Shown here: in pieces, positions 1-64,000 of the stretch
How the letters are laid out: each line of letters opens with the position of its first letter
Position numbering within the stretch: the first letter of the stretch is position 1
DNA from: an uncultured delta proteobacterium
Lineage (GTDB): Bacteria > Desulfobacterota > Binatia > Bin18
Direction of reading: 5' to 3'
NCBI GenBank assembly: GCA_963733195.1
Contig: CAVTCR010000081.1
Coordinates: forward strand, 32,001-96,000
Length of the DNA stretch: 64,000 nucleotides
Translations under genes and position numbers: made by a program
The notes under the pieces: generated by a model
Databases searched by the model: none
Told to the model about the DNA's origin: nothing
The model's input: the letters and a program-made list of their open reading frames with translations, nothing else

Positions 1-1735
1 GACATTGAGGGTTGCCAGTTGAGAGAAACTGCTTGTGGCGCTCAGAGAGACGGTGTAGCTCACCGATGAGCCTTGGAGGACATTCGTGGCGCCCGGCTGT
101 GCAGTGATGATGAAAGGAGTGATTTCATCGCTCCCGTTACAATCTTCATCAACCCCGTTGCCAGGGATTTCTGGCGCGGGCAGGACTTGCCCGTCGCACA
201 CGCCGAAGGTCTTGTCAGGTTTGCAGGTCTTCGTGCCCGCTTTGCATTGTCCTACCCCTTTGGTCTCGGATGGTCCGTCGTAACACTCCTTGATTTCACC
301 AGGGGTGCACTCTCCGATTGGCTCGTCCTGTCCGTTACAGTCCTCATCGATGCCGTTGCCGGGGATTTCTGGTGCGGGCAGCACCTCCCCTTCACACGGT
401 CCGAAAGTCCCGTCAGGCTGACAGGTCTCCGTACCGCCCCGACAGAGCCCGACATCCTTAGTGCCGCCCGGTCCTGTGTAACAGGCTTGCGTCGCTCCCG
501 GTTCACACTCCCCCACGGTGATGGTGACCTTCGCCGAATTCGGCGCGCTGTCCACCTTGCCATCGTTGACAATGAGTTGCACGACATAGAGCCCAACTAC
601 ATCCGGGATGAACGTTGGGTTGACGATGGTGGAGTCTGATAAGACGGTGTTGCTATCGTCGGGAACGGAGATAAACGACCACCGATAGCTCAATGGGTCT
701 CCGTCTACGTCGCTGGAGTCGTGCCCATTAAGCTGTATGGTCTGATTGACGAGCCCGGGCAGGTCCGGCCCCGCGTTTGCCACTGGAGCGCTATTTTCCG
801 TGGAGACGATGACGATGTCGGCGTCGCTTTCGGTGACTCCGTCTTTGACGATCAACCGCACTCGGTAGGTCCCCGCCTTATCCGCCACAAAGCTGGGGGC
901 TGGTGTTGTTGAACCAGCTAACACAGCGGTGCTGCCCGCTGGCGTACTCGTCAACGTCCACTGATACGTTAAAGGGTCTCCGTCCGGATCAGACGAGGCG
1001 CTGCCGTCAAGTTGGACAGATCCTCCAGCAGACACCGTTTGGTCCGGCCCCGCGTTCGCAGTTGGGGCACTGTTCGTGGTGCTGATCACCACAGTATCGG
1101 GAGTACTACTGGCGTTCAGATCTTTCACTACCAGTTGGATTTCGTAGTTCCCAGGTTTATCGGCCACAAAGGTGGGGAGAACCGCCGTCGGATTGGTTAA
1201 CGTCGCTGCGCCGCCTAGCGGTCGAGTCCGCAATTCCCACTGAAAGGTCAGTTCCTCCCCATCCATGTCGCTCGATTCGCTGCCGTTGAGTTGTACCGTC
1301 GCGTTCACCTGGACGGTCTGGTCACGGCCGGCATGAGCTACCGGACGGGTGTTACCGCTAATCTTCCACACCAAATCGGCCGGGTTGAAGGGCGTGCTGC
1401 GGTCCTGGCGGATGGTGAACGTAATCTGTGCAAGCAACGGTCTTTCCTGCTGGCACATTGCCGCAGGTGAGGCTGCCATCGATGACCACCGTCTTAGGTG
1501 ATTTGCTGGTAAGTGTGGCAGTGACACCGAGAACGTCGGCTGTGTCAGGGTTAGTGACACTCGCTTTATAGACATAGTCGAACTCGGTGCGGGTAACACG
1601 GGTACTGCTGATGAGCTGGTAGGATCCAATAGTGAGGTTCGACACCGCAGCGCGGCCAGTGAGCAGCGAAGACAGCAAAGCCGTCGCTACCACCGTTAGG
1701 ATCACCGACCGCACGAGGTTCTTCATTGCCAACAT
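1..1735 (-). CDS. Large secreted/surface protein with PKD-like repeats and Cys-rich putative metal-binding (MopE-like) repeats; frameshifted, runs off window start
   Basis: Signal-peptide-like N-terminus (MLAMKNLVRSVILTVVATALL). After an indel at ~1422 my manual translation gives repeated N.(R/A)P.A.AG.DQTV...QL.GS.SSD.DG units, then two 66-aa repeats C..G....CY.GP..T..VG.C..GT.TC...EIPGNG(I/V)DEDCNG (nucleotide repeat at 161 and 359). Confidence 0.8.
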
Positions 1736-1781
1736 GTTGTTACCGTTCGTCGCTCACCGAATCACACCGAACCGTACGCCC

Positions 1782-1816
1782 CCTCACCTTAACCCTCTCC
1801 CGCGAGGGGAGAGGGA
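1782..1816. repeat. REP-like palindromic element
   Basis: CCTCACCTTAACCCTCTCCC-GCGA-GGGGAGAGGG; intergenic hairpin. Confidence 0.5.
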
Positions 1817-1824
1817 ATTCTCTC

Positions 1825-2382
1825 TCACCCGTTTTCGCATAAGACCCAGGCCGACCAGCCTGTGCCGACCAGGAGAAAGGTGCCTGGCTCTGGGATCACC
1901 CCACGAGGAATGGTCTGCCCAGTATCGAGCGTCTGGAGAAAATTACCTTGCGCATCAAACTCATTGACCTCAAACGGCTGGACGCCCGGAGTTGTACCTG
2001 TAGCACCCAACCACACGAAACTGAGGCTAAACGGGCCAGACAATAATGCGCCATTGAGTAAGGCAAGGGCGGAATAGCGTCCCGGATCGGGAATGTTCGG
2101 GTCTGGCTGGAAGATCAAGATGCCCCAATCCGGTACTGTCGGAGGCGGATCTTCGAGGTCACTGTATAAGATTGGATTAAAGAGCACTTCGAAGGCGACG
2201 TTTTCCTGCGGAGTGAAATCGCTGACAAAATAGAGGTACTGCCAGAGATCGCCTCCGTTTGGCCCAGGAGTAGCGAGGTCGATGGCTTCGAACTCAATGG
2301 TGATCGCCTGTGCAGGTCGCGGCACGGTCGATGGAAAGAGCAGTACACTTATCGCCAGTAAGAGTAGGATAGGTTTGTTCAT
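1825..2382 (-). CDS. PEP-CTERM sorting-domain protein
   Basis: Signal peptide MNKPILLLLAISVLLF...AQA. C-terminal IPEPGTFLLVG, continuing after a 1-nt indel as LVGLGLMRKRV (TM helix plus basic tail). Confidence 0.85.
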   Translation of the reverse strand: MNKPILLLLAISVLLFPSTVPRPAQAITIEFEAIDLATPGPNGGDLWQYLYFVSDFTPQENVAFEVLFNPILYSDLEDPPPTVPDWGILIFQPDPNIPDPGRYSALALLNGALLSGPFSLSFVWLGATGTTPGVQPFEVNEFDAQGNFLQTLDTGQTIPRGVIPEPGTFLLVGTGWSAWVLCENG

Positions 2383-2548
2383 GATGCAGGCCTCCAGTAG
2401 TAATGAGGGGGAGTTGGCGACGGGCACGGAAAGCACGCCCTGTATGACTCCCCCTTTTTCCCCTTGCAAACGCTCCTCATTTATGGGAGGTCTACCATAG
2501 GTCGGAGTAGGGAGTCCTGACAAAATGTTGACATTTCTCGGAGCACGT

Positions 2549-4536
2549 ATGACAGATGTGCAGGAACGCCCGATTGCCCCCTTATGGGTGGACACGGAGA
2601 ACGAATGGGTCTGGCTAGGGGAACAACGCCTCACGCTGACGCCGAAACCCTTTGCCGTTCTGCGTTATCTGATCGAGCGCCCCGGCCGGCTGATCACCAA
2701 AGAGGAAATTCTCAAGGCGGCATGGCCGGGTATTTATGTTAGTGACGAGACTCTCCAAAAGTGTATCAGCCGTATCCGTAACGTCTTAGGAGATGAGGCG
2801 AGCGTGCCACAGTACATCGAGACGGTGTCCCGCCGGGGATATCGGTTCATTGGGGAAGCAGCCAGTAGTCAGTATTCAGTAGTCAGTAACCCCCTGCCTC
2901 AGCCGACCCCTTTTCCCCTAGCCCCTAACACCCAGCACCCAACACCTACTCTGGTCGGGCGAGAGGAGGAATTAACGCAACTGCACCGATGGTTAGATCT
3001 GGCCCTGACAGGACAGCGCCAAATTGTCTTTGTCTCGGGTGAGCCAGGGATTGGCAAGACCACGCTTGTCGATGCGTTTCTGCAACAGATTCAGGAGACG
3101 AGAGTCCCGGAGGCAAAAGAAAGTCAAAATGCAAAAACGCAAAAGTCAAAAATAGGAAACTCCTCCCTAGCCCCTAGCTCCCAACCCCCAGCCCCTGTCT
3201 TCATTGGCCGTGGACAGTGCTTGGAGCAGTACGGAGAAGGCGAGGCGTATTTGCCCATCCTTGAAGCGTTCGGTCGCTTGTGTCGTGAGCCCGAGACGAC
3301 CAATCTGATTCCTCTCCTCGGTCAGTATGCACCGACTTGGTTAATCCAGATGCCGGCGGTACTCAATGATGCAGAGCTCGCAAACCTGCAGCAACGAACC
3401 CAAGGGGCGACTCGGCAGCGCATGCTGCGAGAAATGGTGGAAGCCATTGAGGCCATGACCGTGGAGACCCCGCTTGTCTTTGTGCTCGAAGACCTGCACT
3501 GGAGCGACTACTCCACGTTGGAGTTACTTGCTTATCTCGCACAGCGGCAGGGACGAATGCGGTTGCTGGTAATCGGTACCTACCGACCCACAGACCTGAG
3601 ACGGGGGCATCCCTTAAAAACGATCAAGCCGGAACTGCACATCCGACAAAAGTGTGAAGAACTGCCGCTGAAATTGCTCAGTGAGCAGGAGGTGGCAATC
3701 TATCTTGCCAAACATTTTTCCCCTCAGGCGGTCTCGCCAGAGCTCGTCAAGGTGATTCATCGTCAGACGGAAGGGAACCCGTTATTCATGTTGAACCTGC
3801 TCAATGAGCTCGCGAGCCAGGGAGTGATAGGAGAAAAGGAGGGGCAGTGGGAGATCCAGAACGGCAGTAGGGATCTCAACTTTCCTGAGAGCCTATGCCA
3901 AGTGATCGAACAAAAATTTGCGCACCTCAACCCTGAAGAGCGGCAAGTCTTAGAAGCGGCCAGTGTCGAAGGCGCAGAGTTCTCTTCTGCCGTGATCGCT
4001 ACAGCGGTAGGAAGAGAAACTATCGAGATTGAAGAGCGCTGTGCCGAGCTTGTCCGCCATAGCCAATTCATTCAGGAACGCGAAACGCGGCACTGGCCAG
4101 ATGGCACGGTTACTGCTCGCTATGGGTTTGCGCATTCCCTCTATCAGGAAGTGTTGTACAATCGACTGACCCCGGGGAAACGTGCGCAGCTGCATCTCCG
4201 CATCGGTGAGCGCCTCGAACAAGCGTATGAGATCGTACCCATGAGATAGCGACAGAACTGGCGTTACATTTCGAGCGCGGCCAGGATTATCAACGGGCAG
4301 TGCAGTATCGGGAACAAGCTGCACAGACCGCCCTCCAACTGTTCGCGTACCACGAAGTGATCGATCATCTTACCAAAGGGCTGGAGTTACTTGAGCACCT
4401 GCCGGACACTCCGGAGCGTCGCCGGCACGAACTGCAACTGCTCACCGCCCAGAGTCCAGCCTTGCTGGCAGCCAAGGGCTATGCCGCACCGGAGGTAGAA
4501 CAGGTCTACCAACTGCAGACTTTAGAAAAGGCCTGA
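2549..4536 (+). CDS. OmpR/PhoB-type winged-helix + AAA ATPase transcriptional regulator; frameshifted ~4235, C-terminally short
   Basis: LTPKPFAVLRYL...YIETVSRRGYRFI (wHTH), GEPGIGKT (Walker A), FVLEDLHW (Walker B), TEGNPLF. The ORF at 4300-4536 continues the TPR-like region. Confidence 0.85.
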
Positions 4537-4709
4537 GACTCTAAACCAAAATGTAGGAGATTGGCTCCGTTACCGCAGTCGCCGGCCTACCCCTTCGCTA
4601 ATCCCAAGGCGTCGTCCTAGCTCAACATTGCTCACGCCGGCTGCACGCATAGCCTCTTCTTCAATATCAGAAAGCTTTCATGCGATGTGGAGAATGCACC
4701 CTTCGCTGC

Positions 4710-6283
4710 TTATGGATGCGCGGTGACCATAGAATGAGACGAGGTGCCCGAACTACGCGGTAGAAAAATCCGCACCGTGGTCCCGTGCTTGAGCTGACTC
4801 TCGATCCGCAGAAACCCATTATGCGCTTGGACGATATGCTTCACGATTGCGAGCCCCAGTCCGGTGCCGCCGAGTTCACGCGAACGGGCTTTATCTACTC
4901 GATAAAAGCGTTGCGTAAGACGAGGGAGGTCTTCTTCCGGAATGCCGCAGCCGGTATCTGTGACCGCGACTTCTAGCCATTCTTTTGAGGCTTGCCCCCG
5001 ACGGAGGGGGCAGGCGGATTGAGGCTTGGAGGACTGTTGAGGAGTTGCGTGTTAGGGAAACTAGTCCTCCATTCTCCTTAGTCTCTTCATGATCTCTGAT
5101 CTGGACTTTGGACTCCGGACTCTGGAGTCTGGACGGTCTTCGCTGTGACCGTGACTGTCCCACCGCTTGAGGTGTACTTGATTGCGTTATCGACGAGATT
5201 CACAAGCACTTGTTGGAGACGATCGTTATCGCCTCTTAACGGTGGAAGGGTAGGTTCACACACGTGAACCAATGTGATGCCTGCTCGCTCTGCTTTCTCC
5301 TTCACGACTTCAAAAATCTCGTTTATCAACTCTGGCACGATGACTTCTTCTTGGAGTAACTCGGTCTTTCCGAGTTCGAGATTGGAAAGGGTGAGCAGAT
5401 CATCAATCAAACGACTGAGCCGTTCGGAGTGTCGATCGATAATTTCCAAAAACCGCTGCGCAGTAGCAGGCTCTTTGAGCGCCCCGTTGAGCAAGGTCTC
5501 GGCATACCCTTTGATCGCGGTGAGCGGAGTACGGAGTTCGTGCGAGACATTAGCGACAAAATCCTCGCGCACGGATTCTAACCGTTTGATCTGGGTGAGA
5601 TCGTAGAAGACCAGCACATACCCACTCACAGTGACGCCGTCTTCACAGATTTGCATACTGCTTGCAGCCAGATGACGCTCATCTTTCCCTTCGAGCGACA
5701 GTTCTCGAGTCACCGGTGCATCACCTGGCCGCCGTTCAGCAACCTCCCGCAGCAGATCTTGTAAGAGCGGATGACGGGAGAACGCTTGGATAGGTTTCCC
5801 TTGCCAATCGTGGTCAGCGCGGAGCCCAAACAATTCTTTGGCGGCACGGTTACACAGGACAACGTTTCCCGCTGGATTGATGACCACTACGCCTTCGGCC
5901 ATGCTCTGTAAGACCGCTTCCAGCTTTTTTTGTTCTGCTTGTAACGCACGGAGACGCTCATGTTGGCGCATCATCAGTTGCTGGATACCACGTTCGAGGG
6001 AGCCAACCTCATCCTCATTCCATACTGGAAGCGAGGGCGGTTTGTCCCGTTCCGACGCAGAGGAGAGGAAGGTCGTGAGACTACCAAGGCGGCGCTGGAG
6101 ACGTACTCCGAAAGCGATAATCCCTCCAAGGGCGATCAGTGCGAGTGCCGCCGCCCCATACCACAGCAGTGATGGACGATGAATCAACGAGAGGAGGTAG
6201 AAGAGTAAGAGACTGCTGACAGTCGCGAGTGCGAGGAGGGCAAGGGAGAGGAGCGGGAAGAGAATGCTATGTTTCGAGGGCAT
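4710..6283 (-). CDS. phoR: Phosphate regulon sensor histidine kinase PhoR; frameshifted within a repeat-containing insert
   Basis: Two TM segments, PAS region, FVANVSHELRTPLT (H-box), NLVDNAIKY. My manual translation from 4979 gives WLEVAVTDTGCGIP...RFYRVDKARSRELGGTGLGLAIVKHIV to a TAA at 4710. Lies downstream of phoB. Confidence 0.9.
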
Positions 6284-7017
6284 CAGGATTGAATTTATAC
6301 CCAACGCCGCGCACGGTCAAAATGAGAGTAGGATTGGTGTCATCTCGTTCCACGCGTTGGCGCAGGCGACGGATGTGAACGTCGACCGTCCGTGGCTCGA
6401 CGTACACGTCTTGCCCCCACACGAGATCAAGGATCTGGGTGCGGCTAAACACTCGGTGAGGATATTGTACAAAGAACTTGAGGAGTTCGAACTCGCGCAG
6501 CCCGAGCGGGGAGGGTTGACCATCGAGCATGACTTCATAGGTGTCGTAGTCAATACGGAGACGGCCTTTGTCGTAGACTTCGTGCGGGCGATCGAGGGTT
6601 GGTCCATAGGCACGGCGGAGTACCGCTTTTACTCGGGCAACAAGCTCACGCGGGCTGAACGGCTTAGTGACATAATCATCTGCCCCCATTTCCAAGCCTA
6701 ACACTTTGTCTACTTCCGAAGCACGGGCAGTGAGCATGAGCACCGGTAGATGCAACGTCAGCTCTTTCGTCCGCAGTAAACGGCAGACTTCAAGGCCTGG
6801 GACACTGGGTAACATCAGATCTAAGATCATCAAGGCCGGTCGCTCGCTGGCGGCTAAGCTTCAGCGCGATTTCGCCGTCACTCGCCTCAACTACACTAAA
6901 ACCTTCGCTTTCCAGATTGTAACGGACCAGTTCGCGGATATCCTGCTCGTCTTCGACCAGGAGAATTTTGCGTTTAGGCTCAACGATCGGAGATTTGCTT
7001 TGTATTTGCGCTTCCAT
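6267..7017 (-). CDS. phoB: Phosphate regulon response regulator PhoB; frameshift ~6850
   Basis: KILLVEDE receiver N-terminus (6790-7017) plus ILDLMLP...GADDYVTKPFSPRELVAR...PRTVDVHIRRLR...TVRGVGY. Confidence 0.9.
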
Positions 7018-7136
7018 AGACTCCTTTGGAGGAAAAGGGGAAAACGGCGAAAAGAAAAAGAGAAAACGGTGACCTTGCTATTTTGTTGCAGTTCCCATTC
7101 CACCCTTTCCCCGTTTCCCCTTTCTTTATCTTAAGC

Positions 7137-7823
7137 TCAGAGCGATGCCGGTGGCGGTGACATATGGCGGATACTCTTTCCTTTGGCCATATAGATGACC
7201 ATCTCGGCGATATTGGTGGCATGATCTGCAATGCGTTCGAGGTATTTGGCAATGAACAGATGGCGCGTAGCACGACTCACACTCTGTGGCTCTTGCGTCA
7301 TTTGTGAGAGCATAGAGCGGAACAACTCTGCCGTTAAACTATCGATGAAATCGTCACGCTGACAGACTTGCAGCGCCAGTTCCGTATCTTCACGCACGAA
7401 CGCATCCAGGCTATCGCGCAGCATGGCCTGTGCCCATTCCGACATACGAGGAAGATCGGCAGAGAACATGAGCGGGGCTTCTTGGTTTAGTTCCAATGCT
7501 CGCTCGCAGATGTTCTGTGCAATGTCGCCGATACGTTCGAGGTCCGTGGTAATTTTCAGACTCGTCATAATGAGACGGAGGTCCCGCCCTGCCGGCTGAT
7601 GTAATGCAAGGAGACGGGTACAACTATCATCAGTCGCCACATCGAGGTAGTTAACCGTGTGATCACGGGCAATCACCTCCTGTGCTTGAGGCGAATTGCG
7701 TGCGATCAGAGCAACCATCGCGTCGCTGATTTGCTTCTCGACGAGTCCGCCCATTTCCAAGATTCTCGCCCGGAGTTGCTGAAGTTCTTCTTCGTACTGA
7801 CGGTCAGTGTGGAGTGGTGGCAT
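7137..7823 (-). CDS. phoU: Phosphate signalling protein PhoU
   Basis: Duplicated DLERIGD / YLERIADHATNIAE motifs; in the pst operon. Confidence 0.95.
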   Translation of the reverse strand: MPPLHTDRQYEEELQQLRARILEMGGLVEKQISDAMVALIARNSPQAQEVIARDHTVNYLDVATDDSCTRLLALHQPAGRDLRLIMTSLKITTDLERIGDIAQNICERALELNQEAPLMFSADLPRMSEWAQAMLRDSLDAFVREDTELALQVCQRDDFIDSLTAELFRSMLSQMTQEPQSVSRATRHLFIAKYLERIADHATNIAEMVIYMAKGKSIRHMSPPPASL

Positions 7824-7841
7824 GTAGTGTTCTCCCAATGA

Positions 7842-8702
7842 TCAACCGAATCGGCCGGTAATATAATCTTCCGTTTCTTGTTTCTCCGGGGTAGTGAACA
7901 GCTTGTCGGTCTTGCCGAATTCTATCAGCCGCCCCAGGTACATAAAAGCCGTGTAATCTGACACCCGCGCAGCTTGCTGCATGTTATGGGTGACAATCAC
8001 AATCGTGTAGTTCTGTTTCAGTTCGTGGATCAGCTCTTCAATCTTGGTAGTCGCAATGGGGTCAAGCGCTGAGCATGGCTCGTCCATGAGCACGACTTGC
8101 GGTTCAACTGCAATGGTCCGAGCGATACAGAGGCGTTGATGCTGACCACCAGACAGCCCGAGCGCATTATCGTGAAGGCGGTCTTTCGCCTCTTCCCATA
8201 ACGCGGCTCCGCGTAGGCTACGTTCGACAATCTCATCAAGTCGCGCTTTGTTACTGATGCCAAGGATACGGGGACCATACGCGACATTTTCGTAAATGGT
8301 CTTGGGAAACGGATTGGGCTTTTGGAAAACCATTCCGACCCGTTTGCGTAACTCGGTAACATCAAGTGTCGGATCGATAGTTTCTCGTCCATCGATCTTG
8401 ATACTGCCGGTGACTTTGACGCCGTCAACCAGATCATTGAGCCGATTGAGGCAGCGAAGCAAGGTGGATTTGCCACACCCTGAGGGACCAATAAAGGCCG
8501 TCACCTCATGACGCCCGATGTCCATATTAACGTCGTACAAAGCTTGTTTTTTGCCGTAGAACAGGCACGCGTCACGAATTTGAATCTCGATATCCTGTTT
8601 ATACTCTCTGGCAGCGGTGATGCCGTTTCCGCTTATGCGAGGGAGGGAGACCGAAGCTGCATGGGTTGGAAGCTGGTGTTCTTTCTCCATAGTGTTGATC
8701 AT
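7842..8702 (-). CDS. pstB: Phosphate ABC transporter ATPase
   Basis: [44 protein letters not shown]. Confidence 0.97.
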
Positions 8703-8704
8703 TT

Positions 8705-10336
8705 CTAAAACGTTCCGAAGCGCATGCGACTCCGAAGACGGTTACGTACGGTGATGGCGGTTAGATTGAGAGTCACAATAATGGCAATTAACAGCAGCGT
8801 CGTCATGAATACCATCGGTTTGGCGGCTTCAACGTTCGGCGATTGAAAGCCAACGTCATAGATATGGAAGCCGAGGTGCATGAACTTGCGCTCCATGTGG
8901 ATAAACGGCCAGTAGCTATCCAACGGTAAGGTCGGTGCTAACTTCACCACGCCAGTAATCATTAACGGTGCCACTTCTCCGGCTCCTCGCGCCATCGCCA
9001 AGATCATTCCGGTGAGGATACCAGGCAGAGCCCCGGGCAGCACGACTTTGCGAATGGTTTCCCATTTCGTTGCTCCCAAGGCGAGCGAACCCTCGCGCCA
9101 CTCGCGAGGAATTGCAGCCAATGACTCTTCAGTGGCAACAATGACCACCGGAACGGTGAGTAACGCGAGGGTCAACGAGGCCCACAGAATACCACCAGTG
9201 CCGTAGGTTGGTGTCGGTAACGCTTCAGCGTAGAACAATCGGTCGATGCTGCCACCCATGAGATAAATGAAGAATCCTAAGCCAAACACGCCAAAGACAA
9301 TGGAAGGAACACCGGCAAGATTATTGACCGCGATACGCACTGCCCGAACCAGTGTCCCTTGTTTCGCATACTCGCGTAAGTAGAGGGCAGCAACGACACC
9401 AAAAGGAACAACCATGATGCTCATGAGCAAGACCATCATCACCGTGCCAAAGATGGCGGGGAAGATACCGCCCTCAGTGTTGGATTCGCGCGGCTCATCC
9501 CATACGAACTCCCACAAACGTGTGCAATAAAGACCAAAGCGCTGCCCCCAACTCATCTGATTGGGAAAGAACGCCCGCACGACGTCGGCAATGGGCATCT
9601 CTTTCTCGCGTCCACCGGCGGCTTGAACAATCATCCGATAGCGTGCGTTCTCCGTCGCCAAGGCTTGAAGCTCTTTGGATTTTTCCTCATAGCGTTGCTG
9701 CCATTCAGCAATCTCTTTCTCAAGTTCAGCGACCTTCCCCGCAGTGCGGCCCTGATCCTGTTCCTTCTTCTGGATACCTTTTATTGCCAGGCGCAGCTTT
9801 TCCAGGTTGTAGTTAATGTCACCGATTTCTTCGCGCTCGATTCTGCGTGTGCGTTCGAGTGTTTCTTGTGTCCGTGGGTGCAACTCCTGAAACTTTTGCC
9901 AACTTTGCTGCGGCCCATCAGCGATGACTTGTCCATCTTGGGTGATCTGTTTGAGGGTGCCGAACAGCGGCCCCCATTCCCAGCGTTCAAAGTAGATGGC
10001 GTCAGCCGGCTGTTGTTGCGAGACAATCTCATCGTCATTCACCCAACGAAAATCTGATCCGTACAAATCGCGATTGGCGACCTGAAACTGCGTACGAGAC
10101 TGCGGCGTACCTTTTTCAGAGGCTGACCGTGGAATTTCTTCATGTCCACGAATTTGTCCGAGGAGTTCGCTGCCATCCTTCAGCTTAGCCGAAACGAGAC
10201 GGTCAGGCCAAAAGAAGCCGAACGCGTTGCTCGCGATAATCACCATCAAGGCAATGATCATGAGTAAACTAGAGGCTAGTGCTCCGCCTGTTAGCCACAC
10301 AAAGGGATCGCCACTGCGCCAGAAGTTCTTAAACAT
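8705..10336 (-). CDS. pstA: Phosphate ABC transporter permease PstA (long form with soluble insert)
   Basis: [33 protein letters not shown]-like [14 protein letters not shown]. Confidence 0.95.
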
Positions 10337-10395
10337 AGTTCACTTACCCAACTGTGAGACTCCTAGACTCTCAGACTCCTAGACTGGCAGACTTT

Positions 10396-12742
10396 CTAAA
10401 TCCGACTATACCGCTCCCGTAACCGCTGACGGACGATCTCTGCTACCGTGTTGACCAAGAACGTCAGAACAAACAGCAGGAATGCGCCAAGGAACAAGAC
10501 ACGATAGAGCGTCCCACCCTCTGGCGCTTCGGGAATTTCGACAGCGATATTAGCTGACAATGCGCGAAACCCACTGAACGCGTTGAAGTCCATGACCGGC
10601 GTATTTCCTGTTGCCATCAGCACGATCATGGTTTCCCCGACCGCGCGGCCAAAACCAATCATGACCGCCGAGAATACCCCTGGGCTCGCTGTTGGCAGCA
10701 CCACCCGGAGGGCAGTCTGCCAGCGATTCGCCCCAAGGGCCAACGAACCCGACACTAAGTGCTGCGGGACATTGGAAAATGCGTCTTCACAAATAGTGTA
10801 AATAATCGGAATCACTGCGAATCCCATCGCAAAGCCAACGACGAGAGAGTTGCGAGGATCGTACCGGACGCCGGTGGTGTCATAAAGCCATTGTGGGAAA
10901 CTGCCGTTAAAAAACGTTGCTTCGAGCCAGCCATTGGCATAGGCGCAAGCCGCGACTGCCATCACTAAAAGTGGCGCGAGAAAAAAGATCTCGACTCCGG
11001 GTTTGAAGCGACTGCGAGTCGGCAGTGGGATCAAGCGCCAGACAAACGATGCGGCCAGTGTCACCAGCGGAAGTGCGATCAACATCAGCATGATGCCTGG
11101 CACCATCTTCTCGACCCTGGGGGCGAGCCATAACCCGGCAAAGAACCCCAGGACGACACTGGGCAGGGCGGCCATCACCTCTACCGTTGGTTTGATCACG
11201 TTTCGCAGGCTCGGATGCAAAAATTGCGAGGTGAAGATCGCAGCGCAGATGCTCATCGGCACTGCTAAGAGGAGAGCGTAGAACGTCCCCTTTAAAGTGC
11301 CGTAGGCAAGCGGCGTTAAGCTAAACTTAGGCTCAAATTCATCGCTCCCACTACTCGATTGCCAGGTGTATTCAGGTTTGTCATAGCCTTCGTACCAAAC
11401 CTTACCGAACAGCGTCCTCAGGTTAATATCTGGATGTGGATTATAGAGAGACCAGTAGGAAAGTTTATCGTCGCTGGTGAGGGCAAAGATTCCATCGGCT
11501 TTCGGAGTAAAGCTAGCGAGGTGAACGGGGCTGCCGTCCGTGCGCACGTCGAGTAGTGTCTGCTCAGACGTGGAATGATGAAGGAAAACGTTGCCCTGCT
11601 CATCAGCCGAGAGGAAGCCTTTATCGCGCGGCGAGGGCGTGAGCGCCGTGACCGTTGCCGGATGCGAACGCAAGGCGTGTACGCGATGATAAGAGGACTT
11701 CGCAGAATCGTTCGGATCACGGATCTGAAACCACACGCTAACACCGCCGGCAGCATCTCCCACCAGCAACGATCGATCGCCGAGTAACCATCCTAGTGCA
11801 GTGACTCCGGCGCCAGGCTTTGAGCTAGCTGCATACGTTTCGGTAAATTGCGGTGCCGCCGGATCAGTGAGGTCCCAGTGATGCAAGTCGCCGGTCGCGG
11901 TCCCGGCTATGAGATTCACGCGGTATTTGTCTAAGGCAAGCGCCGTGGCATCAGCTTTCAGCACGGAAGAGAGATCCGACCGCAGCTCCTCAACGCTAGA
12001 TTCTCCCAGGAGCGAGGTCTTTTCTTCCTGTGCCAAGAAGATGAGAGTACGTGGGCCAAGCAGCGCGGCAGTAGCAACCTTTCCCTCCTCTTCGCGATAT
12101 ACCAACTGTGTGATTGCTCGGCCTTGCGGGTCGAGTTGCAGTGGTTTTCCTTCCTTCACCTCAGGTACGATCACGCGTTTCCCTGTTTGAGATTGTGTCG
12201 AAAAACTGAGGCGCAACGGAATCACACTTCCACCAGACGGTGCCGATAACGATAACGTGCGAGATGCCGTCGCGATACGCGGCTGTCGCCTGTTGCCCCT
12301 GGAGCGCTTTAACCTCGTAGCGTTGAATGAGCTGATTGTTTGGCAACGCCAGAAAATCGACCGTGCCGTTGTCTCGTAGCACGTAAGCAATTGACTGGTA
12401 TTCATCGACACCAAAAGCGAGCAGTTTCTCAGGCGATGTTGTGGCACTCGGAGTGGGCGCCTCAGACGATTGCGGTGTCGACTGACTCAGATTGAGTGTG
12501 GCTACCGGAGTCGCTATTGGTGAATTCCACAATGGCAGAGTTTCCGCAACAATGACAAAGAGAATGGCAACGATGCTCAAAATAACCGCGATCCCACCAG
12601 CAGTAATAATGTAATCTGCCGCCTTGTCCGCGAGCTTCTTGCGTCGCAGCCGGGCCTTGTCCTCCATGGTCGATAGACGGACATCGACTGGGGCAGATGA
12701 AGATTCCTGCCGTTCTCTTTCTCGTTGCTGTACTTCTGCCAT
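10396..12742 (-). CDS. pstC: Phosphate ABC transporter permease PstC (long form with beta-propeller-like N-terminal domain); frameshifted ~12200-12300
   Basis: KVWYEGY...WQSSSGSDEFEPKFSLTPL, EVMAALPSVVLG, RAVGETMIVLMATGNTP. The N-terminal part lies in ORF 12161-12772. Confidence 0.92.
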
Positions 12743-12790
12743 ACACTCCTCAGTTGTGTCGGGGCGCAGCACGCTGCGCCCCGCAGGTTC

Positions 12791-13777
12791 TTACTGCAAG
12801 TTCTTCATCTCCTCGTTCACAACCGAGGCCGGTAATGGGTAGTAGCCGTCTTTAATGACAACCTCTTGTCCTTCTTTGCTTACGATGAACTTGGCAAACT
12901 CACGGACAAGGGGATCGAGTGGTTGACCAGGTGCACGGTTGATGTACACAAGCAAAGCGCGGCTCATTGGATACTTTCCACTGGCGACGTTTTCGTAGCT
13001 CGCCGGAAAAAACGGATCCCCCTGCTTTGCGGCCAGCGGTACTGCGCGTACACCAGAGGTGGCATAACCAATACCGCTGTAGCCCGCGCCGTTACGGTCT
13101 TCGCTGACACCCTGCACGACTGAGGCTGAGCCCGGCTGTTCTTTCACTGTGTCCTTAAAGTCGCCGTTGCACAGCGCATGCTCTTTGAAGAAACCATAGG
13201 TTCCAGAGGCTGAATTACGACCATACAGGCTAATAGGCGAGGTGGCCCATCCTCCATCTACCCCAACCTCTCCCCACACCTTCACGTCGTTCGGCGTTCG
13301 GCAGCGACGGGTTTTGGAGAAAATCGCATCCACCTGCTGCAGAGTCAGCCCTTTGATCGGATTGTCTTTGTTGACAAACACTGCCAAAGAGTCGAGCGAT
13401 GTCCGAATCGCGGTAGGCTTATAGCCGTATTTCGCCTCGAAGGCGTCTATTTCTGAGCCTTTCATCGGACGTGACATTGGTCCAAGTTGCGCCGTTCCCT
13501 CGATCAACGCCGGTGGGGCAGTACTGGATCCCTTGCCTTCAATCTGAATGTTGACATTGGGATAAAACTTCTTAAATCCTTCGGCCCAGAGCGTCATCAA
13601 GTTGTTCAATGAGTCTGAGCCAATACTATTGAGGTTGCCTGAAATTCCGCTCGCGGCTTTGTACGCAGGAATTGTGGGATCGACCTTGACGGCTTCCTGG
13701 GCATATCCTTGACTGGCTCCGAGGGTACCCAGGGCCAGAACGGCTGCGGTTACCGTGCGCCAGATAGATGCTTTCAT
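12791..13777 (-). CDS. pstS: Phosphate ABC transporter substrate-binding protein
   Basis: Signal peptide; [39 protein letters not shown]. Confidence 0.96.
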
Positions 13778-13815
13778 AATTTTTACCTCCTTACTACTAA
13801 GGTTGCTATACGATT

Positions 13816-13855
13816 ATTACAAACGTGTTACACGAAGGTGACCATTTGGTGACGT
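13816..13855 (-). promoter_or_regulatory. Pho-box array (4 units) upstream of pstS
   Basis: Minus strand ACGTCAC-n4-TGGTCAC-n4-GTGTAAC-n4-TTGTAAT in exact 11-bp period; resembles the PhoB CTGTCAT(n4) repeat. Confidence 0.8.
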
Positions 13856-13907
13856 TAAATCGAATCATAAGAAGATTCAGATACTTTCTTCTCTATAGTG
13901 AGATACT

Positions 13908-14033
13908 CCCCGTTCGTCCTGAGCGTAGACGCGCAGCGTCGAAGTCGAAGGGCGCTGAGGCATTACCCGTAATCCCTCGACTTCGCTGCGCGTAGTTTAT
14001 CCTGAGCTTTGTCGAAGGGCTCGGGACGAGCGC
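13908..14033. repeat. Intergenic palindromic repeat element
   Basis: CGTTCGTCCTGAGC...CGAAGTCGAAGGG and complementary CCCTCGACTTCG...GCTCGGGACGAGCG. Confidence 0.6.
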
Positions 14034-14067
14034 ATGTAGGCTCAGATGTAACGAGACCGGGTCTGAC

Positions 14068-15480
14068 TTAGAACGCAACCTGTGCATCAAGCTGGAAGCG
14101 GTGCAGGAGCGAATTCGATTGGCCCTGTGGTCGATCGATGAAAGAAACGAAGTGATTCTTGGCGGTGAGCGTCAGGCGGGGGAACAGCATGTAGTCGATC
14201 TTGACAAAAGGGCCTTGGACGTTAGTTCCACCGTCACGACCGAAGTCACTATAGCTAAAGGCTGACAACACGGAGTCGGTTTCCATGCGTGCCCATACAA
14301 CCGAGAACGCCCAATCTCCAGGGTTTCTGGTTTGACCGAGACCCAGCCCCGCCCAAACGGCAAAATCTTCACCTCGCTTCGCATCGAAGTTGCGCGCAAT
14401 ATCAGCCATCAATGTTAGCGGCCATCTGGCGTATCCCGTATTGTACTCAAGCTGCAACGAACCGTTGAGAATATTGTAACTGCCCCAGAAGTCCTGGAAT
14501 TGTTTGTCGCCGGTTCCCGGAGTCAATGAAGATCCTCCTCTGACGATGGTTCCATCTCGGAGAACAACAGAATTAGTAATTTTGAGAGCGCTGTTAGTAT
14601 TCCGCGCTTGGGCAATGAGGTCGTCCTTGGAGAAGTAATAATCGGCCATAGCCACGGTTAAGCGGGTACTGGGCAGGGGCTGGATGGTCGCCACTACTTG
14701 TCCACCGAACATCCATCCATCTGCCGCCCGAGCCATTTCCCGGTACACCCACTGGGCAGCATTAAGTTGGAAGCGGCGCAGCAACCCTTCTGTGCCTTCA
14801 TACAGAGTAAAGGTCTCATGCAGCCCTTCTGGAGAGAGGTCATCGTCGAAGATCATTTCTGAGCTCATCACCGCCCGAGGTTTGAAGAATTGGTTAGCGA
14901 ATTTCCCTGCAGTAATCGAGATCGGGCTCCAGGCCCAGTCGCCTAATCCAATGCTCTCTTTCGGTGTGATCGTGATATACGCATGGTCAATACTCACGGG
15001 CTTACGTGTGAATATATTGGTCAACGTTTCATTGGTCGAGATCGGATCGTTGGCATCTCCGCTGGCAAGTCGAATCCCTGCGAGTAATTCGTCACTGATT
15101 TTCATCTGCGCACCAAAGCGTAAACGGAATCGTTCACGTGTACGTGCATTTGCGTTGGGCCCGTGGTCTTGGTAAAAGCCCTCCATACGAACGCGCAAAT
15201 CTCCTGAGAACGTGAATCGGCTCAACCAATCGAGGCTTCGATCAGCTTTGATCATTTTAACGGGATCGCGGCGATAGGCTTCGACCCCAGCTTCACGTGC
15301 TTCGTTCTCAGCTCTGGCCCGGTTCATCAGTTCTTGATATTTCTCGTCACTAATCTTGTTTTCCGCACGCAGAATCTCGAGAATCTCTTCTGCCACACTG
15401 CGTTTCTGTGCCAGTGCAGGAGAGACTCCGAACGCAATCGCCACAAGTCCGCTCCAGAAAGTCACCATCAGTTTTCTCAT
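14068..15480 (-). CDS. Putative outer-membrane porin, probably for phosphate uptake
   Basis: Signal peptide; FSGDLRVRME, RERFRLRFG, RLASGDANDPISTNETL; C-terminal Phe (FQLDAQVAF); lies upstream of pstS with its own Pho box. Confidence 0.85.
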   Translation of the reverse strand: MRKLMVTFWSGLVAIAFGVSPALAQKRSVAEEILEILRAENKISDEKYQELMNRARAENEAREAGVEAYRRDPVKMIKADRSLDWLSRFTFSGDLRVRMEGFYQDHGPNANARTRERFRLRFGAQMKISDELLAGIRLASGDANDPISTNETLTNIFTRKPVSIDHAYITITPKESIGLGDWAWSPISITAGKFANQFFKPRAVMSSEMIFDDDLSPEGLHETFTLYEGTEGLLRRFQLNAAQWVYREMARAADGWMFGGQVVATIQPLPSTRLTVAMADYYFSKDDLIAQARNTNSALKITNSVVLRDGTIVRGGSSLTPGTGDKQFQDFWGSYNILNGSLQLEYNTGYARWPLTLMADIARNFDAKRGEDFAVWAGLGLGQTRNPGDWAFSVVWARMETDSVLSAFSYSDFGRDGGTNVQGPFVKIDYMLFPRLTLTAKNHFVSFIDRPQGQSNSLLHRFQLDAQVAF

Positions 15481-15547
15481 TACCCCTACTCCTTCCCTTG
15501 CGTAGATTCCTATCCATCACTTTCGTGGTGCAGGGTAGAAGGAGAGT

Positions 15548-15587
15548 GTTACGGAGAGATGACAGTGTCGTTATGTGTTTGTGACGC
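15548..15587 (-). promoter_or_regulatory. Pho-box array upstream of the porin gene
   Basis: GCGTCAC-n4-ACATAAC-n4-CTGTCAT-n4-CCGTAAC, 11-bp period. Confidence 0.8.
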
Positions 15588-15721
15588 TCGGAAAGCGATA
15601 TATAGGTACGAACAAGTTTTGCCGTACCGTTTCATAACGACCTCTGACAAACGAATTGGTATTAGATAAGCGAGAAGCCTGTCCTTGACGGCGGACTGAG
15701 AAGCCCGTCCCACCAAAGATC

Positions 15722-16123
15722 TTATAGTGGATTTGCCCAGCTCACGTCCTGGGGCTTTTCCAGCAACGAACGCACTAATAAGCAGAGTTCAGTGACAGAG
15801 AAGGGTTTTCCCAAACAATGCTCGACACCATTGTGACGAAGTTCGGTTTGGAGCTGCGGGGAGCGTAGCGCACTCAACACAATAACCGGTAGTGTGGCAA
15901 TCTGTCTCCTGGGGTGCTTGCGGATAAAGTCTAAGACCTCCCACCCGCTGTGCAACGGGAGCAAGAGGTCCAACGTAATGAGGTGTGGTGCGGAATCTTC
16001 AATCAGGGAGAGTGCTTCACGACCGTCAAAAGCTGGAGCTGTCAGATACCCAGCCTCAGTCAGGTTATAGGTAATAAGTTGAGAAATGTGGAGTTCGTCT
16101 TCCACGACTAGAATGCGTTTCAC
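15722..16123 (-). CDS. Single-domain response regulator (receiver only)
   Basis: KRILVVEDE, ITLDLLLP, VIVLSA, LGKPF; GTG start after GGAGG. Confidence 0.85.
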   Translation of the reverse strand: MKRILVVEDELHISQLITYNLTEAGYLTAPAFDGREALSLIEDSAPHLITLDLLLPLHSGWEVLDFIRKHPRRQIATLPVIVLSALRSPQLQTELRHNGVEHCLGKPFSVTELCLLVRSLLEKPQDVSWANPL

Positions 16124-16175
16124 GCTATATGATCCCTCCATATGGCAGAGGATCGCATCTATGTTTTGCAGGAGA

Positions 16176-16204
16176 ATGGCAGCAATGTGAAAATTGTGTG
16201 ACAG
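16176..16204 (-). promoter_or_regulatory. Pho-box array upstream of the receiver-only gene
   Basis: CTGTCAC-n4-TTTTCAC-n4-CTGCCAT. Confidence 0.7.
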
Positions 16205-16285
16205 TGAGCGCCCGTGGGCTTCACTCACACTATCTCTCGTGGTGAGGGAACGATTTCCGCCTATCAGCGGAAATTTCCTTTCACG

Positions 16286-16591
16286 TCAATTACGACAGAA
16301 TATGAAGGAAGTCTTCCGTTGAGAGTTGACCTTGCGGAGCCGAGTGCGAGGAGTGGGACGCAAGAGCTTTTCGAGAGACTGGTTGCCTTCGATGACCACG
16401 ACCCAACGTTGTCTTTCTCCTCGTATCGTCACCTGCCAACCTTGCTGGCGAAGTTCTTCGGCCTTAAGACACATCCGTAAGTAGAACCGTACGTTTTCGC
16501 GAGCGTGAGGACCTCCCTGTTTCACAAAGTCGCGTAAACGCTCAAGGATACTTCGTGTGTCCTCTTTTTGTGAAGGCTCGTTTGTTATCAT
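16286..16591 (-). CDS. Hypothetical basic protein (101 aa)
   Basis: GAGGAG RBS and a 4-unit Pho box upstream; no recognisable motif. Confidence 0.55.
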   Translation of the reverse strand: MITNEPSQKEDTRSILERLRDFVKQGGPHARENVRFYLRMCLKAEELRQQGWQVTIRGERQRWVVVIEGNQSLEKLLRPTPRTRLRKVNSQRKTSFIFCRN

Positions 16592-16674
16592 CTTATTATG
16601 GCTCTCCTCATGCTGACATGCTGAAAGGGATACTCATCTGTTTTTACAGAACTGGTTGAATATTGTGCAGTCGT

Positions 16675-16714
16675 GTGACGGCACTGTGGCAGCATGATGA
16701 AGGTTTAATGACAT
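16675..16714 (-). promoter_or_regulatory. Pho-box array upstream of the 101-aa ORF
   Basis: ATGTCAT-n4-CCTTCAT-n4-CTGCCAC-n4-CCGTCAC. Confidence 0.72.
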
Positions 16715-16771
16715 TCTTGCTTCGCGGAGTTTATTATAGGCAGGGGCACGGCATGCCGTGCCCCTACTAAT

Positions 16772-18007
16772 TTAAGAAACCCGTTGCGCTCGGCGGCGCG
16801 GGGCGAAATGTCGTATCGTGCCGTTCGCGATGCGTGCCGCATGGGACATCGCGGGCCGTGCGGGCGCTTGCAAGTGGTCGATGGCAGGTACGAAGCCTTT
16901 GACTATCTGGTGAGGGATTGGGCTACCAATACCGCGCTCGATCGTGCGAACGAGTGCAACTTCATCGGCGGAGACAAGCGAGACGGCATCCCCTGTCGCC
17001 GTTGCCCGTGCCGTGCGACCAATACGGTGCACGTATTCTTCAGGAGTCTTCGGCACGTCAAAATTCACAACATGAGAGATCCCGTCGACATCCAGACCTC
17101 GCGCCGCGATATCCGTTGCTACCAGCACCTCGACACTTCCATTGCGAAAGCCGCTTAAAGCCTGTGTACGTGCCCCCTGGCTTTTGCCTCCGTGCAACAC
17201 TGCTACGCGACGGCCTTTTTGCGCTAAATGCCTTGTTAGACGATCTGCACGGACCTTGGTGCGCGTGAACACAAGTACCTGCTGCATATGTCCGTTCTCT
17301 AACAGGTGGCAGAGCAGGTTCCGCTTCTGTTCAGCCTCTACAGAGTAGAGGACTTGTCGCACTGTCGCGACTGGCGTTGCCCTGCGACCGACATCAATGA
17401 TGACCGGAGCCTGCAGGGTCTCGTGCGCAAGACGCTCAATCTCAGCAGGCATAGTTGCCGAGAACATGAGAGTTTGCCGCGCGGCTGGCATGGTGCGGAG
17501 GAGCCGGCGCACATCGGGAAGGAAGCCGAGATCGAGCATGTGGTGTGCTTCATCCAGGACGAGAACCGCAAGATCATCGAAATGCACGTTCCCACGCTCC
17601 AGATGGTCTAAGAGCCGTCCTGGCGTAGCGATGAGGAGATCTACTCCAGAGCGCAACCGTTCGGTTTGCGGCCCTAGACGAACCCCACCAAAGACCGTCG
17701 CTGTGCGGATGCGCAGATATTTACCATAAGTACGAGCGCTCTCGCCAATCTGAGCAGCTAACTCTCGTGTCGGTGTTAAGACGAGGGCGCGAGGGTGTCC
17801 CGCTTTCCTTTGTGCCAAGTGTTGTAGGATAGGCAGAAGGAACCCTGCTGTTTTGCCTGTGCCGGTTTGGGCGCATGCAAGGACATCGTCACCTCGGAGG
17901 ATCGCAGGAATGGCTTGGGCCTGGACTGGTGTGGGGGTGTGGTACCCTGCGTCACGCACGGCGCGTAACAATTCGGGCAAAAGATCTAATTCAGAAAACG
18001 TGGTCAA
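16772..18007 (-). CDS. DEAD-box RNA helicase (RhlE-like; motif II reads DEAH)
   Basis: Q motif, AQTGTGKT, PTRELAAQ, TPGRL, LDEAH, SAT, ARGLD, HRIGRTAR. Confidence 0.95.
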   Translation of the reverse strand: MTTFSELDLLPELLRAVRDAGYHTPTPVQAQAIPAILRGDDVLACAQTGTGKTAGFLLPILQHLAQRKAGHPRALVLTPTRELAAQIGESARTYGKYLRIRTATVFGGVRLGPQTERLRSGVDLLIATPGRLLDHLERGNVHFDDLAVLVLDEAHHMLDLGFLPDVRRLLRTMPAARQTLMFSATMPAEIERLAHETLQAPVIIDVGRRATPVATVRQVLYSVEAEQKRNLLCHLLENGHMQQVLVFTRTKVRADRLTRHLAQKGRRVAVLHGGKSQGARTQALSGFRNGSVEVLVATDIAARGLDVDGISHVVNFDVPKTPEEYVHRIGRTARATATGDAVSLVSADEVALVRTIERGIGSPIPHQIVKGFVPAIDHLQAPARPAMSHAARIANGTIRHFAPRRRAQRVS

Positions 18008-18266
18008 ACTTCTTTCTCCTTGTCTATGTTGCCTAATGACACAGACGGGTAAACCTGCAGGTGGGATACCTACACGTGGGTTATCAAAAGAACCTGGGAA
18101 ACGTGGGACTCGGATCTAGGCAACCAGAGGGCCCGCTCCTGAGCGGAGCATCTTGCAGAAGGGAAAAAGAAGCTTGCTCGCGGTTCGTTATGTAATCAGC
18201 AGGACTCAACATAGCTCACTTTTGCTGCGGATGCTAGCCTTGCAGGTGTATATATTTTGCGGGAAG

Positions 18267-18295
18267 CCGGCAGAAGTGTGAAAGTTGTGTGACCG
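18267..18295 (-). promoter_or_regulatory. Probable Pho box upstream of the helicase leader
   Basis: CGGTCAC-n4-CTTTCAC-n4-CTGCCGG followed by an AT-rich -10-like stretch. Confidence 0.5.
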
Positions 18296-18307
18296 CTACC
18301 TCTCATG

Positions 18308-18496
18308 TCATGCTGCAGTTGAACATTCTTCGCTAGAAGAATCTCCGTGATTGGCAAGGAATTCAGTCATTCCCTTCTGTCCCATATATCGAGAGAGGAC
18401 CTTTTCCCAGAGGAGATCAGAAGATTCTGCAGGGACGACTGGAACCAAAGTGTTGCCGCTTACCGATTCGTTAGCTCCTGCGAAGAGTTGATACAT
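18308..18496 (-). CDS. Small hypothetical protein (62 aa)
   Basis: GGAGG RBS before ATG; weak Pho-like units at 18541-18581. Confidence 0.4.
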   Translation of the reverse strand: MYQLFAGANESVSGNTLVPVVPAESSDLLWEKVLSRYMGQKGMTEFLANHGDSSSEECSTAA

Positions 18497-18617
18497 GATG
18501 TATGCCCTCCACTTTCTTAAGCCAAAGATAGAGAGCGTGAGTTACAAACTTAGTAACAACGAGTTTATTTATCGGTGAAATGAGCAATAGCACCGCCACG
18601 ATAGGAGTCCCTGTAGA

Positions 18618-18657
18618 TCATCACACAAAGTTAACTTTTCTGTTACCGCCTGTTCAC
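18618..18657 (+). promoter_or_regulatory. Pho-box-like array with no clear CDS directly downstream
   Basis: TCATCAC-n4-AGTTAAC-n4-CTGTTAC-n4-TGTTCAC. Confidence 0.55.
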
Positions 18658-18844
18658 GATGGCGAGAGACCTTCTGTTCTGAATGGACTTTCATCTGGAG
18701 GCTTCACTAAAAGTTTATTTCGTCGTCACCCTTATGTGGTGGAAGCAAAAGAGCCGCGCAGTATCCCCCAGAATGTCTGGCATTCAGTACATTCTGAGAA
18801 GATGACGTTACGCGGGTGTCATTCTGAAATGATGTGAGGATATA

Positions 18845-18884
18845 CGTTCACACGATTTTAACGAAAACAACACGAAGCGGTCAC
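18845..18884 (+). promoter_or_regulatory. Pho-box-like array upstream of the Na/Pi symporter
   Basis: CGTTCAC-n4-TTTTAAC-n4-ACAACAC-n4-CGGTCAC. Confidence 0.55.
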
Positions 18885-19018
18885 CGAACACACTCATTGT
18901 CGCCCCTCTCCTAGTGATAGCTGCGACAGACTGACAAGGCCGCTCTCCATAAAGAAAGAAAATTTACCACACAGCAAAGCAAGGAGGATGGTCATGCGAT
19001 ATCTCAGAGGGGGTTGCC

Positions 19019-20734
19019 GTGCAGATTGACATATTTAAAGAAATTCTCGTGCCAGTCATTGGCGGCCTGGGGATCTTCATGCTCGGCCTCGAGTTCATGT
19101 CCGACGGCATCAATAACCTCGCGGCCAACCGCATGCGGATGTTGCTGGCCAAGATTGCTGGCACGCCGATCAAAGGGCTGTTCGCCGGCACGCTGATCAC
19201 GGGGGTGCTGCAATCGAGCACCGCGATGACGGTCATGGTGGTCGGGCTGGTCAATGCGGGCGTGATCGGGCTGCGCCCCGCGATCAGCATCATCATGGGC
19301 GCGAACATCGGCACCACGCTGGGCAACGGCCTGATTGCGCTGCCGCTGGGGCCGTTGGGGCTGATCGTCGCGGGCATCTTCGCGCTGGTGTACGTGTTCG
19401 CCAAGGTCGAAAAGACCAAGAATATCGCGCTCTCCATCATGGGCTTTGCGCTGATCTTTTACGGCCTGAACCTGTTGACCGGCGGCCTGAAACCGTTACG
19501 GGCGATGCCCGAGGTGATGGCCTCGATTTCGTCGCTCAATGCCAATAGCTTCATGGGCCTGCTCTACTGCGTGTTCACCGCGGCCGGCATTACGGCGATG
19601 ATCCACTCCTCGTCGGCCACCATCGGGATTGTGATGGGCCTGGGCGCGGCTGGCGTGCTCGGCTGGCAGACCGCGGTGGCCTTTTCGCTGGGCGCCGACC
19701 TGGGCACCACCGTCACCTCGTGGATGGCGTCGCTGAATCTGTCCAAAAATGCCAAGCGCGCCGCCTATGCGCACATCTCGTTCAACGTCATCGGCGTGGC
19801 GCTGATGCTGCCGCTGTTCTTCCTGTCGATGGAGTTGTTGCAGTGGGTCATGGGCTTCTTTGGCGGTGACCCTGGCAAGGCCGTGCTTGATGCGAACGGC
19901 AAGGAGACCTTCCCGCTGGTGCCGGTGGCCGTGGGCCTCTATTCCACCGCGTTCAACATCTTCAATACCGCGGTGCTGTTTCCGTTCATCGGCGTGTTTG
20001 AACGGGTGCTGTCGCGCATCGGTCACAACGTCGCCGATGACGAAGAAGACTATTCGATGCCGCTCCATCTGGCCCCAGGCTTGGCCAGCCAGCTGCAGAC
20101 GGCGGTGCCGGCCGTGCAGCAGGAAATGGCGCGCTTTCTCGGGGCCTCGCGGCTGATGCTGGCTGCGGCCAGGGGCGGCGATACGAAGTTCAAGAGCGTG
20201 CACGATCACCAGAAGGCGCTGGATTCGCTCAATCGCGAGATGCGCAGTTTCACGGCCACCACCTTTCAGACCGAGCTGACGCCCCAGCAGACCGAATTGG
20301 TGGCCAGCCTGATCGAGGAAGAAGACTTCAGCGCCAGCCTGGGTGAAACGCTGTACCAGATCGCCCGGCGGGTCGAGCGCCAGCCCTTCACCCCTGAGGG
20401 GCTAGAGATCATGAAGGCGATCCTGGCCGTGGTGGACCGCGGCCTTGCCGCCCATCTGGGCTACGCCGTCACGCCGATAGGACCCAGGGCGCCGGTGGAC
20501 ATTGAGCCCATGAAAGCCCTCGGGGAGCTGCGCCAGCGCTGTCTGTGGGCCAACGAGTTGCCCGGCGAAGATCGCGGTGCCTTGCTCGCGCTACTGGGTA
20601 GCGCCGAGCGCGCCTTGTACCTGGCCGAGCGCATCGAGGCCGAACGGCGCTCGGTGTCACGCGAGCTGCCGCAGGTGGAGCCCGTGCTCGATCACGGCAT
20701 GGTCTCGGGCAGCTTGTTACCAAAGCAGGCGTGA
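19019..20734 (+). CDS. Na+/phosphate symporter (NptA/Na_Pi_cotrans family)
   Basis: Duplicated QSSTA...GANIGTT and HSSSAT...GADLGTT motifs; helical C-terminal domain. Confidence 0.92.
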   Translation: MQIDIFKEILVPVIGGLGIFMLGLEFMSDGINNLAANRMRMLLAKIAGTPIKGLFAGTLITGVLQSSTAMTVMVVGLVNAGVIGLRPAISIIMGANIGTTLGNGLIALPLGPLGLIVAGIFALVYVFAKVEKTKNIALSIMGFALIFYGLNLLTGGLKPLRAMPEVMASISSLNANSFMGLLYCVFTAAGITAMIHSSSATIGIVMGLGAAGVLGWQTAVAFSLGADLGTTVTSWMASLNLSKNAKRAAYAHISFNVIGVALMLPLFFLSMELLQWVMGFFGGDPGKAVLDANGKETFPLVPVAVGLYSTAFNIFNTAVLFPFIGVFERVLSRIGHNVADDEEDYSMPLHLAPGLASQLQTAVPAVQQEMARFLGASRLMLAAARGGDTKFKSVHDHQKALDSLNREMRSFTATTFQTELTPQQTELVASLIEEEDFSASLGETLYQIARRVERQPFTPEGLEIMKAILAVVDRGLAAHLGYAVTPIGPRAPVDIEPMKALGELRQRCLWANELPGEDRGALLALLGSAERALYLAERIEAERRSVSRELPQVEPVLDHGMVSGSLLPKQA

Positions 20735-20735
20735 T

Positions 20736-21837
20736 ATGAACCGCACTCACATTGCTCCGCGGCTTTTCGTGGTGCTCATCGCGCTGGCTGGGGCGCTCAC
20801 CGTGGCGGCTCCGATAGGGCTGCAGGCCCAGACTGTCGATGAGTTCGGCTCGCCTCGGCTCGACGGGCGCTGGCTCCACCTTCGCTCACCCCTTGATGTC
20901 GGCGTGGGCGCGCGACTATCGCGTCTTTCGCAACAGCGGCGGCGTGGAGGTGGTGGCCGCTGGCAGTGGACTTGCTGACGAGATCGGCGGTGCCGCGCTC
21001 GACTACGAGGCCATTGGCTCACAGGCTGGTATCCAGCGTGTCAAGGCGCGCGCGGTCGACTTCGCCGTCTCCGAGATGCCACTACCGGCGGCCGACCTGC
21101 GCAGCAACGGCCTGTTGCAGGTGCCGCTGGTGGCCGGTGCGGTAGCGGTGGCGGTAAACATTGAGGGCCAAGCCGCGGCCGGGCTACGGCTGAGCCCGGG
21201 CCTGCTGGCCGACATCTTTCTCGGCCGCGTCAAGACCTGGGCAGACCCCACCATCGCCCAGCTCAACCCCGAGCTCAGGCTCCCCGCGGCACCGATCGCC
21301 GTGGTGCACCGTACTGATGGCTCGGGCACCACCTACACCTTCACCGCCTTCCTGGCGCAATCCAGCGCCGACTGGAAAAGCCAGATTGGCAGCGACCTGC
21401 TCGTCAACTGGCCAGTGGGCGAAGGCTCCAGGGGCAACTCCGGTGTGGCACGTGCGCTCCAACGCACCCCCAATTCGATCGGGTATCTGGACCTGGTGCA
21501 GGCGCTCGCCGCCAAGCTCCAGGTCGCCAGTGTGCAGAACGCCAGTGGGCGCTTTGTCACGCCGAGCGGGGCTTCAGTACAGGCTGCGGTGGCCTCTGCG
21601 AGCTGGGACCCGGCCACGCAGTTCAATACGTCGCTCGTGAACATGGCCGGCGAAGGCAGCTATCCCATCGGGGCTGTGGTATTCGGCCTGGCGAGCGACG
21701 GCTCCGCCCAACGCGCACAGACGGCGCGTGCCTTCCTCGAGTGGTCGGTCACGAGCGGTCGCGCCACAGCCGAGCAACTCGGCTACGTGGCCCTGCCGCC
21801 GTCGGTAGTGGAAAAGGTACAGGCTGTTCTGCGTTAG
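20736..21837 (+). CDS. pstS: Second phosphate-binding protein PstS (E. coli-type); frameshifted after the signal peptide
   Basis: MNRTHIAPRLFVVLIALAG signal; GAGSTF, GSQAGI, VDFAVSE, HRTDGSGTT, GNSGVA, YPI. Confidence 0.88.
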
Positions 21838-21935
21838 TGCACTTTGCTACGTTAGGGGCTAATCTCGGGGACACTGGTATTTAAATGGACAAATTCTAGC
21901 TCGTCCATTTATTTCCCATCGCAAGAGGATGCGCC

Positions 21936-22688
21936 ATGGAGTGGATCGTTGACTCGCAAGCCTTGATTGGCCTGGTAACGTTGACCTTTCTGGAAATCGT
22001 GCTTGGCATCGACAATATCATCTTTATTTCGATTCTCGCTGGCAAATTGCCGAAGGAGCGGCAGGACCGGGCCAGGCAGATGGGCCTGGCCCTGGCGATG
22101 ATTATGCGTATTCTGCTGCTGCTGTCGTTGAGCTGGATCGCCCGCTTAACCGAGCCCCTGTTTACGGTATTTCACGTTGCCATTTCGGGGCGCGCGTTGA
22201 TTTTGCTGGGCGGCGGCCTGTTTTTATTGGCCAAGAGCACGTATGAGATTCATGAAAAACTGGAAGGCGAGACCGCCCACGCCTCAGCTACAGGCAAAGC
22301 CTCATTTAGCAGTGTCATCACGCAAATCATCCTGCTCGATATCGTGTTTTCGCTCGATTCGGTCATCACTGCGGTTGGGATGGCCAACCAACTGTGGGTC
22401 ATGGTGACGGCCGTGATCATCTCCGTCGTGATTATGTTGTGGGCGTCTGGCCCCATCAGTGCCTTTGTCAACCGCCATCCGACCGTCAAGATGCTGGCTT
22501 TGAGCTTTCTCTTACTGATTGGCTTTTCGCTGATGGCAGAGGGGTTAGAACTGCATATTCCGAAAGGCTACATCTACTTCGCGATGGCGTTCACCGTTTT
22601 CGTAGAGATGCTGAATCTGCGGCTGCGCGCGAAGGCCGAGCCCGTGCACCTGCGCGAGCCATACGCAGCTGTGTCAAACAAAGAGTGA
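21936..22688 (+). CDS. TerC-family integral membrane protein
   Basis: LEIVLGIDNIIFISIL, DIVFSLDSVITAVGM, HPTVKMLALSFL, KGYIYFAM. Confidence 0.93.
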   Translation: MEWIVDSQALIGLVTLTFLEIVLGIDNIIFISILAGKLPKERQDRARQMGLALAMIMRILLLLSLSWIARLTEPLFTVFHVAISGRALILLGGGLFLLAKSTYEIHEKLEGETAHASATGKASFSSVITQIILLDIVFSLDSVITAVGMANQLWVMVTAVIISVVIMLWASGPISAFVNRHPTVKMLALSFLLLIGFSLMAEGLELHIPKGYIYFAMAFTVFVEMLNLRLRAKAEPVHLREPYAAVSNKE

Positions 22689-22731
22689 GCAAACAAAAAC
22701 GTAAAAGGCTGTCTGAGAAGCAAGAGGTCAA

Positions 22732-22788
22732 GTCATTGCGAGCGGAGCGAAGCAATCTTTGCCCGAAACAGAGACTGCTTCGTCGTTG
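22732..22788. repeat. Palindromic repeat (GTCATTGCGAGC..AGCGAAGCAATC family)
   Basis: Same family as the complete element at 52099-52183. Confidence 0.6.
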
Positions 22789-22842
22789 AAGCCTGTCCTA
22801 AGCGGAGAGAAAAAGATAGACACCGCTCGGCCCTCCGCACAT

Positions 22843-25188
22843 TTAAGGAAATAATTGTTGGAAACGGCCAAGATGAGGAACCAGGTCTCGCCGGACCAGT
22901 CTTCGACGCCGTCGTTGTCGGTAACAACAAAGGTGCGGCCACTACTGGTAATCGCAACGCCTTCTGGCTTGTCGGTGATCCAGCCTTTAGTCGCCTTGAG
23001 ATCGGGCAACATGTTATACACAGACTTCTCGCTGCTGTTGATCAGATTGTCGGCGCCGCATTGGGTTTGACCTTGACCAGCGTCTTCAGGGCAGCGAAAT
23101 CACCAGAAAGGTTATCGCGTTCAAGAACGACATACGAACCATCTGGCGCGCGGGTGATCTCGGACAGGCCGACCCAGGCAGCATTGGCTGGCAGCGGTGC
23201 CAGTTCCCAGGCGATCTACTCCCAAGTATCAGCTATCTGGATCGTAGATCCAGATGCGGGTGCGGTTCGGTTCGTTACGTGAGTTGAAATCGCCAGCATC
23301 GTCGTCAAGATCTTCGCATTTTTTGCTGGCGTGGTATAGTCCCAGCCACGTTGCTGGGCAACGAGTAACTTGTAGCTACTGCCGTTACCAGGCAGCACTG
23401 CCACGCCTTCGAAGCCTGAGCCTAGTGTCCCTCTGCGGGTAGAAGCCGCTCGGCATGCGATAATCTCTGCTGGGAAGGCCCACTTCCTCAATGACGTTTC
23501 CGGAGAAATCGACTTGCAACAACAGATTCGGCCGCGAATCGCTGGCATTGCCTTCGCTGGCAATCCACAAGGTGCGGTCCGGTGCAATCGCAATGCCTTC
23601 CGGATCATAGTCCCCGGTACCGCCACGAATGGTCAGCGACTCGGTGATCACTGCCGGTTTTTCTGAAACATCGATGCGGAAAATATTGCTTTGGCTATAA
23701 TACGAGTCCCATACCGCCAGTAGGGTGGCAGGCTGGCCCGGAACGGCGACCATGCCAGACAGTGCCGACCACGGGATCGGCGAGCCATTGACATCATCCG
23801 AGACGATCTGCGGTAGGTCGGCTGACCAGGTTTAGCTGATAGATCATGATGGTAGAACGCACACCGAAGCTCGGATCATCTTCCTCGCCAGAGGCGATCA
23901 GGAGATTGCGCGAGGGAATAGCAAGCACTCCTTCCGGGCCTAGCGGTCCAGGCAACAATTGCTTGAACTTCGGACGGGCACCGTTAACCTCGTACACCGC
24001 AATGAAGCTACCACGCTCGGAGCCGACAAAGAGATAATCGTCGTTGCCGAAACTACCAAATTCAATCGCTTCCGGTTCAGTGCCTTTATTTAGACCGGAC
24101 TTCCGGGTAGTGGCCGTACTGCACGGCGATTTGTTCTAACGATGCCCCGCTATCGAACACTACGTTACCATTACGGTCGAACAGTGAGAACCCGCGCCTT
24201 CCGCCAAACAGGTCCCTTCGTTCGCCTTAGCGATAAAATATCGCGCCGTGGCGGCCATTGCGAAACAAGACAACAGCGTCCGGTTCGCGCGCTACGTTGG
24301 TTAACGTTTCGGTAGGGAAATGATCCGTCCTCGGTCTTGTCGATACCGTTTAGTGTGACTGAGCCGGCGGTGAAATGTTTTATCACACCCCCGTGACAAG
24401 ATTGACGATGACAATGTGACTGTTCTCCTGTAGCGTCACCACAGCTTCATTATCCTCGTTAATGTCGACGGACTCCGGTTCCGGATCACGCCCTCCATAG
24501 CTGGCAAGACGGTGAAGCATCAACATCTCGGATCGCGGCGCTCCCAGGTCGTTGCATTCGTGCCACCAACGATATCGACGATAGCAAGATAACCAGGAGG
24601 CAGTTGCGGCAGCTTCACTTCACACCATTGACTTCGACGTCTTCATCGCATTCATTCTCAATGGCGATGGCAACGTACTTCCGTCCCGGCTGATCTTGAC
24701 GGAGACGGCTAACCGCCGAGATCGATGCTATGCACGATCGCCGCGGAATAGTAGTGATATGGACCACAGCAGCTTGCCGCTCGGATTAATGAAGCGGTGC
24801 TGGTATTAACGGCGACCAGCGCGTATTATTGCCAAGCACGTCAACCGAGGTCGGTTCGCCACCCATCGCAAGGACCCCAGTCGGCGCGGAGTAGATTGAT
24901 CGGTAATGTCGACAAAACCGATTTGCTTGCTGGGCTGTCGGTATAGATCGGCGTGTTGCCGTCACGCGTGGCAGCAATGATTTCTGATATGTCGTCTTGC
25001 CGTTTGGTAGCGCCATATTCACGTAGTTGCCAATGTCGACACCCGTTGAAAATCTCGCCTTGTTATCATGATTGCGGAAATCATTAATGACTTCCGATCA
25101 TCCCCAAGCCCAAAGGCGAACTGGGCGTGGCGGCAGCGCCCGCAATAAACAGAGTTGTCAAGTAAATTCCGGTGTTTTTCTTCTGCAT
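22843..25188 (-). pseudogene. Secreted alkaline-phosphatase / phytase-like esterase beta-propeller protein; heavily frameshifted (pseudogene or poor consensus)
   Basis: Fragments GGEPTSVDV, LPGPLGPEGVLAIPSRNLL, YDPEGIAI, WIASEG, GFEGVA, DKPEGVAI, VVTDNDGVEDWSGET; ATG 25188 after GAGGAG. Confidence 0.75.
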
Positions 25189-26399
25189 AGGTACTCCTCT
25201 CGATTTCAGATGTTCGATCTATCTCGGTAGTAGTCACAATTGGAGAGGGCATATGATGTCTCCGGTATGTTGTATCAATATGCACACTCGTATGACATCC
25301 ACTTGGGGGTGACGAACCACACTGCTCGGCATTCGTTATGCACACCCAGTTATAAGTTCTTGCTCCGGCAGGGGGGGGGAAGGGCTGCAGAGCCACAGGG
25401 ATTAGGTTTGGTGGTGACGCGAGAGGCCGTCGCTGTCATCAACTTTCGATCCGTCCTCGTCAACCGTTCACATAGGTAGCGTAAGGTCCCTCCCCGCACC
25501 CGATGACTAAGTCTCGTGTGACATTCCTATACGACCATTGTTCTGATATTCTTTTTGTAAATATCACACTGAGAATGTCTTATTTTGAAAGAGGGTTTTA
25601 TGCGTCAAGGTGTAGCAATACCAGTGTCGCGGCTGTTCTCTGGGCATTTTCCTATCAGGCGAGATGGTCTCCGCCGGCGATGATAGTAGCAGTAGAGGGA
25701 AAGGAAAGAGAGGTAATCGAGGTGAGGAACTCTGGCTGCGGAGAGGTTTTGGGCAGGATCGGACACGGCCGGAACATGCAACTCGGCCGCGCCCGTTCTC
25801 TGTGGTCGACAGAATGCGTGCCGCCCACTCGGGGAACGCTGCCGACAGTGCAATAAAAGTCGTTCAACTGAATTCGTTTTTCGATAGATTAACCGTGGGG
25901 GCACACCTCTGCTGATTCCCGAGCACACCAAGGAAAGTAGATCGAGACAGTAGCAGCATGGGCACTCGTATTCTTGAAGTGACGTAACCTACAAGATACA
26001 ACTCATCTGACGTCACAATAAATGTCGATTAACATCTCGACGAACAACATTCGTGCTGCTCCATTGGCAGGCAGAAGTGCACGAAGCCGTCGATTAATAC
26101 AGCGAAACTACCCGGCACTCGCACCTCCGCGCAAGTACTCTGTGCTTTCTACAAGCAAAACTACGTTCACGAACTCAAACCTGAAAGGAAAAATCGGACG
26201 CGTCTGACCCTCGGGAACTACCGTACGGGTATCGACAGAACCGCGAACTATGACGACCTAATATATATAGGACAAGGGGAACGCTGTTGAGCCACAAGGA
26301 AAGTGTCGGGCTGGTGTCAAGTTTCTCGGCGCCGAATTTGCGCCCAAACTAGAAGGGCCCCGACCGTCATCACCCCAACCTGCAAGATGAGGAGGTGTT

Positions 26400-27090
26400 C
26401 AACAACCAGGAACATACAAAGAAGATGATAGAAAGATCCAGAACGACGATGTCAATCCTTCCCAGGGAATGTCTTGGCCCAATCTTGACTGTGCGATGTC
26501 TGTCTACTGGATACGAGAAGCAGCCGAGTTCGGCGGGAGAGCCGTGTTCCTCGATGATGCCAATGTCCCCAGCAAACTTCCGATACTGGCTGACCTCCAA
26601 ACATGCAGAAAGCAATGATCTCAACATTTCAGCCCCACCCATGTAGCGCTTGCTGACAGTAGAGCAACGGACGGATCATCCCTTCCCGGTACGCCCGGAA
26701 CGCTGAGATTCGCTCACCTCGATGCTGTCGCCTGGACGCTGGAGCGCTCGGGCGACCATCATCGAGGAATGTTGCCGAACCAAGGGTACCGCGAGCCCCA
26801 TCGATTCTACTACCAGTGACACTCGATGCCCTGCGTAACAACGGTGACATCCTGACGACACCTGAGACGTGTTAGCTTCGGCAGATTTCCACATCACGGC
26901 ATCTTCTCCGACTGGTCTGCAACAGTCGTCTGCTATGCAAACTGTAACGGATGAAGATGACAACTCAAAAACGATGCAGCGCGGATCTTGCTCGCTACGC
27001 CCACTCGTAAGTCAAGGACCACCTCCCGTTCAGCCAGGGCCTATCCTGTCCAGAAAGAAAACAGAAGGTGTCTGTGATAGGATGCTCCTA
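26400..27090 (-). pseudogene. Possible degraded HAD-family phosphatase downstream of gnd
   Basis: Only scattered frame-broken similarity (PIT..LF.LD.IG..GV.LT; FVSS; I.LDLS); position fits a gnd-HAD arrangement. Confidence 0.25.
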
Positions 27091-27101
27091 CAACCGTTTC
27101 A

Positions 27102-28176
27102 TCACTCATCGTGCGAACATTCGGCGTGGCCTGCGTATTCGAACCACGTCGCCGGGGTTCTTTTCTTCAGCAAAGTCAGGTTTCCTGGCCGCATGCGAGC
27201 TGAAGCACCTGATACCGGCGCGAGACCCTGAGGCACACAGCGGGCGGCCTTCTCAAATAGCAGCAGTGATCTACGACGCCCCTCACCTGAATCCGAGACA
27301 CGCCCCGAGAAATTTGCCAAGTTGTTACCGATTTCTCCTCAGAGCAAAGCAAGATTAAATCCGACGAGCCACGAACCACGACACTGCCGCCCGCCACACT
27401 TCAGCAATATATGGAAGAAGTTAGCGAATGATACTGATAATGCTACAGATTGAGTAACAGTGTCTTATTTCAGCATCCGCTTTCCGGTACTCCTTCCCTC
27501 TCGTGGCAGTCTACCGTGAGATATTGAATCCTTCGGCGTAGGCCGCCATCAGGCCGTACTTCGATGCCGTTGTTGCCGCCCATTTTTTGACGAATGCCCA
27601 GCCCCAGACAGCCACCAGTGCAGATAATTTCCTCCTCCACTGTTCCCGAACATTTGCATGCCCAGGAGTGCGAGAAGGTACGCATCTCTCACCCGGGCCA
27701 ACGTCTCGGGAATCGGAATAAGGGTTTCTTGAACTCCCTGTTCAGGTACCACCAAATAATGAGACGATGACCAACCACCTCCAGGCCCAGATGCCAAACT
27801 GATGCCGAAGACATCGAGATAGTGAATCCCCTTGACTTTGAGATTGTTCGAGCCACGGATGTCGTTCAAATGTAATATCAATCTCCGCCGTCGATCACAA
27901 TGTAACTATGTGCTGGAGACGAGGAGCAAAATCGTCGGGAGCGTTCTCGTCGACCACCGCCTCGCACCATCACCCAGACTGCCCGTGGTGGAGTCGAATC
28001 GCTGGATGGATTCATTTACTATGGACGATGTTTCCTACAGCCCCTTCATGAACAAGCATCTGCACCAGTACATAGGATTCATGTCAAAACGACGCATAAA
28101 TGGTTCACCACGTAAGAGCCAGACGGCACCATGTACCCATTCTGCCAAGCCCAATCATCCCCAGTTCTTGCATCAT
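27102..28176 (-). pseudogene. gnd: Decarboxylating 6-phosphogluconate dehydrogenase (short type); heavily degraded
   Basis: Frame-broken motifs ELGMIGLGRMG, PRAVWVMV, IVIDGG, KGIHYLDV, GAGH.VK...NGIE.YGLMAAYAEGFNI, FSGRVSDSGEGR, FEYAGH. Confidence 0.75.
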
Positions 28177-28362
28177 CAATATCCTTTCTCACTGTTCTTC
28201 TGACATTTTTGTCTCTTTCATTGCAAACAAAGTGTCTCAGAGAAGAGCAAGCACGCGTGTGGTGAGCAATCATCAAAATCACTACAGTCGTCGCAATGAT
28301 ACACACGGTACAAGAACTGCGTAGATCACTTCTTTTACTGATATTCTTGCATGCGCTCTAAC

Positions 28363-28461
28363 TTATAGAAGTGCTCAGTATGTGAAGTAGTAGTGAAGCC
28401 GGAACACTGTACAGACTTCATCGAGGAGTTTCGGTCGTTGACTTCTCGTCGTGTCAGGCAT
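28363..28461 (-). pseudogene. intI: Integron integrase N-terminal remnant
   Basis: My manual translation MPDTTRSQRPKLLDEVCTVFRLHYY-(frameshift)-HTEHFY matches the IntI N-terminus pattern (PKLLD.VR..LR..HYS..TE..Y). Divergent from the cassette array. Confidence 0.7.
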
Positions 28462-28504
28462 ATCAGGGCCAGTCATCGCGTCTTGAGATTGTTGAGAATA
28501 GAAA

Positions 28505-28581
28505 CAGGGCAAAACTGCCCAAAAACCCGGTTCATATCGCATTATCAGGGCAAAATGGCAAGTTAATCAATGGTTAGCCGC
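28505..28581 (+). other. Putative attI site
   Basis: Direct repeat CAGGGCAAAA at 28505 and 28546, then core GTTAGCC at 28573; lies between intI and the first cassette. Confidence 0.55.
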
Positions 28582-28622
28582 TGGCTTGGCTTATTCAGCA
28601 ATGTCTGCAAAAGTATGATCGG

Positions 28623-28856
28623 ATGCACTTTGAGATTATTGGAGACATTACTGACATTGAACCGATTGCAACTGGACCCAGTATCCGAATCCTCCCGTTT
28701 CTTCGCAAGCGCTATGGGAGAGGGCGATGGCGGAAACTCAAAGGAAAAGCCCTGGTGCGGCTTGCGGATGGAACCGTCCGGCGCGCCGAACTCCATTGGT
28801 TTGAAGCGCATGGCATCGGCAAACGGAAACTGCGGATCAAACGCTTCCTGGACTAA
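28623..28856 (+). CDS. Putative toxin (77 aa, basic) in an integron cassette
   Basis: WRKLKGKALV...AELHWFEAHGIGKR; first gene of a compact two-gene operon. Confidence 0.7.
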   Translation: MHFEIIGDITDIEPIATGPSIRILPFLRKRYGRGRWRKLKGKALVRLADGTVRRAELHWFEAHGIGKRKLRIKRFLD

Positions 28857-28861
28857 AGACT

Positions 28862-29095
28862 ATGCCTACACGAGTAAAACCCAAGCGACGATTTGCGATT
28901 TGTATTCGGGCCGATGACTCTGATTTGCTGACGCCCCGTCGGATTTACGAAATTCTCCCTGACGCAGACTCGGCCAAATCCCAGTACGTTCGGGTGATCG
29001 ACGATGAGGGCGAGGATTATTTATATCCGGCTTCATATTTTGTGGTTGTAGACTTTCCACCAGCAGTGGAACAAGCCTTATTGCAAGCGTCGTGA
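28862..29095 (+). CDS. Putative antitoxin/immunity protein (77 aa)
   Basis: LTPRRIYEIL...YVRVIDDEGEDYLYP; starts 5 bp after the preceding ORF. Confidence 0.7.
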   Translation: MPTRVKPKRRFAICIRADDSDLLTPRRIYEILPDADSAKSQYVRVIDDEGEDYLYPASYFVVVDFPPAVEQALLQAS

Positions 29096-29110
29096 CATCC
29101 CGAAGTTGTC

Positions 29111-29217
29111 GCGGCTAACAAACGTCCTGGCAGCGGACGCGGCCCCTGTTGCGGATTCTGCTGAATCGTGAAAAGGCAGCGGTTGGGGGCCTTGCCGGCT
29201 GAGGGCAGACGTTAGGC
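29111..29217 (+). other. attC site (integron cassette recombination site)
   Basis: R'' GGCTAAC (29113) ... CAGCGG / CCGGCTG inner arms ... R' GTTAGGC (29211). GCGGCTAAC is the exact reverse complement of GTTAGCCGC at the cassette start (28573). Confidence 0.8.
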
Positions 29218-29282
29218 TCCTTCGGCGGAGAATGACAGAAATCTCTGGATCTTATTACAATAGCGAAGGGTAAGGAGGTGAT

Positions 29283-30216
29283 ATGGATGTTAGGTCTCAT
29301 CCCTAATCGCGACAACTCGCACTGGTGATTTAGCCGCACTCGCTCGTCGTACAGAAACGATATGGGCTTCGACTCGCTCTGGATTCCCAGAACACTCGTG
29401 CTCCCCAGCGGTTCCCTTTCCCCGTTATCCTATTTCCTTCGTGGCCAGAGCACTATGGGCGCTGGGTCGATCCCTTTGTGGCGCTCACCGTGGCGGCAAC
29501 TGCGACCACAAGGCGACTCAAATTGGCCACCGGGGTGTTTGCCTCTTGCCCTAGCGCGACCCTCTGGTGACGGCCAAGGTCGTCCTGAACTCTGGACTAT
29601 TATTCTGGAGGGGGCGGGTTACTTGAGGCGTGGGGGCAGGAGGGCTCAAGGAAGAACTCGAAGTGATGGGGACGCCATTCCGATTGCGCTGGCAGCGGTT
29701 GCGGGAGACGGTGGAGGCGATGCGCGTCCTCTGGACGCAGGCAGAGGCGAGTTATATAGTGGGCTAAACTGGTGCAGTTTCCCGCAGTGCGGTGCGAGCC
29801 CAAGCCGGTTCAACTGGGCGGTCCCCCGATCTTGTTAGGCGGACATGGGCCGAAGGCGCTCGAACGGGTAGCGAGGAGTTATGATGGATGGTGTCCAATT
29901 GTTGTGGAGCCACAAAGTTTTGCAGAGGCGGTGACGATCCTGTGCCAGCTCACGCGCGAGGCGGGACGCAATCCGGAGGCATTGCAACTGAGTCCCTGTG
30001 TTGACCCTCAAGAAGGGGAATCTGTCCGGCGACACTCTGAAGGCGTATCGAGAGGCCGGAGCCACCCGGGTGGTGCTCCTTTCCCAACACATCGCGAGCG
30101 AGATGGCTGATGGGCAGGCAGCAGCGTGGATTGAGCGGCTGGCTCCTATCGTTGAGCGGGCACGACCTCTTATAAAGGAGGCTTCTTGGACAGCTAAGAT
30201 AATAGCAGGGGCGTAA
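29283..30216 (+). pseudogene. LLM-class (luciferase-like, F420/flavin-dependent) oxidoreductase; heavily frameshifted
   Basis: MGFDSLWIP, DPFVAL, KLATG, PKPVQLGGPPILLGGHGPKALERVARSYDGWCP, AYREAGATRV. Confidence 0.75.
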
Positions 30217-30420
30217 AGCAGGGCAGACAACAGCGAAGTGGTGCTCACGACTAGGATTTGGCAGCCTGACTCCCATCAGGGCCCCGATGTCAAGTGGGCA
30301 GACGGATGCACTACGGGGGCGGGGTGGCCGTCCGAGAAACAAATGGTGAGTCGTCTTTGCCAAGCGATCGCGGCTGACTTCATTTCGGTTGCTGGTCACA
30401 GCCTGTGGGCTGCACCAAAC

Positions 30421-30775
30421 ACCTATAGAGGGTCAATGTTTCCGTGGACAATGTTCCACGGGAAACAGTGGCATCTCGCAGAACGCCACGCCCTAGAAAC
30501 ACTTCTGTGCCCTCATGCCGGTCTTCTCAATAGCAGCGGGTTGTGTCCAAAGACACTCCTAGTTAGTCTCAGACTCGGGGGAGGGGCAGCCACGGGACCC
30601 TTGGTGACGGATCACCAAGAAGATGAGCGGGAGAGACGGTCCAATCACGGCCTGCGGCTCCGGGCTTTCGTCCAGATATTCCCCACAGTCCGTGCTGTAT
30701 ATAAGGAAGAAGCATCAAGAGGGCTCTCCCTGTGTGGGCCAGTTAGACGGCGGGCTCCGTCTCTCCCCTCAGCGG
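30421..30775 (-). ncRNA. Candidate bridge/seekRNA of the IS110 element
   Basis: 11-bp perfect IR at 30629-30639/30757-30767, hairpin 30600-30619, second stem 30508-30514/30581-30588, repeated CTAACT motif in both loops. Confidence 0.55.
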
Positions 30776-31818
30776 TTACGCGGTCACAAAGCGTTGCAGA
30801 TCAAACGCCTGTTCCCGCGTGAGCATGTAATACACGGCGCGGCCCAACTTGTGGGCGAGCACGGTGAGCGCTTTGGCTTTGCCGTGTTTGTGTTCGAGTG
30901 TGGCAAAATACTCTTTCCCCGGCTGACTCTGGCGGATAAACAGCACGGCGGCTTCGGCAAAAGCCCAGCGAAGATGGACGTTGCCAATCTTTTTGCCCGA
31001 AGTCCCCAGTCGTTTGCCATTGGATTCTTTGGCGCACTTCACCAAGCGACAGTAGGAGACAAAATCTTGTACACGGGGAAAGCGGCAATGTCCTGAATCT
31101 CATATAGGATGACCAACGCCAGAATCTGTCCGATCCCGGGAACCGACTGCAACCGGGCGAACGTCTGGACATCATCGGTTTTGGCACTGCGCGTGAGGTA
31201 GAGTTCCACTTCGCCTAATAACTGATCGTAGTGATCAATGAGCGACACGTCGACCTCGATTGCCTTGTGGACACTGGGATCGGGGAAATGGTCGGCGACA
31301 TCTTCGCGATTCGCTTTGTTCGCCAGCCGTTTGCCGATCTCCGGCAGATTGTACTGACTATTGGTATTGTGAATGTGCGCTAAGAGTTCGGCCCGTTTAC
31401 GGGCGAGATGACAGCGGCGCCGGAGTAAATCTCGCGTCGCCCGCATCTCTGAAGGATAGACATAGGCTTGGGGGAACATCCCACCGCGCAATAAGACGGC
31501 AATCTTCTGCGCATCAATTTTATCGTTCTTGGCTTTGCCCCCATGAATCGCCTTCATATAGAGGGCGTGTCCCAGAACGAAGGCAATCCCTTCCTTCTGA
31601 CACAGGTCCGCCAGCCAATACCACGTGAACATACATTCGACGCCGACGACCAGATCTTCACGATACGGGGCAATGAGCCGTAAAAATGCTTCCGGGGTCG
31701 TCGGCAAATTCTTGTGGACCAATTTCGTGCCGTGTTGATCGAGAATACAGACGTACATCGCTCGCGCATGTAGATCGATGCCACAATAGTGTTTATGTTG
31801 GTGCGTGTAAAAGTTCAT
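30776..31818 (-). CDS. IS110-family transposase (DEDD RuvC + Tnp20 domain); frameshift ~31075
   Basis: YCGIDLH, VGVEC, KAKNDKIDA, LQSVPGIGQILA, KESNGK...GNVHLRWAFAEAA...LAHKLGRAVYYML. Confidence 0.93.
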
Positions 31819-31904
31819 CCAGGTTTCCTCCTTGGGGGGTGGATTGTTGGGATACAGCCATCCTACCGCTGCCACTCGCAGCAAAGGAGGCCTGGATGAG
31901 TATC

Positions 31905-31992
31905 AAGGCGCGCCACCGCATCGCTGCCCTGTGGCGGTTCTGACTAAACCTGAAAGGATACATCTAGCCGCGGCGTGTGATGGCAACGGCAT
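31905..31992 (+). other. Second, degenerate attC-like site interrupted by the IS110
   Basis: GCTGCCCTGTGGCGGTTCTGACTAAACCTGAAAGG aligns to attC1 GCGGCCCCTGTTGCGGATTCTGCTGAATCGTGAAAAGG; the R' end is not clean. Confidence 0.6.
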
Positions 31993-32146
31993 ACTTAACC
32001 TACGCACTGGCTTCGTGCGATTCAGAACTCCGTCCAATGACGTAAGGCTTCGCGCTGTCTATTGTGAATTGTCTGGTCCGCGACCGCCCCTAAACAGCCC
32101 CCCCAACCACCCTCACGTAGGAGATAGGCACGCGGCTGCTGCGTTG

Positions 32147-33808
32147 TCACACATCATTCGCCTGTGTTAACGCCCGTGTAATAAGCTGTTGCGCTTCCTC
32201 TTGAATCTGGCGTAGATGCTCTACGCCGAGGAAGCTCTCGGTGTAGAGCTTGTAGATATTTTCCGTGCCGGATGGGCGCGCCGCAAACCACCCGTTGGCG
32301 GTCATCACTTTGAGCCCGCCAATCGCGCTGTTATTCCCAGGGGCGGTCGTTAGTACTGTTTGGATCTTTTCACCCGCAAGCGTATCGCTCGATAATTGCT
32401 CTGGTGAGAGTCGTTGCAATTGCGCTTTCTGTTCTGCCGTGGCAGGAGCGTCGATGCGTTCGTACACTGGATCACCATACTTATCCGCAAGGTCACGATA
32501 ATACGCCCCTGGGTCGCGACCAGTTTTGGCCATGATCTCTGCCGCTAGTAGGCCTAAGATGATGCCATCTTTGTCGGTTGTCCATACCATTCCGTCACGG
32601 CGCAGAAAAGACGCTCCTGCACTCTCTTCACCACCGAACCCAAGCGTACCGCTCATCAACCCTTCGACGAACCACTTGAATCCCACCGGGGTCTCAATCA
32701 GCGGGCGACCAAGTTGGTTGGCAATACGATCGATCATGCTGCTACTGACCACTGTCTTTCCTACAGCCGCGTTTGCCTGCCAGTTCGGACGGTGCTGAAA
32801 AAGATAGGCAATGGCAACGGTCAGATGTCGTTCGGATTCAACAAACCTGCACTTCGAGTGACAATGCCGTGACGATCATGGTCAGGGTCATTCGCCCAGG
32901 CGATGTCAAATCGGTCTTTGAGAGCGATCAAACTCGCCATGGCATAAGGGGAGGAACAATCCATGCGGATCCTCCCGTCCCAGTCTAGCGTCATGAACGA
33001 GAACGTTGGGTCGACCGTGTCGTGCATGACCGTAAATTCCAGTCCATAGTGTTCAGCAATTGCGCTCCAGTATGCAACCCCAGCACCACCCAACGGATCA
33101 GCGCCAAGCTTCAGCCCGGAGGCACGGATGATACTCATGTCCACGACGTTATCGAGGTCAGCAACATATGTCTGGAGATAGTCGTAGCGATGGGTCGTGG
33201 AAGCAACGCGAGCTTGTTCGTAGGGAATGCGTTTCACCTCATGAAGATTATGAGCAAGCAGCATGTTAGCCTGTGCCTCAATCCACTGCGTCACATGTGT
33301 GTCAGGTGGTCCGCCATGCGGCGGATTATATTTGAAGCCACCGTCCTCAGGTGGATTATGCGAGGGCGTGATCACGATCCCATCGGCAAGCTGACTCTTC
33401 CGTCCACGGTTGTAAGTGAGAATGGCATGAGAAATGACAGGGGTTGGAGTATAGCCGTCGTTGTTATCTATTCTTACCTCAACCCTATTTGCCGCCAGCA
33501 TTTCCAGCGCCGTAGTAAAAGCAGGCTCGGAGAGCGCATGGAATGTCTCCCAAGAAGAGTGGACCGCTAATGTCGTGCTTCTGGCGATACCAGCAAATCG
33601 CCTGACTCACCGCAAGAATGTGGGCTTCGTTAAAAGAATGGGTAAACGCCGAGCCTCGGTGCCCTGAGGTGCCAAAGGCTACACGTTGCGCGGGCACTGC
33701 GGAGTCAGGATGACCCGTATAATAAGCGGAGATCAATTGTGGGACATTGATCAGCATTGTTGGTTCTGCACGAAGACCAGCTAACGGGCTGATGCGCGTC
33801 ATGGCCAT
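32147..33808 (-). CDS. pgm: Phosphoglucomutase (alpha-D-glucose-phosphate-specific); frameshifted
   Basis: [65 protein letters not shown]. Confidence 0.93.
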
Positions 33809-34069
33809 TGCTCCTCTCATGATCCCGTATAGGCTCATGGTACTCATAAGATGTGACAAAGAATTTGGCAATATAGACAGTAGCCTTGATCCTCTTTAGG
33901 AGAGGACTGGATTCAGCCCTGGAACAAAGCGGTGCGAAAAAACTTGTCAGATGTAAAATGAGACTTGTCGTGTTTATGCCGCTTTCTTTCCTTAGGGTTC
34001 TATACTGTCATTCACCGGATTCTCGCCCACTTGCTTCTCGTTGGAGTTGGCTTCAACCTCAGCGGTTAT

Positions 34070-34270
34070 GATGCAGGATGCGCGAGATTCTCTGCATGCC
34101 TGCTCTGCACCGATACTGTTTATGGCTGGGGCACACGACCGTGTCGTACCGCGCCAGAATGCTGAGGCGATAACCTGGGGATCGAAAACACAAGCAGTGA
34201 TTATCACAGGTTCTCACTTGGCGATGTATACAAAACCAACGGCAGCAGCCACAGCCATTAGCGGTGTGTG
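34070..34270 (+). pseudogene. C-terminal fragment of an alpha/beta hydrolase
   Basis: APILFMAGAHDRVVP...GSHLAMYTKP acid/His motifs with no N-terminus. Confidence 0.45.
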
Positions 34271-34321
34271 CGGCACGACGATTGAGAGTCCTGGCGTCAG
34301 TCTCTTCGCGAGTTTTCCATC

Positions 34322-36412
34322 TTACGAAGGCGGCTGCGATGTAAACGGTAGCAGGAGAGGTTGACTGCTGGCGGTCAATTCGTACAAACGCTCTTGCGAG
34401 CGAAAGGGTGGGTCTCCGGTTGCTGTTAGACGTTGCGAATGACCATCTGGGAGGATCACGCGAGCTTTGACCGTGTCACCTAACTGAATATCGAGAATCT
34501 TGCGAAGGTGTGTCTGCAAGTGCGGATCGAGAATTGGAAACGCGACCTCAATACGGTTATCAAGATTCCGAGGCATCCAATCGGACGACGCGAGCCAATA
34601 CTCTGGGGTCCCTGCATTGTGGAAATAGAAAATCCGCGCGTGCTCAAGGTAGCGGTCGATAATCGAGATGACACGGATACGGTCGGAAACTCCAGGGATA
34701 CCGGGGCGCAGACAGCACAAGCCACGGACAATCAGGTCAATCTGAACGCCTGCTTGGCTGGCAGCATACAATTCGTCAATCACCACAGGGTCTTCTAACC
34801 CGTTCATTTTGGCAATCAAGTGAGCAGACAGTCCAGCGCGGGCGTGCTCCGCTTCCCGCTGGATACGTCGCACTAAGCCATCGCGCAAATCGAAGGGAGA
34901 AACCAACAAGTGGCGAGATTCTCGTGGGTGGGCATAGCCAGTCATGAGGTTGAACAATTCAGTTAAATCTTCTCCGAACGTATCACGACAAGTGAAGAGG
35001 CCGAGATCACCATATATGGTGCTGGTACGGACATTGTAGTTACCAGTGCCGAGGTGACAATAGCGGCGCAGTCCGTCTGCTTCCTGGCGGACCACCAGGC
35101 ACGCCTTACAATGGGTCTTATACCCGACGATGCCATAGACCACGTGGGCACCAACTTCTTCCAGCGCGCGCGCCCAGGAGATGTTTGCTTCTTCATCGAA
35201 ACGGGCGCGCAGTTCCAGTAACACGGCCACTTCTTTGCCGTTCTCTGCGGCGCGCGCAAGGATCTGCGGGATGGGCGAGGCCTGTCCGACGCGGTACAAG
35301 GTCATCTTGATCGCCAGCACCTTCGGATCATCTGCCGCCTCTTCTAGGAAGCGCGTAAAGGCGCGGAACGACTGATAGGGGTGGTGGACAAGAATGTCGC
35401 CGCCGCGAATGGCGCTCCATATGTCAGAGGCGCCTTCGAATGCCGACACCGGGAGCGGTGGTTGAGGGCGGTCCTTGAGCCGTGGCAAATCGATGGCAGT
35501 ATATAACTGAAAGAGATCGGCAAATGCCGTAAAGCCCTTGCCGGGATATAAGTCTTCCGGTTGGAGTTCAAGTTCAGTAACGAGCTTCGTCAGCACATCA
35601 ACGGGAAGATCATCGTCATACTGCAAACGCACCGCGGCGCCCATCCGGCGATCCCGCACACTTTGTTCTATCGCCGTGAGTAAGTCTTGATTTCGTACGA
35701 GAGGAAGTTGCATGTCGGCGTCACGGGTGACGCGCACCGCATGGCACGAAAGGACCTCGTACCCGTGATAGAGCTGCGACAAATGTGAGTGAATCACGTC
35801 TTCCAACAAGATAAAAACGTGTTCACCCGCCGAAGCCGGTAACGCAATAAAGCGCGGGACGACCTGCGCTGGAAGATGCACAACCGAAAGTGAGGTCTTC
35901 GGCAGATGCGATGGTCTGGACGGACGCAGAGATGCGACCAGGCAGAGCGAGCGATTGGCAAGGTGCGGGAACGGATGTCCTGGATCAATTGCTAAGGGGG
36001 TAACAATCGGAAACAGCGTGCGGCGAAAGTAGTCTTGGAGGAAATGCTTTTGGCCCTCTGTCAGGTCGGAAGGACTAATAATACGAATTCCTTCGGTCAT
36101 TAACCGTGGCTGCAGATCTTCCAAAAAACATCGATGCTGCTCCTCAGCCAGATGATGCACGCGCTCGGAAATGGCGGTTAGCGTCTGGGCGGGAGTGAGT
36201 CCATCGGGGCCGGACTGCTGGTCTCCGGTAGCAATACGCTGTTGGAGGCGAGCTACCCGCACCATGAAGAATTCGTCGAGATTGGAACTGAAAATCGCCA
36301 GGAATTTCACTCGTTCCAACAGTGGAACACTTTCATCGAGCGCTTCCTCAAGCACACGGCGATTGAACTCCAGCCACGAGAGTTCTCGATTGGTATACAG
36401 GTGCACTTCCAT
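34322..36412 (-). CDS. ppk1: Polyphosphate kinase 1
   Basis: NRELSWLEFNRRVL, SNLDEFFMVRV, HHPYQSF, ARFDEEANI, KTHCK, HLGTGNYN, DWMPRNLDNRIE. Confidence 0.97.
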   Translation of the reverse strand: MEVHLYTNRELSWLEFNRRVLEEALDESVPLLERVKFLAIFSSNLDEFFMVRVARLQQRIATGDQQSGPDGLTPAQTLTAISERVHHLAEEQHRCFLEDLQPRLMTEGIRIISPSDLTEGQKHFLQDYFRRTLFPIVTPLAIDPGHPFPHLANRSLCLVASLRPSRPSHLPKTSLSVVHLPAQVVPRFIALPASAGEHVFILLEDVIHSHLSQLYHGYEVLSCHAVRVTRDADMQLPLVRNQDLLTAIEQSVRDRRMGAAVRLQYDDDLPVDVLTKLVTELELQPEDLYPGKGFTAFADLFQLYTAIDLPRLKDRPQPPLPVSAFEGASDIWSAIRGGDILVHHPYQSFRAFTRFLEEAADDPKVLAIKMTLYRVGQASPIPQILARAAENGKEVAVLLELRARFDEEANISWARALEEVGAHVVYGIVGYKTHCKACLVVRQEADGLRRYCHLGTGNYNVRTSTIYGDLGLFTCRDTFGEDLTELFNLMTGYAHPRESRHLLVSPFDLRDGLVRRIQREAEHARAGLSAHLIAKMNGLEDPVVIDELYAASQAGVQIDLIVRGLCCLRPGIPGVSDRIRVISIIDRYLEHARIFYFHNAGTPEYWLASSDWMPRNLDNRIEVAFPILDPHLQTHLRKILDIQLGDTVKARVILPDGHSQRLTATGDPPFRSQERLYELTASSQPLLLPFTSQPPS

Positions 36413-36415
36413 GCT

Positions 36416-37396
36416 TCAGACTCCTCGCCCGAACGTCTCGCGCAGAAGCAATCCTTGTCGTACACCTTCGGTACACACTGTGAGGGTACGATAGTTGCCG
36501 AGTCTCATGACTTCTTCGACGACAACGGTTCCCGCAAGGATGACGTCCGCGCGCTCCTCTTTGAGGCCGCCCAATTGCGTACGTTCGAGTGCCGAGAGTC
36601 CCTCCATGCGTTCGCGGAGTGCAGTGATGTCGGCTCGGTGGAGGCTTAGTCCTAGTCGCGACTGTTGCTTATTGATGGCGGTCAAATGCATACGCCCGAG
36701 GGTCCGGATGGTCCCACCGAGCCCAACCATTTCACTGCCAGAAGGCGATAGGAAAAATTTTCTTTCGAGCTGATGCTGGACTTCCTGACGTAGCGCTTGT
36801 ACTTGCTGTGCAGTTGGCGGGTCGCTTTTGAAAAACCGGACGGTAGTGCGAACTGACCCGAGCGGCAAGCTGGCAGCTGAGGTGATTTCCTCTTCGCGCA
36901 CGTGAGAGAGTTGGAGGCTGCCGCCACCAAGATCCGCGACGGTGCCGTTGCGGAAGGAAAGGCTCCGCAACGCGGCCTGGGTACCCAACAGGGCTTCTTC
37001 TAAGCCACTGAGGATGCGGACCGAGACTCCAGCCTCGCGCTGCAACTTATCCAGCAATTCGCTGCGATTCGTCGCCTCGCGCACGGCTGACGTGGCTACG
37101 GCGAGGATACGTGGGCGATACTCCCGTCGAGCTTCGCGGAGAAAGCGGCGGATGGCGTCGGTGGTTTCCCTGATCGCAGTGGGAGGCAATACGCCAGGAC
37201 GACCAGCGCTCAGGCGCGTTTGTACACGTTCTTCGCGGAGTACCTGAAAGCCTACTCCCGGAAGGACTGAAGCGACAAGACAGCGGACGGCATTTGATCC
37301 TAATTCTACCAGCGCGAGAAACTCAGACACATGAGAAGCATAAGAAAGTGCTCCGCGAAGATCAAGAGCGACCTCACTTTTTGTCGATACTGGCAT
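36416..37396 (-). CDS. ppx: Ppx/GppA-family exopolyphosphatase (short form)
   Basis: ELGSNAVR, ATSAVREATN, ILSGLEEA, DLGGGSLQ, ERADVILAG. Confidence 0.92.
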   Translation of the reverse strand: MPVSTKSEVALDLRGALSYASHVSEFLALVELGSNAVRCLVASVLPGVGFQVLREERVQTRLSAGRPGVLPPTAIRETTDAIRRFLREARREYRPRILAVATSAVREATNRSELLDKLQREAGVSVRILSGLEEALLGTQAALRSLSFRNGTVADLGGGSLQLSHVREEEITSAASLPLGSVRTTVRFFKSDPPTAQQVQALRQEVQHQLERKFFLSPSGSEMVGLGGTIRTLGRMHLTAINKQQSRLGLSLHRADITALRERMEGLSALERTQLGGLKEERADVILAGTVVVEEVMRLGNYRTLTVCTEGVRQGLLLRETFGRGV

Positions 37397-37745
37397 TAAC
37401 CACTCCCTCTCCACCCCCCACAATATACGCCTCCAGTTTTGCTAAGGCCTGTTGTACGTCCTCTCCTGAGGCTTTCAGGTGACGCATAACCAGCCGCATA
37501 TCGATCATATCTCCCGGATGACGAAGGAGGTGCAGCAGCACCTTGTCTCCCGTGTCCTCAGGATCGATTTGCAGTGTCAAGGGAACTACGCTCTGGTTGA
37601 TTGCTTGCCTAACATCGGCTGCGGTGGCGTGAAAGGTCCGCATCAATTTACGTACGCGTCGGATAGCGTATGGATGACGGCGCAAATGTTGAGCGATCTT
37701 ATCCCTTACCTCGTCAGGTGTATGCAGACGATCGGATGAATCCAT
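37374..37745 (-). CDS. Hypothetical protein with two internal ~35-aa repeats; first gene of the ppx-ppk1 operon
   Basis: DKIAQHLRRHP...LMRTFHATAADVRQAI vs DKVLLHLLRHP...VMRHLKASGEDVQQAL; overlaps the ppx start. Confidence 0.75.
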   Translation of the reverse strand: MDSSDRLHTPDEVRDKIAQHLRRHPYAIRRVRKLMRTFHATAADVRQAINQSVVPLTLQIDPEDTGDKVLLHLLRHPGDMIDMRLVMRHLKASGEDVQQALAKLEAYIVGGGEGVVNASIDKK

Positions 37746-37826
37746 AAATGTAGATCTCCAAAAACCCCTTACTTTTCCAGGACGATGGAAGGAAAAAGAA
37801 AGTAAGAAGAACTCTGCCACACAAAT

Positions 37827-37866
37827 GTGACAAGAATATGACAGGCAGATGACGTGTGTATGACGT
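37827..37866 (-). promoter_or_regulatory. Pho-box array (4 units) for the hypothetical-ppx-ppk1 operon
   Basis: ACGTCAT-n4-ACGTCAT-n4-CTGTCAT-n4-TTGTCAC; best match to the consensus in the window. Confidence 0.88.
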
Positions 37867-37895
37867 GTCAATAGATCTTGCGCCTTCGGGTGCCT

Positions 37896-37924
37896 GCTTC
37901 ACTAAATTTTCATCGTGTTGTCAC
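37896..37924 (+). promoter_or_regulatory. Pho-box array for the divergent small ORF
   Basis: GCTTCAC-n4-TTTTCAT-n4-TTGTCAC. Confidence 0.65.
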
Positions 37925-37980
37925 TTTCTCGTAGACCCTGCGATGTATCAAGAGAGCACCTTTCTCGTTAAGGAGCCTGT

Positions 37981-38208
37981 ATGTCTCAGGATGAATCGAT
38001 TTACCTCTCTCTGCGCCTGCCGTTTTTTTGGTGGCGTCGCCTGCAGCGAGTCGCCGGGAGCTGCTCTGCTGCCCCGAACGAATTTGCACGCGAGACCATC
38101 GAAGCCGAAATTGTTAGACGCGAACTGTTGTTAGAAAAACAGGGGCAGATTGAGGACGACTGGCTGAGCCTGGTAACCGGTGCGATACCGCCCTCTCGGC
38201 TGCAGTAA
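37981..38208 (+). CDS. Small protein, possible ribbon-helix-helix fold
   Basis: AAGGAG RBS; YLSLRLP strand followed by two predicted helices. Confidence 0.55.
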   Translation: MSQDESIYLSLRLPFFWWRRLQRVAGSCSAAPNEFARETIEAEIVRRELLLEKQGQIEDDWLSLVTGAIPPSRLQ

Positions 38209-38267
38209 CAGCGTGTTTCTTCTGTGAACCGCGTTGCGCGACTGGTGCACGTTGTGAAAGGAAGCCC

Positions 38268-38672
38268 TTACGACGATGCTAACGGGGAACTTTGTTTCTC
38301 CTTCGACGATTCACTCAGATCTCGGATGTCTTGATCGAAGAGCATTTCTTGTACGAATGCCGCGAGAGTGTGCTGTGCCTCTGTGTAGCAGCCACGACCA
38401 AGTGGGGTGAGCTTATAGTAACGACGAACCCTACCTTGGACGGTGGTTGTATGACTCTTGAGCAGCTTTGTCTGCTCGAGTGTGTGAAGCAGAGGGTAGA
38501 GCGTTCCTGGACTCACAGTGTAGTCGAATTTGCGTAATGCTTTGATCAGGGCGCCCCCATATACCGACTCGTGTTGGGCACGCTGGAGGATAAACAGTTT
38601 GATCATCCCATTTATGAGCGATCGGCGGAGTGAGTTTACGGAATCATGTAGATCCAACTTGCGGGTTGCCAT
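38268..38672 (-). CDS. PadR-family transcriptional regulator
   Basis: LFILQRA...YGGALI...VSPGTLYPLLHTLE...RRYYKLTPLG. Confidence 0.92.
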   Translation of the reverse strand: MATRKLDLHDSVNSLRRSLINGMIKLFILQRAQHESVYGGALIKALRKFDYTVSPGTLYPLLHTLEQTKLLKSHTTTVQGRVRRYYKLTPLGRGCYTEAQHTLAAFVQEMLFDQDIRDLSESSKEKQSSPLASS

Positions 38673-38695
38673 TTCTCTCAGGCGATCAACACGAC

Positions 38696-38735
38696 GTTAC
38701 ACGGTGATGTCTATTATGTGACGATTCGATGAACC
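38696..38735 (-). promoter_or_regulatory. Pho-box array upstream of padR
   Basis: GGTTCAT-n4-TCGTCAC-n4-TAGACAT-n4-GTGTAAC. Confidence 0.65.
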
Positions 38736-38862
38736 CTTTTGCAATAGGCACAAAAAATAGGGCGACTTTTTTATTTTTTATTTTCGACATGCGCTCGTAA
38801 CACACACATAGTATCGTTCCTGTATTGATCTCGACAGAACTAATCACAGGAGGTCATCACGA

Positions 38863-39069
38863 ATGTACGAATCTATTCAAGAAAGAATTCCATCTCACGT
38901 CCACGTTATTCTTACTGAAGTCGAACTGATCCAACCTTCTCTTCGTCGTGTGCTCTCACGAATTTGCAAACAACAGCGGCGTTGGTGGAATGAAGAACGA
39001 CTGACACTACTGGCGTTAGGTTTGGGGAATATCTGTTTTCTCGGGCTTGTGCTGTGGTGGATTTTGTAG
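38863..39069 (+). CDS. Small protein with a C-terminal transmembrane helix (68 aa)
   Basis: GGAGG RBS; LTLLALGLGNICFLGLVLWWIL; Pho-like pair TCGACAT-n4-TCGTAAC at 38784-38801. Confidence 0.6.
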   Translation: MYESIQERIPSHVHVILTEVELIQPSLRRVLSRICKQQRRWWNEERLTLLALGLGNICFLGLVLWWIL

Positions 39070-39509
39070 CGATTTATTTCATTCGTCACCAAAAATTTCA
39101 CTTTATGTCATATTTCTCTCCAGTTCATCCCTCAACCTCCTCCGGCCCGAAAACACATCGGCGTGTGAAACGACAATAACTTTGCCTTCAGCGTCGGGCA
39201 GCACGTCGAAAGCAAACAAATGGTGACAATGAGTTTATCATCATTCGCCTTGGGACGATTCCCCCCTTCGCTCGACGAGGGGAGGGACGCAGGCCCGCAG
39301 GTTTTTCTCTCCGTCTGTAGGCCTGTTGTTTTTATCGATTCTTCATTGTCCTTTCATCTTCATGTAATAACGCGTCTCTATACTAGACGGCGATCATCTC
39401 CCAACCCCAGAGGCTGCGCAGAACAGCGGGCCTCTCCCTCCGAGGCGCTGGTGAACAACGAGCAGCAGCGCCTCGCCCCCCACTTTTAGGTGCCCCATGA
39501 TTCTCCAAC

Positions 39510-39538
39510 ATGTCACTATGCTGCAACGCGCGCGTCAT
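39510..39538 (+). promoter_or_regulatory. Pho-box array upstream of the cytochrome c-like / phosphoesterase genes
   Basis: ATGTCAC-n4-CTGCAAC-n4-GCGTCAT. Confidence 0.65.
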
Positions 39539-39549
39539 ATTGTCCCTGT

Positions 39550-40098
39550 ATGAATATCGTCATCCTCATAAATCGTGTGACCGTCGCTCGGCCAGGGAAT
39601 CTCGAGTTTCTCACGGCCTTTAGTTTCGCCGGAGCGAATGTTGCCATTGATGGAGAAGAATTGATTATTGCCGGAGCTCGCGTCGGTAATGGTACAGCAA
39701 CAGTCCGCACCAACGTGCGGATGAAATATGCGATTGCATCGCAATCCCTCATCATCGGTGCTGCGGTCAATGTGAATACTGCCCTTTTCAACTCCGTTCA
39801 GGAGATTTTTAGCAATTGCTTATCGTCAGGTTGTCATGGCAGCGAGAATCCCCAAGCTGGACAGGTCCTATCTTCTGGGGTTTCATTTCAGAACATCGTA
39901 GCAGTGAGAAGTAGCGAGGTTCCCGACCTTCTCCGAATCAATCCTGGGTTTCCGGAAAAAAGCTACTTGTTACAGAAGATCGAGCAGGAAAAACCACTCA
40001 TCGGTGGGCAGATGCCGTTAGGAGGTCCACCGCTTTCACGCGAACAGATTGAGACCATACGCCAGTGGATCTCCGCCGGGGCTCCTCCCCCATCATAG
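39550..40098 (+). CDS. Cytochrome c-like domain protein (CX4CH motif); start uncertain
   Basis: VQEIFSNCLSSGCH...INPGFPEKSYLLQKI...GQMPLGGPPLS...IRQWISAGA, typical of planctomycete-type cytochrome c domains. Confidence 0.7.
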   Translation: MNIVILINRVTVARPGNLEFLTAFSFAGANVAIDGEELIIAGARVGNGTATVRTNVRMKYAIASQSLIIGAAVNVNTALFNSVQEIFSNCLSSGCHGSENPQAGQVLSSGVSFQNIVAVRSSEVPDLLRINPGFPEKSYLLQKIEQEKPLIGGQMPLGGPPLSREQIETIRQWISAGAPPPS

Positions 40099-40127
40099 TC
40101 GCTCGTTGTTTATTCCCTCATTAGCGT

Positions 40128-41329
40128 ATGCCGAGAACATGTTGTTTCATAAAAATTGTACTAATCCTCCTTCTTATAGGGGTGCTGAGTGCGTCTGTGC
40201 ACGCTGATTCACGTCACTCCGAGGAGGACGATGACCACGAGTCAGGAAAAATGAAATTTGCCTTCGCACTGATCGGCGATCTGCAATACAGTGCCCACGA
40301 AGATGCCAAGTTTCTGAACCTTCGCGACAGTATTAACAAGGAAAATGTTGCCTTTGTGTTGCACGACGGCGATTTCAAAAGTAGTTCTAGTCTTTGCTCT
40401 GATGCCCTGTATCTCCAACGGTTCGAGTTGTTTCAGACGTTCAAGTCTCCGTTCGTCTACGTGTTCGGCGATAATGAATGGACGGACTGCCACCGCACCG
40501 CCGCCGGCGCTTTCGATCCTCTAGAACGTCTCGACAAGTTACGGCAGATTTTCACCCAAGGTGATCAGAGTCTAGGAAAACACACCTTGAGACTCGATCG
40601 GCAGAGCAAGAACCCACTCTTTAGCAAATACCGTGAAAATGTCCGGTGGGAGTATGGGGATGTCATATTTATTGGCCTGAACATTCCCGGCAGTAACAAC
40701 AACTTTCCGCCATATCCTTCAACCCTTTCGGCACAACAACAGGCAGCGAATGTCGTTGAGTCGACTGAACGCAATCAGGCCAACCTTGCTTGGATACAGG
40801 AGGCGTTCGCGGTGGCGAAGCAGGACGGTCGGCGGGGGATTCTTTTCTTCATCCAGGGAAATCCGTTTATTTTTCCACCATCTAATGACAAACTGACAGG
40901 GTATGCCGATTTTCTTTCATTACTTGAGGGTGAAACTCGAACGTTTGGCAAACCTGTGGTATTAGTCCACGGCGATCGCATTACTTCCGCATCGACAAGC
41001 CTACACCACAACCGAGTGAAGGTGACCCGAAGGATAACCGCACCACACGGTTGGCGAACTTTACCCGTGTGGAGACATTTGGTTCACCGGATGTGCATTG
41101 GGTGCGTGGCATTGTGATAAGAAACAATCCTGATCTGTATTCGCTTCAGTACCAGAGTTTGTTGACGCGAACCGTTAGTCCCGTGTGTGTTTCCCCTACG
41201 CACGAGTCGGGTGGACACTCACTGCCCCACCCATCAGCAGTTACGTTCGTGATAATGGGGAGTGTCCACCTTTCCTCACTCTCTGCGCACCTTTCATTAC
41301 GGCCACGGTACAATGGTGAAATTCTGTAG
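40128..41329 (+). CDS. Secreted calcineurin-like metallophosphoesterase; frameshift ~40978, true 3' end uncertain
   Basis: Signal peptide; IGDLQY, HDGDFK, GDNEWTDCHR, VHGD(S)HYFRIDKP across the indel, NFTRVETFGSPDVHWV. Confidence 0.8.
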
Positions 41330-41545
41330 TGCGTTGTAGAACCAGAACATGTACCATCCCCACATGGTAAAAGTCGCCAGAACAAATAAGAACTCCCCGA
41401 ATCGCTCCGCTCGGGTTACTTGCCGAAGTCGTGCACGAAGACCCTCCCACGCGACTGGTGGTACCTGACCGTCATGTGTTTTCCCCCACGCCTGCTCCAA
41501 ACCCTCGCTCGGATACCTTCCCTCAATCATATAGTCGTTCATCAT
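41297..41545 (-). CDS. Small membrane protein (82 aa)
   Basis: AAGGAGG RBS; aromatic-rich TM segment FLFVLATFTMWGWYMFWFY; Pho-like array at 41606-41634. Confidence 0.6.
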   Translation of the reverse strand: MMNDYMIEGRYPSEGLEQAWGKTHDGQVPPVAWEGLRARLRQVTRAERFGEFLFVLATFTMWGWYMFWFYNALQNFTIVPWP

Positions 41546-41834
41546 GTTATCCTCCTTGCGTTATAACGTGCTTAGAGGATTAGACGCATTGGATCCTACA
41601 TCGCCATGAAAGGCCAGTGAACAGCTGATGAAACCCGCCCTTGCTATGCGTCGTATGATCTTTAGTTAGGTGCTGGCAGGCACAGCCTGCCCTACCTTGT
41701 GTCCATGGAGACCCGTAGGGCGGGCTGCGCCCGCCACGGTGCTCTCAAGTAAAAATCCACATCTTGCTGTAGCGCTTCTATGGCTCCATCACATCACGCT
41801 TGAGAGTGCGAGCTGAATTTCCCGAGGTTGAAGG

Positions 41835-41874
41835 AATTCACCAAGAGTTCTCGCTTTCTTCATGCCTCTGTAAT
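41835..41874 (+). promoter_or_regulatory. Pho-box-like array
   Basis: AATTCAC-n4-AGTTCTC-n4-TCTTCAT-n4-CTGTAAT. Confidence 0.5.
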
Positions 41875-41949
41875 GTTCATCAGCCAGTGTTGTTTGTACG
41901 CTGAAGAGCTGTTTGCAGCGGATGTGTACTGTCATGAGAAGGAGGCGTT

Positions 41950-42156
41950 ATGGACAAAACATTACGCTGGGGTTTGTTCTGGTTGGCTGCTGCCCTAGCG
42001 GCGAGTGCGATATTGCTCGCGTCATCGACACAAGCTGCATCGCCTGATGTTGTCATCGGTCAAGTGTATGGTGGTGGCAACAGCAAGGCCACGTTGCGTA
42101 ATGATTTCCTCGCATTATTCAATCGAGGTTCAGCCCTGAAGGTAGATTCGCTATGA
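41950..42156 (+). pseudogene. N-terminal remnant (signal peptide + start of lamin-tail domain) of a secreted nuclease/phosphoesterase-type protein
   Basis: AASPDVVIGQVYGGGNSKATLRNDFLALFNRG matches the LTD start found in ExeM/NucH-type proteins, then stops. Confidence 0.7.
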
Positions 42157-42527
42157 CTACTCTCTACGACTTCAATGAGAACCTGACAGAAGAGATACTC
42201 CTTCCGGAGCAGGTTTTTCTTCCTATGCATTTTCAGGACAAGCATCGTGGCGAAGTGGCGCTGCTCTATGCCATTCTCGACGATGCGATTAGGTGTCTAC
42301 AGAACGGACGGTGGGAAAAAGGGTGGGATCATGTGCGGGCGGCACAGGAGGCTGAAGCTTGGCTGTTTGCCGATGATTACGAGTGGCCGTTTTCTTTTGT
42401 CAACATATGTGAACACCTTCGTCTTGATCCCACATATCTGCGGCGTGGTCTTAAATGCTGGCGACCTCTGAGGCAATCAATCCCCAAACACAAGAGCCCT
42501 TTGCTCGCGCGTCTAGTGTCACTCTAG
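42153..42527 (+). CDS. Conserved hypothetical protein
   Basis: GEVALLYAILDDAI...EAEAWL...WPFSFVNICEHL.LDP.YLRRGL motif; ATGA overlap with the upstream remnant. Confidence 0.75.
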   Translation: MTTLYDFNENLTEEILLPEQVFLPMHFQDKHRGEVALLYAILDDAIRCLQNGRWEKGWDHVRAAQEAEAWLFADDYEWPFSFVNICEHLRLDPTYLRRGLKCWRPLRQSIPKHKSPLLARLVSL

Positions 42528-42719
42528 TGAAAGTACAAGTTTTGGAGACTCAGCAAACCTACCATCTGGACCTGGCTCAGCATCGATCAGCGGAGGTAAA
42601 AGGAAACATCCGGCAGGCAAATCATCCGGATAGAGATCCTCAGGGTGGTACAATAGTTGCCCTCGTAGCAGCTATGTTACACTGAAGGCGGATGAATAAG
42701 AGGCAACGGAGGTGTCGAG

Positions 42720-43292
42720 ATGCTGCTGATCCTTGATGTTGATTTTACCCTGAACCATTTCTACCCGCCGTCGATTCGCGACCTCGTGCCGGCTGAACTA
42801 CTGGAGAATCCGCAAAGTCCGCAAATGTGGGATTGGATCGTAGAACATTTGAACACAGTGAGGTATCCGGTGCGTGAAGATGCGGTTGCGGTTCTACAGC
42901 AACTTGACCAGCACAAGCCGACGGTCGTGGTGAGTACTGGTCGTCCCGAAGCCTTACGCACGACCACAGAACGGTGGTTAGAGCAATTCTTCCGTGTCGA
43001 ACGTGCTTTTATGCGTCCGCATGGAGATTATCGCCATAACTCGGAGATTAAACGCGATGCACTGACACAGTTCATTCAGCCGCTTGCCGGGTCGCGTCCT
43101 ATCTACGCATTTGAGGACGATGCCGAGGCACTCGCCATGTATCGGGAGGCTGGAGTAGTGACGTTTCCTGCCCCAAATTGTTGGGAACGCCTCTCCACCC
43201 GGCTCCGGGAGGCGAGGGATTTCGAGGCGGTACGATTGATACTCGCGCAAGGCGATCTTGGTGATCGCCCTAATATCCCCCTGGCCTCCTAG
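42720..43292 (+). CDS. HAD-superfamily phosphatase (polynucleotide 3'-phosphatase-like)
   Basis: DVDFTL (DxDxT), STGRPE, MRPHGD...K, FEDD. Confidence 0.82.
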   Translation: MLLILDVDFTLNHFYPPSIRDLVPAELLENPQSPQMWDWIVEHLNTVRYPVREDAVAVLQQLDQHKPTVVVSTGRPEALRTTTERWLEQFFRVERAFMRPHGDYRHNSEIKRDALTQFIQPLAGSRPIYAFEDDAEALAMYREAGVVTFPAPNCWERLSTRLREARDFEAVRLILAQGDLGDRPNIPLAS

Positions 43293-43371
43293 TGAACACT
43301 TCCGTCAGAGGGTGTTCTGGATACTGTATTGCCGCTCGGTCTCGTTCCTTGCCTTTTCTGTGCCCACCTTT

Positions 43372-43400
43372 TTTTCATAGTAACGTCACACTGCGGTAAC
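43372..43400 (+). promoter_or_regulatory. Pho-box array upstream of sthA
   Basis: TTTTCAT-n4-ACGTCAC-n4-CGGTAAC. Confidence 0.65.
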
Positions 43401-43516
43401 AGAGTCTAGCAAAACTGTAGCTTCCCTCATCGATATTCGCTGGGAGGTCGTACCTGTTCTGGAGTGAGCGAGGTCCGTGCGATTTCCCAACAAGTCATAA
43501 CGCCTGGAGATGAATT

Positions 43517-44947
43517 ATGCAGCACAACGAGTATGATCTGATTTGTATCGGTAGTGGTCCAGCAGGGCAGCGCGCTGCCGTTCAGGCAGCAAAGCTGGGG
43601 AAGAAAGTAGCAGTAGTTGAAAAACAGCGCTTTGTCGGTGGCATGTGTATTGACACTGGTACGATTCCCTCAAAAACCTTCCGTGAGGCAGTACGCAGAG
43701 TATACTCGCGACCCGGCCTTGAGCTGACGGATCCGTTTGCTGCACGAAATCGCGTCCGGCCGACCATGCAGGAATTGGTTGGCCACGTCGGGCGCGTGAT
43801 CCAACGTGAAATTGGCATGGTTCACGATGCACTCACACGGAATGATGTTGCCGTTGTCCATGGTTGCGCCTCGTTTGTTGATCCACACGTGATTCAGGTG
43901 GACACCGGAGAAGGACAACGTTCACTGACGGCGGATTATTTTCTGATTGCCGTTGGTACGCGTCCCAGCAAACCGCCTGGAGTGGAAATCGATCGGCAAA
44001 CGATTATTACTGCTGATGAAATTTTACACCTTGATCACTTACCGCGAACAATGGTCGTCGTTGGGGCGGGAGTCATCGGTATCGAATATGCATCCATGTT
44101 TGCTGCATTAGGAGTCCAAGTGACGGTTATCGATCAGCGTCCGCGCCCCTTGGAGTTTCTTGACGCTGAGATCGTTGACGAACTGATTCACCAGATGCGC
44201 AAGAGTAATGTCACTTTTCGTTGTGGTGATGCCGTCGTGCGGATCGATACCGTGCAGGCATCACCGCGCCAAGGGCTGATCCAGCTCGCTTCCGGCAAGC
44301 ATATCGTGGCGGATGTCGTTTTGTTTTCTGCTGGGCGTGGTGGGGCTACCGACACCTTGCGCCTTGAAGCTGCGGGGCTGACCGCAGATGAGCGTGGGCG
44401 GTTACTTGTTGATGCGACCTATCGCACCAGTAGCGAGCATATTTGGGCGGCAGGCGACGTGATTGGCTTTCCCGCGCTGGCTGCGACATCGAGCGAGCAA
44501 GGGCGACTTGCTGCCTGTCACATGTTCGGGGTCGAAGCTGCGCCAATGGGCACGCATTTCCCAGTGGGGATTTATGCGATTCCCGAGGTCTCGATGGTCG
44601 GAGCCACTGAGGAAGAATTAACGCAGAGCAAGGTCCCTTATGAGACTGGCATTGCACGCTATCGCGAGATTTCGCGGGGCCCGATCTTAGGGGATGATTC
44701 CGGACTGTTCAAAATGCTCTTTCACCGCGAAGACGGACGGTTGCTTGGGTGCCACTGCATCGGTAGCGGCGCAACGGAACTGATTCATGTTGGTCAAGCC
44801 GTTTTGGGTTTAGGCGGAGGACTCGACTACTTCCTCAAGACCGTTTTTAACTATCCCACACTAGCAGAGTGTTATAAAGTTGCGGCCTATAATGCTGCCA
44901 ATAAGATGTCCTTAATTCGTCATGCAACGAACGCTGTCCATCTTTAA
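43517..44947 (+). CDS. sthA: Soluble pyridine nucleotide transhydrogenase
   Basis: IGSGPAGQRAA, GGMCIDTGTIPSKT (single Cys), GAGVIGIEYA, VFNYPTLAECYKVAA. Confidence 0.93.
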   Translation: MQHNEYDLICIGSGPAGQRAAVQAAKLGKKVAVVEKQRFVGGMCIDTGTIPSKTFREAVRRVYSRPGLELTDPFAARNRVRPTMQELVGHVGRVIQREIGMVHDALTRNDVAVVHGCASFVDPHVIQVDTGEGQRSLTADYFLIAVGTRPSKPPGVEIDRQTIITADEILHLDHLPRTMVVVGAGVIGIEYASMFAALGVQVTVIDQRPRPLEFLDAEIVDELIHQMRKSNVTFRCGDAVVRIDTVQASPRQGLIQLASGKHIVADVVLFSAGRGGATDTLRLEAAGLTADERGRLLVDATYRTSSEHIWAAGDVIGFPALAATSSEQGRLAACHMFGVEAAPMGTHFPVGIYAIPEVSMVGATEEELTQSKVPYETGIARYREISRGPILGDDSGLFKMLFHREDGRLLGCHCIGSGATELIHVGQAVLGLGGGLDYFLKTVFNYPTLAECYKVAAYNAANKMSLIRHATNAVHL

Positions 44948-45210
44948 CAACCCCTGTCTTTATACCTGGATGTCAGCAAACAGTGTAAACGGCGCGCTGT
45001 TCTAAGCTGTCGAGCAATAGCAACACCTACAAAAGTGATCCTGCCGGGAAAAGTGTTCTCCTCATAGGAAACGTGTGTTGAGCACGACAGGAGGTGCTCT
45101 TGGGACCCCTGGCTGGCTTCGTCATCGCAAGACCGGACGGTTCTCATCCGTGTGCAAGGCATGATAGAGGTGCTTGCGATGGGTGAGAGAACTACCGAAA
45201 GGAATGAAGG

Positions 45211-46788
45211 ATGAGGATGCCTACCGCAGTACTCGTTTGGCTGGTGAGTGTATTGATTATGATACAAAAACTCGCACTGGCGGCTGGCCCAAATACTCCT
45301 GAAGAGTGGTTTGCTGCTGGTCAACGTGCTGTCCAAGAAGCGAAACAACTAGCGCAAACGCGAACAGCGGCGAAGAATGTGGTCCTCTTTGTTGGTGATG
45401 GCATGGGCATCTCCACAGTAACGGCGGCACGTATTCTTGAAGGACAACTGCGCGGTGAAAGTGGAGAGGAGAACCAACTGAGCTTTGAAAAGTTACCGTA
45501 TCTGGCCCTGTCGAAGACCTACAGTGTGGATCAGCAAACGTCCGACTCTGCGCCGACTATGACGGCGATGGTGACTGGGATTAAAACTACTGATCGCATG
45601 ATTTCCGTCGATCAGTTCGTGAAGTTTGGTGAACCGAATAAGGATGTCGTTCGGCAGCACACACTCAAAACCGTCTTAGAGATGGCTGAGGAAAAAGGTT
45701 TGTCGACTGGGGTAGTCACAACGACACAAGTGACACACGCGACACCGGCTGCTTGTTATGCGCATACGGCCCATCGCGACTGGGAAGGTGATGACGATCT
45801 ACCGGAGGGGGCGACAGTGCCGGATATTGCACGACAGCTTATCGAATTCTCCTATGGCAATGGGCTTGAGGTCGCCATGGGTGGTGGGCGAAGCAAATTT
45901 CTCCCAAAGTCTGTGGATGATCCAGAAGATAAAGGCAAGTCAGGAAACCGTAAGGATGGCCGCGATCTCACCAAGGAGTGGCTCACGAAGCATACGAACG
46001 CAGCGTACGTCTGGAACGCCCAGCAGTTCACCGCAATTAATTCAGCGACCACTGATCATCTGCTTGGGTTATTTGAACGTTCGCATATGGAGTTTGAGGC
46101 TGATCGTCAAAAAGACACTAGTGGTGAGCCTTCGCTGAGTGAAATGACGGTAAAGGCCCTTGAGGTGCTGCAAAAGAACAAGAAAGGATTTTTTCTCATG
46201 GTCGAAGGTGGGCGCATCGATCATGCCCACCATGGCGGGAATGCCTACCGCGCGCTTACTGAAACGATCGAGTTTGCTAAAGCCGTACACGTCGCGCTGG
46301 ATAAAACCAAGCGAGCAGAAACGCTTATCATCGTTACTGCCGACCACAGTCATACGTTCACGATTGCAGGATATCCAAAACGTGGGAATCCGATTCTGGG
46401 GAAAGTTGTTGCTCCTGACCGCACTGAGTTTGCTCGTGATGCACTCGGGCTTCCGTATACAACTCTCGGGTATGCCAACGGTCCTGGGTACACTGGAGAG
46501 TCACGTGAAGCAGATCAGGACAAGACGCGCCCAGAGGGGCCTAAACTCTTTCCTCACTTTCTTAGCAAGTATTTAGGCATCACTGCTGGACGTCCAGACT
46601 TAACTGCCGTTGACACCACAGCTCCAAATTATTTGCAAGAGTCAGCTGTGCCGATGGGTAGTGAGACCCACGCAGGTGAGGACGTAGCGATCTATGCTGG
46701 TGGTCCGCTCGCCCATCTTTTTCATGGCGTGCAAGAACAGAATGTGATTGCCCACGTGATTATGGAAGCGTTGCAGCTGAAGAGATGA
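45211..46788 (+). CDS. phoA: Alkaline phosphatase (PhoA family)
   Basis: FVGDGMG, TSDSAPT, THATPA, VEGGRIDHAHH, TADHSH, ETHAGEDV. Confidence 0.95.
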   Translation: MRMPTAVLVWLVSVLIMIQKLALAAGPNTPEEWFAAGQRAVQEAKQLAQTRTAAKNVVLFVGDGMGISTVTAARILEGQLRGESGEENQLSFEKLPYLALSKTYSVDQQTSDSAPTMTAMVTGIKTTDRMISVDQFVKFGEPNKDVVRQHTLKTVLEMAEEKGLSTGVVTTTQVTHATPAACYAHTAHRDWEGDDDLPEGATVPDIARQLIEFSYGNGLEVAMGGGRSKFLPKSVDDPEDKGKSGNRKDGRDLTKEWLTKHTNAAYVWNAQQFTAINSATTDHLLGLFERSHMEFEADRQKDTSGEPSLSEMTVKALEVLQKNKKGFFLMVEGGRIDHAHHGGNAYRALTETIEFAKAVHVALDKTKRAETLIIVTADHSHTFTIAGYPKRGNPILGKVVAPDRTEFARDALGLPYTTLGYANGPGYTGESREADQDKTRPEGPKLFPHFLSKYLGITAGRPDLTAVDTTAPNYLQESAVPMGSETHAGEDVAIYAGGPLAHLFHGVQEQNVIAHVIMEALQLKR

Positions 46789-46794
46789 GACCCT

Positions 46795-47397
46795 CTACCA
46801 CAACTCGCGTACGTTCAGCACGAAGCCTGGTAAAACGGGGTCGCCACTGACAGCGGCAGGATTGTCGAGCAATTCTATCGGCTGTCCAGGACGATAGACG
46901 TAGACGCGTTGTTCGAGCGGATCAATCAACCAACCGAGGCGAGCGCCGTTGTCGATATATTCCTGCATCTTCTCTTGCAGGTCTGACAGGCGATCGGTGC
47001 GCGAACGTAGTTCCATCACGAAGTCAGGACACACCGGAGCAAAACCTTCCTGCTGGGCGTCGGTCAATGCCTCCCAGCGTTCCCGTTTCACCCACGAGGC
47101 ATCCGGAGACCGTTTCGCGCCGTTGGGGAGAGTGAATAAAGTTGACGAGTCGAAGACGAATCCACTGCCATCGACTTCGGCCCAGTTGCCTAACCGTTGC
47201 GTGAACGTACTGTTACGCCTCCCTGTCTTTGATCCGGTTGGCGGCATAATAACTAACTCCTTCCGAGCGGTGAGTTCGAGTCGTAGCTCCGGATTCTCTT
47301 GACAGAGAAGTTTGAACTGCTCATCGCTGACGATGACGCCTTGCACGTTCAACTTAACGGGTTCGCTACCTTCGTAAGTAACAGCAGTCTGAGCCAT
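46795..47397 (-). CDS. Uma2-family (DUF820) endonuclease
   Basis: RLELTA, RSPDASWV, CPDFVMELRS, KMQEYIDNGARLGWLIDP. Confidence 0.93.
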   Translation of the reverse strand: MAQTAVTYEGSEPVKLNVQGVIVSDEQFKLLCQENPELRLELTARKELVIMPPTGSKTGRRNSTFTQRLGNWAEVDGSGFVFDSSTLFTLPNGAKRSPDASWVKRERWEALTDAQQEGFAPVCPDFVMELRSRTDRLSDLQEKMQEYIDNGARLGWLIDPLEQRVYVYRPGQPIELLDNPAAVSGDPVLPGFVLNVRELW

Positions 47398-47568
47398 ATG
47401 TATTCCTCACTCGTGAGAGAGCCTAAAGCTTTATCGCTAGGGTTGCAATCCGAGAGTTCTCAGCTCTGCACCTCTTCGTAGACAAGCTTGACGCCATCCC
47501 CAAGCCTCACTAGAGTTGCCCCAGCACAAGCTGAGGCTTGCCTCAAGGGCAAGCGAAAAGGAGGACTT

Positions 47569-48780
47569 ATGCCGGGAGGCGCGCTTGCAGGCTTCCGGGT
47601 CGTTGAATATGGCGACATGGTTTCTGCGTCCTACGCGGCCAAGATGATCGCTGATATGGGTGCAGAAGTGATTAAGGTGGAACACCCTGGGCGCGGCGAT
47701 GATGCACGTCGACGTGGACCCTTTCCAGGGAAAATTCCGCATCCGGAGAAAAGTGGACTGTTTCTCTATCTCAATACCAACAAACGCGGCGTGACGCTTA
47801 ATCTCGAAACGCTACGAGGCCAAGATATTTTCCAACGGTTGGTCGGGCAAGCTGACCTCTTTATTCACAATGTCCACCCGACGCGCATGACGGCGCTCGG
47901 CTTAGATTACGAACGTCTCGCGTCCAAGAATAAAGAGTTAGTCATGACGTCGATCACTCCTTTCGGGGTGACTGGCCCACATAAGGATTACCAAGCGTAC
48001 GACCTGAACTCCTGGAGTGCTGGGGGGCTGACGTATCTCAACGGTGGTGGTCCAGGGACGGAGGATCTTCCGCCGCTGAAAGTGTTTGGTCAGCAGTCAG
48101 GCTTTCAGGCTGGCGTTCATGCTGCTGTGGCTTCGTTGGGTGCCCTCTTTGCGCGGCTGCGCGATGGCGTGGGACAGCACGTTGATTGTTCAACGCAGGA
48201 AACCCTCATGGCGATCTCGGAATTCGCCGGCATCATGCCTGCCTATGTAAAACAGATCGTGGTCCGCTTTACCGGCAACAAAGCGATTCGCCCACTCGAC
48301 ATCATGGAGTGCAAAGACGGTTGGATTTATATCTGCTGCGTCGAAGAACATCAGTGGAAAGGGTTCGTTGATATCATGGGTAACCCCGAATGGGCGGACG
48401 AGCCCTTGTTCGCTACGCGCCTCGACCGGGCTGAGAACTGGGATGCCCTTGAGCTATTCATGGGACCGTGGGTGAAAGAACAAACGGTGGAGGAACTGTA
48501 TCATAAAGCCCAAGCACGTCGCATTCCGTTTGCGCCGGTTTCGACCATGGGGGATTTGTTCAACTCTGAGCATCTCAAAGCCCGGGGATTTTTCGCTGAA
48601 ATCACTCACCCCATTGCTGGCACGCTTCCCTATCCCACCACTCCAGCGCAATTCTCAACGACGCCGTGGACGCTTCGTCGTCCCGCGCCATGTTTGGGAC
48701 AACATAATGCGGACGTTTACAGTGAGTTGGGAATCGACCAAAAAGAACTAGAGCAATTGAAACGGGAAGGAGTGATTTAA
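47569..48780 (+). CDS. Family III CoA transferase (CaiB/BaiF)
   Basis: DMGAEVIKVEHPG, LNTNKRGVTLNL, APCLGQHN. Confidence 0.92.
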   Translation: MPGGALAGFRVVEYGDMVSASYAAKMIADMGAEVIKVEHPGRGDDARRRGPFPGKIPHPEKSGLFLYLNTNKRGVTLNLETLRGQDIFQRLVGQADLFIHNVHPTRMTALGLDYERLASKNKELVMTSITPFGVTGPHKDYQAYDLNSWSAGGLTYLNGGGPGTEDLPPLKVFGQQSGFQAGVHAAVASLGALFARLRDGVGQHVDCSTQETLMAISEFAGIMPAYVKQIVVRFTGNKAIRPLDIMECKDGWIYICCVEEHQWKGFVDIMGNPEWADEPLFATRLDRAENWDALELFMGPWVKEQTVEELYHKAQARRIPFAPVSTMGDLFNSEHLKARGFFAEITHPIAGTLPYPTTPAQFSTTPWTLRRPAPCLGQHNADVYSELGIDQKELEQLKREGVI

Positions 48781-48921
48781 GGAGAACGGGTAAAGGATAG
48801 TGGATAATGAGATAATGAGGAGAAAACGCGGAAAGAAATTCCCAGATTTCTTTCCTTATCCTTTATCCCATTTATCCATTGCGCCATTTATCCATTCCTT
48901 TCTCGGTAAGGAGCAAAGACT

Positions 48922-50142
48922 ATGAGTAACAAACCACCACTAGACGGTATCCGTGTTGCTGACTTTTGCTGGGCCTGGGCTGGTCCGTATGGCGCCCTGC
49001 AACTCGCGCACCTCGGAGCAGAAGTCATTCGTATTGAAAGCGAAACCCGTCCGTGTCCGTCACGTCAGATTCCTCCATGGGCAGATAATCAAAAGGGAGG
49101 ATTCAACCGCTCCGGGTATTTTAATCAGTACAATCAGGGTAAACGCTCACTAACGCTTAATCTGAAAAAACCTGAAGGGCTTGAGTTAGCGAAGAAAGTC
49201 GTCGCTAAAAGTGACATTGTGACCGAAAACTTTGCCGGTGGCGTGATGGATAAGATGGGCTTGGGCTATGAAGTGCTACGAGCGATTAAGCCCGACATCA
49301 TCATGATCTCGTTGTCGGGTTACGGTGCGACTGGCCCAGAAAAAGGCTATGTCTCCTACGGCCCGCCACAAGTTGCGCTCAGCGGTATGTCATCGTTGAC
49401 TGGATATAAAGATGACCAACCTCGACAGGCAGGGTTTTCGTATGGTGATCCCAACGGTGGAGTTCATGGCACATTCGCTGTGATGTGTGCACTGCTCCAT
49501 CGCGCGAAAACTGGCAACGGACAATACATCGATCTTTCTCAACGTGAAGCCTGCGCCATGTTGCTCCCCGAGGGGATCATGGAATATGCGATGAATGAGA
49601 CCCAACCACCACGAAACGGGAACCGTGATCCCTACATGGCTCCACATGGCGTATTTCGTTGTAAGGGGGCAGATCGTTGGGTCAGCATCGTTGTGGGCAA
49701 CGAAGAGGAATGGCAACGGTTCTGCAAAGCCATCGGTCAGCCTACGTTAGCAACCGATGCGCGCTTCGCGACACTCGCGGCCCGCAAAGAAAATGAAGAT
49801 GCACTTGAGCAGATTATAACGACGTGGACAAACGAATTATCACCGGATGAGGTCACGCAAAAATTGCAACATGCCGGAGTTGCGGCCTATCCCACTCTCG
49901 ATGGTAATGACATGCTCGCCAACCCACATGTAGCTGCACGTGGCTATTTTGTTGAACTTGAACATGCAGAAGTGGGAAAGCGCCGACATTTGGGGATTCC
50001 GTGGAAAATGTCACGCACCCCTTGCGAGATAAGCCGTCCAGCGCCACTCTTCGGGCAAGATACGAACTATGTGTTAGGGGAGATTCTTGGCTTGAATAAC
50101 GACGAGATCGCAATACTGAGAACAAAAGAAGTGCTTGTCTAG
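48922..50142 (+). CDS. Family III CoA transferase (CaiB/BaiF)
   Basis: WAWAGP, LGAEVIRIES, NQGKRSLTLNL, YGDPNGG, APLFGQD. Confidence 0.93.
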   Translation: MSNKPPLDGIRVADFCWAWAGPYGALQLAHLGAEVIRIESETRPCPSRQIPPWADNQKGGFNRSGYFNQYNQGKRSLTLNLKKPEGLELAKKVVAKSDIVTENFAGGVMDKMGLGYEVLRAIKPDIIMISLSGYGATGPEKGYVSYGPPQVALSGMSSLTGYKDDQPRQAGFSYGDPNGGVHGTFAVMCALLHRAKTGNGQYIDLSQREACAMLLPEGIMEYAMNETQPPRNGNRDPYMAPHGVFRCKGADRWVSIVVGNEEEWQRFCKAIGQPTLATDARFATLAARKENEDALEQIITTWTNELSPDEVTQKLQHAGVAAYPTLDGNDMLANPHVAARGYFVELEHAEVGKRRHLGIPWKMSRTPCEISRPAPLFGQDTNYVLGEILGLNNDEIAILRTKEVLV

Positions 50143-50189
50143 ATCAGACCACATGACATTCGTATACTTTACACTACGATCCCTCGGGC

Positions 50190-50486
50190 GTGTCATTCTG
50201 AGTCCCCGAGAGTGCTGCGCACTCAGCGAATGGGCAGAAACAGCACGAGCATTCCCGTCCGTCATTTCCGCCCTCGCCGTCGCGAGGGCAGGCTCCGGCG
50301 GGAATCCAGTCTTTGGCCCCTGGATACCGGGTCTCGCGTTGCTCGCCCGGAATGACGAGCTGGTCGTTTTCGTCATTCCAGCGAAAGCTGGAATCCAGGA
50401 GGTGTGGTGCGGGTTGGGCATTTTGTTTCTGAGCAGCGGAGCGAAGAATCTCTCTGAGAGACCCTTCGTTTCACTCAGGGTGACAA
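50190..50486. repeat. Cluster of palindromic intergenic repeats
   Basis: GTCATT..., GGCGGGAATCCAG, CTGGATACCGGG...CCCGGAATGAC, GTCATTCCAGCGAAAGCTGGAATCC, CTGAG...CTCAGGGTGAC units. Confidence 0.65.
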
Positions 50487-50752
50487 CTTTGGTGTGCCAA
50501 TTTTGTGTGTTTCGATTTAGCTCAGTCCCCAAGAGCCTGACTCAGTGGCACACGTTTCACGTTTTAACCAAGAATTTTTGCCGGCAACTTCGCTTATCCC
50601 GGCCTGTTCTTCTGTAGGCCGGGATGAGGTCGGAGACCGTTCCCGGCTTCCTTTTTGCCTCTACAAACCCGCTGCAAGACTTGCTATGCCTATGAATGCA
50701 GGAGTGACACCCCGGCGGAGCGTCTCTACATAAGACAAGGGGGCACTTGCCT

Positions 50753-51970
50753 GTGGGGAATCACGTTTTCATCTGTTACGCGCACGAAGATTGGAACTTC
50801 GTCCAAAAGAATCGCAATCAAGCTGAAGGAGCGTGGAGTTCCTATCTGGTTAGATGAATGGGACATTCCTCATGGTGCGAACTGGAATGAAACGCGAGAT
50901 AACGCGCTCTACGATGCTGCGCAGTGTCTGGTCATTCTCTCGTCTGCAGCCGTAAATTCTCAGCAGGTCCAGGCAGAATGGGTGACCGCTCTGGAGGAGA
51001 AGAAACCCCTCGTTCCTATTCTCTATCAGACATGCCGGATTCCAAGCAGATTGCGGCTTATACAGCGCTTTGATTTTACCAGTGGCGGTTTAGAAAATGA
51101 GGAAATTCTAGAAGCCTTGCTCCGTGCTCTGGGAGGTCAACAAGAGCCGTCTGGTTCCCAAGCAAAAAAAGTCTCGTAAGCAAAGCCGGAGGCCAACGTG
51201 AGGAGACGACGAGAGCGCCAATCATCACCTCACCAACTACCCTCTACCCTATCAGAGATCACTAATAGTATTGGTATGAAACTCATTCTCATCCCCGCGG
51301 GAGAGTTTCTGATGGGTTCAGAGAATGGTCGTGCCGATGAAAAGTCAGTGCGACGAGTGCAAATCAGTAAACCCTTTTACCTGGGGAAATATCCAGTCAC
51401 GCAAGCGCAGTGGGAAACGGTGATGGGTAATAGTCCGAGTCGTGTAAAAGGTGAGCCAAATCGACCGGTAGACAGTGTTTCATGGAATGAGGCTCGGGAG
51501 TTTCTCCGGAAGCTGAGTGCACGTGAAGGGGGGAAGCCGTATCGCTTACCGACGGAAGCGGAGTGGGAGTATGCCTGCCGTGCGGGATCTACGGGAGCGT
51601 ATTACTTTAGTGACAACGAGGCAATGCTAGGAGAATACGCTTGGTACAGTAAAAATGTTTTTTGCTCAGGTATTGCAAAAGCTCTCTTCGCGAGTGGGGG
51701 TTCGCACCCGGTAGGGCAGCTCAAACCAAATGATTGGGGGTTGTACGACATGCTCGGCAATGTGTGGGAATGGGTGCAGGACTGGTATGCGGCAGATTAC
51801 TACAAGCAACGCCCAAACCCGGACTGTGATCCTCAAGGGCTTGACAAAGGGAAATATCACGTCCTGCGCGGCGGTTCGTGGTGCAATGTTGCCGAGTACG
51901 TCCGCGTGGCCTGCCGCGACTGGCACGGCCGGCTACCGCTACGTCTTTCGGTTTTCGGTGTGCCCAGTAG
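50753..51970 (+). CDS. TIR domain + FGE-sulfatase (CLec-fold) protein; split by indels and one in-frame TAA (51177-51179)
   Basis: VFICYAHED...WLDEWDI...VILS..AVNS..VQAEW (TIR). ITNSIGMKLILIPAGEFLMGS, YRLPTEAEWEYACRAG, GLYDMLGNVWEW, VLRGGSW, GFRCAQ* (FGE). Both ORFs are in the same frame. Confidence 0.85.
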
Positions 51971-52021
51971 CTTGTAAAAGGTTCTGGATTCTGAGTTCTA
52001 GAATTCTGGATTCTGTAGGGT

Positions 52022-52038
52022 CCAGGGCGGAGTCCTGG
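52022..52038 (+). other. GC-rich hairpin with GGA loop downstream of the candidate DGR variable region
   Basis: CCAGGGC-GGA-GTCCTGG followed by a T-run. Confidence 0.55.
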
Positions 52039-52098
52039 TCGAATTTTTTCATACTACAGTAAGAGTTCTCGTAGTCTGTCTATGTAATGATAAAGGAT

Positions 52099-52183
52099 TG
52101 TCATTGCGAGCGTAGCGAAGCAATCTTTTTGGAGATATTGTGTCGCCGAGATTGCTTCGTCGCTAATACTCCTCGCAATGACA
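52099..52183. repeat. Palindromic repeat element
   Basis: 12-bp terminal IR TGTCATTGCGAG/CTCGCAATGACA, inner CGAAGCAATC/GATTGCTTCG. Confidence 0.75.
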
Positions 52184-52221
52184 GGAACTTGCGGTTTGTA
52201 GACACACAAGGAGGATCCACA

Positions 52222-53340
52222 ATGAAAGTCATCGACGGCGATAGCCACTTTATGGAGCCATTGGACTTGTTTGATCGTTATACTGATGCGAAATTTCGTG
52301 AGCAGGCGATGCGGGTGGTGCAAGACCCCGCGACTGGCAAGCCTGCCTTAGTCGTCGAAGGGCGACAGTTACATATCCTCAATGTCGAAGAACTACTCGC
52401 TGCTGTGGTTGGCTACGGTCAAAAGGAAGCGGGACACGACCTCAGCAATTTTGATCAAGCGTTGACGTACAATGCTGAGTGGCAAGACATGACCAAACGC
52501 GTGCAGTTCCTTGATCAGGAAGGAATCGATTTGCAGATTCTTTATCCGACGATGGGTCTCTTGTGGGAAGGTGGAGTAGAAAGTCCACAAGTTGCCGATG
52601 CGCTGTGCCGCGCCTACAATACTTGGGCGTTCGAGATTACCGCCTCACAGAAGCACAGATTGTTTCCCGCCGCTCATATTTCACTGCGTGATACTCAATT
52701 GGCAGTGAAAGAACTGCAACGAGTCGCTACACTCGGCTGCAAGACTATCTTTGTTGCGGCGATGCCAGTCAACGGTCACAGCTTTGGCCACCCAGATTTG
52801 GACCCGGTGTGGGCGGCGGTGCAGGATCTGGATCTTAGTGTCGGTATCCATCTGGTTGGCCACCGGCATTACACCGGCAGTCAGTGGTATCAAGATCGTG
52901 ATCCGGGTTTTATGTTTGTGACGATGAACGTGATCCAAGACCCGCGTATGGCGCTGACGACGATGGTCTATGACGGTGTATTTGAGCGGTTTCCGAAGTT
53001 GCGAGTGGCGACCATCGAAGCGATGGCTGGGTGGGTGGGTGAATGGCTTGAACGGCTCAACTATCGTTTCAAGTATATGAAGCACACCTCGCAGATGAAG
53101 AGGTCAGCGAGCGAGTACTTTGCCCAGAATATTTGGATCAACGGTGATCCCGAAGAGCAGATGTTTCCGATTATGGTCCAGTTCGCCGGTGACGAACGCT
53201 TCTTTGTCGGTTCCGATTACCCACATGCCGAGGGGTTTATTGAGCCGATGAAGAAAGCGCGTAAGCTGCTTTCTGGATTACCCACAACTTCGGTAGACAA
53301 GATTTTAGGGGCGAATGCGCAGAGGTTCTTTGGGATTTAG
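52222..53340 (+). CDS. Amidohydrolase family protein (Amidohydro_2)
   Basis: VIDGDSHFMEP, GVFERFPKLRV, GSDYPHAEG. Confidence 0.9.
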   Translation: MKVIDGDSHFMEPLDLFDRYTDAKFREQAMRVVQDPATGKPALVVEGRQLHILNVEELLAAVVGYGQKEAGHDLSNFDQALTYNAEWQDMTKRVQFLDQEGIDLQILYPTMGLLWEGGVESPQVADALCRAYNTWAFEITASQKHRLFPAAHISLRDTQLAVKELQRVATLGCKTIFVAAMPVNGHSFGHPDLDPVWAAVQDLDLSVGIHLVGHRHYTGSQWYQDRDPGFMFVTMNVIQDPRMALTTMVYDGVFERFPKLRVATIEAMAGWVGEWLERLNYRFKYMKHTSQMKRSASEYFAQNIWINGDPEEQMFPIMVQFAGDERFFVGSDYPHAEGFIEPMKKARKLLSGLPTTSVDKILGANAQRFFGI

Positions 53341-53427
53341 GCTGCAGGCCGCAGGCTGTAGGCTTAAGGTTAAGAAGCTCCCCTACAGCCTTAAGCCTCT
53401 GTAGGTGAATCACAAGAGAGGAGAGGT

Positions 53428-54465
53428 ATGTCCCTTGAAGGCCTGATTGACGTACACGCCTTGGAAACGTTCTTACGCCAAAATTTGCCGCCGCATGAAG
53501 GCGAGATAATTATTGAGAAGCATGAAGCTGGTTTCTCGAACGAAACCTTCTACGTTTCTTGGGGACCGAAACGATGGGTGATGCGCCGCCCACCGCGTGG
53601 AGACATTCTGCCCACGGCTCACGATATGTTACGTGAGTTTCGTGTGCTGTCTGGCTTAGCCCCGACTGGAGTGCGGGTGCCGCGGCCGGCGGTGGTGTGT
53701 GAAGATCGTTCAATTATTGGCGTGCCGTTCTATTTGATGGAGCGGATAGAAGGTGTGGTCATTCGTGAACAACTCCCGCCTGAGTTCGATGCGGTGATAG
53801 ATCGCAAGAAAATTGGCGAAGAGCTGATCGACGCGTTGGTCGAGTTGCATGCCGTCGATTGGCAAAAAACGCCACTCGTGAATTTGGGAAAACCCGAAGG
53901 CTTTCTTGAACGGCAATTACGACGGTGGCTGGGGCAGTTAGAACTGACCTTGCCGCGAACTCGTTCGCTGCAAGGTATCCATGAGGTAACGCAATGGTTG
54001 CAGACCCATGTGCCACCACAAAGCACGACCAGTATCGTGCATGGCGACTACAAGCTCGATAACGTGATGTTTGCGCCGCCACCGTCAACGCATTTGGTTG
54101 CAATCTTTGATTGGGAGATGGCAACCCTTGGTGATCCGCTTGCTGACCTTGGCTGGGTACTGAGCTTTTGGGGGCCAACAGGCGATCCCCCTGACCCTGA
54201 GCCAAAAGAGAGTAATTACATCACCTCACAACCTGGATTTCTCGCACGCGAAGAGCTGCTGGCACGGTATGAACAAAAAACTGGCCGGACAATGAAGCAC
54301 TTTGCCTTTTATCATTGCATGGCTGTGTGGAAGTTGGCGATTATTCTTGAAGGGTTATATCGCCACTACATTGAAGGCACGGCGTCAAATCCCAAAGCCA
54401 ATGAATTTGAATGGAGAGTGCCACAGCTTGTTGATCGTGCGCATCGGATTATTGCCGCTGCGTGA
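53428..54465 (+). CDS. Phosphotransferase family protein (APH-like, ACAD10/11 N-terminal type)
   Basis: GFSNETF, RRPP...AHDMLREF, HGDYKLDN, FDWEMATLGDPLADL. Confidence 0.9.
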   Translation: MSLEGLIDVHALETFLRQNLPPHEGEIIIEKHEAGFSNETFYVSWGPKRWVMRRPPRGDILPTAHDMLREFRVLSGLAPTGVRVPRPAVVCEDRSIIGVPFYLMERIEGVVIREQLPPEFDAVIDRKKIGEELIDALVELHAVDWQKTPLVNLGKPEGFLERQLRRWLGQLELTLPRTRSLQGIHEVTQWLQTHVPPQSTTSIVHGDYKLDNVMFAPPPSTHLVAIFDWEMATLGDPLADLGWVLSFWGPTGDPPDPEPKESNYITSQPGFLAREELLARYEQKTGRTMKHFAFYHCMAVWKLAIILEGLYRHYIEGTASNPKANEFEWRVPQLVDRAHRIIAAA

Positions 54466-54541
54466 GCTTGTCGGTCATGTGGCCGAGAAAAAACAGCCTC
54501 TCGTTTACTCCGGCAAGGCCAACACCTGACGCAACACGTCA

Positions 54542-56147
54542 ATGTTCCAAAGTACACACTTCGTCTGGGTCATTTGTTTACTTGGCGGGCTGTTGAGGAT
54601 CTACCAACTTGGCAGTGAGAGCCTGTGGCGAGATGAAATTAGTTCGGCGGCTGTTGCTCAGCTCTCTTTGGCGCAGATTGTCGAGAACCGCTCTTCCGAT
54701 GTCCATCCGCCATTGTATTACTTTCTGTTACACTATTGGGTAGCTCTCTTGGGATCTTCGGAATTTAAAATCCGTCTACTGTCGGCCATTTTTGGCAGCG
54801 CATCCCTGTGGCCGATGTACAAAATAGGGCGCACCCTTTTTAATCAGTTTGTGGGGATTCTCAGTGCTCTCCTCTTGGCGCTTGCTGAATTCCATATTCA
54901 CTACTCACAAGAGGCAAAGAGCTACAGTCTCCTAACGTTTCTTACCTTACTGTCTTTTCTGTCGTTGATTCAGCTTCTCGAAGATCGGAAATTTTTCGTC
55001 TGCATTCTTTATGTCGTTGTAAACACATTGCTCATTTATACTCACGCCTATGGGCATTTCATTCTCATTAGTCAGCACTTCTTTTTTCTCTATTTGTTTT
55101 TTTCAGTTCCCGAAAAAAACAAATTCACGGTGAAGGAGTGGTTGATTCTCCAGAGTATCCCACTGGTTCTTTACATACCGTGGGCTCAGATTTTTCTCGA
55201 CCAGGTGCACAAACAACAAGAGAGGTTTTGGCTTGAGACTCCGACGATTTCCTCAGTGGAGAGAACGTTTTCAGATTATGCTGGCTCTCGACTCTCTCTC
55301 ATCTTACTTCTGTTCATTGTGGTGTTTCCCTATATGCAGCACGCTATATGGAAGGGGAAAAACGCGGAGAACGAATGGTCTAGGGGACAGATATAGGAGA
55401 TTGAGGACAGCGAGAGGAGGAACTGGGGGGGAGAGACCTTGTATGGGGAGAGGGGGGTAGCGGGGTACTATCGGGGGGGGGGTGATATATTGTTGATAGT
55501 TAGTTCTAGCGGTGGCTTGTTTAGGCGATCGCTAGAAAAGCCTGGACAACGGTCGAGCAATTCGGCTAGCTGGTCGTTCGCCCTTTTGCTTTCCTGGCTC
55601 CTAACGCCGATTCTGCTGCCTTTTGCGATTTCGCAGGTGGCGACGCCGGTGTATCTCACAAGGGGACCGGGAGTGCGTCGTGCGCGCTTTATATCCTCGT
55701 TGCAAATGGGGTGTATAGAATAAAAGGAGATCGAACCCTCCAATCTTGATGAGTAGCCTTATTTTCATCTTTTTCGCGGTCAATCTGTATGAGTATTATA
55801 CAAAGGTCAAAAAAGAACAGTGGCGAGAACTTGCCCATTACGTAGATAATCAGGCTGGACCGGGGGACCTCGTGCTGTTTTATCCCTCTTTTTGTCAGCA
55901 AGCGTTCGACTATTATTCGACGAGACGTGATCTCGTTAAAAAGGGTCCCCAGGATAACGGGGACGATGAAGCAAAGCAGTGGCAGTTGATAATGATGAGC
56001 ACAGAAAGTGACCCAGCATGGTTCATCCTGTGCGATGATCGAGCGAAGAGGACCTCGATGGAGCAGATGCTGGGCGAAGCCTATCCGTACTTGTCACGTG
56101 TACATTTCAAAGAACTAGACCTCTTACGATTGAGGAAGGAAGAATAA
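54542..56147 (+). CDS. GT-C/GT39-like membrane glycosyltransferase; frameshifted or noisy at 55390-55750
   Basis: LRIYQLGSESLWRDE, DVHPPLYY, RLLSAIFG, YSQEAKSYSL, WLLTPILLPF, KEQWRELA. Confidence 0.8.
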
Positions 56148-56164
56148 CGCACTCCGGCGCGCTC

Positions 56165-56956
56165 CTACGTCGAAGTGGCCAGCACCTCTCGCAGTACGTC
56201 GAGCGTTTCCTGATGTAACAACCCATTTGTCGCTAGCGTTTGTTCACCAGTGATGTCAAACGTTTGGCCGGTGAAATTGCTCATCTTGCCGCCCGCTTCT
56301 TCGACAATCAGTGATCCGGCGGCCGTGTCCCACGGATGCAACCGCCATTCCCAGAATGCATCAGCGCGGCCACAGGCAACATAACAAAGGTCGAGCGAGG
56401 CTGAACCGACGCGCCTCACTCCTTGTGTTCTCATCATGAAGGCTTGATAAAAGCGCAAATAGTATTCACTGCGTTTGCGGCGATCATACGGAAACCCGGT
56501 GAGAACCAGCGATTGGTCGAGCGTCGGGGTTGGCGAGACGTGAATGGGGTGGTTATTGAGTGTTGCCCCGTTCCCGCGCATCGCACAGAAAAGTTCGTCT
56601 TTGATCGGGTCATAGACAACACCGACGATTATCTGCGACTCGTGCATCAGTCCGATCGACACGGCGAAATGAGGAAACGAGTGCGCAAAATTGGTGGTGC
56701 CGTCGATCGGGTCAATGTACCAGCGATAGGCGCTGGGCTTGCCTGACACTGCGGATTCTTCGGCGATGATCTGATGATCGGGAAAGCGGGAACGGAGAAT
56801 CCCAGTAATCAACGCGTCTGAGGCTTTATCGACGTTAGTAACCAGATCGACAATATCTGTCTTGATCTCAATGGTTTTGGCTTTTTGCCAGTTGTCTTTG
56901 AGTAACGCCCCAGCCTGACGTGCGGCATCGACCGCGACCTTCATGAATGTATCCAT
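56165..56956 (-). CDS. suhB: Inositol monophosphatase family protein
   Basis: DLVTNVD, WYIDPIDGTTNF, RRVGSASLDL, WDTAAG. Confidence 0.9.
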   Translation of the reverse strand: MDTFMKVAVDAARQAGALLKDNWQKAKTIEIKTDIVDLVTNVDKASDALITGILRSRFPDHQIIAEESAVSGKPSAYRWYIDPIDGTTNFAHSFPHFAVSIGLMHESQIIVGVVYDPIKDELFCAMRGNGATLNNHPIHVSPTPTLDQSLVLTGFPYDRRKRSEYYLRFYQAFMMRTQGVRRVGSASLDLCYVACGRADAFWEWRLHPWDTAAGSLIVEEAGGKMSNFTGQTFDITGEQTLATNGLLHQETLDVLREVLATST

Positions 56957-57016
56957 GCTGTTGTTGTTTCATAGGGAGCTTTCGGCTGCAACGACGAGCA
57001 GCTAAATATCAACATC

Positions 57017-57868
57017 ATGCGGATTCTTGCTCCGGCGAAAATTAATGTCTTCCTGCGAATCACTGGCCGGCGGCCAGATGGATACCACTTGCTTGATTCC
57101 CTGATGGTGCCGATCAGTTTGTGTGATGAGATTCAGATAGAGATAGAGAGAGAGACAAGAGAAGGATTCCAAATAACTCTTACTTGTGATGATCCGACAT
57201 TGCCGACTGATGAAACGAATCTTGCCCACAAGGCTGCAACGTTGTTGTGCAAAGAAGCCGAAGTACAAGCTCACATTACTATTGATCTACTCAAGCGCAT
57301 TCCGGCTGGTGCCGGACTTGGCGGCGGGAGCAGTGATGCAGCCGCAGTATTGAAAGGCCTGAACGCGCTCTTATCATTGGGGTTTGATGAGTCGCGCTTG
57401 CGTGCGCTTGCCACTCGATTAGGCGCTGATGTGCCTTTTTTTATTCCTTGTCGTCCTTCACGTGTCCAAGGAATCGGGGAAATTCTGACCCCAGTGTTCG
57501 CGTTGCCACCGAAATGGTTTGTTGTGGTTGTTCCCCCCTTTGGCGTCTCTACACTGTGGGCCTATCGCCGTTTTGATGAACTGCCTGAACAAGAGAGCCC
57601 TGATAGTAAGATTGAACTGACCAACGGAAGGTGGCCTCTGGGAAAACTTCTCGTTAATGACCTCGAACGTGCAGTGATTTCAGCATATCCATCAATTGGC
57701 GAACTCAAAGAACAAATGCTCCGGCTTGGTGCAGAGAGTGCTTTGATGTCTGGCAGTGGTTCAGCCGTGTTTGGTATGTTTCAGAATCCCCACATTGCAG
57801 AACAGGCAGTGGACACACTTGGAAAAATAGGAAAAGCTTTTGTTGTCGAGCACTTGAACGAATCATAG
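57017..57868 (+). CDS. ispE: 4-diphosphocytidyl-2-C-methyl-D-erythritol kinase
   Basis: APAKINVFL...DGYH, IPAGAGLGGGSSDAA, LGADVPFF, MSGSGS. Confidence 0.96.
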   Translation: MRILAPAKINVFLRITGRRPDGYHLLDSLMVPISLCDEIQIEIERETREGFQITLTCDDPTLPTDETNLAHKAATLLCKEAEVQAHITIDLLKRIPAGAGLGGGSSDAAAVLKGLNALLSLGFDESRLRALATRLGADVPFFIPCRPSRVQGIGEILTPVFALPPKWFVVVVPPFGVSTLWAYRRFDELPEQESPDSKIELTNGRWPLGKLLVNDLERAVISAYPSIGELKEQMLRLGAESALMSGSGSAVFGMFQNPHIAEQAVDTLGKIGKAFVVEHLNES

Positions 57869-58195
57869 AGTATCAATACTGTGTGTTCCATTAATCAGCA
57901 CTCTGTGAAGTGGGTGGGAGTTGCAGGCTCGGTTCTTCTATTGCTTATCTTTTCGCCGCTTCCCCTTTTCGCCATTTCCCCTTTTTCTGCCGTAGACTTC
58001 TAAGGGCAAAACTGCTACGTAATTTTGGCCTTCAGCGATCAACTATCAGCCAAAAATGCATGCTGACGAATGAGGACTGGGGACTGGGTAAACGAGGACG
58101 AAAAGCCTGAAAAGAGAACAAAACAGTCCTCATTGCTGAGTTCTCTATGTCATTCTTCGTTGATCACTGAATGCGAGTAGATGGCTTCTCGATAA

Positions 58196-58269
58196 TGGGG
58201 AGTAGCCAAGTTTGGTAAGGCACCGGACTTTGACTCCGGCACCCGCAGGTTCAAATCCTGCCTCCCCAG
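58196..58269 (+). tRNA. tRNA-Gln (TTG)
   Basis: TGGGGAG/CTCCCCA acceptor stem, CCGGA-CTTTGAC-TCCGG anticodon arm, GGTTCAAATCC T-arm; canonical ispE-tRNA-Gln-prs order. Confidence 0.95.
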
Positions 58270-58304
58270 TGTGTTTTGTGGTCTTCGAGCAGGTGAGGAG
58301 TATT

Positions 58305-59282
58305 ATGCGAGACGCACCCCTGAAGATCTTTGCTGGAAATTCAAACGTACCCTTGGCGAAGGAGATCTGCGCATATCTCGGTACCTCGCTAGGGGCAGCA
58401 GATATTCGTCGCTTCAGTGACGGCGAGATAGCGGTCGAAATCACTGAAAACGTGCGCGGTGGCGATGTGTTCGTCATGCAATCCATCTGCACGCCTGGCA
58501 ATGACAACCTGATGGAGTTGCTGTTAATGCTCGATGCTTTTAAGCGAGCATCGGCAAACCGCATCACAGCGGTGATTCCTTACTATGGCTATGCACGACA
58601 GGATCGCAAGGTTGCCCCACGTGTACCGATTAGTGCGAAACTCGTCGCTGATCTTGTCACGACAGCCGGGGCTTCGCGCGTGTTGACGGCTGAACTGCAT
58701 GCTGGGCAGATTCAAGGATTCTTTAACATCCCAGTCGATAATCTGTTTTCTGCACCAGTGCTGTTGCCGTATATTCGTTCCCGCATTGGTCGTCAGGAGG
58801 TCACAATTGTTTCTCCTGATGCCGGTGGTGTTGAACGTGCCCGCGCTTTTGCGAAACGCCTAGGTTCGTCATTGGCAATTATTGATAAACGCAGAGCACG
58901 TGAAGGCGAGTCTAAAATCTCAGGGAAAGCCAATGTCGATGTTGCCGAGATGAACATTATCGGTGACGTTGAAGGTCGGGTTGCTATTCTTATCGATGAT
59001 ATGATTGATACGGCAGGAACGCTGACTACGGCGGCGGCGGCCTTGCACGAAGCCGGTGCACAAGCGGTGTTTGCTTGCTGTACGCATCCGATTCTTTCCG
59101 GGCCTGCAATCGAGCGTATTCGTGGGTCGGTGCTTGAGGAACTACTTGTCACCAATTCGATTCCCTTACGGTCTGAGGCTCAGGGGGTAGAAAAAATTAA
59201 GGTACTGTCGCTGGCGCCTCTGATCGGTGAAGCGATTCGTCGTATTCATAACGAGGAGTCAATTAGCTCTCTGTTTGTTTGA
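58305..59282 (+). CDS. prs: Ribose-phosphate pyrophosphokinase
   Basis: [37 protein letters not shown]. Confidence 0.97.
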
Positions 59283-59292
59283 TGAGGAAAAT

Positions 59293-59965
59293 ATGGAAAC
59301 AGTGGTTTTGAAAGTTGAAGATCGTCAAGTAAAAAGCAAAGGGGAATCTGGGAGACTGCGACGCAGCGGGAAAGTTCCAGCCGTTTTCTATGGTCCAGGA
59401 AAACGGCTGCCCCATTTGTGTCGATGCACGCGAGTTTCGCTTTAAGTTGGACGGCCTTGAAGGATCACATTTGATTCAGCTCACTTCGCCCGGTTCAGTA
59501 GTCAATGAGAAGTTGGCGCTGTTGAAAGAAGTGCAACGCCATCCGGTGACCAGTGCCCCAGTCCATATCGACTTCTACGAGGTCGATGTGAATAAGCCGA
59601 TTGAAGTGACAGTCCCGTTGCATTTCATTGGCAAAGCACAAGGGGTGACGGCTGGTGGTATCCTGCAATCCCTCCGTCGCGAAATTACCGTAGAATGTCT
59701 GCCACGAGAAATCCCTGAGTTCTTTGAGGTGGATGTTTCACCGCTAGCCTTACACGACTCGGTACGTATTTCTGAAATTCCGTTGCCGGCTGGCGTGAAG
59801 GCGGTCTATGACACCGATGATTCCGTCGTAACTGTCGTTTCACCAGTAGCCGCTGAAACGAAAACTGAGACAGAAGTGGTTGAAGGAGAAGCTGCGGCTG
59901 GAACGGAGACGGCTGCCCCTGCACCAGCAGCGGCGGGTGGAGCACCAAAAGCGGACAAAAAATAG
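59293..59965 (+). CDS. rplY: 50S ribosomal protein L25/CTC; frameshift ~59400
   Basis: RLRRSGKVPAVFYG, KEVQRHPV...HIDFYEV, GVTAGG. Confidence 0.93.
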
Positions 59966-60096
59966 AGGCCCGAGAGGTGAAATGGGCGAAATAGGGAAGA
60001 TGGGCAAAAGGCAAGGAAACACTGAACAATTTGTTTCCTCACTGTTTTGCCCTTTCTCCCATTTTACCCTTTTCCTCATTTTATTCAGGTTCGGAC

Positions 60097-60687
60097 GTGC
60101 GTGTCATTATTGGTCTCGGAAATCCTGGTCCCGAACACCGCAAGACACGCCATAATGTCGGCTTTTGGGTGGTGAACACCTTGGCTGAACGCTGGGGCAT
60201 CCGCCTGTCTCGCCGAGCGTTTCTATCGTTGATTGGTGATGGCCAGCTAAACAGAGAGAAAGCTCTTCTCGTTCAACCTGAAACATACATGAATCGTAGT
60301 GGCGAGGCGGCAATAAAAATACGGGATTTCTACCGACTGGAATTGTCGGACTTTATTGTTATTCATGACGACCTTGACCTTCCCTTCGGACGAGTGAGGG
60401 TGAAGCGCGGAGGGGGAGGAGCAGGAGGAAACCGCGGAGTTGCTTCGCTGATTGCGGCGTTTGGCAGTAAAGAGTTCGTGCGCATTAAGGTCGGTATTGG
60501 GCGCCCTCCTGGACGTCAAGATCCGGCCGACTTTGTTTTACAGCCCTTTACTCCTCAAGAAGAAGCGTCTATTCTCCCCGCGGTGGATAACGCTGCCGAC
60601 GCGGTAGAAATGTGGGTCCGCGATGGTATTGAGAAAACGATGGCGGCAGTGAATGGAGCGGTCCAACCAGAGGCAGAGCAGCCGTAG
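60097..60687 (+). CDS. pth: Peptidyl-tRNA hydrolase
   Basis: IIGLGNPG...TRHNVGF, PETYMNRSG, HDDLDLP, RIKVGIGRP. Confidence 0.96.
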   Translation: MRVIIGLGNPGPEHRKTRHNVGFWVVNTLAERWGIRLSRRAFLSLIGDGQLNREKALLVQPETYMNRSGEAAIKIRDFYRLELSDFIVIHDDLDLPFGRVRVKRGGGGAGGNRGVASLIAAFGSKEFVRIKVGIGRPPGRQDPADFVLQPFTPQEEASILPAVDNAADAVEMWVRDGIEKTMAAVNGAVQPEAEQP

Positions 60688-60773
60688 AGAGTGAGAACAC
60701 TCAACGACCTTTGCTCGACACCCCTTAATGCGAGGACCACAAGTAGCGATGCGATTATTGGCAGGAGGAACGC

Positions 60774-61148
60774 ATGCCGAGTTACGAAACATTGTGCATT
60801 TTTCATCCAGAGTTGCCAGAAGCTCGAGTCAAAGAGCTAAACGCATGGATGCAAAAGATTGTTGAAGGAGCTAATGGGACAGTGGTCCGGGCAGATGAGT
60901 GGGGTATGCGGGATCTTGCTCACCTGATTAAGAAGCAGAGGCGCGGCTACTATCTCCGGCTTGAGTATGATGCGCCAGGGGCAACGGTGAAAGAGCTAGA
61001 GCGCAACCTTCGTATCAACGAAAATGTTTTGCGTTTCCTTTCGACCGTACGCAAGCCGTCCGTGGTTGCTCCAGCTTCGCAACCTTCTACGACGGCACCT
61101 TCCACACCTCCTCCGGTCGAATCAGAGAATCCGACTGCTGGTCAATAG
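60774..61148 (+). CDS. rpsF: 30S ribosomal protein S6
   Basis: YETLCIFHP, EWGMRDLAHLIKK, ELERNLRINENVLRF. Confidence 0.95.
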   Translation: MPSYETLCIFHPELPEARVKELNAWMQKIVEGANGTVVRADEWGMRDLAHLIKKQRRGYYLRLEYDAPGATVKELERNLRINENVLRFLSTVRKPSVVAPASQPSTTAPSTPPPVESENPTAGQ

Positions 61149-61212
61149 TTTTTTCTTAGGAACGAAGTTGATTTTCATAAAACTTTGGTATTTTGTTTGA
61201 AGGATTACGCGT

Positions 61213-61509
61213 ATGCCACCGAGACAACGACAACAAGAAAGAGGGCCGCAAAGAAGAGGGCCAGCGACCGATGATAAATTCCCGAATCGGCGCCGTTTAC
61301 GCCGTAAGGTGTGTCGATTCTGCGCTGACAAAGGAGCCGGAATTGACTACAAAGAGCAACGCATGCTGGAAGACTTTATTTCCGAACGAGGAAAGATCAT
61401 TCCCAGCCGGATTACGGGCACCTGCGCCTGGCATCAAAGAAAGCTGACCAAAGCGATTAAGCAAGCCCGCTCTATTGCGCTTGTGCCGTATGCGTCGGCA
61501 CGGTTGTAA
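61213..61509 (+). CDS. rpsR: 30S ribosomal protein S18 (zinc-binding type)
   Basis: [33 protein letters not shown]. Confidence 0.96.
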
Positions 61510-61612
61510 GAGCGCATGGCAAGATGAAGACTCACCCCGTTCTATGGACGGTGAAACGATCTAGTTTTGAACTTGAGTTTTCTTATTTGCTGCCGTAAAA
61601 ATAGAGGCTGCT

Positions 61613-62059
61613 ATGGAGATCATTTTACAAGAAGATGTTGCGAACCTTGGTACTATCGGCGAGGTCGTGAAGGTTCGTGATGGATACGGACGTAATTATC
61701 TCATTCCTCGTGGGTTTGCTATTGAAGCAAATCGTCGTAACCTCCACGTCCTTGAACATCAGAAACGGTTAACGGCGGCAAAGAAGGAAAAAGATCACCA
61801 GAAAGCACAGGGAATGAGTGACCGGATTACCGCACTGTCATTAACAATCCAAGCTCGAGCTGGGGAAGAAGATCGTCTATTTGGTTCAGTGACGAATATC
61901 GACATTGAGAAGGCGCTGACAGCGCAAGGTGTGACGATCGATCGGCGAAAGATCCTGCTGGCAGAGCCAATTAAGCAACTTGGGACGTATACGGTTCCTG
62001 TTCACCTCAGTAGTGAAGTGCGCGGGAATATTACTGTGCATGTCGTGCGGGAATCGTAA
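61613..62059 (+). CDS. rplI: 50S ribosomal protein L9
   Basis: LGTIGEVVKVRDGYGRNYLIP, RLFGSVT, PIKQLG. Confidence 0.96.
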   Translation: MEIILQEDVANLGTIGEVVKVRDGYGRNYLIPRGFAIEANRRNLHVLEHQKRLTAAKKEKDHQKAQGMSDRITALSLTIQARAGEEDRLFGSVTNIDIEKALTAQGVTIDRRKILLAEPIKQLGTYTVPVHLSSEVRGNITVHVVRES

Positions 62060-62125
62060 CAGAGAAATGGTAGAGTGGGGAGCAGCTGAGCAAAAGGAGA
62101 GGAACTCCCTGTATCATAATTTTGC

Positions 62126-62197
<72 letters not shown>

Positions 62198-62333
62198 TTT
62201 CCCCCTTAGTCTAGAACTCGACGCTGTCAGCTTTCGGCACTAGAGATTGAATCCTTTTCCCAGTTGATCGAATCAATGAATTAATGCGTCAATCCATCAA
62301 CGACCCGCTGATTGCTGAAAGCTGATTGCTCTT

Positions 62334-64000
62334 ATGAGTTCCCGTTCCCAAGAAATCACCATACAAGTTCAAAAGGGAGAACAACGTACCGTAGCTCTGG
62401 GGACTGTGGTGCGCGAACTCTTACCTCCCAACCGAAAAGATGTGATTGCCGCGAAAGTCAACGGCAAAGTCGTCGATTTATCTCACTCGTTAAATACAGA
62501 CTGCGCGATCGAGTTCATCCCGTTAGCATCGGTCGAGGGACTTGATGTTCTGCGCCACTCCTGTGCACACCTCATGGCTCAGGCTGTGAAACGCCTCTTT
62601 CCTAGTGTGCAGATCACTATTGGCCCAGTAATTGAGAACGGCTTTTATTACGATTTTAAGCATGAGCGTGCCTTCACTCCCGAGGATCTAGAGAAGATCG
62701 AAGCAGAGATGAAAAAAATCGTGGGAGAAAACTTCTCCATTGCGCGGGAAGAAGTTCCGCGCGATGATGCCGTTCGTCTTTTCCGTTCGATGGGTGAGGA
62801 CTTCAAGGCGGAGATTATCGCTGGCATTCCTGGAGATGAAGCGATATCGCTCTATCGACAAGGCGAGTTTGTTGACCTCTGTCGTGGTCCCCATTTACCT
62901 GCGACTGGTAATATTCCGGCGTTCAAACTGACGAGTGTTGCCGGAGCTTACTGGCGTGGAGACGAAAAGAACGAAATGTTGCAGCGGATCTACGGGACCG
63001 CGTTTGCGACAGAAAAGGATCTGCGACAACATCTCGCGCTCCTAGAGGAAGCGAAACGTCGTGATCATCGGAAGTTGGGCAAAGATCTCGACCTCTTCAT
63101 CTTTGATCCGATTGCGCCAGCAAGTCCGTTTTTTCTTCCCAAAGGGGCGTTCATTTATAACGAACTGATTGCGTACATTCGTGGTCTATATAAGCGTTAC
63201 GGCTATCAGGAGGTGCTGACTCCACAAATCTTCGATGTTGATTTGTGGCACCGATCCGGTCATTACGAGAATTACAAAGAGAATATTTTCTTTACCGAGA
63301 TCGAAGGACGAGAGTTCGGTGTCAAGCCGATGAACTGTCCTGGACACACTTACATTTACGCCGCGAAGAAACGGTCATATCGTGATCTGCCGATTCGGAT
63401 TGCTGATTTTGCTCGACTGCATCGCTTTGAGCGGTCTGGTGTGACCTCTGGGCTCACACGGGTTCGTTCCTTCTCTCAGGACGATGCTCATATTTTCTGT
63501 ACTCCAGAGCAGATCGAGACTGAAGTGAACGGGGTTCTGCGCATGATCAACGAGGTCTATCGAACCTTTGGTTTTGCAGAGATGCGCTTCAATCTCTCGA
63601 CTCGACCAGCAAAGCGCCTTGGCGAGGATGCGACATGGGATCGTGCAGAAGCAGCGCTTGCTGCGGCACTCAAAGCGAATCAGATTGATTACCGAGTGAA
63701 TGCTGGAGATGGAGCGTTCTACGGACCAAAGATCGATTGCATTGTCCTTGACGCTTTACGTAGACAGTGGCAGTTAGCGACTATTCAGCTTGATTTCATG
63801 ATGCCTGAGCGTTTTGACCTTGCATTTACCAATGCACAAGGAAGTGAAGTGCGGCCGGTGATGATTCATCGAGCAGTCTTAGGATCACTCGAACGCTTTC
63901 TTGGCGTACTGATCGAGCATTGTGGTGGCGATTTCCCATTATGGCTTGCCCCGGTGCAGGCCCGCCTCCTTACTGTGACTGATGCGCAGGAAGACTATGC
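62334..64000 (+). CDS. thrS: Threonine--tRNA ligase (runs off window end)
   Basis: My manual translation: IAAKVNGKVVDL (TGS), RHSCAHLMAQAV, DLCRGPH, AYWRGDE, RDHRKLG, KPMNCPGH, GAFYGPKID. Confidence 0.97.
   Translation, partial: MSSRSQEITIQVQKGEQRTVALGTVVRELLPPNRKDVIAAKVNGKVVDLSHSLNTDCAIEFIPLASVEGLDVLRHSCAHLMAQAVKRLFPSVQITIGPVIENGFYYDFKHERAFTPEDLEKIEAEMKKIVGENFSIAREEVPRDDAVRLFRSMGEDFKAEIIAGIPGDEAISLYRQGEFVDLCRGPHLPATGNIPAFKLTSVAGAYWRGDEKNEMLQRIYGTAFATEKDLRQHLALLEEAKRRDHRKLGKDLDLFIFDPIAPASPFFLPKGAFIYNELIAYIRGLYKRYGYQEVLTPQIFDVDLWHRSGHYENYKENIFFTEIEGREFGVKPMNCPGHTYIYAAKKRSYRDLPIRIADFARLHRFERSGVTSGLTRVRSFSQDDAHIFCTPEQIETEVNGVLRMINEVYRTFGFAEMRFNLSTRPAKRLGEDATWDRAEAALAAALKANQIDYRVNAGDGAFYGPKIDCIVLDALRRQWQLATIQLDFMMPERFDLAFTNAQGSEVRPVMIHRAVLGSLERFLGVLIEHCGGDFPLWLAPVQARLLTVTDAQEDY

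Follow-up and report, generated by a model that had tools for sequence, protein, structure and literature searches.

The window analysed here, a stretch of 64,000 nucleotides, carries at positions 30272–31905 on the reverse strand what we read, with a probability of about 0.8, as a decayed, non-autonomous copy of an IS1111-type insertion sequence, whose clade inserts in one direction between the R'' and L'' boxes of integron attC sites by a seekRNA-like mechanism. The element is a well-resolved further example of an RNA-guided insertion sequence landing in attC, a behaviour already shown experimentally in close analogues, and the novelty originally attached to it, that of a programmable recombinase from an under-sampled lineage, was overstated: the seekRNAs of ISKpn4 and ISPst6 are described in PMC11187229, and a search of the genome collection brought out 363 relatives. 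The clade is widespread and environmental, not rare. The known principle of RNA-guided recombinases is unchanged by this element; a large clade with a target varying in a short spacer makes natural RNA-target and RNA-donor covariation measurable without experiment, and the donor side is relevant to the recognition of IS1111 ends.

Limits of the element and its attC site

The element measures 1,634 bp when the TG core copy at its left end is counted in, and its limits rest on an alignment of six genomic copies, in which positions 1–1634 are alignable throughout at 80–91% identity. Beyond 30272 and 31905 the flanks of the six copies differ except for attC sequence, and at the former conservation ends only at the R''-like heptamer GCCTGAC (30264–30270). 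The limit at 30272 is common to all six copies and to the 42 relatives with a 3' region parsable as far as the right end of the element. The original prediction had placed this boundary at 30421, which is wrong by 149 nt, and the opposite one at 31904, which is correct within 1 nt. Because the element extends to 30272, the non-coding region 3' of the transposase gene is about 505 nt long, not about 355 nt as had been supposed. Nor is the empty site obtained by joining CACCAAAC to AAGGCG; the true reconstruction, GCCTGAC-TAGGC-GCGCCACC, reproduces the R''-spacer-L'' pattern of the same genome's uninterrupted attCs, of which at least 16 copies of the attC2 type, with the pattern R''-5 nt-L'', were read.

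That the insertion lies in an attC was borne out. The attC1 of the preceding cassette lies at 29113–29217 (forward strand; GGCTAAC...GTTAGGC), and the interrupted attC2 is divided into a 5' part (30264–30271, forward), comprising the degenerate R'' box GCCTGAC and the first spacer base, and a remainder (31906–32000, forward), comprising the spacer AGGC, the L'' box GCGCCACCGCATCGCTGCCC, the central part and a degenerate R' (CTTAACC). A profile HMM of this genome's attC sites, built from 21 hits, gives 61 matches on 27 contigs; it matches the attC2 remainder at 31893–31987 (1.2e-12) and misses attC1, which was recovered by pattern match and reading. An intact integron integrase, scoring 477 bits where the cut-off is 265, is encoded in another part of the genome. 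All six copies are placed and oriented alike, between R'' and an L'' of the GCGCCACC type, with the transposase gene antisense to the attC top strand, the heptamers at the R'' place in the other five being GCCTAAC, GCCGAAC, AGCTAAC, GTCTAAC and GGCTAAC. This is the site- and orientation-specific insertion near the attC 5' end, antisense to the cassettes, by which PMC3001079 characterises the IS1111-attC group. No target duplication by the element is seen in the sequence.

Among relatives, the right flanks of 40 elements read G40 T40 T39 A28 G27 G27 C25, that is, GTTAGGC, and a crude test found a full attC partner box near 11 of 36 relatives as against 3 of 36 controls (median fold z -1.3). Since the partner box lies near just 11 of the 36, attC targeting, proven for the element's own genome only, is probable for the clade at large.

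The same genome holds shorter remnants, five found by blastn and a sixth by eye. One, on contig C47, starts near the internal junction-like site discussed below; the other four from blastn comprise an internal deletion and three pieces of which two have their start, and one its end, at unrelated positions inside the element. For integron biology, the picture is of an attC-specific insertion sequence that reached at least six cassette sites in an environmental genome and later fell into decay, leaving a single intact copy besides several footprints.

The ends have the IS1111 form, with subterminal inverted repeats within the usual 7–17 bp and terminal extensions beyond them. At the left end the terminal extension TGATACTC (31898–31905, reverse strand; 31904–31905 being the TG core copy) is followed by the subterminal repeat ATCCAGGCCTCC (31886–31897, reverse), which pairs with GG(G)GCC(C)TGAT of the right end. 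The latter (30272–30293, reverse) comprises a -35 hexamer TTGACA at 30288–30293 and, at 30272–30285, the subterminal repeat with the terminal bases, GGGGCCCTGATGGG. By eye and without a formal statistic, the left end TGATACTC + ATCCAGGCC thus faces the right end GGCC(C)TGAT + GGG, and relatives pair ATTAAGGCCCCCC with GGGGGGCCTTATAA; the subterminal repeat co-varies among clades, as in ATTAAGGCC / GGCCTTATAA. A TGATAC-type start is kept in most relatives with a parsed left end, and the distance from CTTGAC to the end is constant in 41 of 42 parsed relatives, L086 being one base off. Joined, the two ends would read TTGACA-17 nt-GATACT (31899–31904), which has the geometry of a promoter. In the transposase sense the occupied site has the form (L'')-GNNN-[TG-ATAC...ATAGG]-NG-TTAGRC, where TG is the element's two-base core copy and NG that of the target. 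The flank base beside the right end departs from the element's TG in five of the six own copies, and a strict shared core is therefore not apparent here.

The transposase gene and the folded 3' region

The transposase gene (30776–31818, reverse strand; ATG 31816–31818, stop 30776–30778) is one base short in the alignment with its sister copies, the reading frame being lost within 31066–31092, and is split between two frames, with ORFs of 281 aa and 89 aa. As judged from this alignment, the copy in the window is a frameshifted pseudogene. Only one of the six copies, that on contig C34 (C34b), has an open frame, of about 345 aa to the usual stop position and 358 aa with its read-through. The pieces in the window still match DEDD_Tnp_IS110 (PF01548, 2e-17) and, both of them, Transposase_20 (PF02371), and the intact sister copy matches NCBIfam NF033542, 'IS110 family RNA-guided transposase', at 2.5e-60 (204 bits, the cut-off being 140). 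Present, then, are the features of the IS110 superfamily, an N-terminal DEDD/RuvC-like domain and a C-terminal Transposase_20 domain with the catalytic Ser region; the ESG region around the catalytic serine can be aligned with ISCro4 and, as the next match, with IS621 (structure entries 9t56 and 8wt6 of the ISCro4/IS621 systems, 1.2e-07 and 7.4e-07). The stretch corresponding to the IS1111 motif GL-P----S(T)G reads RLVKSAKESG in C34b and RLVKCAKESN in the window, SG being kept in C34b and the G and P positions differing. The gene is preceded by 86 nt and followed by about 505 nt of non-coding DNA, the layout that PMC11187229 gives for IS1111 elements (a longer non-coding region downstream of tnp, a transposase of 330–350 aa). 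The IS1111-type identity proposed at the outset stands, on the subterminal inverted repeats, the long downstream non-coding region and the intact transposase of about 345 aa.

Taken on its alignments, the stretch of about 505 nt that follows the stop codon encodes a conserved, structured RNA. All of its parts are read from the reverse strand. Domain 1 (30629–30768) consists of stem P1, formed by 30757–30768 with 30629–30639, and loop 1, the proposed target-binding loop. Domain 2 (30507–30588) consists of stems P3 and P4, with P3 at about 30581–30588/30507–30514 and an inner hairpin at 30543–30556, and of loop 2, the 5' strand of which is CUGAGACUAACUAGG (30558–30572) and the 3' strand UAUUGAGAAGACCGG (30518–30532). 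Between the domains stands the hairpin CUUGGUGAUCCGUCACCAAG (30600–30619), found in the six copies and close relatives and replaced by other sequence in distant ones. The two stems and the hairpin had been recognised correctly, as had GUCUAACU and GACUAACU in the two loops, of which CUAAC is kept in most of the 42 aligned relatives. A long-range helix, P0 (30371–30592), pairs UGGCUG (30587–30592) with CAGCCG (30371–30376) and closes a multiloop containing domain 2, variable hairpins and a segment resembling the right junction.

Stem P1 is visible in all six copies and is 8 bp or longer in 32 of 40 relatives (a count omitting W and C6, without the anchor pattern), with 29 distinct helix sequences that usually pair better than shuffled partners. 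For the other helices, the structure alignment took in the 42 of 88 elements in which the internal site was found and a CTTGAC-type end lay near enough to be included. In P0, three of the six pairs have changes on both sides (in 8, 10 and 16 sequences), and across P0, P3, P4 and helix 5 taken together 95.4% of cells are paired, double-change cells number 146 as against 44 in shuffles (0/500 as high) and 15–23 in slid controls, and the covariation score is 0.444 as against 0.177 in shuffles (again 0/500 as high). A pairing proposed by RNAalifold between GUCU of loop 1 and the right repeat (columns 176–179/779–782) was dropped, having almost no double changes, and Rfam gave no family match for 30100–32100 at E up to 1. 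Among four runs compared with the element, one RNA library, which may contain DNA, has two contigs of relatives, each of about 120 nt, over 30488–30599, together with pieces of tnp; these contigs span domain 2 and not loop 1, and gaps in the coverage by this library carry no meaning. Among the sequencing runs listed, 20 contain small shares (0.10–0.18) of the element's words, none contains half, and they give no indication of habitat.

Guide-like segments and the readings they allow

Target guides are proposed on both strands of loop 1. The 5' strand, CCGUCUAACUGG (30739–30750, reverse), is the proposed right-target guide and complements the transposase-sense strand of the attC R'' box (G-TTAGAC-GG); across relatives its complement shares 268 identities with the right flank, as against 251.6 +/- 5.2 under the null, with 3 of 5000 permutations as high. 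Because the GTTAGGC box is nearly invariant, most of this match is inseparable from simple conservation; in the relative L061, loop and flank share GTTGTGC, a variant private to it. The 3' strand, GGCCG-UG-AUUGGA (30640–30652, reverse), is the proposed left-target guide and has the same sense as the spacer, the core and the first two bases of the left end. In 66 unique RNA/flank pairs it shares 239 of 594 identities with the flank, as against 189.1 +/- 9.8 under the null (0/5000 permutations as high), the excess being limited to positions -4 to -2. Both matches take in the core G. Loci with anchors found number 67 for the left target, 41 for the right target and 50 for the left end, and the permutations leave in both the relatedness among elements and host-specific composition. 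In the window copy, whose attC is degenerate, the matches are imperfect, by eye 7/10 for the right-target and 5/7 for the left-target guide.

Loop 2 behaves otherwise, its CUAAC showing covariation neither with the target (580/5000 permutations as high) nor with the left end (689/5000). RNA-target covariation, which had been named as a check on the original prediction, is found for loop 1 on both strands and fails for loop 2; of the two loops supposed to read R'', only the first is guide-like. The more general claim of a downstream guide RNA region holds, in that a conserved structured RNA carries guide-like matches co-varying with the flanks of relatives. A search for a left-end (right-donor) guide found none. 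Two candidates were set aside: UGAUACU in loop 2 (9 sequences) is clade-restricted and without covariation, and GGAUGAG (3 sequences), likewise without covariation, is accounted for by stem P3.

The two-loop anatomy also overlooked a third guide-like segment, lying at the very end that had been claimed. This internal mimic of the right junction, CCCUCUAUAGG-UG-UUUGG (30415–30432, reverse), is the proposed left-donor guide and has the same sense as right end, core and R''; the end first proposed, 30420|30421, is the position within it homologous to the true right junction. The mimic pentamer equals the right-end pentamer in 40 of 44 elements, in five sequence variants, and Fitch reconstruction on the transposase tree gives 7 changes for the mimic and 8 for the end, co-occurring, with at least 6 co-changes. 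In L027, the transposase of which is 89% identical to that of the intact copy, the same T-to-G change is found at both mimic and end; in a single lineage (L043, L044 and L049) the concordance is broken. The parsing covered 56 loci, in which L027 and L029 were given false right ends: L027 was re-parsed and is concordant, and the end of L029 is truncated.

By analogy with the seekRNAs of ISEc11 and ISKpn4 and the bridge RNA of IS621, the element would leave as a circle, at the junction of which the assembled promoter would drive a single transcript containing transposase and RNA. Loop 1 would bind the target, its 5' strand (CCGUCUAAC) pairing with the transposase-sense strand of core G and R'' and its 3' strand (NNNU-UG-AU) with the opposite strand of spacer and core, the two matches overlapping at the core. 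The single-stranded multiloop segment AUAGG-UG-UUUGG, closed off by the long-range helix, could pair with the bottom strand of right end and core and so read the donor. The window copy would be mobile only with transposase supplied by the intact copy on contig C34. A bolder and rather doubtful extension is that the guide RNA is tripartite, composed of the attC loop, the junction-copy multiloop segment and a second R''-complementary loop, and not a two-loop bridge: loop 1 would read both strands of the attC target and the mimic the donor end, the UU(UGG) tail of the mimic may stabilise the exchanged product, and loop 2 may return to the R'' box that flanks the inserted element and thereby make excision depend on an attC setting. 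Were this so, the mimic/end variants AAG, AGG, ATG, AGA and AGAGG would constitute a natural code for the recognition of IS1111 ends by their enzymes, a matter that PMC11187229 describes as open.

Other readings of the same region can be weighed against these observations. Were the element to end at 30421, the 149 nt of 30272–30420 would be target attC or flank and the RNA a two-loop bridge of about 355 nt, both loops of which read R''. The resemblance of 30413–30432 to a junction of right end and attC (ATAGGT|GTTTGG) and the CUAAC of both loops would suit this anatomy, but the 149 nt are kept in the six copies despite their differing left flanks and in 42 of 42 relatives, from many phyla, parsed to the right end, they contain the conserved -35 box and the right inverted repeat, nothing similar is found in the genome's uninterrupted attCs, and loop 2 is without target covariation; the alignments of copies and relatives refute it, and we give it next to no credence. 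The distal 150 nt could instead be a separate hitch-hiking module, comparable to ssr9 in ISPpu9, with the internal site as a real alternative end at the DNA level and not an RNA guide. This site does mimic end, core and R'', the C47 remnant begins near it, and in ISPpu9 the transposase module and the small-RNA module circularise singly or together (PMC12288879). Yet none of 56 doubly parsed loci ends there, no clean attC-bounded solo module was seen, and the other four blastn remnants, with their unrelated internal end points or internal deletion, do not single the site out; the bases past it (UUUGGUGCAG) are nearly invariant and lie in a conserved hairpin, the distal end is required for the junction promoter, and two DNA sites that have co-varied for so long behave as a guide and its target do. 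We consider a separate module unlikely.

Less probable still, and in our judgement very improbable, is that the 3' region is conserved as terminators, mRNA-stability structures or protein-binding DNA and that the transposase protein picks the target. In favour of this stands the near-invariance of the target box GTTAGGC, noted above. The compensatory base-pair changes nonetheless point to a folded RNA, four loop bases co-vary with the variable attC spacer, L061 carries its variant in loop and flank alike, and the RNA was essential in experiments on four IS1111 members (PMC11187229). For annotation, the guide reading means that a sequence resembling a junction within an IS1111 element need not be an end and can instead serve as a guide, a trap for boundary calling; many ISfinder ends are called doubtful in PMC11187229.

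Comparison with known systems

The nearest counterparts are the IS1111-attC group (ISPst6, ISPa21, ISKpn4; ISPa25), which share with the present element an IS1111-type transposase followed by a long non-coding region. The genome shows several decayed copies and footprints, a pattern that Tetu and Holmes (2008) reportedly described. In 2024 the seekRNAs of ISKpn4 and ISPst6 were isolated, and their sequences were found to correspond to the attC target; in IS1111 members including these two the seekRNA is essential and matches first the top and then the bottom strand of the target, with overlapping attC matches in the attC group as predicted here (PMC11187229). In contrast to reported seekRNAs of 82–86 nt (short) and 145–170 nt (long), the non-coding region here extends over about 505 nt, with two CUAAC loops and the junction mimic. 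The clinical members, provided that the plasmid collection includes them, are probably only distantly related to the clade, since identities in that collection are mostly at or below about 33%; among the matches listed, only 15, marine or from Nitrospirota, exceed about 33%, and none is an annotated ISKpn4, ISPst6 or ISPa21 candidate by tblastn. Matches on Klebsiella and Escherichia plasmids, about 24% identical, are of ISEc45 type and one on a Pseudomonas aeruginosa plasmid (33%) is not within an integron, and these were set aside as candidates for the named attC-targeting insertion sequences.

ISEc11, the model for seekRNA, forms a circle with a junction promoter and encodes its RNA downstream of tnp, a likeness that for the present element is by prediction only (PMC11187229). 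ISEc11 has a 7-bp left extension containing a copy of target bases, formerly read as a duplication, and needs target-derived flanks for excision, likenesses again only predicted here; it differs in its linear 12-bp target, as against attC, and in a non-coding fragment of about 270 bp, as against about 505 nt. ISPpu9 with ssr9 resembles the present element in having a small structured-RNA region downstream of tnp and internal end-like repeats, but it targets REP sequences and not attC, and here there is no sign of the distal part moving alone.

IS621 and ISCro4 combine DEDD and Ser chemistry in one recombinase with separate target and donor guides that have a common core, as is proposed here. 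Unlike in IS621, the RNA lies 3' and not 5' of the gene, the subterminal repeats are long and the order of the strand matches is reversed; the donor guide would lie in a multiloop and not in a second simple internal loop, and for IS1111 bridge RNAs the donor-binding nucleotides are often within a multiloop (PMC11208160). The guides of IS621 and ISCro4 extend two bases into the partner substrate, and the corresponding extensions here would be UG-AU in the left-target guide and UG-UU in the donor mimic, on guides that pair with the bottom strand, in contrast to their place beside the top-strand guides of IS621; they resemble the handshake dinucleotides described in PMC13626964.

Limits of the element and its place in the integron array

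The insertion sequence, which lies on the minus strand, was originally placed at 30421-31904. Alignment of its six full-length copies, the window copy included, with 150-nt flanks showed that conservation extends far to the left of 30421, ending just past an R''-like heptamer, which reads GCCTGAC in the window and GCCTAAC, GCCGAAC, AGCTAAC, GTCTAAC or GGCTAAC in the other five. With 30272-31905 as blastn query against its own genome, all six copies align over 1-1634. The left limit must therefore be abandoned, while the right one was nearly exact, the true end ...GAGTATCA lying one base further, at 31905.

The repeat that adjoins the element on the right occurs element-free at no fewer than 16 places in the genome and, read with its flanks, represents attC sites of ~105 nt, composed of R'' (GNCTAAC), a 5-nt spacer, L'' (GCGCCACCGCATCGCTGCCC), a central part, L' and R' (CGTTAGCC). 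An HMM made from these sites has 61 matches, spread over 27 contigs and in several cases grouped in cassette-like arrays. There is a single intact integron integrase gene in the genome (477 bits, cut-off 265), along with several fragments, and many decayed integrons seem to be present. The intact gene is at C33:20009-20953 and at least five further fragments have stops or truncations, the integrase loci (L106-L109) being distributed over contigs C33, C32, C1, C66, C41 and C62; on several of the fragment-bearing contigs there are attC arrays or insertion-sequence copies as well. In the window the first attC (29113-29217) is followed by a second, split by the element, and then by housekeeping genes, one for a phosphoglucomutase broken into two parts and one for polyphosphate kinase, so that the element occupies the last attC of a two-site, integrase-less array.

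The cassette ending in the first attC (28570-29095) contains two small ORFs of 115 and 77 aa, neither of them matched in Pfam; in size and pairing they resemble typical small proteins of cassettes. That preceding the interrupted attC (29362-30110) holds only luciferase-like monooxygenase fragments in overlapping frames (PF00296, 2.3e-07 on 29772-30110) and looks like a decayed cassette gene. Beside the array, the phosphoglucomutase/phosphomannomutase gene (32147-33501, minus strand) is split into two ORFs, 32821-33501 holding domains I-II and 32147-32752 holding domains III-IV; the split could mark a pseudogene, a frameshift or a misassembly.

Read in the transposase sense, occupied sites have the form L''-G-NNN / TGATAC...ATAGG / NG-TTAGRC and empty sites L''-GNNNN-GTTAGCC. 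Of the spacer, four bases remain to the left (in 4-5 of the six copies) and the fifth lies to the right, together with the R'' box; the left end of the element supplies its own TG. Among relatives the right junction is mostly ATAAG-TG-TTAGGC, such that a two-base core TG is common to target and element, an arrangement matching that described for ISEc11, where the apparent duplication was reassigned to a 7-bp left extension (PMC11187229). Within the element's own genome, G occupies that spacer position in most attCs and the right junctions are GG; there, target and element have only the second core base in common.

Proposed guide segments in the 3' region

The stems proposed for the 3' region were recovered by RNAalifold in the six copies as well as in 42 relatives, and no Rfam family matches the region. 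P1 (30757-30768 with 30629-30639), which encloses loop 1 in domain 1 (30629-30768), reaches 8 bp or more in 32 of 40 sequences and occurs in 29 distinct helix versions. For the set comprising P3/P4 of domain 2 (30507-30588, enclosing loop 2), a small inner hairpin, a helix around variable hairpins and the long-range helix P0 (30587-30592 with 30371-30376), 95.4% of 957 cells are paired, and two-sided changes number 146 cells against 44 +/- 8 on shuffling (0/500 as high) and 15-23 in slid controls. The multiloop closed by P0 holds domain 2 together with a segment at 30415-30432, the junction mimic, which imitates the right end, core and R''.

Loop 1 covaries with the target. The nine bases preceding UG-AUUGG on its 3' strand share 239 identities with the nine flank bases preceding the left-end TG (66 unique pairs), compared with 189.1 +/- 9.8 for permuted flanks (0/5000), and the excess is confined to -4, -3 and -2 (36, 35 and 28 observed versus 25.7, 16.9 and 16.6 expected), which constitute the attC spacer. 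The complement of the 5' strand shares 268 identities with the right flank (251.6 +/- 5.2 expected; 3/5000), and one relative, L061, has a private variant, GTTGTGC, in both strand and flank. No covariation of loop 2 was detected with either the right flank (580/5000) or the left end (689/5000), so the RNA-target covariation test proposed earlier is positive for loop 1 and negative for loop 2. The loop 1 results put the top-strand match on the 5' side and the bottom-strand match on the 3' side, with an overlap at the core, as reported for IS1111 seekRNAs in PMC11187229. In Nitrospirota-clade loci (L050, L058, L069, L071, L078, L082, L103, L105 and similar) the loop 2 5' strand reads UGAUACUAAC, equalling the left-end start TGATACT and overlapping CUAAC; this could be a clade-specific left-end guide or coincidence.

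The junction mimic reads CCCUCUAUAGG-UG-UUUGG in the RNA sense, against ...CUGAUGGG-AG-UCAGG at the true right junction, and the originally proposed end at 30420/30421 falls within it, at the position homologous to that junction. The pentamer before UG equals the right-end pentamer in 51 of 56 parsed loci (two of the 56 being mis-parsed) and in 40/44 on the transposase-gene tree. Five variants occur (ATAAG, ATAGG, ATATG, ATAGA and AGAGG), and Fitch parsimony on this tree gives 7 changes at the internal site and 8 at the right end, on the same branches; one locus, L027, a close relative with 89% identity between its transposase match and the intact copy, has T-to-G at both. The exceptions are the decayed window copy and the lineage L043, L044 and L049. 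In these three Syntrophobacterales/Desulfobacterota MAG loci the mimic is AUAGG and the right end ATAAG-GG, which could indicate a shifted register or recent retargeting. UG is invariable at the internal site, as in the left-end core, and this includes loci with GG at the right junction. On these sequence comparisons, we read the mimic as a putative donor-side guide (right end plus core) with a short tail resembling R''. Its multiloop position agrees with that noted for many IS1111 elements in PMC11208160. After the core, loop 1 has AU and the mimic UU, each matching the first bases of the partner substrate; these dinucleotides recall the handshake dinucleotides of IS621 (PMC13626964), to which they may be parallel.

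Copies, remnants and relatives

The IS110-superfamily transposase gene (30776-31818, minus strand; DEDD_Tnp_IS110 at 2e-17 in Pfam) is broken into frames of 281 and 89 aa, each matching Transposase_20, and the window copy is dead. The other five full-length copies in the genome (87 contigs) are 80-91% identical to it. Of the six, the copy on contig C34 alone keeps its transposase frame open; the encoded protein reaches 204 bits against NCBIfam NF033542 ('IS110 family RNA-guided transposase') and aligns distantly to ISCro4, ESG serine stretch included, with IS621 as second match.

Beyond these copies, five shorter blastn matches cover the right-hand 60-160 nt. The remnants include a MITE-like internal-deletion derivative retaining both ends, the left fused to the distal region (C49:9721-9833), 5'-truncated pieces (C47, C56), a fragment without the last 70 nt (C73) and right-end stubs of 55-62 nt fused directly to attC sequence (C5:56248-56309 and C62:322180-322290), the C62 stub having been noticed by eye outside the five. 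The C62 site retains a complete attC L'' and 5-nt spacer, which would fit a deletion with one end exactly at the left junction. None of the remnants read in context consists cleanly of the distal 150 nt alone, an argument against that part moving by itself as a module of the ISPpu9/ssr9 type (PMC12288879).

A tblastn search of plasmids returned 988 records, only ~15 above 40% identity, from Candidatus Manganitrophus (66%) and from Pseudoalteromonas, Alteromonas and Vibrio campbellii (48-52%). Scanning a species-genome collection yielded 363 relatives, of which 80 loci (60-91% identity) were retained, the closest in MAGs labelled Deltaproteobacteria and Binatia, others in Acidobacteriota, Nitrospirota, Desulfobacterota and further groups. 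All loci examined have a single architecture: the left end TGATACTCAT precedes a subterminal repeat, the start codon comes after ~85 nt, the 3' region spans 470-660 nt, and the right end has CTTGAC at a fixed distance (41/42 relatives parseable to the end), the other subterminal repeat and ATA(A/G)G. Joined, the ends give TTGACA, 17 nt, GATACT. The right flanks of 40 relatives read GTTAGGC (per-base counts 40, 40, 39, 28, 27, 27, 25), and the left flanks resemble the reverse complement of attC L'' boxes, that of L047 presumably being almost a classical aadA-type attC and that of V. campbellii probably resembling a Vibrio repeat.

One index search of public sequencing runs found only small shares of the element. 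Among four runs examined, three soil or rhizosphere DNA runs contained many contigs of relatives, and one metatranscriptome gave gene pieces and two contigs (116 and 124 nt) over 30488-30599, in domain 2; as an RNA library can contain DNA and these contigs show no ends, they are at most a weak hint of expression.

Comparison with known attC-targeting elements

IS1111 elements that target attC are already known. ISPa21 and ISPst6 lie near the attC 5' end, antisense to the cassettes (PMC3001079), and ISKpn4, ISPst6 and ISPa25 are reported to have seekRNAs with target matches (PMC11187229). New here are the corrected anatomy, the quantified covariation of guide and flank and the junction mimic co-varying with the right end. 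Judged by its sequence, the element would work like ISPa21, ISPst6, ISKpn4 and ISPa25, and it has those features of the family that could be read clearly from its sequence.

Follow-up and report, generated by a model that had tools for sequence, protein, structure and literature searches.

The gene at positions 50753–51970 of the analysed window (the whole 64 kb stretch of DNA, G000:C81:32001–96000, where G000 is the genome under study) joins a TIR domain to an FGE-type lectin fold, and we suggest that its 3′ end was written by a diversity-generating retroelement (DGR) and that the gene is now an orphaned target in G000 carrying a frozen variable region (VR). Taken as a whole, we hold this explanation to be probable. 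The locus would encode a two-domain cytoplasmic sensor with a TIR domain at the N-terminus and, at the C-terminus, a ligand-binding domain of the FGE-type lectin fold. Its last 110 bp would have been written by a DGR of a class which survives in related genomes. In this class the reverse transcriptase (RT) together with bAvd would copy an adenine-rich template repeat (TR) and misread its adenines, and the cDNA would take the place of the VR as far as the shared 3′ end, a GC hairpin ∼50 nt downstream serving as the target-recognition structure. Since a cognate TR, RT, and bAvd are missing from the G000 assembly, the VR would be a frozen record of earlier diversification. The observation made in an initial annotation of this DNA is thereby confirmed, and its interpretation is supported in part. 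The features of the locus are the following:

50753–51970, plus strand: TIR-lectin gene, TIR_2 followed by FGE-sulfatase (C-type lectin fold)
50742–51176, plus strand: match to PF13676 TIR_2 (Pfam, E 3.6e-21, profile positions 14–121 of 122)
50753–50807, plus strand: GTG start and first TIR beta-strand (GNHVFICYAHEDWNFVQK), in a frame which differs from that of the remaining TIR
50805–50808, plus strand: frameshift in a run AAAA, which is one base shorter in a contig of soil run X2
50808–51176, plus strand: remaining TIR_2 and linker, with the glutamate of VQAEW (PF13676)
51177–51179, plus strand: in-frame TAA in the linker (three-frame translation)
51198–51974, plus strand: match to PF03781 FGE-sulfatase (Pfam, E 3.8e-49, profile positions 5–238 of 255)
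51198–51860, plus strand: FGE-sulfatase or C-type-lectin-fold scaffold (PF03781)
51657–51689, plus strand: 11-residue in-frame insertion VFCSGIAKALF, missing in three homologues (alignments)
51861–51970, plus strand: candidate DGR-type VR with the stop codon TAG 51968–51970 and a 3′ end of the VR type, CCCAGTAG
51927–51946, plus strand: frame-shifting gaps in the VR (alignments to TRs)
51980–52015, plus strand: spacer of TTCTGGATTCTG-like repeats between stop codon and hairpin
52022–52038, plus strand: GC hairpin of 7 pairs (5 G-C, one G-T) with the loop GGA, followed by TCGAATTTTTT

The initial annotation had read the gene as a fusion of TIR and FGE/CLec, and both domains are recovered by Pfam with the E values given above. 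As its profile coverage shows, the FGE-sulfatase match is shortened at the C-terminal end. The glutamate of VQAEW, described at the time as retained, proves to be invariant in 11/11 aligned TIR domains of the TIR-FGE family; we take it to be the catalytic position of solved TIR NADases. The TIR domain begins at residue 3 of the protein, and neither a signal peptide nor a membrane segment stands out in the translations of the TIR-FGE protein. The FGE-sulfatase domain has the C-type-lectin fold which DGR variable proteins employ, and the NCBIfam equivalogs score well under their cut-offs for this domain (e.g., PvdO 101.6 vs 500). At the insertion, a contig of soil run X3 over 51667–51799 is identical to the assembly. 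The C-terminal peptide that had been quoted for the gene is encoded in the DNA, yet it was stitched together from three reading frames: three-frame translation assigns VLRGGSWCNVAEYVRVACRDWH to the frame of the FGE domain, GYRYV to a second and GFRCAQ* to a third frame. The lectin scaffold is read in the same frame as the linker and the TIR domain past its first strand.

TvpA, the variable protein 1 of Treponema denticola, is a surface protein with a DGR of its own. Among solved structures it is the best relative of the intact orthologue in genome G001 (PDB 2y3c, E 3.1e-33). TvpA and the G000 gene have in common a C-type lectin fold of the FGE type and, at its C-terminus, a DGR VR; unlike the G000 gene, the 2y3c match has no TIR domain.

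Related genomes contain many genes of the same kind. In a protein search of 40 of them, TIR-FGE genes with 55–69% identity and open frames of 380–445 aa were found, and a DNA search showed that the similarity among these genes extends beyond the stop codon. On contig C29 of genome G010 the target is a 393-aa protein with TIR_2 and FGE domains, the TR lies 470 nt downstream of the VR, and a bAvd gene (PF22296) is located between the two; over 114 nt all 19 of the 19 mismatches between VR and TR fall on TR adenines in the orientation of the gene. On contig C14 of the same genome 12/12 mismatches are at TR adenines and a 373-aa RT (RVT_1) follows. Two further adenine-rich TRs are present in G013 and G027. 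The loci G010:C29 with C170, G010:C14, and G013:C134/C200 have the same TIR_2 and FGE-sulfatase architecture as G000. As in G000, their VRs follow the framework RGGSW..VRVA.R...PG.R...GFRCAQ* and have the VR-type 3′ end, and behind them come the spacer repeats and the hairpin. What sets these DGR loci apart is that TR, bAvd, and RT stand next to the target, whereas G000 has none of them. The initial annotation had made its reading depend on a TR or RT being found in G000 or its relatives, and genomes of the same family do carry RT, bAvd, and TR beside TIR-FGE genes.

Outside these genomes the family is found under unspecific names. TIR_2 is present in 53 of the best 120 homologues listed, which are called only ‘formylglycine-generating enzyme’ or ‘SUMF1/EgtB/PvdO family’, and the closest homologues are labelled as coming from ‘Candidatus Binatia bacterium’ or ‘Deltaproteobacteria bacterium’. 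Near-identical natural variants did not appear in the protein search, the best foreign match having 82% identity across 64% of the query, and a search of genome contigs for related loci gave only distant FGE relatives (≤51% identity) from many phyla and no close family member.

One argument for a DGR comes from the adenines of the VR. Adenine accounts for 9.6% of the VR (51857–51970), compared with 26.6% for the remainder of the gene, so that this stretch falls among the lowest 0.23% of the 114-nt windows of the 64 kb. The last 117 nt are likewise depleted in 10/10 relatives checked, with adenine fractions of 0.10–0.16 vs 0.23–0.27. For the comparison with templates a consensus was built from four TRs (two of G010 and one each of G013 and G027), using the columns in which at least three of the four agree; all TRs compared come from other genomes than G000. 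At the adenine columns of this consensus 14/21 positions are changed in the VR and 7 kept, with 2 more gapped, whereas at the non-adenine columns only 3/54 are changed and 51 kept, with 4 more gapped (Fisher p = 1e-7). Compared with a TR from the same genus (G002:C15), 18/27 adenines are changed vs 12/83 other bases (p = 6e-7). Because the TRs used belong to other genomes, some mismatches at non-adenine positions are left over, which weighs against the reading, as does the fact that a cognate TR was never seen.

The NNC and NNT codons to which the initial annotation had drawn attention are indeed present, and they stand opposite AAC, AAT, and other adenine-bearing codons in the TRs of the relatives; the four TRs read, for example, VVRGGSWNNEARNVRVANRNRNEPGNRNDNIGFRCAQ*. 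The VR terminates in CCCAGTAG, as other VRs do, and the TRs of G010 and G002 terminate in CCCAATAG; it is at this 3′ end that the similarity between VR and TR stops. When the TRs of G010 are searched against the whole of G000 by blastn, they have a single target, 51859–51973, with 74% identity over 119 nt for one TR and 70% over 113 nt for the other. The adenine-specific changes and the adenine depletion thus bear out the earlier proposal for the last 110 bp, and the assignment of 51861–51970 as a DGR-type VR is supported at the level of sequence.

The second line of evidence is the hairpin, which had been noted as a GC hairpin with a GGA loop about 50 bp downstream and which is real: it starts 51 nt past the stop codon. 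All of the 16 aligned loci have kept the hairpin: G000 itself and 15 related lectin genes, among which are the two proven DGR loci. Throughout the family the stem core CCAG..CCTGGT is invariant and the spacing is about 40–55 nt, with loops that vary among the relatives (GGA, GAA, GGAA, GAGA, GTGA, GGTA, GGGA, AAA, GTT, and TTT). The G-T pair in the stem of G000 corresponds to a G-C pair in the 15 relatives. Compared with the syntenic G001 orthologue, the hairpin stretch of G000 has 97% identity, and the flanking genes have 83%. In the 6.95 Mb of G000 the strict hairpin motif occurs at the TIR-lectin locus and at one other place only, C26:18166, where no FGE-type gene end lies ahead of it. The spacer repeats upstream of the hairpin are common to the downstream regions of the relatives' VRs and absent from their TRs. 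The fold of the 90 nt downstream region in isolation is not better than that of shuffled sequences (z = −1.55), and the case for the hairpin rests on its conservation. Since TCGAATTTTTT comes after the stem, the hairpin also matches the pattern of a terminator. Its conservation across these loci supports the view that it is a conserved element of the TIR-FGE target family.

According to Guo et al. (PMC3240598), DGR homing in phage BPP-1 requires a GC hairpin that lies downstream of the VR; in the same report, hairpins of phage DGRs are described with stems of 7–10 bp, 4-nt GRNA loops, and a distance of 4–34 bp from the VR. BPP-1 and G000 both have GC-rich inverted repeats 3′ of the VR and past the end of the TR/VR homology. 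The G000 hairpin nevertheless differs from the BPP-1 type: it lies 51 nt from the stop codon and thus outside the range of 4–34 bp, and its loop is the 3-nt GGA, the relatives having loops of 3–4 nt which are not all GRNA, in contrast to the 4-nt GRNA loops of the phages (PMC3240598).

The retroelement that would have served this target was not found in G000. The assembly comprises 6.95 Mb in 87 contigs, the shortest of 14 kb, and is 93% complete. As the initial annotation stated, the window is devoid of RT and TR, and the same is true of the contig to which it belongs. The search which that annotation recommended, blastn of 51861–51970 against the whole genome, did not uncover a TR: the VR as well as the whole gene returned only self matches among the 87 contigs. 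Its proposal of a remote target served by a DGR elsewhere in the genome was not supported, as none was found in the 6.95 Mb. RVT_1 has twelve matches in G000, of which NCBIfam and Pfam assign ten to group II intron maturases and one to the retron type; the twelfth, on C6, shares 98.5% identity with a group II copy. With the RT of G010 as query, tblastn did not detect a DGR RT in G000 and gave only alignments of 25–27% identity at group II RT loci and, in addition, two short weak matches. Neither tblastn with the bAvd proteins of the relatives nor the profile PF22296 (bAvd; 0 matches) gave a hit in the genome. One candidate locus was examined and rejected: the RT on C35 is a group II intron maturase, and the 130-nt repeat upstream of it, considered as a multi-target TR, has mismatches without adenine bias. 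As a separate observation, PF05635, which has an Avd-like fold, has 10 matches in G000. Thus, the locus has the adenine pattern, the C-terminal VR in a CLec/FGE domain, and the 3′ end with hairpin that are features of a DGR target, and it fails to show a TR and RT in its own genome. Because the assembly is 93% complete and consists of 87 contigs with a shortest of 14 kb, the DGR might reside on a missing piece; we infer that it has been lost instead of merely having escaped assembly.

An RT of the G010 type (≥40% identity) was found in five of 41 genomes searched, namely G010, G013, G027, G001, and G036, and in this search neither G000 nor G002 had one. Genome G002, which belongs to the same genus as G000 and is 100% complete, has a TR 94% identical to the TR of G010, and at the place where the RT would be expected there is a 337-aa ORF on the opposite strand coding for a putative transposase; the G010-type RT query found no RT in G002. 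A DGR on contig C1191 of G001 was considered as the source and rejected: its TR is of another type (RGGNFNNGTNAGVFALNANNAPSNSNNNIGFRCGR) and matches neither the VR of G000 nor the VR of the G001 orthologue. As G002 has a TR with no RT found and the targets remain, the retroelement appears to be decaying or lost in the genus while the target genes persist.

The reading frame of the gene raises the question whether the target itself has survived. As assembled, the gene is interrupted at four or more places within 1.2 kb. When the syntenic G001 and G002 orthologues are used as tblastn queries, ‘VGNHVFICYAHEDWNFV’ is matched in frame +1, and what is left is matched in frame +2. Soil run X2 provides a 151-nt contig (50761–50912) which lacks one base in the A-run at 50805 and is otherwise identical to the assembly; this base loss coincides exactly with the site of the TIR frameshift. 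The TAA at 51177 is preceded by a run of seven A at 51164–51170, and no single indel removes it. Because this codon is followed by GGAGG at 51188–51192 and, 5 nt further, by GTG 51198, it is conceivable from the sequence that the gene is split into two cistrons. In the VR there are one-base gaps after 51927 and after 51930, each facing a TR adenine, and a two-base gap after 51945. At the two single-base gaps all adjacent non-adenine bases agree with the TR in the best pairwise alignment, and these gaps could be a genuine product of error-prone reverse transcription or an artefact of a consensus drawn from a mixed population. Frameshifted VR ends were also seen in 2/29 other homologues whose ends were read (P0016 and P0029). 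In contigs of soil runs X3 and X4 one base is lost at 51526, which would disrupt the FGE frame. The contigs from the four runs are all short, none of them extending over TAA 51177 or crossing the VR at near identity, and the share of the runs is small, at most 0.16 of the sampled words; metagenome contigs were scanned twice for exact patterns, with 0 matches each time.

Among the alternatives, the one that survives best holds that the gene is a true pseudogene. The lesions, namely the frameshift at 50805, the TAA 51177, and the VR gaps, would then be genuine, and the locus would be a relic in decay. We judge its chances to be somewhat short of even. At least four interruptions in 1.2 kb are what such a relic would show, all the more as the five adjacent ORFs (430, 406, 417, 345, and 284 aa) are free of them, and the TAA cannot be cured by one indel. 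The different one-base loss at 51526 in the X3 and X4 contigs also fits, as does a DGR that is absent from G000 and apparently broken in the same genus. On the contrary, in the same assembly even rpoB is spread over 3 frames, with conserved rpoB sequence seen jumping from one frame to another, and rpoC is broken across 3–4 frames. Since these two genes are frameshifted too, the indels of the G000 assembly are untrustworthy and gene decay is therefore not established. The X2 contig, which does without the extra base at 50805, speaks against a real frameshift there, and neither syntenic orthologue, of 427 aa in G001 and of 424 aa in G002, is interrupted, the linker being open in both. Thus, assembly error is likely to be behind at least part of the frame breaks, and we consider an intact and a decayed gene to be about equally well supported. 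With rpoB and rpoC frameshifted, calls of ‘pseudogene’ from the G000 assembly are unsafe in general.

It could also be that the target is still diversified, its cognate DGR with TR, RT, and bAvd being carried by the organism or by a mobile element and unassembled, and the VR gaps being consensus artefacts of many variants. This appears unlikely to us. In its favour, the locus retains the VR 3′ end and the hairpin, the two VR gaps lie exactly opposite TR adenines with agreeing non-adenine bases beside them, the assembly has indel errors even in rpoB and rpoC, its completeness is 93%, and the frameshifted VR ends of P0016 and P0029 show that such ends are not confined to G000. Nevertheless, TR, DGR RT, and bAvd were not found in 6.95 Mb, an RT of the G010 class was likewise not found in the 100% complete G002, and all that G001 offers is a DGR of another class with a TR that fails to match.

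A more far-reaching variant, which we consider quite improbable, combines present-day hypermutation of the VR by an unassembled or mobile DGR acting in trans, the gaps then being a footprint of heterogeneity, with the swapping of whole VR cassettes between paralogues. At the orthologous locus of three species of the genus, VR plus spacer fall into three classes, ending in GFRCAQ*, GFRLLRTVS*, and GMRVVVLPS*, and each class sits between the conserved lectin core and one conserved hairpin. The presence of three cassette classes at one locus in the genus suggests cassette exchange between paralogues; if this is true, one receptor locus would be re-assignable from one DGR to another.

That the gene is an ordinary FGE-sulfatase paralogue without a DGR past, in which RGGSW...GFRCA would be a motif of the family, the loops would owe their differences to normal divergence, and the hairpin would be only a terminator, is hardly credible: the RGGSW/GFR framework is indeed family-wide with enzymes included, hairpin and T-run satisfy the terminator pattern, and relatives of the FGE domain occur in many phyla, but the differences to the TRs are adenine-specific, the strong adenine depletion is confined to the last 114 nt, spacer and hairpin are common to the proven VRs and not to the TRs, and the hairpin is better conserved toward G001 than the flanking genes.

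We therefore return to the reading of the locus as an orphaned, DGR-written TIR-lectin gene, for which some precedents exist. DGR targets with TIR, CHAT, kinase, or NTPase domains and a C-terminal CLec domain are described in three publications (PMC10907252; PMC7517822; PMC7159879), which deal with Thiohalocapsa PB-PSB1 and other multicellular bacteria (PMC10907252), with cyanobacteria (PMC7517822), and with conflict systems having FGS domains (PMC7159879). These publications also describe remote and incomplete DGR loci and read the targets with effector and CLec domains as antigen sensors of conflict systems (PMC10907252; PMC7517822; PMC7159879). The published targets and the G000 gene agree in that an effector or signalling domain, which in some of them is TIR, stands at the N-terminus and a lectin fold diversified by a DGR at the C-terminus (PMC10907252; PMC7517822; PMC7159879). 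Hence the idea of an adaptive immune-like receptor for targets with TIR or other effector domains and CLec is already published, and the TIR-FGE family of G000 may already be among the published DGR targets (PMC10907252; PMC7517822; PMC7159879). Unlike the published systems, G000 has a minimal two-domain TIR-CLec gene, and no NTPase, vWA, or MoxR partner was seen adjacent to it. By analogy with the proven loci and with this literature, we infer that the lectin tip formed by the VR would bind a ligand and that the activated TIR domain would be the output.

If this reading is right, a soil lineage joins the bacteria in which a TIR output domain is coupled to a lectin tip written by a DGR. The minimal TIR-FGE form is common in public data, where it stands under bland annotation. 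The conserved hairpin offers a simple marker for locating orphan DGR targets. Moreover, as a TR with no RT found remains in G002 and neither of the two was found in G000, it appears that target genes can outlive their own DGR.

Between the stop codon of the TIR-FGE gene and the GC hairpin, the spacer (window 51980–52015) is filled by direct repeats resembling TTCTGGATTCTG. A similar spacer is conserved 3′ of the variable regions (VRs), including the equivalent sites in the relatives' loci L040, L041, L042, L051, and L055, and this repeat spacer is absent behind the template repeats (TRs). The syntenic orthologues of two further species of the genus were compared with window 50753–52049:

L079:1024–2304 (G001:C393), syntenic orthologue in G001
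L080:471–1742 (G002:C209), syntenic orthologue in G002

The hairpin is identical in kind in all three species, and the VR-plus-spacer classes differ, with the endings GFRCAQ*, GFRLLRTVS*, and GMRVVVLPS*. It looks as if the entire cassette from the lectin core to the hairpin has been swapped. Both intergenic flanks of the gene (window 50140–50740 and 52087–52220) contain short repeats that are dispersed genus-wide; the stretch 50135–50550 has dozens of matches (80–96%) in G001 and G002, and the repeat at 52087–52130 encodes a pseudo-peptide of the 'CHCERSEAI' type.

G002 also carries an adenine-rich TR:

G002:C15:1534–1661, minus strand, TR within L162 (G002:C15:34–3161)

This TR is 94% identical to the TR of G010, a related genome with proven diversity-generating retroelements (DGRs), and the FGE-like ORF at whose end it is positioned is truncated. 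The place where the reverse transcriptase (RT) is expected is occupied by a transposase-like ORF of 337 aa on the opposite strand. The locus looks like a DGR in decay in the same genus as the source genome, G000.

Elsewhere in the window, the 7.5 kb from 22686 to 30216 have an ordinary GC content, no open frame of at least 200 aa, only short ORFs, and no match to rRNA or any other Rfam family. Some of these short ORFs resemble fragments of a single gene in differing frames (e.g., 22728–23753, minus strand). Outside the window, at G000:C71:133111–141235, the rpoB reading frame is broken across three frames and rpoC is spread across three to four frames with one internal TGA. These splits point to frequent indel errors in the G000 assembly, and therefore frameshift-based pseudogene calls are unsafe genome-wide. 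Contigs C1, C3, C24, C35, C55, C63, C71, C83, and others of G000 harbor a large paralogous family (copies of ∼2.6 kb, 65–85% identity) as well as numerous group II introns, some of them interrupted; on C1 one RT is split by ∼2 kb of inserted DNA.

One DGR of G010 (contig C29) has an additional ORF in its midst, with the TR on one side and the RT on the other:

L051:670–1014 (G010:C29), 115-aa ORF, putative GIY-YIG nuclease by motif resemblance

The RT runs off the contig edge and probably continues on G010:C170. If it spans both contigs, this would be one DGR with a TIR-FGE target on each flank, two in all.

The VR class of the window gene, together with the hairpin, is also found at the end of proteins with other N-terminal parts:

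L052:2231–3658 (G002:C18), Trypsin_2-FGE protein of 476 aa
L054:3454–6483 (G010:C14), 1010-aa protein without further Pfam domain

Thus, across these genomes a single DGR class is shared by several types of N-terminal effector.
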